Origin: a virus
Taxonomy: Duplodnaviria > Heunggongvirae > Uroviricota > Caudoviricetes
Virus record (IMG/VR): IMGVR_UViG_2579778919_000012
Reading direction: 5' to 3' (one strand)
DNA length: 8,472 nucleotides
Shown: positions 1 to 8,472 of the stretch, piece after piece
How positions within the stretch are numbered: position 1 is the stretch's first letter
Layout of the letters: every line of letters begins with the position of its first letter
The notes under the pieces: generated by a model
Told to the model about the DNA's origin: nothing
Database searches by the model: none
What the model saw: the letters and a program-made list of their open reading frames with translations, nothing else
Made by a program: the position numbers and the translations under genes

Positions 1-648
1 TTACTTCCATCCACACGCTTTTTGAAGTGGCTTCAATGCCTCTGACAGACCAGCAACATCAAATGTCGCACTCACGGGACTTTCATTGTAAGGCGTGATC
101 TGAGTAAACATTGAGTTAGCCTGGCTCAGCGCCTTGACGAACTCGATGACATTGCCACGATAAAATACCGATTTGGTATCGCTAGATATGTCCCATGTTT
201 TCGTTTTTGCCTTCTGTTTATCCAAGCGAGATAACATCTGTGTTTCGTTCAACCCAAGATAGGTATCCCAATTGAGGAAAAGTTCTGTTTTTTTCTCGCG
301 GCAAGTGATGTAAAGACTTGGTGTGATCGATTCCCCAAACTGCGACCGGAAAGAATCATTAGCAGAAAGGCTAACATAAACATTCTCTGAATCATCCACG
401 GGTGAAGTTTTCGTGGATACCTGCCATTTTCCAACACCTACTACTGGCTTAGCCTCTTCGGCTACTTTCGGTGGAAGAACCTTATCGTAACAAGCTAAAC
501 GCGCATCACTTTTTGCCTCGGATTGGCATTTCATTAATGCGTCATTGTTAATATCGGCTTTAACTGGTTCTACCGCATACGCTGTTGATACAGCAGAAGA
601 GCAAAGCGCCATAGCAATGATTATCTTTTTCATACCATTACCTTTCAT
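1..648 (-). CDS. Hypothetical secreted/periplasmic protein (cleavable Sec signal peptide, cysteine-containing mature domain); family not recognised
   Basis: 215-aa ORF. N-terminus MKGNGMKKIIIAMALCSSAVSTAYA-VEP has a hydrophobic core and an AYA cleavage motif; no canonical lipobox. The true start may be the internal ATG at 633 (MKKIII...), which is preceded by AAGG about 7 nt upstream. The annotated ATG at 648 overlaps the upstream gene's stop as ATGA. GC is roughly 43-46% by eye, against 55-62% in the tail genes. Confidence 0.55.
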   Translation of the reverse strand: MKGNGMKKIIIAMALCSSAVSTAYAVEPVKADINNDALMKCQSEAKSDARLACYDKVLPPKVAEEAKPVVGVGKWQVSTKTSPVDDSENVYVSLSANDSFRSQFGESITPSLYITCREKKTELFLNWDTYLGLNETQMLSRLDKQKAKTKTWDISSDTKSVFYRGNVIEFVKALSQANSMFTQITPYNESPVSATFDVAGLSEALKPLQKACGWK

Positions 649-998
649 GATTTCGGGCGAGTAAAGAAAACAAACATTCCGATAATGATATCGCCAATAA
701 CCCAGATGGTTCCCAGCATCATCATCCCCAGCCCCGTACCAATTGCGGCTCCGGCCCGTTCTGCGTCTGAGGCTGCGTTATTGATAACGTCACTACTGCC
801 GCCAGCCCCGGCAAAAATGCAATAGATCATAAAGATGTTAAACAGGATAAATATCCACTTAACGATCTTGCCAAAAAATGAGCGCTTCGGCTTTCTGACC
901 TGATGGCCGCAAGACGGACATTTAAACGCTGAATCACTAATTTCTTTACTGCATTCCGGGCAGTTTACTAATGCCATTTTCCTAGACTCCATAGACAT
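645..998 (-). CDS. Small membrane protein with N-terminal zinc-ribbon (CPEC-x12-CPSC) and two predicted transmembrane helices; function unknown
   Basis: 117-aa ORF. The CxxC...CxxC motif is followed by a basic stretch (RKPKRSFFGK) and two hydrophobic segments (IVKWIFILFNIFMIYCIFAGAGG and MMMLGTIWVIGDIIIGMFVFFT). An alternative start at 977 (MALVNCPEC...) has a better GGAG/AGGA Shine-Dalgarno. The stop overlaps the downstream ORF start (ATGA), suggesting translational coupling. Confidence 0.55.
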   Translation of the reverse strand: MSMESRKMALVNCPECSKEISDSAFKCPSCGHQVRKPKRSFFGKIVKWIFILFNIFMIYCIFAGAGGSSDVINNAASDAERAGAAIGTGLGMMMLGTIWVIGDIIIGMFVFFTRPKS

Positions 999-1040
999 GG
1001 TTACATAACCGCCATAAAGCCTATCAGTTGATTTTGTTTG

Positions 1041-1075
1041 AATAAATAAAAATTAACCCGCCATATAGGCGGGTT
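1041..1075 (-). terminator. Rho-independent terminator downstream of ogr (possibly bidirectional)
   Basis: An 8-bp GC-rich stem (1055-1062 aacccgcc pairing with 1068-1075 ggcgggtt) with a 5-nt loop. On the - strand it is followed by the T-rich tract AATTTTTATTTATT (1054..1041). It lies 3 nt after the ogr stop codon. On the + strand the same hairpin is followed by ATTTT. Confidence 0.6.
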
Positions 1076-1078
1076 ATT

Positions 1079-1321
1079 TTAGAGTGCCAGCGATAACTGA
1101 TCTTCGCCGTGGTGACTTCGTGGAAAAGCTTCTTGTGGCACCATCGCGCCGGGCGCTGGCTGGGTCTGGTTTAGTGAACCGTCTATTTCCGTCATGCTGG
1201 TGAAACAGTACCCGCACAACATATTTTGACACTGGTGATAGCTGCGTCGTACAAGCAAACTCAGCTCAACGCTGGTTCTGGTTTTTGCTATTGCACGGCA
1301 GCGAGGACAGCGCATTGCCAT
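1079..1321 (-). CDS. ogr: Ogr/Delta-family zinc-finger late transcription activator
   Basis: 80-aa ORF with Cys spacing C5-x2-C8-x22-C31-x4-C36 and the motif YHQCQN-x2-C, matching the P2 Ogr zinc finger as I recall it. Strong RBS AAGGAGG 8 nt upstream of the ATG. Sits immediately downstream of gene D, as in P2. Confidence 0.88.
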   Translation of the reverse strand: MAMRCPRCRAIAKTRTSVELSLLVRRSYHQCQNMLCGYCFTSMTEIDGSLNQTQPAPGAMVPQEAFPRSHHGEDQLSLAL

Positions 1322-1369
1322 ACGCGGGCCTCCTTTCAGGACTGGTTAATATCAACGCAAGTATAACGC

Positions 1370-2488
1370 TTAAGACGTTGAATCGTCACTCTCCGCTGTC
1401 CAGTCGTCGATTTTTACTTCCAGTTCCAGCGACGTGGTAAACCCTCCCCCGCCAATATCGTGAACGCACCGCGTTATCGTCCAGTTCCCACTGTCGATCG
1501 TGGACTTAAAGCCGTAGACGCTGGCGGGCTGTTCCGGGTACAAATCTGCGCGGCCACGCGCCAGGGTGATGCTGAACGTAGCCGCACCGCGCTGCAACTC
1601 CCGCCACTTAGCCGCAGCGGCACGCTTCGCCGCCTTTTCCGTCTTGAAGGTTTTACGTATAACAAAAACGTTACCTTCGGCCCCGGCCAGATAATCACCC
1701 TCTTTTTTGCTGGATGCAGGCTCTTTCTTTTTGGCCTGGCTGGTTCGTCGCCTGCGGGTTGTTTTCTTCACGGTAGTGGATGGTTTCTTGCCAAAGTTGA
1801 GATCAAGCCAGTATGCAGTTACGCCCGTGTACGCGTCGCGGTCAGCTACGTTAAAGCTATGTTTATCACCGCTTGACCGGACTATCTCGATCACCGGCAG
1901 CGGCTTGCCGCTCTGCGTCACTCCTTTGCCCGGCGTGATAAACAGAAGCATACCGTTTTTAATGGTTGCCACCGCGCCCAGCATTTCGGCCATGCGCGTT
2001 AAGAAGCTGATATCTGATTCACTCGTCTGATCGGCGTGGTCTATCTCAATCTTCGCCAGTTCTTCGCTGACACCCGCACGCAGATCGTAGCGACTGGCAA
2101 TGCTGGCGACCACATCCCCCACGGTAATATCGTGCCAGCTATATTCCCTTTTCACGTTGAAGGTATCGCGGAAATCTGCGCTTCTGGCACTGATCGTTAG
2201 CTGGTCAGGCGGGCCTGAATGACCTATCTCATCAACCGTATACACGCCCTTAAAAACCAATGGATCATTATCCCAGCCCAGCGCCACCGATATCTTTGCG
2301 CCGCGTGGTGGTAATGCTACCTGCCCGTCTGCATCATCCAGAGTCAGATCCAGCGTGTCCGCTTCAAATCCCCGGTTATCTGTCAGGGAAAGAGAGATCA
2401 ACCGGTTATCCAGCGCCGTAAGCTGATTACCTTCAATTTCAATACTGAACGCCGGGCGCGGCGAATATCGGTTTTCTGTCGTGTCCAT
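1370..2488 (-). CDS. D: Late control gene D protein (P2 gpD family; baseplate hub, VgrG/gp27-like)
   Basis: 372-aa ORF, close to the ~387 aa of P2 gpD, lying directly upstream of ogr on the same strand. RBS GAAGGGG 5 nt before the ATG. Contains an internal Lys/Arg-rich linker. Family call is from recalled similarity and synteny, not a search. Confidence 0.8.
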   Translation of the reverse strand: MDTTENRYSPRPAFSIEIEGNQLTALDNRLISLSLTDNRGFEADTLDLTLDDADGQVALPPRGAKISVALGWDNDPLVFKGVYTVDEIGHSGPPDQLTISARSADFRDTFNVKREYSWHDITVGDVVASIASRYDLRAGVSEELAKIEIDHADQTSESDISFLTRMAEMLGAVATIKNGMLLFITPGKGVTQSGKPLPVIEIVRSSGDKHSFNVADRDAYTGVTAYWLDLNFGKKPSTTVKKTTRRRRTSQAKKKEPASSKKEGDYLAGAEGNVFVIRKTFKTEKAAKRAAAAKWRELQRGAATFSITLARGRADLYPEQPASVYGFKSTIDSGNWTITRCVHDIGGGGFTTSLELEVKIDDWTAESDDSTS

Positions 2489-2554
2489 ATCAACCCCTTC
2501 ATCATGATGGGGTACATCGTCGCCACGCGCGCGCGCATGAACAACGCCCCGTCA

Positions 2555-2574
2555 TTGTTGCAGGTTGCTGACAA
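2555..2574. promoter_or_regulatory. Ogr-type late promoter activator site (TGT-N12-ACA dyad) in the divergent D/FI intergenic region
   Basis: Exact TTGT-N12-ACAA inverted repeat (tgt 2556-2558, aca 2571-2573), centred at 2564.5. That is about 81 bp upstream of the FI ATG and about 76 bp upstream of the D ATG. P2/P4 late promoters carry TGT-N12-ACA centred near -55. A weak -10-like GATATT lies at 2611-2616 for the + strand. Confidence 0.6.
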
Positions 2575-2645
2575 CCCTTATTCATCGCATCAGCCTGCCA
2601 TTGCCGCAATGATATTCGCAGTCATTAAACTGGCGAGGCAAATAC

Positions 2646-3839
2646 ATGGCCACTAACTACCATCACGGTGTAACCGTCACGGAAACCACCGACCTTAGCA
2701 CGATGATCACCGACATTGATTCGGCGGTGATCGGCGTTGTCTGCACCGCTGATGATGCGGACGAAACAGCGTTCCCGCTGGATACCCCTGTACTGATCAC
2801 CCGCGTGGCTAACATGCTGGGCAAGGCAGGTAAAACCGGCACCCTGTTTACCACCTTGAAAGCGATTTCAGACCAGACCAGCCCGCAAACCATTGTGATC
2901 CGCGTTGCTGATGCTGCAAATATCGAACCGCCAGAAGGCGGCACCGCACAGACACAGGATCAACTGGTTATTGGCGGCACCGATGCAAACGGACGCTTTA
3001 CCGGCATGTACGCGCTGCTGTCTGCCGAAATGCGCGTAGGCGTGCGCCCGCGTGTGCTGGCTGTTCCCGGTCTTGATACGGAAGCGGTGGCCGCACAACT
3101 CGGCGTCATTGCCGAAAAGCTGCGCGCGTTTGCTTACGTGGCAGCGAACGGCTGCAACAGCATCGCCGAAGTGAAGGAATACCGCGAACAGTTCTCCCAG
3201 CGTGAAATGATGGTTATCTGGCCTAATTTCATCTGCTACGACACCAACGCCGGAGCGAATGCCACCGTGCCCGTGGGTGCCCATGCGGTTGGGATGCGCG
3301 CCAAAATCGACGCAACGCAGGGCTGGCATAAAACCATTTCCAACGTGCCCGTTAATAACGTGCTGGGGATGGATCGGGATATCTATTTCACGTTGCAGGG
3401 CACCGATACCGACGCCGACGAACTGAACGCAGCAGGCGTTACCACGCTGATCAAGCAGGACGGCTACCGCATCTGGGGATCGCGTACCTGCGACGCGGAA
3501 ACGTATATCTTCGAAAGCTATACCCGAACCGCGCAGATCGTTGCGGATACCGTCGCCGAAGCACATTTCGCCTATGTTGATAAACCGCTTACCCCGTCGC
3601 TGGTAAAGGACATTGTGGACGGCATCAATAAGAAGCTGACCTCATATGTGACGGCTGGCAAGCTGCTGGGCGCCCGCTGCTGGTATGACCCGGAACCGAA
3701 TACCTCGGAAACCCTGCGCAATGGTCAACTGACCATTAAGTACAACTACACCCCTGTTCCACCGCTGGAAAATCTCAGCCTGGTACAGGAGTTCACCGAC
3801 GAATATTTCGCTACGTTTTCCAGCGCAGTGAATAACTAA
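2646..3839 (+). CDS. FI: Contractile tail sheath protein (P2 gpFI family)
   Basis: 397-aa ORF (P2 FI is ~396 aa). N-terminus MATNYHHGVTV resembles P2 FI (MSDYHHGVQV) as recalled, with conserved-looking blocks such as LRAFAY, WHKT and YTPVPPLENL. RBS GAGG 7 nt upstream. Followed by the tube gene. Confidence 0.9.
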   Translation: MATNYHHGVTVTETTDLSTMITDIDSAVIGVVCTADDADETAFPLDTPVLITRVANMLGKAGKTGTLFTTLKAISDQTSPQTIVIRVADAANIEPPEGGTAQTQDQLVIGGTDANGRFTGMYALLSAEMRVGVRPRVLAVPGLDTEAVAAQLGVIAEKLRAFAYVAANGCNSIAEVKEYREQFSQREMMVIWPNFICYDTNAGANATVPVGAHAVGMRAKIDATQGWHKTISNVPVNNVLGMDRDIYFTLQGTDTDADELNAAGVTTLIKQDGYRIWGSRTCDAETYIFESYTRTAQIVADTVAEAHFAYVDKPLTPSLVKDIVDGINKKLTSYVTAGKLLGARCWYDPEPNTSETLRNGQLTIKYNYTPVPPLENLSLVQEFTDEYFATFSSAVNN

Positions 3840-3851
3840 CCGGGGGCGCTT

Positions 3852-4367
3852 ATGGCACTGCCTAAGAAACTCAAATATTTCAATATGTTCTTTGACGGGG
3901 ATAACTACTTCGGCATGGTGCCGGAAATCACCCCCGCCAAACTCACCAAAAAAACCGAAGACTACCAAGCGGGCGGTATGCCGGGTTCGGTTGCGGTGGA
4001 TCTGGGCTTCGACGCTGGCGCCCTGGATATGGATATCACGCTGGGCGGCATGGATGCAGGGCTAATGAAAAAATGGGGCGTTACCACTGCGGACGGAATG
4101 CAGGTGCGCTTTGCTGGCTCTTACCAGGACGATGCGACCGGCGACGCCGTACCGTGCGAAATCCAGACGCGTGGCCGCTTCACTGAACTGGATCCCGGTT
4201 CGGCAAAGGTTGGGGATGATACTTCGCATAAGTACACCCTGAAAAACACCTATTACAAGCTGACCATCAATAGCGAAGAAATTATCGAAATTGATGTGCT
4301 CAACATGATCTACAAAGTTGCCGGTGTGGATGTGCTGGAAAAACACCGCGCTAACATCGGCTTATAA
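3852..4367 (+). CDS. FII: Tail tube protein (P2 gpFII family)
   Basis: 171-aa ORF (P2 FII is ~172 aa). Begins MALPKKLK and ends HRANIGL, resembling P2 FII as recalled. Sits immediately after the sheath gene, separated by 12 bp. Confidence 0.88.
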   Translation: MALPKKLKYFNMFFDGDNYFGMVPEITPAKLTKKTEDYQAGGMPGSVAVDLGFDAGALDMDITLGGMDAGLMKKWGVTTADGMQVRFAGSYQDDATGDAVPCEIQTRGRFTELDPGSAKVGDDTSHKYTLKNTYYKLTINSEEIIEIDVLNMIYKVAGVDVLEKHRANIGL

Positions 4368-4381
4368 GGAAACCCGGCACC

Positions 4382-4717
4382 ATGAGCAAGACCAAAGAAA
4401 ACACCGTTATTCTTACCGCCCCTATTACGCGCGGTAAGACCAAAATCACCGAAGTGGCGATCACTTCCGTGCTTAAACAGGCTGGATCACTGCGCGGCTT
4501 AAAAGCCTATGACGTGCTGACGTCCAACTATGACGCGCTGGTTATTCTGCTGCCCCGCGTTACCGCTCCGGCATTAACCGCCGATGAGATTGCCCGAATG
4601 GATACCTGGGATTTTTGCCAGTTAGCCAACGCGGTGGTTGATTTTTTGCAACCCTCTTCGGATCTGACCGCGACGGATACGGGCAACGAATCATCCGATG
4701 CCCCTGCGAACGCATAG
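4382..4717 (+). CDS. E: Tail assembly chaperone gpE (zero-frame product)
   Basis: 111-aa ORF between the tube and tape measure genes. RBS AAGGAAAC upstream. Contains the slippery heptamer T_TTT_TTG at 4642-4648 in the frame expected for a -1 shift. Confidence 0.8.
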   Translation: MSKTKENTVILTAPITRGKTKITEVAITSVLKQAGSLRGLKAYDVLTSNYDALVILLPRVTAPALTADEIARMDTWDFCQLANAVVDFLQPSSDLTATDTGNESSDAPANA

Positions 4718-4842
4718 AAGACCTGATGGCAGATATCGCCGTCATATTCCACTGGCGGCCGGTAGAGATGGACGCCATGACGGTACAGGAAATACTGTTA
4801 TGGCGTGATCAGGCGGCTGCGCGCAGTGGTGGAGATCACTAA
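4382..4842 (+). CDS. E': Tail assembly chaperone gpE+E' (-1 frameshift fusion product, about 153 aa)
   Basis: E residues 1-89 followed by 64 codons in the -1 frame (ATLFGSDRDGYGQRIIRCPCERIEDLMADIAVIFHWRPVEMDAMTVQEILLWRDQAAARSGGDH). I translated this by hand and found no stop. The fusion stop TAA (4840-4842) abuts the T start codon at 4843. Confidence 0.6.
4642..4648 (+). other. Programmed -1 ribosomal frameshift slippery site (TTTTTTG) for gpE to gpE+E'
   Basis: The heptamer T TTT TTG is in the X_XXY_YYZ register of the E frame (codons TTT 4643-4645, TTG 4646-4648). The -1 frame is open from 4648 to a TAA at 4840-4842. The same heptamer is used in P2 E/E'. Confidence 0.65.
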
Positions 4843-7800
4843 ATGGCAGACCGCAATTTAAATATCAGGGTGGCATTCAGCGCCCTGAATAATATGTCCC
4901 GCCCTGTCAACGCGGCGCGCCAGAGTGCCGCCGCGTTGGCGTCTCAAATCAATCAGACCAAAACCAGCATTAAAGGGCTTGAGCGTCAGGCAACCAGCTT
5001 TGACCGCCTCACCGCAGCCAATAAAAAAACCACCGAACAACTGGCCCAGGCGAAAGAACAGGCCCGGCAAATGGCGGCGGCTTATGGCCCGTTACGCCAG
5101 CGCAGCGCCGAACAGGTTGCCGCCCTCAATCAGCAACGTGCAGCCATTCGCCAGTTAACCCAGCAGCAGAAAGGCGAGCAGACGCAGCTTAACCAGTTGC
5201 GCGCCAGCTTCTACAGCGAAGGCATTGCGATCAGCAGCGCCAGCCGGGCGACGGAACAGATCAACCAGCGCACCGCGCAATACAACCGCCAGCTTGCCGA
5301 ACAGCAGCGACGGCTTGACGCTGTTAACCAGGCGCAGGCCCGTTACAGCCGCGCCAAAGAAACCGGCGAAAAGATGATGAGCGGGGGGATGAAAACCGCC
5401 GCAGTAGGGGCGGCAACCCTCGCACCTGTCGCCGCTGCGGTTAAATCATACAGCAGCCTTGAAGACGCCATGAAAGGCGTAGCCAAACAGGTAAACGGCT
5501 TGCGTGACGACAGCGGCAACCGCACCCCGCAGTATGAAGAAATGCAGCGGGCGATCATGGATGCCAGCGAAAAGCTACCAATGGCTAACGGCGCTGTTGA
5601 CTATGCCGCCCTGGTCGAAGGTGGCGCGCGCATGGGCGTGGCAAACAGCGATGATCCGTGGGAAAAACAAAAAGCCGATCTGCTGGCTTTCGCCAGCATG
5701 GCGGCAAAAGCTTCGGTAGCCTTTGAACTGCCCGCCGATCAGCTTTCTGAAAGCCTCGGTAAGATTGCCGGGCTGTATAAAATCCCTACCCAGAATATTG
5801 AACAGTTAGGCGACGCCATAAACTACCTGGACGATAACGCGAAGTCGAAAGGCTCCGATATTATCGACGTGCTCCAGCGCGTTGGCGGACTTGCCAGCCA
5901 ACTGGATTACAAGCAAGCCGCCGCGCTGGGTTCCACCTTCCTGACGCTTGGATCACCTGCCGAAGTTGCCGCCAGCGCAACCAATGCAATGGTGCGCGAA
6001 CTATCGATCGCCACAGTACAAAGCGATAAATTTTTGGGTGCGCTGGATGAAATCGGCATCAATGCTGAAAAAGTCCAGAAAAGCATGTCAGTGGACGCGA
6101 TGGGCACGATCATTTCAGTGCTGGAAGCGTCCAAAAAACTTGCACCAGATAAGCAGGTAGCCAACCTTACTCAGATTTTCGGTAAAGAGTTCGGCGATGA
6201 TGCGCAGAAACTTGCGAACAACCTGCCCGAACTACGCCGCCAGATAGAACTGACGCAGGGCGCAGCCGCTAAAGGTTCCATGAATCGGGAATCTGATATC
6301 AATAAAGCGTCCCTTTCAGCTCAGTGGCAACTGACCAAAACCGGCGCGGTTAACGCATTGAGTTCAGCAGGGGAAACGCTCCGCGAACCGCTGATGGATA
6401 TCATGCTTACCGTCAGTAAGGTGGTTGGCAGCGTCCGCCGCTGTGTTGAGGCAAACCCGGCTCTGGTTGGCTCAATCATGAAAGTCACCGCAGCCATAGG
6501 CGCGTTGCTGGTTGTCGTGGGTGGCCTGATGCTGACCATCGGCGCAGTGCTCGGCCCGATGGCACTTGTTCGCCTCAGCTTCACCACGCTGGCTGGCTCC
6601 GGTGGGGTAACTCCCCTCATAGGCTCGCTGGGAAAATTATCCAGCACATTACGCGGGCTGATCCCCTCACTATCTGGCGTGGGCCGAAGTATTAAAGACT
6701 GGCCTGCCCTCTTCCGATCTGCTGCGTCTGGCATTACCCAATTTAGTAAACAAGCTATTGGCGGGTTAAACACAGCGTTAATGGCACTTTCACGCGGTGC
6801 TGTTGCTGCCGGACAGGGGCTATTTACCCTATTCACAAGGCCTATGACGGCTATAACCTGGCTTGGTAATGGCCTCAGAACTCTGGCGACCTCCGGTTTC
6901 GGCGCTTTGCTGAACGTTGGACGCACCGTAATGATGGCGTTGGGTGGCGGGTTATCATTACTTCTTAGCCCTATTGGAATACTGGTAATCGCTTTATCAG
7001 CAGCAGCGATCGCCGTTATTAAATTCTGGGAACCTATAAAAGCCTTTTTCACTGGCTTTTACACCGGGTTAATGAGTGGCTTACAGCCTTTAACCTCAGC
7101 ATTTAGTACAGCCTTTGCACCACTAGCCCCACTCTTTGACTCTATCGGTAATGCTGTCGGTGGCGTCTGGGAGTGGTTCACAAAACTATTCGAACCTATC
7201 CAGTTCTCCAGCGAAGCGCTAGCCTCCTGCACCAGTGCCGGGGAAACGTTCGGTAAGGTTGTAGGTAACGCTCTATCTGCATTAACACCAATAATCGAAG
7301 GAATAGCGCGCGGTATAGGATGGGTACTGGAAAAACTCGGCGCCATCCCCGACGCAACAAAAGCAGCGCAGCAAGCTGCGGAAAGTATGCACAAAGACCC
7401 TGTTGTCTGGGAGTGGGATCCGCAGCAAAAGAAAATGGTTAAAAAGGGTTGGAACTGGTCGCCGAAAGACGATCAGCAGAAGAAAACCAACCAGAAGCAA
7501 CAGCAGGCCATTGACCAGCAGAAAAAGCAGGAAAGCTTAATTAACTCGCTCAAGGGCCCGGCCAACATCGTGCCGAAGATGAGCAGCAGCCTGGATAAGA
7601 TCGCCACCAATACCACGGAGAAGAAAGACGGCCCCGGCGAAATTGTCTTCAAGAATAAGCAGCCCTATATCCCGATCCGTGGTGGATATTCGGAACCGCT
7701 TAAGCAGGTGCAGCGCCAACTACCATCCCTTACCGATTGGGTGACGCAGCAGGCCGGATCGCTGATCGCTTCCGTTACGCCTTGGCAGGTTGAGAAGCCC

Positions 7801-8013
7801 GCCGCACGGATGCCTGTTTCGGCGTCTCCGTCTGCGGCTTCCGTCGCTGCGCTGATGCCTGCTCCGGGTGGCGATGTATATAACCTTAACTTCGACTTTA
7901 GCGGCCAGAAACTGGATGAAGAAACCATTATCAGGCGCGTGCGCGAAGAACTTGCGTTAGCGAAGCAACAGGCCGACCGGCGCAAGCGCTCCCAACTGAC
8001 CGATCACGTCTAA
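4843..8013 (+). CDS. T: Tail tape measure protein (P2 gpT family)
   Basis: 1056-aa ORF in the canonical position after E/E'. It has a Gln/Ala-rich N-terminal coiled-coil-like region, a central Gly/Ala/Leu-rich hydrophobic segment and a Lys/Gln-rich C-terminal stretch, all typical of tape measure proteins. It is longer than P2 gpT (~815 aa). Confidence 0.9.
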   Translation: MADRNLNIRVAFSALNNMSRPVNAARQSAAALASQINQTKTSIKGLERQATSFDRLTAANKKTTEQLAQAKEQARQMAAAYGPLRQRSAEQVAALNQQRAAIRQLTQQQKGEQTQLNQLRASFYSEGIAISSASRATEQINQRTAQYNRQLAEQQRRLDAVNQAQARYSRAKETGEKMMSGGMKTAAVGAATLAPVAAAVKSYSSLEDAMKGVAKQVNGLRDDSGNRTPQYEEMQRAIMDASEKLPMANGAVDYAALVEGGARMGVANSDDPWEKQKADLLAFASMAAKASVAFELPADQLSESLGKIAGLYKIPTQNIEQLGDAINYLDDNAKSKGSDIIDVLQRVGGLASQLDYKQAAALGSTFLTLGSPAEVAASATNAMVRELSIATVQSDKFLGALDEIGINAEKVQKSMSVDAMGTIISVLEASKKLAPDKQVANLTQIFGKEFGDDAQKLANNLPELRRQIELTQGAAAKGSMNRESDINKASLSAQWQLTKTGAVNALSSAGETLREPLMDIMLTVSKVVGSVRRCVEANPALVGSIMKVTAAIGALLVVVGGLMLTIGAVLGPMALVRLSFTTLAGSGGVTPLIGSLGKLSSTLRGLIPSLSGVGRSIKDWPALFRSAASGITQFSKQAIGGLNTALMALSRGAVAAGQGLFTLFTRPMTAITWLGNGLRTLATSGFGALLNVGRTVMMALGGGLSLLLSPIGILVIALSAAAIAVIKFWEPIKAFFTGFYTGLMSGLQPLTSAFSTAFAPLAPLFDSIGNAVGGVWEWFTKLFEPIQFSSEALASCTSAGETFGKVVGNALSALTPIIEGIARGIGWVLEKLGAIPDATKAAQQAAESMHKDPVVWEWDPQQKKMVKKGWNWSPKDDQQKKTNQKQQQAIDQQKKQESLINSLKGPANIVPKMSSSLDKIATNTTEKKDGPGEIVFKNKQPYIPIRGGYSEPLKQVQRQLPSLTDWVTQQAGSLIASVTPWQVEKPAARMPVSASPSAASVAALMPAPGGDVYNLNFDFSGQKLDEETIIRRVREELALAKQQADRRKRSQLTDHV

Positions 8014-8022
8014 GGCAATATC

Positions 8023-8472
8023 ATGATGATGATTCTGGGGATGTTCCCCTTTTCACTGCAAACCACACCTTACCAGAGTGCGAATAAAACCAACTCCTGG
8101 CGGCACGTCAAAAACGATCGCGTGGGGAAATCCCCGCGCTATCAGTTCATCGGCGCAGATGAAGAACCGTTCGTACTCAGCGGCACGCTGTACCCCGAAA
8201 TAAGCGGCGGTGATGTGTCGCTTGTCATGCTGGAAACTATGGCTTTTTCCGGGCGCCCGTGGCCCCTGATAGAAGGCACGGGCAGGATCTACGGCATGTA
8301 TGTAATTGAGCAGATCACGCAAAACCGGACGGAGTTTTTTAAGGACGGGAAGGCAAAGAAAATTGATTTCACGCTCAACCTGAAACGGGTAAGCGAGGAC
8401 ATACGGGAAAAGCTGGCTGAAACCACTACCGACGATCTCTTCTCTCTGGTGAAAACCAACCTTTCGATATAA
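8023..8472 (+). CDS. U: Tail protein gpU (P2 GpU family)
   Basis: 149-aa ORF directly after T (P2 gpU is ~159 aa). N-terminus MMMILGMFPF and the blocks RPWPLIEGTGRIYGMYVI and RTEFFKDG resemble P2 gpU as recalled. The stop codon is the last triplet of the window. Confidence 0.85.
   Translation: MMMILGMFPFSLQTTPYQSANKTNSWRHVKNDRVGKSPRYQFIGADEEPFVLSGTLYPEISGGDVSLVMLETMAFSGRPWPLIEGTGRIYGMYVIEQITQNRTEFFKDGKAKKIDFTLNLKRVSEDIREKLAETTTDDLFSLVKTNLSI

Follow-up and report, generated by a model that had tools for sequence, protein, structure and literature searches.

The first 1,078 nucleotides of the window (the whole 8,472-nt stretch of DNA analyzed here) are a moron, a probably self-contained piece of accessory cargo that caps the far right end of a P2-like (Senquatrovirus-like) prophage, flanked by the P' arm of attP and the ogr terminator. 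The cassette encodes two proteins that evidently work as a pair: a membrane protein that profile comparison identifies as a homologue of DrpB (PF28000/NF038392) with an added zinc ribbon, and an exported protein of the VasI/TagO family. Our best inference is that the cassette functions in envelope-acting lysogenic conversion or exclusion. The best explanation at present, which we hold tentatively and at a little less than an even chance, is an envelope-exclusion moron in which the DrpB-like membrane subunit is coupled to a periplasmic subunit with a VasI/IalB fold.

The P2-like prophage that carries the cassette in E. coli 730V1 occupies a site between fieF and cpxP. Both of its ends bear a copy of a 42-bp att core, with the cassette between the copies, and the prophage-free (empty) site lacks the cassette. 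Homology to the fieF side of the host chromosome, seen in ∼5,421 E. coli genomes, ends at L001:19887, 113 bp outside the outer gene's stop codon, and the P' arm of the phage reaches to ∼25 bp from that gene. The neighbors of the exported protein's gene are fieF/att toward the host and ogr, D, and the tail genes toward the phage interior. A terminator scan located the cassette's own terminator at L001 19971–19989, 12–30 nt past window position 1. Since the cassette sits inside the prophage, with the attP arm on its outer side and the ogr terminator on its inner side, and possesses a terminator of its own, it is a moron rather than host flank.

The sequence-only reading of this DNA had left the choice between these two options to a comparison with related prophages and prophage-free hosts, and that comparison favors the moron: the cassette is variable cargo, and the att boundary lies beyond the outer gene. 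Homology to other prophages of the lineage breaks at 1055–1077 (megablast breakpoints). About 75 prophages have an ogr-D region that is at least 90% identical but carry other cargo, close relatives have a lipoprotein (SEN5_30) or a 2-TM protein in the same slot instead, and neighboring morons of the slot are toxins (Hok/Gef, RES). This allele occurs in 3 of 5,426 E. coli genomes, and most relatives do without the cassette. The position past ogr at the window edge, where P2 has attP, had been the argument for two core chromosomal genes merely adjoining the prophage, a reading that we reject as extremely improbable: the ∼5,421 E. coli genomes match the fieF flank only as far as the att core, the cassette lies between duplicated cores with no counterpart at the empty site, and other prophages carry the same gene pair at another att (flk/yfcJ).

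Base composition sets the cassette apart as well. Its GC content (43.5% for 1–1078) is below that of both phage and host, the rest of the window being at 54.5% and the host flank at 51.8%. The two cassette genes have 43.2% and 45.8% GC, individual phage genes have 51–56%, and the lowest 1,078-nt window found elsewhere has 50.7%. The best change point falls at ∼1104, less than 30 nt from the ogr stop. Thus, the precise windowed calculation upholds both a compositional difference from the host flank and the GC drop that had been placed by eye at the ogr terminator, but the 55–62% originally given for the phage genes applies to local peaks only.

The features of the cassette and its inner border are as follows:

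1..648, (-) strand: exported VasI/TagO-family protein, 215 aa (210 aa if the second ATG is used)
∼574–633, (-) strand: Sec signal peptide, predicted cleavage A25|V26
645..648, (-) strand: ATGA stop/start overlap of the two genes, read directly from the sequence
645..977, (-) strand: zinc-ribbon inner-membrane protein, 110 aa (the mechanical ORF extends to 998, 117 aa)
∼648–896, (-) strand: DrpB-homologous two-helix hairpin, predicted N-in/C-in, with the invariant FTRPK motif at its end
∼897–977, (-) strand: cytoplasmic C4 zinc ribbon, the N-terminal part of the 110-aa protein
999..1010, (-) strand: small dyad GGTTA-TG-TAACC, past the promoter-like element and ahead of the start codon
1018..1026, (-) strand: candidate extended -10 element, TG-A-TAGGCT, weak here and inferred from the sister-cassette alignment
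1054..1076, (-) strand: ogr intrinsic terminator (terminator scan; 9-bp, GC-rich), the inner edge of the cargo slot
1079..1321, (-) strand: ogr/Delta late activator, conserved phage backbone (PF04606, 50.9 bits; 98.8% identical to SEN4/SEN5)

The overlap of the ORFs 1..648 and 645..998 at 645–648 agrees with the translational coupling by ATGA that had been proposed. In RefSeq and in the PHROG alignment the zinc-ribbon protein starts at M8 (window 977). For the exported protein, a second ATG at 631–633, 15 nt downstream, has a better-spaced AGG and a canonical MKK n-region; RefSeq retains the ATGA start, and with either start the two genes are at most 15 nt apart. The cassette probably has its own promoter, as diverged sister cassettes carry a near-consensus sigma-70 promoter (TTGTCA-N17-TAAAAT) aligned with the candidate -10 position. 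A simple consensus sigma-70 scan of 999–1053 called no promoter in this allele; because its candidate promoter is weak enough to be missed by such a scan, its transcription could rest on read-through from ogr, i.e., on the lytic cycle.

The zinc-ribbon protein consists of a CPEC...CPSC ribbon, a basic RKPKRSFFGK stretch, and two helices (residues 34–66 and 71–105) that form a hairpin in the AF2 model (pLDDT 79). In the family alignment, basic residues flank both cytoplasmic ends of the hairpin, consistent with an N-in/C-in orientation. The C4 motif and the modeled helices bear out the zinc ribbon and two transmembrane helices of the sequence-only reading; its view that neither protein could be assigned to a known family proved wrong for both. 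The zinc-ribbon protein belongs to phrog_6586 (E 5e-39) and matches NF038392, the DrpB model, with 24.9 bits (E 1.9e-5, model positions 3–84 of 86). This score is below the NCBIfam equivalog cut-off of 50 bits, and hence the protein is a DrpB homologue and not an equivalog. The same model matches 37 of 39 relatives (best E 5e-8), and a precomputed PF28000.1 match is present in ∼20 family members and in all DrpB proteins. Alignment of the family to 23 DrpB homologues with hhalign gave 94.5% (E 8e-8, score 46.1); column shuffles scored 14.3±3.3 (maximum 28.9), with 0 of 300 reaching the real score, and the reversed alignment scored 15.9. Against a single DrpB sequence the match was weak (34%, E 4e-4), and it is convincing only with the DrpB family alignment and the shuffle controls.

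DrpB (YedR) is a non-essential divisome protein of E. coli that, in multicopy, suppresses an ftsEX deletion and activates Psp and, independently of RcsF, Rcs. Its topology, with two TM helices, cytoplasmic N- and C-termini, and a short periplasmic loop (PMC7648144), recurs in the phage protein, which shares the two-TM N-in/C-in hairpin with a short periplasmic turn, and the profile-profile homology covers the whole DrpB core. Also common to both are a juxtamembrane R-S-x-x-G-K...W-x-F motif and a terminal (F/Y)-T-R-P-(K/R) at the distal end of TMH2 (W-Y-T-R-P-R in DrpB). Within the phage family's F-T-R-P-K motif, T106 is invariant and R107, P108, and K109 are conserved at 90% or more; T106 aligns to T89 of DrpB (T89-R-P-R). 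Unlike DrpB, which has no ribbon, the phage protein carries the N-terminal C4 zinc ribbon, a Gly-rich AERAGAAIGTGLG turn, and an invariant Asn (N47) and a nearly invariant Asp (D96), both inside predicted TM helices. It also differs in being encoded on a phage or mobile element, in occurring well beyond the Enterobacteriaceae, and in being coupled to an exported partner. DrpB had been reported to have no conserved domain and no homologues beyond the closest relatives of E. coli (PMC7648144). The DrpB-like family found here comprises 379 clusters (50% identity, E of 1e-10 or better) across the Proteobacteria, with members on phages and mobile elements and 57–65% identity kept in Pasteurellaceae and Rhizobiaceae; the zinc ribbon is usually present, and ribbon-less versions are common. 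The Agrobacterium copy shares its island with a reverse transcriptase, a resolvase, and IS elements.

The exported protein begins with the signal peptide MKKIIIAMALCSSAVSTAYA|VEP, whose cleavage site is of the A-x-A type, in agreement with the Sec signal called earlier, and with the two-TM hairpin of its partner this makes both products envelope-directed, as had been suggested. The signal peptide is followed by a Cys-x11-Cys helical hairpin (C41...RLACYD) and, C-terminal to it, a beta-sandwich of the IalB-like periplasmic fold, in which C116 and C212 are a second pair of conserved Cys residues. Pfam PF11319 (VasI/TagO) matches residues 40–214 over the full model (1–184 of 184) with 50.4 bits against a gathering threshold of 26.5, and the protein is also assigned to a PHROG family. 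VasI/TagO/EvfG proteins (PF11319, TIGR03360) are accessory proteins of some T6SS clusters, and IalB (PF06776, PDB 3dtd) is structurally related to them. The phage-borne protein is unlike VasI/TagO in lying outside a T6SS cluster, at a prophage end, in being coupled to a DrpB-like protein, and in scoring 41 bits with TIGR03360, the model of the T6SS-associated orthologue, under its equivalog cut-off of 124.2. A PDB sequence search returned only chance matches (E above 0.5), and a BFVD fold search matched only uncharacterized phage proteins. VasI/IalB-fold proteins also occur in the strictly lytic T4-like phages RB16, KP15, and Aeromonas 65.2.

The two genes abut in the order ogr, Zn/DrpB-like, VasI-like in 19 of 19 phage records and in 51 of 80 IMG/VR loci, with a spacing of -4 to +10 nt in these 51 viral loci, and ∼4% of complete E. 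coli genomes have such a pair at a prophage end. A natural fusion, P0462, known from one 3.2-kb metagenomic contig, joins the DrpB-like hairpin, a third TM, and the VasI domain in one chain with consistent topology, and in P0400 and P0430 the hairpin is fused to other exported domains. In other phages, the DrpB-like gene precedes genes for other proteins with signal peptides, SNase, Excalibur, and BLIP-like proteins among them. Gene linkage, fusions, and this pattern of exported partners together argue for a functional link between the two proteins. Each partner also occurs alone, the VasI-like gene in Limnobaculum and the Zn/DrpB-like gene as a fixed chromosomal gene in Pantoea; any physical complex between them would therefore not be obligatory. 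In HP1-like prophages, the DrpB-like gene follows cI by 31 nt on the same strand, which makes expression in the lysogen plausible. Two further candidates were discarded: P0072, which joins a zinc ribbon to the VasI signal peptide, is probably an in-frame deletion in a single contig and not a Rosetta-stone fusion, and a Pantoea att overlapping the solo Zn/DrpB-like gene is ruled out by empty/occupied-site homology that runs 438 bp beyond the gene.

Under the preferred explanation of an envelope-exclusion moron, the DrpB-type hairpin would be a membrane-embedded docking or targeting subunit that keeps the periplasmic partner at, or steers it to, the face of the inner membrane, with the zinc ribbon as a cytoplasmic contact. 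Docking would probably take place at cell-wall or division-associated machinery, as for DrpB, and the pair would alter the lysogen's envelope such that superinfecting phages or other envelope-penetrating attacks are excluded. Envelope-acting exclusion morons include HK97 gp15, T4 Imm and Sp, P22 SieA, and DicB of a cryptic prophage (PMC3594210, PMC10883804, PMC6832061). The cassette resembles them as a probable independent transcription unit (with a weak candidate promoter here) of deviant GC at a phage genome junction; like T4 Imm (membrane) and Sp (periplasm), it combines a small inner-membrane protein with a periplasmic partner, and DicB provides a precedent for a division-related prophage protein that also blocks phage entry. 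The likeness is one of architecture and position only, with no sequence or fold homology, and PHROGs and Pfam scans found no homology of either protein to Imm/Sp, gp15, or SieA. The PADLOC search proposed with the sequence-only reading yielded no meaningful defense match: in PADLOC-DB 2.0.0, the exported protein had 0 matches and the zinc-ribbon protein only matches with E≥0.04 on Cas12/LmuB zinc-finger stretches. Our literature search found no functional studies of TagO/VasI, nor any of VasI/IalB or DrpB-like proteins carried by phages.

A protective phenotype could also arise indirectly. The cassette may act as over-expressed DrpB does on RcsC or the divisome, switching on Rcs (capsule) and/or Psp or altering septation, such that any benefit to the lysogen (capsule-mediated resistance to phages or T6SS, or biofilm) would lie downstream of signaling and not in direct exclusion. 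Multicopy DrpB activates Rcs and Psp and sits at the septal ring (PMC11709261, PMC7648144), and the TRP(K/R) motif, with the Thr required for Rcs activation, is part of the homology, T89 being the only residue whose mutation (T89A) abolished it (PMC11709261). Moreover, RgsG, an IalB-domain periplasmic protein of S. meliloti, is essential and located at the growing pole. Nevertheless, we consider this alternative unlikely: the effects of DrpB appear only on over-expression and may reflect membrane stress, the exported partner is left without a role, and the family is kept in Pasteurellaceae and Rhizobiaceae. These two groups are not known to have the Rcs phosphorelay, and Rcs activation thus cannot be the family-wide role and is rejected as its conserved function.

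A broader proposal, in which we place little confidence, is that the DrpB-type hairpin is a widespread, phage-spread inner-membrane adaptor on conserved cell-wall or division machinery with swappable exported effectors (VasI/IalB-fold, staphylococcal-nuclease-like, Excalibur, BLIP-like, and OB-fold). Such a system would shield the membrane's periplasmic side from incoming phages or T6SS attack, and host DrpB, the solo Pantoea gene, and possibly VasI of T6SS clusters would be domesticated pieces of the module.

We regard as improbable an abortive-infection or toxic membrane effector in which the ribbon senses a phage component, the hairpin oligomerizes via Asn47 and Asp96 and depolarizes the membrane, and the exported protein modulates the effect. 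The combination of a zinc ribbon with TM helices is recurrent in defense effectors, the two polar residues are conserved inside predicted TM helices, the slot's neighboring morons are toxins, and the Agrobacterium copy resides in a mobile island. These points are set against the lack of any PADLOC match, the common ribbon-less versions, the homology to non-toxic DrpB, and the solo fixed gene in Pantoea, an unlikely state for a toxin without an antidote.

We give an equally small chance to a helper of the lytic cycle whose late transcription would come from read-through past the ogr terminator and whose products would serve morphogenesis, lysis, or release, for example by altering septal peptidoglycan or by stopping re-adsorption of progeny. 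In its favor, the cassette comes immediately after the late activator ogr and in the same orientation, the promoter of this allele is weak, and the VasI/IalB fold is found in strictly lytic phages. On the other side, a 9-bp GC-rich terminator separates the cassette from ogr, a near-consensus sigma-70 promoter is present in the sister cassettes, HP1-like phages have the gene behind the lysogeny repressor, and most relatives dispense with the cassette.

That the phage supplies a genuine TagO/VasI subunit, together with a membrane partner, to the host's T6SS is very improbable. The PF11319 threshold is passed, RefSeq names the product “T6SS-associated protein TagO,” and a PhiSM homologue has been listed as T6SS VasI cargo (PMC6456863); however, the TIGR03360 cut-off is missed, no T6SS genes lie near the VasI-like gene in any context examined (prophage ends, mobile islands, and solo genes), and the partner gene is exchanged for unrelated exported proteins. 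TagO/VasI is itself described as a T6SS-associated protein of unknown function (PMC6653060).

These data make DrpB a member of a large family that is coupled and sometimes fused to VasI-fold and other exported proteins, and bring the orphan proteins DrpB and TagO/VasI together in a single membrane-periplasm module that can be tested. If the hairpin is indeed an adaptor with exchangeable effectors, it would offer the first functional handle on both orphans; should the module keep phages out or cushion attacks on the envelope, this would bear on prophage-mediated immunity and on how the Rcs phenotype of DrpB is read; and without any measurable effect it would be just another uncharacterized moron. 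The slot between ogr and att in P2-like phages is flagged as a site of envelope cargo, beside the published defense hotspots. As a minor observation, the sister cassettes carry a dyad of their own, TTTGT-A-ACAAA, at the same aligned place as the GGTTA-TG-TAACC dyad of this allele.

The cassette consists of two minus-strand genes with a terminator on either side:

1..648, minus strand: outer cassette gene, exported protein (215 aa; six-frame ORF list)
645..998, minus strand: inner cassette gene, zinc-ribbon protein (117 aa as an ORF; six-frame ORF list)
1054-1076: ogr terminator, bounding the cassette on the ogr side
12-30 nt past the outer-gene stop codon, just outside the window: strong intrinsic terminator of the cassette, GCCCCGTAATGCACGGGGC followed by a T run

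The sequence-only reading had described two coupled ORFs of low GC content, and both points were borne out. The ORFs share an ATGA at 645-648, which supplies the upstream-gene stop and the downstream-gene start. RefSeq and the PHROG alignment place the zinc-ribbon start at M8 (window 977; 110 aa), and in the exported protein a second ATG 15 nt downstream, preceded by a better placed AGG, yields a canonical MKK-hydrophobic-AYA↓V signal peptide. By exact calculation, the GC content of the cassette (1-1078) is 43.5% (43.2% and 45.8% for its two genes), compared to 54.5% over the other 7.4 kb of the window and 51.8% in the E. coli flank of the genome with this prophage; the AT content of the cassette thus exceeds that of phage and host alike. 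The lowest value for any other 1078-nt segment within the window is 50.7%, and the best change point (∼1104) lies less than 30 nt from the ogr stop codon. The range of 55-62% previously given for the phage genes matches local peaks only; single genes measure 51-56%.

The same reading had left open whether the cassette is an accessory moron or host flank, the latter making its genes chromosomal neighbours of the prophage. A complete P2-like prophage lies between fieF and cpxP in E. coli 730V1; among named phages, Salmonella SEN4 and SEN5 (Senquatrovirus) are nearest to it. When the junctions on both sides of this prophage were aligned to the attP region from a 32-kb circular relative, the 42-bp att core, AAAAAAAACCCCCACATCATGTGGGGGAAGACAGGGATGGTG, was found at both prophage ends, with the phage P' arm running on to ∼25 bp from the outer cassette gene. 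The fieF flank is common to ∼5,421 genomes only as far as position 19887 of the 730V1 region (L001), 113 bp before the outer-gene stop codon. The duplicated core and the end of host homology outside the cassette refute the host-flank alternative and, together with the P' arm and the two terminators, place the cassette within the prophage, in the attP-ogr slot. By megablast, ogr-D is common to ∼75 other prophages at ≥90% identity, with homology ending at 1055-1077, within the ogr terminator, whereas the whole of 1-1400 occurs (99.4-99.5% identity) in only 3 of 5,426 complete E. coli genomes. These results favor the accessory alternative, and the cassette is very probably a prophage moron encoding a membrane-periplasm pair.

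The membrane protein (phrog_6586) belongs to a family of tightly conserved length (109-111 aa) with at least 57% identity among Enterobacterales, Pasteurellaceae, and Rhizobiaceae, and combines a CPEC...CPSC ribbon and a basic juxtamembrane stretch with a hairpin of two long helices (the hairpin from an AF2 model). The NCBIfam DrpB/YedR model matches 37 of 39 family members over positions 3-84 of 86 (best E 5e-8), the window protein scoring 24.9 bits, under the 50-bit equivalog cut-off; Pfam PF28000 matches all DrpB homologues and ∼20 members of the zinc-ribbon family. Aligned by hhalign to 23 DrpB homologues, the family scored 46.1 (94.5% probability, E 8e-8, 78 columns), versus 14.3±3.3 (maximum 28.9) for shuffled controls preserving composition and TM/loop layout and 15.9 for a reversed alignment. 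Residues R14, G18, F25, T89, and P91 of DrpB align to R32, G36, F43, T106, and P108, which are invariant or nearly so. Within DrpB, the distal part of TMH2 is reported to be the most conserved (PMC7648144), and T89A is the sole point mutant that abolished RcsF-independent activation of the Rcs phosphorelay (PMC11709261). E. coli DrpB lacks the zinc ribbon that the phage-borne protein carries.

The exported protein (phrog_1848) passes the Pfam VasI model PF11319 over its full length (50.4 bits, cut-off 26.5). In its AF2 model (pLDDT 85, beta-domain >95), a linker joins a small helical hairpin to a beta-sandwich, and C41, C53, C116, and C212 are invariant across 47 homologues, C41 and C53 forming a C-x11-C within ...RLACYD. 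Reviews state the function of TagO as unknown; IalB-domain proteins are uncharacterised too, though RgsG of S. meliloti is an essential periplasmic factor at the growing pole. In some E. coli prophages and an ETEC plasmid, a 297-aa TagO-like gene is broken into CDS of 93 and 188 aa (L099/L100 3068-3978, E. coli loci), suggesting decay of the exported partner with the Zn/DrpB-like gene intact.

The two proteins occur together well beyond this allele. A VasI-like gene lies directly downstream in 19/19 INPHARED phage records with a full-length membrane-protein homologue, and the order ogr, Zn/DrpB-like, VasI-like is found in 51 of 80 IMG/VR loci, with junctions of -4 to +10 nt. A profile search of 1.84 billion representatives returned 379 clusters at E ≤1e-10, including ribbon-less DrpB-sized proteins and fusions. 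One 310-aa protein (P0462), from an apparently non-phage context, joins a DrpB-like hairpin, a third TM, and a VasI domain (38.3 bits in Pfam; 99.6%, E 5e-24 against the phage VasI family by hhalign) in one chain, whose topology puts VasI on the periplasmic side; in two others (P0400, P0430), the hairpin is joined to an OB-fold domain that is exported. The hairpin and the VasI/IalB-fold protein are evolutionarily linked and sometimes fused. Where VasI is absent, the next gene usually encodes a different signal-peptide protein: Excalibur-like, a ∼110-aa PRYDV...C family, a staphylococcal-nuclease homologue, a BLIP/DUF3862-like lipoprotein or, in Agrobacterium, a Cys-rich protein. Each gene also occurs solo, the VasI-like gene in Limnobaculum and the Zn/DrpB-like gene in Pantoea. 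The conserved component is the DrpB-type hairpin, with an exchangeable periplasmic partner. A 243-aa protein from a single Logan contig (P0072), with the zinc ribbon in-frame to a VasI-like signal peptide and both TM helices missing, probably arose by internal deletion within an ordinary pair rather than as a separate architecture.

The solo gene has become fixed in Pantoea, where it lies between cueR and copA and 438 bp away from the attB of a P2-like prophage (L014-L017 6001-6333 and L016 6824-7846, Pantoea loci). It looks like a retained prophage-end relic, which would parallel the idea of host drpB as a domesticated ribbon-less copy. Upstream of the Agrobacterium Zn/DrpB-like gene is a gene (locus L008, 5283-5990) for another zinc-ribbon protein, of 235 aa, which has a single TM and a domain in the periplasm. 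Alongside them, the island carries genes for a reverse transcriptase and a resolvase, a member of the STM3845 family, and IS elements, and thus resembles a defence island.

The cassette is a bounded moron: one gene encodes a cytoplasmic zinc ribbon on an inner-membrane hairpin of the DrpB type, the other, coupled to it, a VasI/IalB-fold protein of the periplasm. By analogy with DrpB, the hairpin would be a membrane docking subunit, possibly at the division or cell-wall machinery, and the exported protein would act on the periplasmic side as its effector or specificity subunit. The module may convert the lysogen envelope, and its most plausible role would be exclusion of superinfecting phage or of another envelope-penetrating attack, as is typical of morons for small membrane and periplasmic proteins at the junctions of phage genomes (PMC3594210, PMC10883804, PMC6832061). 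We hold this overall reading tentatively, at slightly less than even odds; exclusion or protection as the phenotype is a more doubtful proposition than the reading as a whole. The DrpB homology could instead indicate stress or division signalling, but the family is found in lineages without Rcs, and we consider this unlikely. Pasteurellaceae and Rhizobiaceae lack the Rcs phosphorelay. An abortive-infection pore is improbable, and a lytic-cycle helper equally so. A true T6SS accessory factor is the least credible: the exported protein scores 41 bits against the T6SS equivalog TIGR03360, under its cut-off of 124.2, so the RefSeq name "T6SS-associated protein TagO" is a domain-level transfer.

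Upstream of the zinc-ribbon gene, two elements were noted:

1026 to 1018, minus strand: candidate -10-like element, TG-A-TAGGCT, the only element at the position aligned to the sister promoter
999-1010: small dyad, GGTTA-TG-TAACC, between the promoter-like element and the zinc-ribbon gene start

Sister cassettes carry a near-consensus TTGTCA-N17-TAAAAT directly after the ogr terminator; a simple consensus scan called no promoter upstream of the cassette in this allele. The dyad may serve as an operator or form a hairpin in the 5'-UTR; at the aligned position, diverged sister cassettes have another one (TTTGT-A-ACAAA). HP1-like prophages carry the gene 31 nt past the cI repressor on the same strand, which argues for lysogen expression there; the cassette in this window would presumably be expressed as well.

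In the closest relatives, other envelope proteins fill this slot: SEN5 has a lipoprotein of 127 aa there, and the circular relative a membrane protein of 215 aa with two TMs. In further P2-like prophages of E. coli, toxin morons with genes for Hok/Gef (MokW-like) and RES NAD+ phosphorylase are inserted so as to separate ogr from the Zn-VasI pair (L005 4080-4220; L099-L101 4493-5657 and 6073-6213). On a 142-kb ETEC plasmid, an ogr-hok-Zn-TagO fragment adjoins a group II intron. The ogr-att side is not singled out in published maps of P2 hotspots.

A homologue of the pair is present in 240 of 5,426 complete E. coli genomes (∼4.4%), this allele in only 3. Existing annotations read "zinc ribbon domain-containing protein" and "TagO", both in PHROGs without assigned function, and a 2019 paper noted VasI-family cargo in PhiSM (PMC6456863). 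In the literature searched we found no mention of the DrpB homology of the zinc-ribbon protein, of its being systematically coupled or fused to VasI-fold proteins and other exported ones, or of the ogr-att slot as an envelope-cargo site.

Elsewhere in the prophage, D and ogr (1079-2488, minus strand) diverge from FI-FII-E-T-U (2646-8472, plus strand), whereas the FETUD genes and ogr are co-linear in P2; the divergent layout is shared with SEN4/SEN5, 500465-2, PhiR44_2, and PhiSM. RefSeq annotates the tail chaperone E/E' (4382-4842) as two CDS, 4382-4717 and 4768-4842, not as a programmed-frameshift product. Outside the window, at 28580-31163 of the 730V1 region, tail-fibre and tail-fibre-assembly genes in opposite orientations lie on both sides of a gene of the recombinase family; this arrangement suggests an invertible segment for host range.

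Follow-up and report, generated by a model that had tools for sequence, protein, structure and literature searches.

Divergent D-ogr and FI-to-U units in P2-like phages of Enterobacterales: inversion of a tail gene block and a predicted two-way late promoter

In phage P2 the late genes FI-FII-E-E'-T-U-D-ogr follow one another on a single strand, as reading of the P2 record itself confirmed. In the stretch of viral DNA analysed here (the window; 8472 nt), D and ogr lie opposite to FI-FII-E/E'-T-U. This layout raises two questions: which of the two blocks was turned around, and from which promoter is D read?

Gene content and affiliation of the window

The first-pass annotation, made from the sequence alone, had placed D and ogr upstream of FI, on the other strand and divergent from it, with U as the last gene in the window, and had considered the order of FI-to-U relative to D-ogr to be unlike that of P2. 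Both statements were borne out, the former by the list of open reading frames and a Pfam search, the latter by comparison with the P2 record: ogr and D (1079-1321 and 1370-2488) are on the minus strand, FI-FII-E/E'-T-U (2646-8472) are on the plus strand, and the divergent starts of D and FI are separated by 157 bp. The genes and the signals flanking ogr are as follows.

1-648, minus strand: TagO/VasI-family lipoprotein gene (Pfam PF11319, 50.4 bits)
645-998, minus strand: zinc-ribbon membrane protein gene, cargo (weak zinc-ribbon Pfam matches, all below gathering cut-offs)
1054-1076, minus strand: intrinsic terminator of the D-ogr unit (9-bp stem with 6 GC pairs, followed by ATTTTTATTT)
1079-1321, minus strand: ogr, zinc-finger late-gene activator (80 aa; Ogr_Delta PF04606, 50.9 bits, cut-off 26.3)
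1360-1389, minus strand: Pogr-like sigma-70 promoter, GTGACG-18-TATACT, overlapping the 3' end of D (consensus scan)
1370-2488, minus strand: D, baseplate hub/late control D protein (372 aa; Phage_GPD PF05954, 68.1 bits)
2646-3839, plus strand: FI, tail sheath (three sheath domains, PF04984, PF17482 and PF22671; 52% identical to P2 FI)
3852-4367, plus strand: FII, tail tube (PF04985, 206 bits)
4382-4717, plus strand: E (PF10109, 23.1 bits, slightly below the 25-bit gathering cut-off)
4382-4842, plus strand: E+E', predicted -1 frameshift product (slippery TTTTTTG at 4642-4648)
4843-8013, plus strand: T, tape measure (PF10145)
8023-8472, plus strand: U, last gene of the inverted block (PF06995, 133 bits)

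All of FI, FII, T, U and D exceed their Pfam gathering cut-offs and, with E included, the window holds the homologues that characterize a P2-like cluster. The ten gene products are the same as those of the P2 F operon, at 25–52% identity, T and ogr being the more divergent; D is 98.7% identical to SEN5 D and 50% identical to P2 gpD over 371 aa (48.5% in a second comparison). The ogr translation reads C5-X2-C8-X22-C31-X4-C36, which is the CX2CX22CX4C motif that defines Ogr/Delta activators (PMC3931495). The E/E' pair is recognizable at the sequence level: the -1 frame is open up to 4842 and its peptide (DLMADIAVIFHW...) matches P2 E', with a RefSeq 'GpE family' CDS covering 4768-4842. P2 shares the TTTTTTG frameshift site, a promoter of ogr's own and a common terminator beside attP; its ogr promoter and its terminator 'for ogr transcript and F operon' are annotated at places equivalent to 1360-1389 and 1054-1076, respectively. 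A TATACT/TATAAT-type -10 was found again ~35–45 nt before the ogr ATG in most divergent lineages. An Rfam scan of the whole window gave no RNA family at gathering score.

The gene at 1-648, whose copy in the Escherichia coli 730V1 prophage is named 'T6SS-associated protein TagO' in RefSeq, has a GC content of 0.44 versus ~0.55 for the phage genes; it is a moron, a cargo gene placed between ogr and the end of the prophage, outside the tail cluster. The neighbouring gene (645-998) has 72–73% nucleotide identity with its counterpart in phages 500465-2, PhiR44_2 and Shae_phiSM.

Two close relatives, Salmonella phage SEN4 and, at 97.9% identity, the prophage of E. coli 730V1, were used for whole-genome context. 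The ICTV guideline for a genus is ~70% nucleotide identity over the full length; the window is 93.7% identical to SEN4 (77% of the 8.5 kb), and the near-identical 730V1 prophage is collinear with it. Salmonella phages SEN4/SEN5 (Senquatrovirus; KT630645/KT630646, NC_029015) match window positions 1055-8472 at this identity and have the identical order, G / U-T-E'-E-FII-FI (reverse) / D-ogr, with a D/FI spacer of 157 bp that differs by one base. SEN4 itself has neither of the two cargo genes (TagO and zinc-ribbon) that follow ogr in the window, its T is shorter and no invertase is found past its U. The window represents the right-hand end of an E. coli prophage of the P2-like family Peduoviridae, probably of Senquatrovirus type.

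The FI-to-U block is the flipped part

Seen by itself, the 8.5-kb window simply has D-ogr opposite to FI-U, and identifying the piece that moved requires genomic context. The first-pass annotation had opted for an inversion or displacement of D-ogr to a place upstream of FI, or else a second D copy after U. Complete genomes make both variants very improbable, since FI-U is the odd block out: D-ogr is co-directional with V-W-J-I-H-G and O-N-M-L-X...S and adjoins att/int, exactly its position in P2, where V-W-J-I-H-G, O-to-S, FI-to-U and D-ogr are all annotated on one strand, whereas U-T-E'-E-FII-FI is antisense between G and D in SEN4 and in the 730V1 prophage. No second D follows U in any of these relatives. 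What comes next is a Hin-type invertase with tail-fibre genes in E. coli 730V1 and P88_4B11, convergent G in PhiR44_2 and SEN4, and two non-tail ORFs in Reipivirus. A search downstream of U for a remnant promoter or dyad found terminator-like hairpins only. The flipped part is therefore FI-FII-E-E'-T-U together with its pF promoter, and D-ogr keeps the P2 orientation.

The presence of an invertase in some genomes brings up another explanation, in which FI-U would be a programmed invertible segment served by a Hin/Cin-type enzyme and the window one of its switch states. A recombinase family gene indeed lies ~100 bp past U in E. coli 730V1 and P88_4B11, so that the suggestion of a recombinase adjoining the block holds for some members of the group; it does not hold for SEN4, PhiR44_2 and Reipivirus, which have the same layout without the invertase. 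The other expected mark, inverted repeats flanking the block, was not found: among the 25 longest listed pairs (38 found), none bridges the spacer and the region after U. Moreover, the invertase adjoins duplicated, oppositely oriented tail-fibre and assembly genes, its usual substrate, and all 112 loci examined have one and the same orientation, the canonical order being found in none with a D at least 61% identical. With neither crossover repeats nor both orientations detected, we regard a programmed switch as exceedingly improbable. No trace of a site-specific or repeat-mediated inversion of FI-U is visible today.

A probable single inversion in the ancestor of a large clade

The divergent layout is present in all 112 relatives with a D at least 61% identical, including members of three ICTV Peduoviridae genera. 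It was found in 80 of 80 IMG/VR loci (contigs; D 66–100% identical) and, with D at least 61% identical, in 33 species-representative Enterobacterales genomes of Salmonella, Citrobacter, Hafnia, Enterobacter, Pectobacterium, Photorhabdus, Xenorhabdus, Yersinia, Providencia, Morganella, Kosakonia, Klebsiella, Edwardsiella and Serratia. The 42 loci sampled at greater D distance have the P2 order; those with a D at most 57% identical are canonical except for one (L136), which has no FI-U block beside D. Xuanwuvirus (the E. coli phage P88 group) and Reipivirus (Klebsiella phage ST16-OXA48phi5.4) have the same flipped FI-U and divergent D-ogr, with D ~62% and U ~51–53% identical to those of the window. 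The first-pass annotation had itself allowed that its reading would fall if the divergent order were ordinary in a described group; this is the case for Senquatrovirus, Xuanwuvirus, Reipivirus and more than 100 prophages. The divergent layout is the normal, conserved order of a large described P2-like group.

If co-linearity of FI-to-ogr on one strand were taken as a mark of the P2-like cluster, the window would lack it, FI-U being opposite to D-ogr. The non-co-linear order is, however, a clade-wide variant and does not warrant exclusion from Peduoviridae, because ICTV lists SEN4, P88 and ST16-OXA48phi5.4 in that family.

Trees were built from D, FI and U by quick neighbour-joining with midpoint rooting, and the inverted set is monophyletic in each; since the loci were picked by their similarity to D, this monophyly is only as good as the sample. 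The trees also bear on the possibility that an FI-U cassette from a different contractile-tail phage was inserted in reverse. Mosaic exchange of tail modules is common among phages, and T is weakly conserved, with 25% identity to P2, and variable in length, as might be expected of such a replacement. However, FI and U split off the inverted clade in the same way as D does, and in tblastn comparisons the genes of the block resemble P2 (FI 52, FII 48, E 42 and U 48%) as much as those outside it (D 50, V 58, N 48, Q 51 and int 51%). The distance from the pF dyad to FI is, in addition, the same as in canonical relatives and P2. Replacement by a foreign module is consequently improbable, and the resident FI-U block was most probably flipped once, in place, in the ancestor of a broad Enterobacterales P2-like clade.

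Predicted late promoters on both sides of a shared dyad

In P2-type late promoters a dyad is centred ~55 nt ahead of the start site, together with a -10 element and a -35 element of poor quality, and Ogr/Delta activators stimulate them by contacting the RNA polymerase alpha subunit. The first-pass annotation had reasoned that D would need its own promoter. This point gains support here: D is beyond the reach of pF, and a conserved promoter-like architecture faces it. The elements in the D/FI spacer are:

2516-2544, minus strand: predicted promoter PD, facing D (-35 TTGTTC at 2544-2539, -10 GACGAT at 2521-2516)
2556-2573, no strand assigned: dyad TGTTGCAGGTTGCTGACA (TGT-N12-ACA), predicted Ogr-binding site common to PD and PF; sole match in the window
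2608-2613, plus strand: -10 AATGAT of predicted promoter PF, mirroring the PD -10 at 35–40 nt from the dyad edge

TGT-N12-ACA is the late-promoter consensus given in the Smp131 paper (PMC3931495), and its sole occurrence in the window falls inside the 157-bp spacer. A pattern this short should turn up 1.4 times in the window by chance alone, and four of its seven occurrences in SEN4 are in coding DNA; the argument made here is therefore from position, conservation and co-variation rather than from the match as such. Of 86 distinct D/FI spacers, 79 have a perfect dyad, whose 12 inner bases take 36 different forms; the other seven have one mismatch or an altered half-site. Hexamers of the form nAnnnT occur 34–41 nt from the dyad edge on both sides in all 79 dyad-bearing spacers, three offsets being allowed; since the relatives are phylogenetically non-independent, this count overstates the support. 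On the D side the 80% consensus of this hexamer is G..A..AT across 19 lineages differing by >15%.

The geometry on the FI side is that of pF. Measured from the FI ATG, the dyad centre lies at 82 nt here, 83 nt at P2 pF, 82–86 nt in most relatives and 79–86 nt in the canonical ones. The predicted PF start (~2620) lies 25 nt ahead of the FI ATG, the P2 pF leader being 24–26 nt, and SEN4 PO has AATGAT at the same offset as the PF -10. Toward D, the predicted PD has a 17-bp spacer between -35 and -10, which holds a (CG)n run (2526-2536), and its start would be at ~2508, ~20 nt ahead of the D ATG. The two predicted starts are thus ~55–56 nt from the dyad centre, as in Ogr-type late promoters. The distance from dyad centre to D ATG is 68–82 nt in 45 of 56 distinct regions and only ~56 nt from the called ATG in a Yersinia-type lineage (11 distinct sequences), where the D mRNA would have no leader unless the start codon or the geometry differs. 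In the canonical relatives the opposite side of the dyad is occupied by a terminator instead of a promoter, and the PD core is absent from the sampled phages with P2 order. A small ORF across the spacer (2504-2656; SEN4_27 in SEN4) was discarded as coding since the open frame is lost in divergent lineages.

The half-site follows the late promoters of the same phage: Senquatrovirus has TGT at D/FI as well as at P/O and V, and Xuanwuvirus and Reipivirus, whose D/FI dyad geometry is otherwise the same, have TCT in its place at the D/FI and P/O dyads alike. Across the genomes compared, the D/FI half-site hence co-varies with the dyad of the P/O late promoters that each of them carries. In Xuanwuvirus the flanking ACAACAAAA is also common to the D/FI spacer and P/O.

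The D-side elements could alternatively be an ordinary sigma-70 promoter, or depend on a separate activator site, with the dyad serving pF only. The recognizable -35 (TTGTTC) and the 17-bp spacer are better than those of typical activator-dependent promoters and would suit such a promoter, as would the variable distance from dyad to D, down to 56 nt in the Yersinia type. The -10 (GACGAT) is nevertheless weak, and it mirrors the pF -10 exactly about the dyad in each of the 79 sequences. In SEN4, moreover, the same module (dyad, GTTGT, (CG)n and -10) precedes V and P, both known late operons in P2-type phages, and D of P2 is a structural late protein. We therefore consider Ogr-independent expression of D, or expression from a separate activator site, unlikely.

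The SEN4 V promoter (PV) and PD are identical at 30 of 36 positions, dyad outward; this likeness is lineage-specific and possibly reflects gene conversion. Copying from the V promoter was rejected as a general origin of PD: in Xuanwuvirus and Reipivirus S and V overlap, so that there is no separate V promoter region.

Proposed origin of the two-way promoter

The D/FI spacer is laid out like P2 pP/pO, with one dyad-symmetric site between divergent late operons. The single activator site annotated in P2 (3057-3087) lies between starts at 3016 and 3127, ~55 nt on either side, and PP' and PO' of Smp131 are placed on the same 18 bp (PMC3931495). The two cases differ in that pP/pO goes back to the ancestor of the family and has been mapped by experiment, whereas PD/PF is found in the inverted clade only and is deduced from sequence. 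By this likeness, D-ogr is most likely read from a new late promoter that shares its Ogr site with pF.

An in-place inversion of FI-U combined with a dyad-sharing promoter that drives D-ogr one way and FI-U the other is in our judgement the probable explanation of the locus. The segment pF promoter-FI-FII-E/E'-T-U of the ancestor would have been inverted where it stood, D and ogr staying put beside attP, and the ancestral F operon would have been split into two divergent units. The dyad-symmetric Ogr site of pF (2556-2573) would now lie between FI and D and may act both ways. To the right, the old pF core (-10 AATGAT, 2608-2613) would drive FI-to-U; to the left, the PD core (2516-2544) would drive D with read-through into ogr, transcription presumably stopping at the terminator at 1054-1076. 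An additional sigma-70 promoter of its own, in the D-ogr gap, would be retained by ogr. From these sequence features we infer that Ogr binds the dyad, where transcription begins and that expression of D depends on the shared site.

In P2 the final cistron transcribed from pF is D; in the window D would head a unit of its own. It is more likely than not that after the inversion the symmetry of the Ogr site turned pF into a two-way promoter, giving a fifth Ogr-dependent unit (PD-D-ogr), positive feedback on ogr and a D uncoupled from the sheath/tube operon.

DISCUSSION

The main value of these results is corrective: not all Peduoviridae share the synteny of P2. The flipped sheath-to-U block characterizes a whole clade, with three ICTV genera and prophages of ~20 Enterobacterales genera, and those who annotate prophages should not take it for a rearrangement or a faulty assembly. 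Neither the SEN4/SEN5 paper (PMC5261728) nor the P88 paper mentions inversion, gene order, orientation or rearrangement; the inversions discussed in the Xenorhabdus tailocin paper are those of tail fibres only, and the Burkholderia P2-like paper contains nothing that bears on a divergent D-ogr/FI layout. No discussion of promoter bidirectionalization in the flipped clade was found in the literature searched. The result does not open a long-standing question.

For specialists, the D/FI spacer provides a clean comparative case of a symmetric activator site that would serve two divergent late promoters, and the co-variation of its half-sites (TGT, TCT, TCT/AGA) offers a handle on Ogr-DNA specificity. 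If the proposed mechanism is true, the clade would be a natural example, on a clade-wide scale, of a promoter made bidirectional and thereby rescuing a split operon.

Gene order of the window

Genes were called in the window from six-frame ORFs and Pfam scans:

1–648, minus strand: TagO/VasI-family (T6SS-associated) lipoprotein gene
645–998, minus strand: zinc-ribbon membrane protein gene
1054–1076: intrinsic terminator, 3' of ogr
1079–1321, minus strand: ogr (PF04606; CX2CX22CX4C motif)
1370–2488, minus strand: D (PF05954)
2646–3839, plus strand: FI (sheath)
3852–4367, plus strand: FII (tube)
4382–4717, plus strand: E
4382–4842, plus strand: E+E', by predicted -1 frameshift (TTTTTTG, 4642–4648)
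4843–8013, plus strand: T (tape measure)
8023–8472, plus strand: U

These calls bear out the first-pass annotation in that ogr and D lie on the minus strand, divergent from FI–U, and the P2 order that it gave (FI-FII-E-E'-T-U-D-ogr on one strand) agrees with the P2 record. It had taken D-ogr to be the inverted piece; relative to P2, the position and orientation of D and ogr are unchanged, and the flipped piece is FI–U. The prophage of E. coli O19:H7 730V1 is 97.9% identical across the full window length and Salmonella phages SEN4 and SEN5 (Senquatrovirus, Peduoviridae) are 93.7% identical at 1055–8472; the window's phage is a member of Peduoviridae, most likely of Senquatrovirus. SEN4 (NC_029015.2) runs Q-P (reverse), O-N-M-L-X-lysis-R-S, V-W-J-I-H-G, then U-T-E'-E-FII-FI on the opposite strand, D-ogr on the V-G strand, int-C (reverse) and cox onwards; the 730V1 prophage has the same layout, with ogr at its end. 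The second D copy proposed downstream of U is absent from these relatives, where that place is taken by convergent G (SEN4) or by a Hin-type invertase and tail-fibre shufflon (730V1 and P88_4B11). In this host-range shufflon (with the invertase, 28580–31163 and 1323–3234 of the respective loci), tail-fibre and assembly genes are duplicated in opposite orientations; SEN4, PhiR44_2 and Reipivirus have no such region.

T is 3171 nt in the window and 2925 nt in SEN4; owing to this internal variation in length, BLAST matches to most relatives fall into two pieces. The cargo at 1–998 (GC 0.44 versus ~0.55) separates the ogr terminator from the prophage end (fieF side in 730V1), and SEN4 has a different gene there; the zinc-ribbon gene of the window has 72–73% nucleotide identity to phages 500465-2, PhiR44_2 and Citrobacter Shae_phiSM, the last match being annotated as tagO. 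In RefSeq, the SEN4 'late control protein ogr' is misannotated as a hypothetical CDS of 120 nt on the minus strand (22160–22279); tblastn places the intact ogr on the plus strand, at 22042–22281.

Distribution and origin of the inversion

Scanning IMG/VR with the D protein gave 302 relatives, and in all of the best 80 of these (D 66–100% identical) U-T-FII-FI immediately precedes D but in the opposite orientation, with J, V and G on the D strand. A GTDB scan (one genome per species, D alignment as query) yielded 80 loci. All 33 whose D is ≥61% identical have the inverted block, and their hosts are Salmonella, Citrobacter, Hafnia, Dryocola, Enterobacter, Pectobacterium, Photorhabdus, Xenorhabdus, Yersinia, Rouxiella, Providencia, Morganella, Brenneria, Kosakonia, Chania, Klebsiella, Edwardsiella and Serratia; at 57% identity or less the order is co-linear (FI-FII-T-U-D-ogr) in all except one locus, in which V and J adjoin D instead of FI–U. 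Named phages with the inversion include Xuanwuvirus P88_4B11, Reipivirus ST16-OXA48phi5.4, PhiR44_2 and several Klebsiella Kp48xx phages; SEN8, ST11-OXA245phi3.1, Wphi, P2 and Burkholderia and Ralstonia phages are without it. The non-P2 order is standard in at least three ICTV genera and visible in their records; the SEN4/5 and P88 papers, as far as searchable, do not comment on gene order. What had been flagged as non-canonical is thus the ordinary conserved order of a described group.

Quick neighbour-joining trees, built for D, FI and U from a sample of loci selected by D, each unite the 112 inverted loci in one clade. For proteins encoded inside the block, SEN4–P2 identity (FI 52, FII 48, E 42, U 48%) is on a level with that for proteins encoded elsewhere (D 50, V 58, N 48, Q 51, int 51%). 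Both observations argue against import of FI–U as a module, and the absence of the canonical order among loci with D ≥61% identical argues against a switch. The simplest reading is a single ancestral in-place inversion of FI–U, fixed since. The mechanism has left no visible trace: none of the longest 25 of 38 inverted-repeat pairs flanks FI–U, and the region after U contains hairpin terminators only. An invertase adjoins U in some members; SEN4, PhiR44_2 and Reipivirus lack it.

A dyad shared by predicted divergent promoters

The pF transcript of P2 has D as its final cistron and shares one terminator with the ogr transcript (P2 record); the expectation that D would need its own promoter after inversion is upheld. 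The sole TGT-N12-ACA in the window, the P2 late-promoter consensus (PMC3931495, citing Christie & Calendar 1985 and Julien & Calendar 1995), lies at 2556–2573 within the 157-bp D/FI spacer, a pattern weak on its own (chance alone would give 1.4 matches). The FI ATG lies 82 nt from the dyad centre; this distance is 83 nt at P2 pF and 79–86 nt in ~35 canonical relatives, which carry a terminator on the far side of the dyad. A perfect dyad is kept at this position in 79 of 86 distinct spacers (115 loci; related sequences, so counts are not independent), with 36 different forms of the inner 12 nt. In one Yersinia-type lineage just ~56 nt separate the called D start from the dyad centre.

The predicted -10 elements are:

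2608–2613: AATGAT, FI side
2521–2516: GACGAT, D side

An 80% consensus of 19 lineages differing by >15% retains A..AT on both sides, 36–40 nt from the dyad edge, and an nAnnnT hexamer occurs at about this offset (34–41 nt, three offsets allowed) on both sides in 79/79 dyad-bearing (related, non-independent) sequences; starts are therefore predicted ~55 nt from the dyad centre in each direction. From position, footprint, symmetry and the co-variation described below, we infer that the dyad is an Ogr site common to predicted late promoters PD (facing D) and PF (facing FI). This putative pair would be the second case of an established layout, because the P2 record annotates one activator site for divergent pP and pO, whose starts lie 56 and 55 nt away on its two sides.

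On the D side, the spacer after a -35-like TTGT(T/C)C includes an alternating CG run, a module found upstream of V and P in SEN4 as well. The run spans 9–11 nt between -35 and -10 in predicted PD, PV and PP (window 2526–2536; SEN4 3012, 9298 and 20827), reaches at least 6 nt in 64/79 D-side predicted promoters across lineages, and may act as a spacer or discriminator element in these activator-dependent promoters. The SEN4 V- and D-promoter regions (9263–9310 and 20790–20837) are identical at 30/36 positions from the dyad outward, including 9/12 of the inner dyad bases, which differ freely from one lineage to another; in this lineage, late promoters may have undergone gene conversion or duplication. 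Most lineages have a TATACT/TATAAT-type predicted ogr promoter in the D-ogr gap.

Co-variation of half-sites

Half-sites differ between genera and agree within a genome: TGT at P/O, V and D/FI in Senquatrovirus, TCT-N12-ACA at both P/O and D/FI in Xuanwuvirus and Reipivirus (L164 8849–9005; L167 3200–3353; L165/L168), and symmetric GTTCTC-N8-GAGAAC in two Providencia prophages (spacers L098–L099). This pattern suggests that the half-site co-evolved with Ogr specificity. S and V overlap in Xuanwuvirus and Reipivirus (L167 8626–9839; L168 11199–12418), which therefore have no separate V promoter region; there, all four late transcription units would depend on the two dyads at P/O and D/FI. The predicted PD/PF promoter with its common dyad, like the co-varying half-sites, is a modest by-product of the analysis that lends itself to testing.

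Follow-up and report, generated by a model that had tools for sequence, protein, structure and literature searches.

A basic loop in the baseplate hub protein gpD of a P2-like prophage is shared with phages P2 and 186 and may tether the hub to the baseplate wedges

The contractile tail of phage P2 has recently been described by cryo-EM of the virion in a bioRxiv preprint of September 2026 (10.64898/2026.09.14.750843). The preprint cites coordinates of the P2 baseplate under PDB 29ND and 29NE and EMD-57254. As presented in the text of that preprint, gpD is built as a trimeric hub located below six copies of gpU and above the spike gpV, and contacts the gpJ2-gpI wedge electrostatically through a "gpD hub-triplex contact loop" (10.64898/2026.09.14.750843). 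In three of the six gpU subunits, the C-terminal helix alternates with this loop and is sterically excluded by it, which breaks the C6 symmetry to C3 (10.64898/2026.09.14.750843). [quoted passage not shown] According to the same account, the sequence of L23 is conserved in Peduovirus, Vimunumvirus, and Duonihilunusvirus, Senquatrovirus not being among the genera that its text names (10.64898/2026.09.14.750843). Pulling by the fibres is proposed to disrupt the hub-wedge contacts and thereby to start contraction, and the P2 baseplate is reported to be lost from the contracted virion (10.64898/2026.09.14.750843).

Several other hubs are available for comparison with the gpD examined in the current study. 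The hub of pyocin R2 (PDB 6u5h chain C) is its closest solved relative (E=5e-40) and exhibits the same hub fold (Foldseek TM-scores 0.67 and 0.78). When the PDB was searched with phmmer, pyocin R2 was the only sequence relative of gpD to be returned, with no entry for P2 gpD. At the hairpin that is the subject of this report, pyocin R2 has approximately 25 residues that carry no net charge, and its alignment with our gpD is gapped exactly there. A literature search on the details of the pyocin hub returned nothing specific to the gpD loop. T4 gp27, Mu gp44, and the gp27-like modules of VgrG likewise have the common fold of two tube-like domains plus an inserted domain, although their sequence identity is only 8-15% and the comparison showed no basic loop in them.

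The gpD gene under study is encoded within a window of 8472 nt (the whole stretch of DNA that was analysed), which corresponds to the tail-gene region of a P2-like (Peduoviridae) prophage, the wedge genes J and I lying outside of the window. Its genes are as follows:

1-648, minus strand: gene for a VasI/TagO-like lipoprotein, type VI secretion-associated (PF11319, E=2.7e-13)
645-998, minus strand: gene for a zinc-ribbon membrane protein (Pfam search of the window)
1079-1321, minus strand: ogr, encoding a zinc-finger protein (PF04606)
1370-2488, minus strand: gpD, the predicted baseplate hub protein, 372 aa (PF05954, phrog_52, homology, AlphaFold2 and Foldseek)
2646-3839, plus strand: FI, sheath (Pfam match)
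3852-4367, plus strand: FII, tube (Pfam match)
4382-4717, plus strand: E, chaperone (Pfam match)
4843-8013, plus strand: T, tape measure
8023-8472, plus strand: gpU, tube initiator, 149 aa (PF06995 spans aa 6-125)

At the nucleotide level, the Salmonella phages SEN4 and SEN5 (genus Senquatrovirus) match positions 1055-8472 with 93.7% identity over the aligned pieces, of which there are two, together covering 77% of the window. The gpD gene sits in a context of contractile-tail genes recognized by Pfam (FI, FII, E, and gpU), with ogr directly adjacent. Whereas the order in P2 is FI-FII-E-T-U-D-ogr on a single strand, the D-ogr pair of the window (1079-2488, minus) is divergent from FI-FII-E-T-U (2646-8472, plus), so the FI-U block is inverted relative to P2 and D is detached from the F operon. 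The arrangement found in SEN5 is the same as that of the window.

Its assignment is supported by both sequence and predicted structure. The protein matches PF05954 (Phage_GPD) over aa 46-346 with E=1e-18 and 68.1 bits (cut-off 30.1) as well as phrog_52, "tail protein", with E=5.6e-157. It is 98.7% identical in amino acid sequence to the "late control D protein" of SEN5 and 48.5% identical to P2 gpD, while a Salmonella enterica protein cluster of 619 members is 99% identical to it. A single-sequence AlphaFold model of gpD was unusable (pLDDT 36) and was replaced by an AlphaFold2 model based upon a 120-sequence alignment, which reached a mean pLDDT of 90.4 and a pTM of 0.87. The modeled fold consists of two tube-like beta/alpha domains and an inserted alpha/beta domain, and Foldseek matched it with a probability of 1.00 to the hubs of pyocin R2 (6u5h), Mu (9ki1/1wru), AFP, PVC, VgrG, and T4 gp27. 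Judged from the model, the gpD product is a baseplate hub protein.

Within this protein, a single strongly basic segment occupies the tip of a hairpin, which is delimited by the following features:

1805..1825, minus strand: upstream hairpin strand GVTAYWL, aa 222-228, a conserved anchor (model strand and alignment)
1703..1804, minus strand: whole loop, aa 229-262, devoid of regular secondary structure (DSSP and pLDDT of the AlphaFold2 model)
1694..1789, minus strand: basic peptide KKPSTTVKKTTRRRRTSQAKKKEPASSKKEGD, aa 234-265 (computed coordinates)
1682..1702, minus strand: returning hairpin strand EGDYLAG, aa 263-269, a conserved anchor (model strand and alignment)

The existence of a Lys/Arg-rich stretch in gpD had been the starting point of the original prediction, and the peptide is indeed present exactly as it was quoted. 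Its position had been given as 1703-1795, which is the right place, but these coordinates are off by 6-9 nt (2-3 codons) and translate to FGKKPST...SSKK. The richest 32-residue span, aa 232-263, contains 13 Lys/Arg residues (41%), compared to 10% in the remainder of the protein, and 2 of its 32 residues are hydrophobic vs 30% elsewhere. When the whole protein was shuffled, 13 Lys/Arg residues within any 32-residue span were reached in 53 of 20000 trials. The net charge of the loop (aa 229-262) is +11, whereas that of the rest of gpD is -16. The segment was also thought to be probably disordered, and both lines of prediction agree with this. Firstly, its charge-hydropathy value (H=0.29, with the boundary at 0.53) falls on the disordered side. 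Secondly, in an otherwise confident AlphaFold2 model the loop is devoid of regular secondary structure between the strands at aa 222-228 and 263-269, and consecutive 10-residue blocks through it have pLDDT values of 76, 61, and 86, with flanks of at least 90. The loop is therefore probably flexible, as far as the model can indicate. Its location in the fold differs from that originally envisaged, an insertion between hub domains. In the AlphaFold2 model it forms a beta-hairpin tip, between strands two and three of the second tube-like domain, so it is not an inter-domain linker.

At the DNA level, a search for promoter-like and terminator-like sites found none within the loop coding DNA (1694-1804), and an Rfam search of the whole window returned no match. 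The loop coding DNA contains only short, imperfect direct repeats with a 21-nt spacing, which fits the repeated Lys/Ser codons of a low-complexity segment. Two antisense ORFs at 1460-1876 and 1707-2030 have no PHROG match and were taken to be spurious.

We compared the loop with those of P2 gpD (AAD03295, translated from AF063097), 186 gpD (NP_052275), and the SEN5 late control D protein (ALF02367). The belief that P2 gpD is without such a stretch turned out to be wrong. The P2 protein reads ...YTGVTAKWLHTKDPKPQKQKVKLKRKKKEKHLRALEHPKAKPVRQKKAPKVPEAREGEYMAGEADNVF... around the loop and TKDPKPQKQKVKLKRKKKEKHLRALEHPKAKPVRQKKAPKVPEAREGEY at the equivalent position of the alignment, with 186 nearly identical to it. 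Upstream of the loop, residues Y220, T221, G222, V223, A225, W227, and L228 are invariant, as are G264, Y266, G269, N273, and V274 downstream of it. The loop is thus framed by a YTGVTA.W strand and a G.Y..G..N strand, and the basic stretches of P2 and 186 fall into the same columns between them. The residues between the anchors number 56 in P2 (net charge +11), 57 in 186 (+9), and 44 in the window (interval 229-272, +8). In other respects, the P2 and 186 proteins belong to a common Pfam family with the window's gpD and have common hairpin anchors, at an overall identity of about 49%. The central EKHLRALEHPKAKP motif of P2 is missing from the window loop, which has an RRRR tract there instead and cannot be aligned residue by residue with that motif. 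The gpD of SEN4/SEN5 is 98.7% identical over its full length and has an identical loop, which leaves essentially no difference between these proteins.

It is almost certain from these comparisons that the window loop is the same loop as that of P2 and 186 gpD. An insertion confined to the lineage of this phage, as had been proposed, is contradicted by loops in P2 and 186 that are 12-13 residues longer and occupy the same columns, which is the very result that the original prediction had named as its refutation; a basic stretch is a regular part of canonical gpD. The other option offered at the time, simple natural variation, describes the case well, since the loop of the window represents a conserved loop in a form that is shorter and has diverged in sequence.

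To place the loop in a family context, 3549 gpD relatives were collected using HMMER from 1.84 billion cluster representatives, and the hairpin was surveyed in the best 150 of the 3549 plus P2, 186, and the window, which yielded 135 distinct segments with lengths of 16-176 aa. Of these 135, 69 are tight hairpins (16-20 aa) whose net charge is close to zero, 48 measure 31-60 aa (32 of the 48 with a net charge of at least +4), and 9 measure 99-176 aa. Most family representatives are without aa 241-268 of the window's gpD, and no other internal segment of the protein behaves in this way. An alignment of named phages shows the basic expansion, at 31-76 aa, in P2, 186, SEN5, Aeromonas LPM4 (45 aa, +5), Mannheimia PHL101 (76 aa, +11), and Ralstonia YO159_4 (45 aa, +4). 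A hairpin of 16-18 aa is found in Pseudomonas Dobby (Citexvirus, phiCTX-like), Burkholderia vB_SR3, Xanthomonas FoX1, E. coli Bas97, and Vibrio VP58.5. Judging by these sequences, the expansion is lineage-specific only at a much deeper level, as it is lacking in pyocin R2, in the phiCTX-like, Burkholderia, Xanthomonas, and Vibrio relatives, and in approximately half of the family representatives overall.

In four relatives with long inserts (P0133, P0141, P0145, and P0160), a strand-hairpin-strand-helix unit equivalent to aa 215-302 matches two to three times in tandem, with the matches in P0160 located at 221-291, 295-366, and 368-439. Tandem units at the hairpin site mark it as a duplication hot spot of hub proteins, on the scale of whole domains. 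T4 gp27 presumably carries an additional complete domain at the equivalent position of its second tube-like domain, and if that insertion does correspond, the site would be an ancient insertion point.

In a set of 119 close homologs, each with at least 64% identity to the window's gpD, 52 distinct loop variants of 26-46 aa were encountered. In these 119 proteins, the loop is on average 0.46 identical to that of the window, compared to 0.75 for the rest of the protein, with the loop ends NFGK..T.V and ASS.KEG being conserved. Despite this drift in both sequence and length, the net charge remains between +7 and +14 in 52 of 52 variants, which indicates that the charge is selected rather than the sequence. 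Retention of charge and flexibility in place of sequence is the signature of an electrostatic tether, not of a neutral spacer.

Several lines of evidence connect this loop with the module described in P2. It is probably L23, a loop for which the main text of the preprint gives no residue numbers (10.64898/2026.09.14.750843), given that 1) no other internal loop of P2-type gpD is elongated, 2) it lies between the second and third strands, and 3) it is highly charged. Set against the module of the preprint, the window would then supply both of its parts, namely an elongated gpD loop, here basic, and a C-terminal tail on gpU (10.64898/2026.09.14.750843). The latter comprises aa 126-149 (window 8398-8469, plus strand), 24 residues beyond the PF06995 core, and is a candidate for the partner "helix" of the loop-helix module, its helicity being putative. 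The annotated lengths of gpU, which are 159, 161, 163, and 145 aa in phages that have the loop, 146 and 141 aa in loop-less phages, and 149 aa in the window, differ too little (141-163 aa overall) to be informative, in the absence of structures, on whether a longer gpU tail accompanies the gpD loop.

An electrostatic tether between the hub and the wedges is, in our estimation, the best explanation for the loop and a reasonably likely one, although the wedge contact itself is inferred. Homology to the loops of P2 and 186, location within the fold, predicted flexibility, and conservation of charge despite drift in sequence and length were all observed here. According to this explanation, a flexible polycationic arm of approximately 34 residues would emerge between two conserved strands of an otherwise acidic gpD. 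In the assembled tail before contraction, each of the three gpD subunits of the hub would extend its loop, so that three of the six wedge complexes (the gpJ2-gpI "triplex") are reached and held electrostatically, the remaining three wedges being held by the C-terminal helices of gpU. Once the fibres bind their receptor, the weak loop-wedge contacts would be released as part of baseplate triggering. The wedge contact of the window's phage may differ from that of P2, because its loop is 12-13 residues shorter and is without EKHLRALEHPKAKP.

An envelope- or cargo-facing role after triggering would be compatible with such a wedge tether, yet we regard this role as rather unlikely. In this scenario the polycationic loops would become exposed when the baseplate has detached and hub and spike pass through the outer membrane, and would then bind anionic partners. 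DNA, peptidoglycan, LPS or phospholipid head groups, or the tape-measure protein on its way out are the possible partners, and binding could aid penetration or channel formation. A positive charge that is strongly conserved (+7 to +14) independently of sequence would suit this role, and for the Mu gp44 hub, membrane contact through a positively charged surface was reportedly proposed. Loss of the P2 baseplate from the contracted virion, as the preprint describes it, would also expose the hub (10.64898/2026.09.14.750843). However, the loop is missing in many contractile systems that cross similar envelopes, pyocin R2 as well as phiCTX-like and Burkholderia P2-like phages among them, and in the sole structural report an elongated gpD loop is found where the hub meets the wedge (10.64898/2026.09.14.750843).

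It is less probable still that the loop is a neutral low-complexity spacer, i.e. an insertion-tolerant hairpin tip that became Lys-rich by slippage at A-rich codons and has no specific function. The site does behave as an insertion hot spot (16-176 aa among the best 150 of 3549 relatives plus P2, 186, and the window), close relatives already differ in both the length and the sequence of the loop, and the coding DNA contains the short imperfect repeats noted above. A drifting spacer, however, would not be expected to keep its charge in all 52 variants or to conserve the motifs at its two ends, and the basic character recurs in P2, 186, and the Aeromonas, Mannheimia, and Ralstonia phages, whose gpD proteins are only 44-50% identical to that of the window. 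The historical annotation "late control D protein", together with a KR-rich composition resembling that of nucleic-acid-binding tails, could suggest a nucleic-acid-binding motif tied to a regulatory function of gpD, but we consider this highly improbable: gpD has the structural fold of a baseplate hub and is described as the hub trimer of the P2 virion (10.64898/2026.09.14.750843), the Pfam and PHROG searches found no DNA-binding domain in it, and the regulator of the late genes is the adjacent zinc-finger protein Ogr (PF04606). An insertion peculiar to the window's lineage, for which the sole support is the failure of the loop to align residue by residue with the central motif of P2, is refuted for practical purposes by the longer basic loops of P2 and 186 at the same columns.

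Returning to the electrostatic tether as the preferred explanation, one could combine it with the other observations into a broader and decidedly speculative proposal, in which the loop is a tunable electrostatic latch that is adjusted by genus, engages the envelope at a later stage, and sits at an evolvable insertion port of the hub. If this were true, several consequences would follow. Firstly, the loop could set how firmly the three wedges contacted by the hub are held, and hence both the triggering threshold and the stability of a P2-type baseplate. Secondly, different genera would have tuned the loop independently over a range of 26-76 residues, with charge being conserved while length and sequence evolve rapidly. 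Thirdly, a polycation exposed after firing could help the hub to engage an anionic envelope. Lastly, the hairpin tip would serve gp27-like hubs in general as an evolvable port for insertions; some members carry two to three tandem hairpin-helix units at this site.

As a feature, the loop is ordinary and already known, being a conserved part of P2-type hub proteins. Its discovery value is small, as annotated Salmonella prophage and SEN5 proteins match the gene product at 98.7-99% identity, and a probable structural role of the loop has only just been described for P2, to judge from the text of the preprint (10.64898/2026.09.14.750843). What the analysis does contribute is the correction of a false premise, since P2 does carry a basic stretch, and a comparative point that is possibly useful for work on P2-like baseplates or engineered tailocins, namely that the loop is defined by its charge and not by its sequence. 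Across genera the loop ranges from 26 to 76 residues, phiCTX- and pyocin-type hubs are without it, and the same site is used elsewhere for far larger insertions.

Several additional features of the window were noted. Homology to SEN5 ends at 1055, and beyond ogr there are two cargo genes (window 1-998, minus strand) that do not follow ogr in SEN5. A terminator-like hairpin at 1054-1076 separates ogr from these two genes. The zinc-ribbon gene is also present in other P2-like phages, and the record of Citrobacter phage Shae_phiSM labels the matching gene "tagO". The tape-measure gene T is 3171 nt long (1056 aa) in the window vs 2925 nt in SEN5; combined with the division of the SEN5 match into two pieces, this suggests an indel or a divergent segment within T, with a possible difference in tail length. 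Between the stop codon of E and the start of T there is a 125-nt gap (4718-4842, plus strand) in which a small separate ORF is annotated in SEN5, and this gap presumably represents the E+E' extension by programmed frameshifting that is typical of P2-like tail chaperones.

Two potential regulatory sites were also found. A sigma-70-like promoter match, GTGACG-18-TATACT, at 1360-1389 (minus strand) overlaps the 3' end of gpD upstream of ogr and is a plausible candidate for an ogr promoter on the basis of its consensus match. Furthermore, the only TGT-N12-ACA dyad of the window, which we take to be the P2 Ogr-type late-promoter element, is located at 2556-2573, inside the 157-bp gap between the divergent start codons of gpD and FI. 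By chance, a window of this length would contain approximately 1.6 of these dyads, and the probability of one falling into the gpD-FI gap is roughly 0.03. Plausible start sites lie some 55 nt from its centre in either direction, so two divergent late promoters might be served by a single palindromic site for the activator.

Follow-up and report, generated by a model that had tools for sequence, protein, structure and literature searches.

In the GenBank record of phage P2 two divergent late units are separated by a single feature that carries the annotation "activator binding site; pO, pP promoters"; the pP start is at 3016 and the pO start at 3127, 111 bp apart. The centre of this site, an imperfect TGT-N12-CCA dyad, is 55.5 bp from each annotated start. 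The other late promoters in the record keep to similar distances: starts lie 55.5-58 bp from the site centres (55.5 for PO and PP, 57-58 for PF), the pV start falls on the V start codon, and the -10 hexamers that go with the annotated starts (GAAACT for pO, TAGCCT for pP, CAATCT for pV and GAAAAT for pF) begin at 42.5-44.5 bp from those centres. The pP/pO precedent for a shared site rests on this GenBank annotation; work by Christie and Calendar in 1985 is said to support it. A comparable layout is found among divergent class I promoters with one CRP site in common, where this symmetric site upstream of the -35 element and a contact with the alpha C-terminal domain make activation in both directions possible, although CRP is a different protein from the small C4 zinc-finger activator of P2 and both the site and its spacing differ.

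A second property of P2 that bears on the present locus is the way in which ogr is expressed. The genes of P2 are ordered FI-FII-E-T-U-D-ogr, all on one strand, so that D and ogr end the pF operon, which starts at pF and reaches the ogr terminator some 6.6 kb on. The record places a promoter for ogr in the gap that separates it from D, and lets the ogr transcript and the late F operon finish at one terminator, that of ogr. Late co-transcription of ogr was reportedly shown in P2 by Birkeland and co-workers in 1991. Given the annotated pO/pP site and the terminator that also ends the F operon, shared-site bidirectionality and autoregulation of ogr are both already present in P2.

[quoted passage not shown] For Smp131 the promoters PP' and PO' are given as a single 18-mer, read once on each strand (PMC3931495). 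No description of a site shared between the F operon and D was found in the literature; promoters are not discussed in the SEN4/5 paper, and late start sites are absent from the BTP5 transcriptome paper.

The stretch of DNA analysed here (the window, 8472 bp) shares 94% identity with the Salmonella phages SEN4 and SEN5 and 98% with an E. coli prophage that adjoins fieF (megablast), and on these matches it is a Senquatrovirus (SEN4/SEN5)-like prophage of the P2 family (Peduoviridae). The gene D for the tail baseplate hub ('late control D'; 1370..2488, minus strand; Pfam Phage_GPD, 68 bits) encodes a protein 99% identical to D of SEN5. It is followed on the same strand by ogr (1079..1321), encoding the Ogr/Delta zinc-finger late activator. 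The tail sheath gene FI (2646..3839, plus strand; Pfam sheath domains) is the first of a rightward operon in which FII, E, T and U come after it. Compared with P2, the FI-FII-E-T-U block has been inverted, and as a result FI and D-ogr diverge from a gap of 157 bp. A Felsduovirus with 54% identity in D retains the P2 gene order, which makes the inversion a marker of the clade.

Two further ORFs on the minus strand, a VasI/TagO-like ORF (1..648) and a zinc-ribbon ORF (645..998), make up a cargo region (1..998) beyond the ogr terminator, at the end of the prophage that adjoins fieF. The VasI/TagO-like protein is of a type VI secretion-associated kind. SEN5 carries another ORF in place of these two, and DNA resembling the cargo region is present in the phages 500465-2, PhiR44_2 and Shae_phiSM. 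At the other end, just past window position 8472, the E. coli prophage contains (at 23580..26163) a Hin/Gin-type recombinase gene together with oppositely oriented copies of tail-fibre and assembly genes beside U. This is an invertible host-range segment, which is absent from SEN5.

The dyad between FI and D

The D start codon (CAT on the plus strand) ends at 2488 and the FI ATG begins at 2646, which leaves an intergenic region of 157 bp (2489..2645). A reading of the sequence on its own had noticed here one perfect Ogr-type dyad, TTGT-N12-ACAA at 2555..2574, about 81 bp from the FI start and about 76 bp from the D start. The dyad is present as described, with TTGT at 2555-2558, ACAA at 2571-2574 and the core TGT-N12-ACA at 2556..2573, and from its centre at 2564.5 the two distances measure 81.5 and 76.5 bp. 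The same reading had reported a second, overlapping inverted repeat, AACAA-N11-TTGTT at 2541..2559; such a repeat exists, but its spacer and left boundary have to be corrected to AACAA-N10-TTGTT at 2540..2559. Read on the D strand, its AACAA arm is a TTGTT at +21..+25 from the dyad centre. This arm is the conserved -35-slot TTGTT of the leftward promoter described below.

The core TGT-N12-ACA occurs just once in the whole window, and the 157-bp region still contains no more than one dyad when up to one mismatch is allowed. Shuffled sequences yield 1.58 such cores per window and about 0.03 per 157 bp, so that by count a single occurrence is only mildly unlikely. The significance of the dyad lies in its conservation. 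Searches with the D protein yielded 127 loci with the same divergent layout, covering D identities from 100% down to 60% and representing 96 unique intergenic sequences. The hosts belong to many genera of Enterobacterales, among them Salmonella, Citrobacter, Hafnia, Enterobacter, Pectobacterium, Photorhabdus, Xenorhabdus and Yersinia, as well as Providencia, Morganella, Brenneria, Erwinia, Pantoea, Klebsiella and Edwardsiella. Nearly all of the 96 sequences have one dyad at 80.5-85.5 bp from the FI ATG, and with the exception of a few doubtful start calls its centre is found 55.5 to 83.5 bp from the D ATG. The position is thus kept across the 127 loci while the 12-bp interior varies: the half-sites carry close to 2 bits of information per position and the interior close to none, which is the pattern that a protein binding site would be expected to leave.

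The FI-proximal half-site reads AGA instead of ACA in distant lineages, and the Providencia loci have TCT-N12-AGA, hinting at co-variation of the site and its activator. The divergent region with the dyad and the mirrored hexamers described below is also found in Xenorhabdus and Photorhabdus, and P2-type tailocin loci (xenorhabdicin and photorhabdicin) may be among these. Such tailocin loci have been described as flanked by an ogr-like gene (PMC13280938).

Putative promoter elements on the two sides of the dyad

On the FI side, a -10-like hexamer AATGAT (2608..2613, plus strand) occupies +44..+49 from the dyad centre, and 17 bp upstream of it the -35 slot is filled by TCGCAT (2585..2590), a poor match to TTGACA. 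The P2 geometry would put the start of this promoter, PF, near 2620, some 55.5 bp from the centre, with a predicted leader of 26 nt that has a GAGG ahead of the FI ATG. The D side mirrors this arrangement: the hexamer GACGAT (2516..2521, minus strand) again lies at +44..+49, TTGTTC (2539..2544) takes the -35 slot with the same 17-bp spacing, and the predicted start of the leftward promoter, PD, falls near 2509, followed by a leader of about 20 nt with AAGGGG ahead of the D ATG. GACGAT is a poor -10 element, and a sigma-70 scan leaves both TCGCAT-17-AATGAT and TTGTTC-17-GACGAT under its threshold. The two cores are thus weak, which is consistent with a requirement for an activator.

The conservation of these elements was studied in 24 lineages, selected at less than 80% pairwise identity over 60 bp either side and anchored on the dyad centre, by tallying hexamers of the form nAnnnT at each offset. 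On the FI side a peak was found at +44 in 22 of the 24 lineages, and on the D side at +44 in 19 and at +45 in three more, every other offset reaching at most 5/24; the criterion is a loose one that is satisfied by chance in 1/16 of cases per offset, and the lineages are related by descent, so that the counts do not represent independent events. The D-side hexamer keeps its offset of about 43.5 bp from the dyad centre in 22/24 lineages although the distance to the D ATG varies between 55.5 and 83.5 bp. Position +20..+22 on this side is a conserved GTT. The predicted PD start is further supported by the D ATG itself, which never comes nearer to the dyad centre than 55.5 bp.

That nearest approach is seen in a Yersinia lineage, where 55.5-56.5 bp separate the centre from a D ATG that has no Shine-Dalgarno sequence, a geometry that fits a leaderless message beginning exactly at the predicted start. 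The P ATG of SEN5 (2990..2992) is likewise 55.5 bp from its dyad and without a Shine-Dalgarno sequence. D of the Yersinia lineage and P of SEN5 may thus be translated from late mRNAs that are leaderless, and the P2 record implies as much for V.

As negative controls, promoters that work in one direction were examined for the mirrored hexamer. Among the P2-order phages the dyad is 80.5-82.5 bp from the FI ATG (14 distinct upstream contexts), practically as in the window, and PF shows the hexamer in the FI direction in 14/14 contexts and in the opposite direction in 1/14. For PV the corresponding figures, from five lineages, are 5/5 and 1/5. The rarity of the mirrored hexamer in these unidirectional controls indicates that it is specific to divergent arrangements. 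As a positive control, the single dyad in the P/O gap of SEN5 is flanked at +44 by AATGAT on one side and by TAGCCT on the other.

In all, SEN5 has seven perfect dyads, three of which are intergenic and located where P2 has late promoters (P/O, upstream of V, and FI/D). Relatives of the O (scaffold) protein were considered as a wider positive control and set aside, their diversity being too low (about three lineages).

The FI/D site shares its design with pP/pO of P2 and with the phage's own P/O region. In P2 and in the window one dyad lies between divergent late units with hexamers 43.5 bp out on both sides and starts 111 bp apart, the starts being mapped in P2 and predicted in the window (near 2509 and 2620). 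The two systems differ in the genes served, terminase/portal and scaffold/capsid in P2 against the tail sheath operon and D-ogr in the window, in the dyad, which is perfect (TGT-N12-ACA) in the window, and in the leftward arm, which in the window has a TTGTT and an alternating CG run. What is new is the position of the FI/D site, which was created by the inversion of the FI-U block.

We propose that the 157-bp region consists of two back-to-back Ogr-dependent late promoters on one shared activator site, a reading to which we give a probability of roughly 0.8 and which draws on comparison of sequences throughout. The dyad is real and very probably functional, and it adds one more case to a design that is already known. 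The Ogr protein, whose gene lies 1.2 kb to the left, would bind the dyad at 2555..2574 and bring in RNA polymerase on either side by means of the alpha-subunit contact that P2 Ogr makes; placed halfway between two weak cores, a site that is nearly symmetric can offer one face to each polymerase. With the dyad centre near -55.5 for both, PF would drive FI-FII-E-T-U and PD would drive D, the activator dependence of both promoters being part of the proposal. That a single palindromic site might serve both directions had been put forward from the sequence alone, and this idea is supported by the conservation of the dyad, by the mirrored hexamers at the P2 offset and their rarity in unidirectional controls, by the likeness of the D-side arm to PV (see below), and by the lack of room for a separate site. 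A distinct, non-overlapping -55 site for D would need its centre at or left of about 2544, which moves the start to the D ATG or beyond it.

The D-side arm, the expression of ogr and other readings

Read towards D, the D-side arm is CCTGCAACAA TGACGGGGCG TTGTTC ATGCGCGCGCGCGTGGC GACGAT. The promoter PV of SEN5 (9262..9320) reads CCCGCCACAA TGGCGCCGCG TTGTTT GCGCGCGCGCGACTCCT GATACT, and 34 of 50 ungapped positions agree between the two, where other pairs of arms agree at 9-26. Shared features are TTGT-N12-ACAA, 10 bp, TTGTT, a CG run and GAnnnT at +44; PV differs from the FI/D region in being unidirectional, its opposite arm lacking the hexamer at +44. Three copies of the composite TTGT-N12-ACAA-N10-TTGT are present in the 33.5 kb of SEN5, where 0.09 would be expected: one at P/O, one at PV, and one at F/D that reads towards D. 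Judged by this likeness, the D-side arm is probably a late promoter of the phage's own PV type.

The alternating CG run, CGCGCGCGCGC at 2526..2536, is located in the PD spacer at +29..+39 on the D side, and is conserved there across the 24 lineages. SEN5 has such runs on the P side of P/O (3012..3019) and in PV (9298..9308). In PD, PV and the P side of P/O the run is 8-11 bp long and lies between the -35 slot and the -10 hexamer; it is absent from the PF and PO spacers. In pP of P2 a GC-rich stretch is found at the position of the CG run. The sequence CGCGCGCG at SEN5 11358 was considered as a fourth promoter of this kind and rejected, since it is inside a coding sequence and has no dyad.

The activator that would act on these promoters is encoded by an intact gene: Ogr scores 50.9 bits against Pfam Ogr_Delta (cut-off 26.3) and has the C4 motif CX2C-X22-CX4C. 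A candidate ogr promoter, GTGACG-18-TATACT (1360..1389, minus strand; 9/12 matches in the sigma-70 scan), overlaps the D stop codon, at a place equivalent to that of the ogr promoter in the P2 record. All lineages checked retain a -10 of the form TATAMT or TAnAAT between D and ogr; in the distant ones the hexamer, TAGAAT or TAAAAT, is formed by the D stop codon itself. A strong intrinsic terminator (1054..1076, minus strand; a 9-bp stem, 6 of its pairs GC, followed by a T run) lies past ogr, and the terminator scan gave none on the minus strand between 1321 and 2488. It appears, then, that ogr has a conserved sigma-70-like candidate promoter of its own and that D-ogr is not a simple operon. 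As in P2, ogr follows D directly, has its own promoter in the gap and shares one terminator between the two transcripts; the difference is that D and ogr form a separate short unit (about 1.4 kb) on the other face of the PF site instead of the end of the long pF operon. The PD transcript would read on into ogr, so that Ogr would be made first from the sigma-70-like promoter at the D stop codon and be boosted late from PD. Positive feedback on ogr via PD is plausible, and would be the arrangement of P2 transferred to a shorter unit.

The SEN5 RefSeq entry has no proper ogr CDS, and carries the note 'late control protein ogr' on SEN5_29, a 120-nt ORF on the opposite strand; tblastn finds a full Ogr of 80 aa at 22042..22281 (plus strand).

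Of the other readings, the one that survives best lets the dyad serve PF only and has D transcribed from an Ogr-independent TTGTTC-17-GACGAT promoter, perhaps with another factor acting on the CG run. The D-side arm does look sigma-70-like, its -35 slot containing TTG and its spacer being 17 bp long, and the CG run and TTGTT, which are conserved on this side and not on the FI side, could belong to another regulator. The phage also needs an Ogr-independent route to its first Ogr, but the conserved promoter that overlaps the D stop codon already provides one. In SEN5 PV, an expected late promoter, a dyad is followed at identical spacing by the TTGTT, the CG run and the hexamer found on the D side, and a similar arm, with its TTGT shifted by 2 bp, is present on the P side of P/O, where a late promoter is likewise expected. 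An independent promoter need not, moreover, keep its hexamer at a fixed distance from the dyad while the distance to the D ATG changes, and the sigma-70 scan does not call the D-side arm. We therefore regard an Ogr-independent PD as unlikely.

A still smaller chance, in our estimate a very slight one, is given to a pair of activator sites, with D using a second, degenerate dyad such as CGC-N12-ACA at 2526..2543, 30 bp to the left. In several lineages a one-mismatch version, TGC-N12-ACA, recurs at 111.5 bp from the FI ATG, among them those of Xenorhabdus, Photorhabdus and Brenneria. The element has two mismatches in the window, and is accounted for by the -35-slot TTGT together with the CG run, a combination that also occurs at PV without dyad symmetry. 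As the site for D it was rejected on its geometry: acting from -55, its centre at about 2534.5 would lead to a start near 2479, inside the D coding sequence. The comparative data already contradict a reading in which the palindrome is a chance match, or a hairpin or terminator, with no role in activation. Chance can account for one TGT-N12-ACA in 8.5 kb, and a 5-bp stem at 2563..2576 is picked up by the terminator scan, but the position is conserved across the 127 loci, the stem is not, the interior varies without compensation, which destroys any hairpin, no gene on either strand reads into the dyad, and SEN5 has dyads at all three expected late-promoter positions.

A 50-aa ORF (2504..2656, plus strand), which corresponds to the hypothetical protein SEN5_27 (20707..20859 in SEN5), covers the promoter region and was also considered as a gene and rejected. 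Since the longest ORF in this region switches strand and frame among the lineages, the call is probably an annotation artefact; a similar one is found in PhiR44_2.

Significance for the P2-like clade

Two back-to-back late promoters on one site would explain how the essential tail gene D is expressed after the loss of its link to the F operon, in a large P2-like clade that covers the relatives of Senquatrovirus as well as the Xenorhabdus and Photorhabdus loci, with their possible tailocins. The proposed solution is the reuse of the upstream face of the PF activator site, in the manner of P2 pP/pO, and no new regulatory principle is involved. For annotation it yields a simple rule by which late promoters in this family can be located, namely a dyad followed by an nAnnnT hexamer 44 bp from its centre, and it flags spurious small ORFs that have been annotated across the promoter region.

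A more far-reaching interpretation, which we consider rather improbable, is that the inversion gave rise to a dedicated, short autoregulatory D-ogr unit and that the CG run, shared by PD, PV and PP and missing from PF and PO, is a separate control element. If so, firing of D-ogr from the site of the tail operon would make a tighter commitment switch than the long read-through of P2. One possibility is that the CG run acts as a spacer that is sensitive to supercoiling or replication. It is a long-standing observation that late transcription in P2 needs DNA replication as well as Ogr, and a spacer of that kind would, if real, bear on this replication requirement.

Follow-up and report, generated by a model that had tools for sequence, protein, structure and literature searches.

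The 8,472-nt stretch of DNA analysed here (the window) carries a set of phage tail genes, all of which are intact. Based on Pfam matches, their order is sheath (2646..3839), tube (FII; 3852..4367, plus strand; PF04985 Phage_tube, E = 4e-61), E, tape measure (T; 4843..8013, plus strand, ATG 4843-4845; PF10145 PhageMin_Tail, E = 1.8e-21) and, after T, gpU (from 8023). The tail assembly chaperone gene E (4382..4717, plus strand) lies immediately 3′ of FII, between the tube and tape-measure genes, as does the E/E′ pair of P2. Genes for an Ogr/Delta zinc finger protein (1079..1321) and for gpD (1370..2488), also recognized by Pfam, occupy the strand opposite to E.

The window was compared with known phages and prophages. 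Positions 1055-8472 were 93.7% identical to Salmonella phages SEN4/SEN5. Identity to these phages rose to 98.7% in the E/E′ region, with 99% for E and 100% for the E′ peptide. The whole window was 97.9% identical to a prophage adjoining fieF in E. coli O19:H7 730V1, whose P2-like gene complement is complete and covers the head, lysis, baseplate, fibre, tail and replication functions. Judged by these identities, the source is a P2-like prophage of Senquatrovirus (SEN4/5-type), in the Peduoviridae. SEN4/5 form plaques and have a contractile tail (PMC5261728). The initial annotation had favoured a functional tail module over a decayed remnant, a view supported indirectly by the intact tail genes, the gene set of the 730V1 prophage and the viability of SEN4/5. 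The T protein has 1056 residues in the window and in E. coli 730V1 versus 975 in SEN5. A search for tandem repeats behind the 81 extra residues found none, and a longer tail would be expected from the longer T.

The FI-FII-E-T-U block runs opposite to D and ogr, with D divergent from FI, an arrangement common to SEN4/5. Because this block is on the strand opposite to D, D falls outside the operon both here and in SEN4/5, whereas in P2 it follows U within the FETUD operon. The divergence of D from FI also implies that D needs a late promoter of its own. The sole TGT-N12-ACA dyad in the window, TGTTGCAGGTTGCTGACA (2556-2573), is in the middle of the 157 bp that separate D and FI, approximately 77 nt from the ATG of D and 82 nt from that of FI. 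A related E. coli prophage (L073) has dyads of the same spacing at 34557 and 40895, in the intergenic regions equivalent to those of PV and PO/PP. Going by the late promoters of P2, we take the dyad at 2556..2573 to be a candidate Ogr-dependent late promoter element of the FI-FII-E-T-U operon. The divergent promoters of D and FI may share a single palindromic Ogr site.

At the prophage end, the minus strand carries a TagO/VasI-like gene associated with type VI secretion (1..648; PF11319, 2.7e-13) beside a zinc-ribbon gene (645..998). These two genes (window 1-998) adjoin host fieF in E. coli 730V1, are missing from SEN4/5, and look like a cargo (moron) pair. Homologues of the zinc-ribbon region (window 660-977) were found in P2-like 500465-2, PhiR44_2 and Citrobacter Shae_phiSM; in the last of these, the feature beneath the match is annotated tagO.

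Read in the zero frame, E encodes a protein of 111 residues, from ATG 4382 to TAG 4715-4717. A slippery heptamer, T_TTT_TTG, lies within it at 4642..4648 on the plus strand. The zero-frame codons at this site are GAT TTT TTG, which place the heptamer in the X_XXY_YYZ register, as the initial annotation had stated. The -1 frame is closed upstream by TGA 4639-4641 and is open from 4642, the first base of the heptamer. Reading in this frame from 4648, such that G4648 is used twice, yields the E′ extension (4648..4842, plus strand), a run of 64 sense codons (ATLFGSDR...SGGDH; ATLFGSDRDGYGQRIIRCPCERIEDLMADIAVIFHWRPVEMDAMTVQEILLWRDQAAARSGGDH) that ends at TAA 4840-4842. The earlier translation had been made by hand and might have passed over a stop; on checking, it contained none. 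The 89 residues of E up to the site and the 64 residues of the extension make an E+E′ fusion of 153 residues. The expected masses are about 12 kDa for E and about 17 kDa for the fusion. The conceptual tryptic peptide spanning its junction is MDTWDFCQLANAVVDFLATLFGSDR, and that marking E is MDTWDFCQLANAVVDFLQPSSDLTATDTGNESSDAPANA. The stop codon of E′ directly abuts ATG 4843 of T (TAAATG, a 0-nt spacer), again as first described.

The heptamer and the open frame might be coincidental or vestigial, with E as the sole product, and we evaluated this using the sequence of the window. In-register X_XXY_YYZ heptamers occurred seven times in 2677 gene codons of the window, and E has just TTTTTTG. In the window's genes, the -1 frame remained open for at least 64 codons after only 4.2% of codon positions, and it stayed open in 7.3% of mononucleotide shuffles of 4648-4842. 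Thus, the open frame by itself has a chance of about 4-7%, which leaves some room for coincidence. The combination of heptamer and open frame has a chance of roughly 1e-3 to 1e-2 on the sequence alone and is unlikely to have arisen in this way.

The -1 peptide was identified by its protein-family matches, which also argue against coincidence. E′ matched PF06528 Phage_P2_GpE with E = 4.8e-16 and 58.4 bits (cut-off, 23 bits), over fusion residues 116-150, wholly within the -1 part. In PHROGs, the extension corresponded to phrog_1756 at 1.2e-20 and likewise to phrog_6416 at ~1e-20. Using tblastn, the -1 peptide was found to be encoded in 392 phage records, a number that is difficult to reconcile with a chance reading frame. 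In matches to P2, the extension was 50% identical (3e-8) and E was 43% identical. These matches show the -1 extension to be a genuine E′ domain of the P2 type. For the zero-frame part, E corresponded to phrog_103 'tail protein' at 2.8e-34. The fusion weakly matched PF10109 'Phage tail assembly chaperone E/41/14' over residues 8-89, and E alone scored 23.1 bits against PF10109 (Phage_TAC_7), slightly under the gathering cut-off of 25 bits. Searching NCBIfam with E and with the fusion returned no match. Since the PF10109 score is below its cut-off and NCBIfam was empty, the assignment of E to its family rests on PHROG, tblastn and alignment. A sequence search of the PDB with the fusion profile yielded nothing at E ≤ 1, and hence no solved structure.

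The fusion was aligned with those of P2, phiCTX, Milagro, one Xuanwuvirus and three IMG/VR relatives. Homology extends over both halves, and the slip site follows the same conserved ..FL in each. There were 23 invariant columns, with P14, R17, G35, L37, R38 and G39 among those in the E part. The fusion is 41% identical to that of P2, in which TTTTTTG falls at the homologous residue (..FL|) and has the same register. The P2 GenBank record, AF063097, lists gpE with 91 residues and a gpE+E′ that shares its N terminus and is noted as '-1 frameshift; essential tail protein'; the shift marked there falls inside TTTTTTG, the same heptamer as in the window. What is described for P2 in PMC3091744, which like PMC3931495 draws on Christie et al. 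2002 (J Bacteriol 184:6522), is a TTTTTTG frameshift that yields E (91 aa) and E+E′ (142 aa), both of which are made and are essential to tail assembly, the latter being consistent with the GenBank note. The same source's account of P2-like phages has no hairpin 3′ of the slip site. The locus further resembles that of P2 in having E between FII and T, in lacking a downstream structure and in having E′ end at the start of T. Nevertheless, E has 111 residues here versus 91 in P2 and the extension has 64 codons versus 57, while the -1-frame linker leading from the shift site to the conserved MADxAVIFHW core is longer here by approximately 10 residues. SEN4/SEN5 (NC_028701) are closer still, with an identical E′ peptide and with both the heptamer and the TAAATG junction of the window.

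We evaluated the conservation of the site using two sets of loci. In a first scan of IMG/VR, which returned about 67-69 loci with 58-100% identity in E, every locus had an in-register TTTTTTG at the same distance from the start of E. The -1 ORF was 64 codons long in all but one of these, in which it was 65. Among 50 unique related sequences, the heptamer and the two bases that follow it were invariant. The heptamer spans three zero-frame third positions; upstream of it, 75 of 80 third positions vary. Two synonymous sites beyond the heptamer, 4633 (the third base of GCG) and A4650 (in GCA), were also invariant in the 50 relatives.

The pattern of variability changed at the heptamer. In the 50 unique sequences, the most variable codon position was zero-frame position 3 before the heptamer and -1-frame position 3 directly after it, and the latter was the most variable in both the overlap (4649-4717) and the region beyond (4718-4839). 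Pairwise Nei-Gojobori estimates of pN/pS followed suit. Upstream of the heptamer, pN/pS in the zero frame was 0.14-0.39. In the -1 frame, it was 0.16-0.75 in the overlap (4648-4716) and 0.12-0.37 in the E′-only part (4717-4839). The zero frame gave 0.92-1.67 in the overlap (4649-4714) and, as a control, 1.25-1.58 in the E′-only part (4718-4837). Because both variability and pN/pS switch frame at the heptamer, translation of the -1 peptide appears to begin at the slip site. The 22 residues of E encoded after the heptamer (4649-4717), with pN/pS of about 1, look essentially unconstrained, and this zero-frame tail seems to be shaped by the overlapping E′ frame alone. In relatives, the length of the E tail varies, giving E proteins of 103-112 residues. 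An invariant site followed by a -1 frame under purifying selection is not what a coincidental or vestigial arrangement predicts and, with the family matches, makes that explanation exceedingly unlikely. At the level of sequence, homology and conservation put the E/E+E′ arrangement beyond doubt.

The same data bear on whether E′ is instead a separate small gene with its own start, at either ATG 4726 (38 aa, as in SEN5) or ATG 4768 (24 aa, as called by PGAP). Public annotations treat E′ as a separate CDS in this manner, and most relatives retain ATG 4726 of the -1 frame (MADIAV...), where they read ..LMADIAV... The constraint on the -1 frame, which is evolutionary rather than protein evidence, nevertheless begins 26 codons upstream of this first -1-frame ATG. 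Specifically, the 26 codons from the heptamer to 4726 are under purifying selection, at a pN/pS of 0.16-0.75, while the zero frame is at about 1. A separate gene would not account for a heptamer unchanged at three synonymous zero-frame sites or for a -1 frame that is open from the heptamer onward in all relatives. Moreover, the Met of ATG 4726 is Val in the Xuanwuvirus clade. The sequence preceding ATG 4726, AGAAGACCTG, has no GGAG core and would be a weak ribosome binding site; what is reported on P2 E′ in PMC3931495 is that it is without one. The PF06528 match begins at the residue of Met 4726, yet that of phrog_1756 takes in residues 7-62 of E′. Based on these data, translation of E′ from its own start is very improbable.

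A second, more diverse scan provided 80 loci with 41-100% identity, which together with four reference phages made a set of 84. The -1 relationship was present in 82 of these, and in 81 a heptamer lay in register at the homologous position. The heptamer was TTTTTTG in 51 of the 84, nine of which had a second in-register heptamer, CCCTTTT or AAATTTT, overlapping it. The remainder had CCCTTTC (15), AAATTTT alone (13) or TTTTTTA (2). Milagro was one of the three uncounted loci owing to a script artefact; its TTTTTTG is present. The variant heptamers come from sister clades within the Peduoviridae (L097-L149 and L004). The occurrence of other heptamers at the homologous place in these clades indicates that the strategy has outlasted several replacements of the slip site. 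Thus, a heptamer with a -1 ORF is conserved down to 58% identity in E and across the Peduoviridae. The other two uncounted loci, both contigs, departed from this pattern. In IMGVR_UViG_2526164662_000048 (L084 1150-1700), E′ has an extra frame break downstream of an AAATTTT-type site, probably because the copy has decayed or was missequenced. In IMGVR_UViG_2565956773_000017 (L081 1437-1443), the site reads CCC-T7-G versus CCC-T6-G in a close relative (L113), and the inserted T joins E and E′ into one frame of 184 codons. This contig contains either a homopolymer sequencing error or a mutation such that only the fusion is made.

Contig L081 illustrates how the fusion might also be produced by transcriptional slippage: if RNA polymerase added one U in the T6 run, E and E′ would share a frame in some of the mRNAs. 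Inserting one base into the T run gives precisely this in-frame fusion, and the slip site is a homopolymer, which suits such a mechanism. However, the runs known to support transcriptional slippage in bacteria comprise about nine or more A or T residues, and T6 is short by this general measure. The CCCTTTC and AAATTTT of the sister clades are poor homopolymers and proper X_XXY_YYZ tandem-slip sites, pointing to re-pairing of tRNAs. Further, the zero-frame register of the site is strictly conserved, and register matters only for slippage by the ribosome. We consider transcriptional slippage highly unlikely on these grounds, and infer that it is the ribosome that slips.

A downstream stimulatory RNA structure, which the initial annotation had suggested might emerge from folding 4649..4720, was not found. 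The minimum free energy of 4649-4720 was -16.4 kcal/mol (z = -0.58) and the z-score of 4649-4790 was -0.18, neither of which is significant. The consensus fold of 10 relatives had an energy of -2.68 kcal/mol and included 0 compensatory pairs, and a search of the whole window against Rfam gave no match. Sites of the structure-stimulated class have a stable, conserved structure 5-9 nt downstream of the heptamer; in the window, the folds provided none. In this respect, the site differs from those of dnaX, IS elements and many viruses, in which the heptamer is combined with a downstream hairpin or pseudoknot. Given that no fold, covariation or Rfam match was obtained, the site looks structure-independent and is probably of low efficiency, as in P2 and lambda; the lambda analogy would predict an efficiency of a few percent.

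We also considered an upstream element. At 4633-4637, about 3-4 nt 5′ of the heptamer, is a Shine-Dalgarno-like GGTGG, to which AAGGTGGT corresponds in P2 with equal spacing. Stimulation of the dnaX type involves a spacing of about 10-14 nt. We set GGTGG aside as a stimulator: its spacing is too short by this general knowledge, and its bases also encode a conserved Val-Val.

The E′/T junction contains a Shine-Dalgarno-like GGAGA (4831..4835, plus strand) located 7 nt before ATG 4843, in the last codons of E′. This sequence presumably serves T, and its GGAG is kept in those relatives that have the TAAATG junction. The abutment is common to the SEN4/5-like clade. Junctions in other relatives include TAAAATG, with a 1-nt spacer, and ATGA, with a 4-nt overlap. 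Annotated E′ and T genes overlap by 8 nt in P2 (ATGAGTAA, as against 0 nt here), by 11 nt in phiCTX and by 14 nt in Xuanwuvirus, and are separated by a 2-nt gap in Milagro. This comparison is based on annotated junctions and raw strings only, as the automated spacing table over-calls upstream starts. The conserved feature is thus the tight packing of E′ and T, not exact abutment. Frameshifted ribosomes could in principle stop on the start of T and re-initiate there, tying part of T synthesis to that of E+E′, although we regard this as unlikely. If it were so, the junctions (-14 to +2 nt) and the differing heptamers would set lineage-specific E : E+E′ : T ratios.

Overall, it is very likely that a programmed -1 ribosomal frameshift produces E and E+E′ and that these act as tape-measure chaperones in the manner of lambda G/GT. 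According to this model, the majority of ribosomes would read E to its TAG and release the 111-residue protein, while a minority would slip back one base at T_TTT_TTG (4642-4648), requiring no stimulatory RNA structure to do so. The P-site tRNA-Phe would re-pair from UUU to UUU and the A-site tRNA-Leu from UUG to UUU. The slipped ribosomes would then read the 64 codons of the -1 frame to produce the 153-residue E+E′, terminating at the TAA that abuts T. By analogy with lambda G/GT, the E part, common to both proteins, would form a coat on the tape measure T, and the E′ domain, the rarer of the two, would bring in subunits of the tube protein FII and so start polymerisation. Both E and E+E′ would be absent from the virion.

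In lambda, the short form is described as coating the tape measure and the extension as binding the major tail protein (Levin et al. 1993 and Xu, Hendrix & Duda 2004, 2013 and 2014, as summarised in PMC5009743). As with gpG/gpGT, the chaperone gene in the window lies between the genes for the major tail (tube) protein and the tape measure, and a strong RNA structure is not required. Homology to lambda G or T was not detected: Pfam at E ≤ 0.01 yielded only PF10109 and PF06528. The heptamer of lambda is G_GGA_AAG, unlike the TTTTTTG of the window, and the lambda tail is non-contractile, whereas that of SEN4/5 is contractile. The resemblance to lambda G/GT is thus one of mechanism and strategy, drawn by analogy, and not of family membership. 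The initial annotation had seen in the locus both the P2 E/E′ and the lambda G/GT strategy; this reading agrees with PF06528, phrog_1756, the P2 alignment, the conserved site and the frame switch.

The frameshift is the textbook E/E+E′ frameshift of P2, and the genome of this lineage has already been published. The sole new point is that the annotations of SEN5 and of the E. coli prophage omit it. In the RefSeq record of SEN5 (L001 6345-6461), E′ is called as an independent 38-residue 'tail protein', as opposed to the frameshift product described here. In the E. coli prophage annotated by PGAP (L073 24768-24842), E′ is a 24-residue 'GpE family phage tail protein' and E is a 'hypothetical protein'. 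Ribosomal slippage is recorded in neither, and the 153-residue E+E′ is missed in both. The practical value of the finding is accordingly one of annotation, and it teaches nothing new about how frameshifting or tail assembly works. For the prophage itself, the intact slip site is a useful marker, indicating that the tail module is probably still functional.

Follow-up and report, generated by a model that had tools for sequence, protein, structure and literature searches.

The closest described relatives of the tape measure gene analysed here belong to Salmonella phages SEN4/SEN5 (Senquatrovirus, Peduoviridae). Their tape measure protein (YP_009191766) counts 974 aa and is encoded in the same prophage type, with the same gene order; their tail length was given in the SEN4/5 paper only as a pooled range (107-149 nm over four phages). 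Phage P2 gpT (NP_046782; 2448 nt, 815 aa) has the same role and the same operon place, after E/E' and before U. In TP901-1, tail length scales linearly with the size of tape measure deletions, and the hydrophobic regions of the protein matter for both assembly and infection (PMC5099701). In the T4 tape measure, a coiled coil is combined with a transmembrane segment and an amphipathic bundle, and the protein forms the channel (bioRxiv 10.64898/2026.03.06.709160).

Gene T, its setting and its parts

The window (i.e. the whole stretch of 8,472 nt that was analysed) displayed the gene order FI (sheath), FII (tube), E, E' (-1 frame), T and U. The tape measure ORF T (4843-8013, 1056 aa; plus strand, like all features below unless stated otherwise) lies inside this tail tube/sheath cluster, directly 3' of the frameshifted tail chaperone pair. 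The latter spans 4382-4842, with E at 4382-4717 and the E' extension ORF at 4726-4842 in the -1 frame, and PF06528 (Phage_P2_GpE) was matched on the 38-aa ORF. A TAAATG overlap joins E' to T, the frame relation being read from the sequence. Downstream of T, tail protein gene U (8023-8472) displayed a match to PF06995 (Phage_P2_GpU), and gene D (1370-2488) was found upstream of FI on the minus strand.

T matched TIGR01760 (268 bits against a cutoff of 28.8, aa 189-555), PF10145 (77.4 bits against 33.2, aa 238-447) and phrog_28 ('tail length tape measure protein', E = 6e-150). Its homologue is labelled tape measure in SEN5 and E. coli genome records. T is a TP901-family phage tail tape measure protein, as both profiles were above their curated cutoffs. 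The window was 93% identical to SEN5 at the nucleotide level over D-FI-FII-E-T(5') and 96% over T(3')-U, while aa 1-585 and 901-1056 of T were 89-99% identical to the SEN5 protein. By this identity and collinearity, T belongs to a SEN4/5-like (Senquatrovirus-type) P2-family prophage of E. coli.

Similarity to P2 gpT was partial. Alignment by blastp covered aa 692-850 (34% identity) and aa 5-193 (28%), and nothing else; the core was essentially unrelated (14% over aa 181-538). P2 gpT has two hydrophobic stretches, as T does, yet its linker is short and about 134 residues of the C-terminal region are absent. P2 genes are ordered FI-FII-E-E'-T-U-D, whereas the window keeps FI to U and has D upstream on the other strand. 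T is hence not a P2 gpT orthologue of the genus Peduovirus type, the similarity being partial and D misplaced. The initial annotation had described T as enlarged relative to P2, and its lengths (1056 versus 815 aa) were correct. Yet P2 gpT turned out to be an unsuitable yardstick since no more than about 160 + 190 aa could be aligned. Relative to it, the extra length was split over two or more places (about 106 residues within aa 539-730 and about 134 within aa 836-1056).

The N-terminal module of T (aa 1-180; 4843-5382) was 99% identical at the amino acid level to SEN5, 78% to sister tape measure P0017 and 22-32% to P2, RE2010 and Kp4849. It is probably a coiled coil, as suggested by weak SMC/Rad50 coiled-coil matches over aa 11-245. 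The TP901-type tape-measure core domain (aa 189-555; 5407-6507) is delimited by the two profiles above. When aa 181-538 were compared, Felsduovirus RE2010 and Klebsiella phage Kp4849-2 shared 68-70% of residues with T, whereas P0017-P0022 shared only 14-19%. Two transmembrane-like stretches were called from the hydropathy scale only. Stretch 1 (aa 539-580; 6457-6582; Kyte-Doolittle 19-residue mean peak of 2.53) was 96% identical to SEN5 and sits just upstream of the left breakpoint of an exchangeable block, termed block A below; stretch 2 spans aa 695-732 (6925-7038; peak of 2.51).

The conserved amphipathic module (KFWEPIKAFF ... VWEWF ... GWVLEKLG) covers aa 727-850 (7021-7392). In tblastn, the matches of T to P2, 186, PSP3 and numerous further Peduoviridae tape measures were confined to this module, in which invariant and near-invariant alignment columns cluster. 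The stretch flagged in the initial annotation includes this sole module conserved across P2-like tape measures. Further downstream come module B (7333-7540), a Lys/Gln-rich segment with motif KDPVVWEWDPQQKKMVKKGWNWSP and normal GC3, and the conserved C-terminal part (aa 901-1056; 7543-8013), which displayed 94-100% nucleotide identity to all sister alleles and 96% amino acid identity to SEN5.

An AlphaFold model of aa 530-900 was all-helical but of low confidence (pLDDT 49), which makes the helical prediction weak. Sequence searches found no solved structural homologue of T. The antisense ORFs at 6321-7052, 7059-7394 and 7665-7985 were without PHROG match, and no Rfam family was found within the window. 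Promoter-like sites (1 versus 1.1 +/- 0.9 in shuffles) and terminator-like sites (4 versus 1.6 +/- 1.1) inside T were called close to shuffle numbers.

Breakpoints, codon usage and reassortment

Over its full length, the gene was 98% identical at the nucleotide level to alleles of E. coli 730V1 and ECONIH5, which carry the 1056-aa form, as does SCD1. Comparison with shorter sister alleles (974-981 aa) delimited block A, a low-GC3 segment of 739 bases (6594-7332; aa 585-830). Its flanks were 93-100% identical to six sister alleles, including that of Salmonella phage SEN4/5. The left edge was sharp: every short allele diverged at 6594-6597 after 58 identical bases. The right edge was placed at 7332, the KMi029 allele (981 aa) being 100% identical again from 7333. 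Between these edges, 6597-6999 did not align with the short alleles and 7000-7332 displayed about 72% identity. Outside T, E and E' were 100% identical in amino acid sequence between prophages with long and short alleles, and U was identical over 149/149 residues in 730V1, KMi029, 1332KP and PO06101.

Measured against these nearest alleles, the extra length was indeed concentrated, since 75 of the net 82 extra residues correspond to aa 599-673 (6637-6861). This longer version of the linker, which connects the two transmembrane-like stretches, lies wholly opposite gaps in SEN5, KMi029, 1332KP, EC09, PO06101 and RE2010. It is basic, only mildly hydrophobic and devoid of Glu. The corresponding region of P0017 and P0018 displayed 48-56% identity to it and has motif LPSLSGVGRSIKDWP as well. 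The conserved module inside block A was diverged as well (76% amino acid identity to SEN5). The history of block A differs from that of the rest of T, and the length change came about by replacing about 740 nt, not by insertion.

A compositional shift had been noticed by eye between about 6720 and 7320, and windowed calculation established a real dip in T, which was clearest at third codon positions. GC content was 55.0% for T as a whole, 59.0% for 4843-5600, 49.6% for 6720-7320 and 50.2% for 6700-7330. Of the ten 60-nt blocks in 6703-7302, five were at 42-47% GC, as first estimated, but the mean over the stretch was about 50% and not 43-47%, and the 5' end of T was at about 58-63% GC rather than at 60-67%, so that the first values were overstated. 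A few 60-nt blocks of equally low GC occurred elsewhere in T (e.g. at 5743 and 6163). By contrast, GC3 was 46% for aa 586-833 versus 64% in the remainder of T (Fisher p = 7e-7), and none of 5000 codon permutations of T gave a 248-codon stretch with so low a value. Codon usage in block A was unlike that of the rest of T and of the other tail genes, Leu codons passing from CTG-dominated outside to TTA/CTA-dominated inside the block.

Such a dip might arise without foreign origin, either from Gly/Ala/Leu-rich coding or from selection for slow, rare codons in a membrane-like segment. The region is indeed Gly/Ala/Leu-rich, as first described (Gly 14%, Ala 13%, Leu 15% over aa 540-835), the block is hydrophobic and rich in the rare Leu codons TTA and CTA, and low GC3 was retained in three diverged block variants (the window, P0073 and P0077). 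Yet the dip survived stratification by amino acid (103 GC-ending codons in the block versus 148 expected; Mantel-Haenszel odds ratio 0.39, p = 2e-11), which led to rejection of amino acid composition as its source, and GC2 was higher, not lower, in the block. Moreover, no GC3 dip was seen at the homologous place in the short alleles of SEN5 and KMi029, which code for the same kind of segment, nor in the homologous long linkers of P0017, P0018 and P0020, so that the dip reflects history rather than coding constraint. The coding-constraint reading was thus largely refuted and we regard it as highly improbable.

Module B was 100% identical to that of the KMi029 short allele. An unrelated module occupies its place in SEN5, 1332KP and PO06101, and a third kind was encountered in EC09 and P0065; motif KDPVVWEWDPQQKKMVKKGWNWSP was also found in Symbiopectobacterium tape measures P0012 and P0014. 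Two alternative C-terminal tails occurred among the alleles, the last 45 aa or so being replaced in P0064 and P0112. Long and short forms of block A were each found together with B1, B2 and B3, as well as with two C-terminal tails. Block A, module B and the C-terminal tail therefore reassort independently and most combinations exist. With its sharp breakpoints, codon-usage shift and independent assortment, gene T is mosaic.

The initial annotation had also drawn attention to a repeated VWEW motif, encoded twice by the same 12-mer. GTCTGGGAGTGG does occur exactly twice in T, at 7165-7176 within the conserved amphipathic module and at 7405-7416 within module B, each copy being off by one from the position first given (7166 and 7404). 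The copies are in frame and 240 nt apart, which might be taken as the trace of an internal tandem duplication that lengthened T, and this mechanism was at work in Klebsiella phage Kp4849-2, whose long linker contains a significant internal repeat (score 60 versus 31.6 +/- 5.8 in shuffles). However, alignments of the insert with its flanks and of half with half were at chance (p = 0.46-0.79), neither a relevant tandem repeat nor any DNA repeat exceeding 18 nt was found, and the two copies lie in non-homologous modules that reassort independently. An origin of the extra length in this way is thereby refuted for T, its likelihood being negligible. The match stops at 12 nt and the copies are similar over four residues only. 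Copy 1 aligns with AWQWF in P2 and LWGWF in RE2010. The repeat is not remarkable either, since T holds another exact 12-mer pair and 21 repeated 4-residue peptides (13 +/- 3.7 in shuffles), and identical coding of both copies is expected because Trp has a single codon. The 12-mer was likewise rejected as a recombination or duplication scar, being away from the breakpoints, without extension and in non-homologous modules. The VWEW repeat is coincidental.

Age, spread and origin of block A

The 1056-aa allele is already common and annotated in public databases: it was recorded in E. coli, Citrobacter, Enterobacter, Klebsiella, Cronobacter, Salmonella and Mangrovibacter, and one of its clusters comprises 232 members. 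In a set of 5.8 billion proteins, a query with the block alone returned partial proteins only, while the full-length query revealed the allele classes. No close source of the block emerged. Distant blastn/tblastn searches of 50,697 phage records yielded no donor and, for the linker, no tblastn match; the 5,426 E. coli genomes searched contained none; when 1.84 billion representative proteins were searched exhaustively with HMMER, identity reached 58% at best. Among one genome per species, aa 586-710 had no close match and the conserved module alone was matched (at most 54%, in Brenneria, Symbiopectobacterium, Izhakiella and Serratia). P0017 was ruled out as donor because GC3 of its block is 72%. 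As to the nature of the donor, we infer from the AT-ending rare-codon usage that the block family originated in a gene pool whose GC3 was below that of the remaining phage genes.

Homologous long linkers were present in all five sister tape measures found (971-1043 aa). Those of P0017, P0018, P0020 and P0022 (1022-1043 aa, in loci with the same D(-)/FI/FII/E/T/U order) displayed 48-67% amino acid identity over aa 599-730, motif LPSLSGVGRSIKDWP included. Their N- and C-termini were of similar type to those of T, but their core was of a different type (14-19%) and their linkers had no GC3 dip.

The initial annotation had proposed the in-frame acquisition of a segment of different origin. Its distinct history, sharp edges and distinct codon usage were confirmed, whereas the polarity of an acquisition that enlarged the gene is doubtful. 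A short P2-like ancestor that recently gained a foreign segment, enlarging protein and tail, would agree with nearest alleles 75-82 aa shorter and differing in one block, with foreign codon usage in that block where the short alleles match the rest of the gene, and with a long block in only 2 of the 31 complete E. coli genomes carrying gene T. Against it, the long block is also present, with a GC3 of 44%, in the P0077 locus, which is 81% identical over 8.4 kb and where the block is as diverged as the flanks; an 88% identical variant exists in P0073; long linkers are general among the sister tape measures; about 740 nt were replaced rather than inserted, the conserved module within being diverged too; and P2 gpT is barely alignable to T. 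A recent gain of this kind is improbable. Since diverged relatives share the block, its entry is old, and this copy did not gain the long block by a recent insertion. It may be the short allele that is derived, and the replacement could have run from long to short or from short to long.

It is very probable that T of this SEN4/5-like E. coli prophage is a gene built of modules, among which block A is one exchanged module of old, low-GC3 origin and not a recent insertion. The modules are exchanged among related prophages, homologous recombination taking place where the gene is conserved, and block A encodes the long linker (+75 aa), hydrophobic stretch 2 and the larger share of the conserved amphipathic module. 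Tape measure genes are well known to be mosaic, and the block A finding is ordinary phage gene mosaicism. Alternatively, block A and module B might be kept as interchangeable cassettes by diversifying selection, exerted on this region by prophage superinfection-exclusion proteins or host inner-membrane factors, the length change being a side effect. Imm, which acts on T4 gp29, is a precedent for exclusion aimed at a tape measure. We consider this rather unlikely; if true, exchanging a cassette would alter the range of lysogens or hosts open to injection by the phage.

Tape measures with tested function and T

By analogy with other phages, three to six copies of T would fill the tail tube in assembly, chaperones E and E+E' would keep it soluble, and it would set the count of tube and sheath rings. 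At infection, T would be expelled and its hydrophobic part would help form an inner-membrane channel, a membrane role that we infer from the same analogy. If the 82 extra residues adopt an extended helix, the tail could plausibly exceed that made with the 974-981-aa alleles by about 12 nm (about 3 rings).

T offers a clean, mapped case of recombination within a phage structural gene, with base-level breakpoints, at least three independently assorting modules and an 82-aa length dimorphism confined to one block. It also provides natural near-isogenic pairs that have identical E, E' and U and differ little in the tube protein. Such pairs bear on whether hydrophobic linker residues in the tape measure of a myophage contribute to tail length, and on whether the block A region governs injection specificity or exclusion escape.

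SEN4/5 differs from T in the following: a linker with 75 aa fewer, a conserved module at 76% amino acid identity, a different module B without second VWEW, and no GC3 dip. Lambda gpH, TP901-1, mycobacteriophage tape measures and T4 gp29 combine a length-ruler role with hydrophobic membrane-interacting segments, as proposed for T. Function was tested by mutation and microscopy in these systems, while T is known from sequence alone. There, length changed through in-frame gain or loss of segments, whereas in T it changed by allele replacement, and not by deletion or duplication of repeat units.

Gene order and the tape measure gene

The window is one end of a P2-family prophage, the one that holds the tail genes. 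Its DNA was 93-96% identical to that of Salmonella phage SEN4/SEN5 (Peduoviridae, Senquatrovirus) over 1055-6596 and 7517-8472. The minus strand carries a VasI/TagO-like gene (1-648), a zinc-ribbon gene (645-998), ogr (1079-1321) and D (1370-2488); these are followed by FI (sheath, 2646-3839), FII (tube, 3852-4367), E (4382-4717), the E' extension ORF (4726-4842; 38 aa, PF06528), the tape measure gene T (4843-8013) and U (8023-8472). In contrast to the P2 order FI-FII-E-T-U-D, gene D lies here beside ogr and upstream of FI, encoded by the minus strand, an arrangement common to all SEN4-like loci examined. The E' frame is -1 relative to E (stop at 4715-4717), which fits a P2-type E/E+E' frameshift, and its TAA overlaps the ATG of T (TAAATG). 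A 50-aa ORF (2504-2656, plus strand) between D and FI overlaps the FI start; it has no family match on record, is hypothetical in the SEN5 annotation and is called in several related loci. The VasI/TagO-like gene is tagged 'type VI secretion system-associated' and forms with the zinc-ribbon gene a pair of cargo genes beyond ogr. This pair (1-998, minus strand) constitutes a second compositional island (GC 42-46% versus 53% for the window), missing from SEN4/5 and found in E. coli 730V1 (adjoining fieF) and at the locus of P0077, a tape measure protein from database searches.

Every profile library pointed to T as a tape measure protein (TIGR01760, 268 bits versus a cutoff of 28.8; PF10145, 77 bits; phrog_28, E = 6e-150). 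E. coli 730V1 and ECONIH5 carry prophages with a T gene 98% identical over its whole length, and L912_3793 (E. coli SCD1, contig ATJZ01000076.1) is a database entry for the exact protein. As the initial annotation stated, it is larger than P2 gpT (1056 versus 815 aa), with which it aligned only at aa 692-850 (34%) and 5-193 (28%). In a multiple alignment, weak enough that counts are approximate, ~106 residues faced P2 gaps in aa 539-730 and ~134 in aa 836-1056; the 241-residue excess is therefore not concentrated in the stretch flagged earlier. The proposal that the extra length lies in one block did hold against SEN5, where 75 of the net 82 additional residues corresponded to aa 599-673, all facing a single gap.

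Composition, boundaries and content of block A

GC had been estimated at about 60-67% near the 5' end of T and 43-47% in several blocks between 6720 and 7320. Half of the 60-nt blocks in this stretch were at 42-47%, but a few blocks elsewhere in T were equally low and the mean was close to 50% (49.6% over 6720-7320), versus 59.0% at 4843-5600 and 56.3% at 7517-8013; raw GC alone made a modest case. The case at third codon positions (GC3) was strong and the shift real: aa 586-833 displayed 46% versus 64% in the rest of T (Fisher p = 7e-7), and none of 5000 permutations yielded a 248-codon stretch as low. With amino acids held fixed and expected counts drawn from the rest of T together with D, FI, FII, E and U, the block contained 103 GC-ending codons versus 148 expected (Mantel-Haenszel odds ratio 0.39, p = 2e-11), leucine shifting away from CTG, 52% of its codons in the reference set, towards TTA and CTA. 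GC2 was higher in the block, so that amino-acid content pushes GC the opposite way. The announced Gly/Ala/Leu richness was also found (14%, 13% and 15% over aa 540-835).

T was aligned with six sister alleles (SEN5, 730V1, KMi029, 1332KP, EC09 and PO06101). As far as 6593, each shorter allele (974-981 aa) matched the window at 92-100% identity, and all started diverging at one point, 6594-6597; they were unalignable over 6597-6999 and ~72% identical over 7000-7332. KMi029 returned to 100% identity from 7333 and the other shorter alleles to 94-100% from ~7543. This shared divergence point and the return of identity from 7333 indicate that the low-GC3 stretch coincides exactly with a single recombination block, named block A (6594-7332, aa 585-830). 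E and E' were identical in every sister E. coli allele, as was U except in EC09 (139/149), and FII reached 166-171/171, which confines the exchange to T. EC09 carries its own diverged segment (T codons ~640-800) over the conserved module and the next module downstream, also with low GC3 (37-47%), which suggests repeated imports from a lower-GC3 pool.

By hydropathy, aa 539-580 and 695-732 stood out as two strongly transmembrane-like stretches (peak 19-residue means of 2.5). Between them sit the 75 extra residues, only mildly hydrophobic, Gly/Ser/Ala/Leu-rich, basic and devoid of Glu. Just before the first stretch, Cys534 (6442-6444, RRCVEANP) is a private substitution at a conserved position, every compared allele and database relative displaying Trp (RRWVEANP). 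Downstream lies an amphipathic module (KFWEPIKAFF ... VWEWF ... GWVLEKLG, aa 727-850), present in a diverged version in SEN5 (76% aa identity) and the only part of T common to P2, 186, PSP3 and many other Peduoviridae tape measures; the 'foreign' stretch thus takes in the part of the protein with the widest conservation. For aa 530-900, AlphaFold modelled nearly all helix, a result that deserves little weight (pLDDT 49). Sequence search recovered no solved structure homologous to T, antisense ORFs over the block had no family match, an Rfam search of the window gave no match, and promoter-like and terminator-like sites inside T were near their counts in shuffles.

The repeated 12-mer GTCTGGGAGTGG, coding twice for VWEW, does occur exactly twice (7165 and 7405). 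The first copy belongs to the conserved module, aligned with AWQWF in P2 and LWGWF in RE2010; the second has an unrelated context. Both are away from breakpoints and the DNA match ends at 12 nt. Since Trp has a single codon, identical coding of the two peptides has a ~1-in-8 probability by chance; T contained 21 repeated 4-residue peptides versus 13 +/- 3.7 in shuffles. The repeat is fortuitous or, at most, reflects convergence on a W-x-W feature.

Relatives, age and reassortment

An internal duplication was rejected as source of the extra piece, self-alignments being at chance (p = 0.46-0.79) with no DNA repeats. This differs from Klebsiella phage Kp4849-2, whose long linker clearly arose by tandem duplication within the gene (a significant repeat of a ~45-aa unit, L..AGAP.ALLR.GL, at residues ~624-720 of its translated ORF); that phage arrived at a similar form by another route. 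The unit is present once in Salmonella phage RE2010. In an exhaustive search of aa 586-730 against 1.84 billion representative proteins, matches through the whole linker were tape measures P0017-P0020 and P0022 (971-1043 aa, 30-58% identity overall), P0017 and P0018 being 48-67% identical over aa 599-730. They have in common with the window the motifs LPSLSGVGRSIKDWP and FTxPxxA...LGNGLRxLAxxGF, and the extra piece is homologous to their linker. Gene order was that of the window at the three loci with DNA fetched (P0017, P0018 and P0020). Yet the core domain (aa 181-538) of P0017-type proteins differs in type (14-19% identity), whereas that of the window resembles RE2010 and Kp4849-2 (68-70%); with different nearest relatives for linker and core, T as a whole is a patchwork.

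Coding constraint was rejected as cause of the GC3 dip, which is absent from the linkers of P0017, P0018 and P0020 (72%, 68% and 54%, each at least equal to its own flanks) and from SEN5 and KMi029. P0073 carries a block variant 88% identical between flanks 97-100% identical (GC3 43%), paired with a SEN5-type downstream module. P0077, from a metagenomic locus collinear with the window (81% identical over 8.4 kb), also has the long block with the dip (44% versus 59-63%), its divergence from the window being about equal in block (73-85%) and flanks (74-91%). The dip, present in the window, P0073 and P0077 but not in the long linkers of P0017, P0018 and P0020, is thus a historical mark of this block family predating the split of the window and P0077 lineages. 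The suggested different origin agrees with a sharp block of foreign-type GC3, but any such event would be older than this split. No donor was found in phage records, species-representative genomes, the 1.84 billion representative proteins or E. coli genomes. Outgroups favour the long form as ancestral among these phages, and the short allele may be the derived one.

Module B (7333-7540) holds the second VWEW within the Trp-rich motif KDPVVWEWDPQQKKMVKKGWNWSP (7390-7470, aa ~850-875), which is without family annotation and is conserved as far away as the tape measures P0012 and P0014 of Symbiopectobacterium (loosely also in P0020). The module was 100% identical in KMi029, which carries a short block A, unrelated in SEN5, 1332KP and PO06101, and of a third type in EC09. 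Among the 120 best database relatives and E. coli alleles, both block forms occurred with all module types (long/B1, long/B2, long/B3, short/B1, short/B2 and short/B3), and module B assorts independently of block A. Two alternative C-terminal tails were also recorded. In P0064, P0112 and P0077, the last ~45 aa (equivalent to ~7880-8010) read GGDMFNIEINISG...QRIREELTIAIQQ in place of GGDVYNLNFDFSG...RRVREELALAKQQ, a third independently assorting module.

Putative role and distribution

The role of T follows from family membership and synteny, with lambda gpH as an analogue. The TP901-1 (PMC5099701) and T4 gp29 (bioRxiv 10.64898/2026.03.06.709160) tape measures are further ones. By analogy with these three, T would lie extended in the tube lumen and set the count of tube and sheath rings, while chaperones E and E+E' would cover its hydrophobic parts as the tail assembles; on infection, T would exit the tube and help form an inner-membrane channel. 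At 1.5 Å per helical residue, 82 more residues would lengthen the tail by ~12 nm or about three rings, although an extended form is uncertain for hydrophobic hairpins; for SEN4/5, the published tail lengths are only a pooled range (107-149 nm). The T4 tape measure is a binding target of the exclusion protein Imm (bioRxiv 10.64898/2026.03.06.709160), and comparable binding could plausibly explain why the cassettes here are diverse.

Under the annotation 'phage tail tape measure protein', the 1056-aa allele is widespread, with records in E. coli, Citrobacter, Enterobacter, Klebsiella, Cronobacter, Salmonella and Mangrovibacter (232 members in one cluster); among complete E. coli genomes, the long form was in the minority (2/31 carriers). 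That tape measure genes are mosaic and vary in length belongs to textbook phage biology. Though genuine and mapped with precision, the block exchange in T is an ordinary, well-resolved example of this familiar mosaicism.
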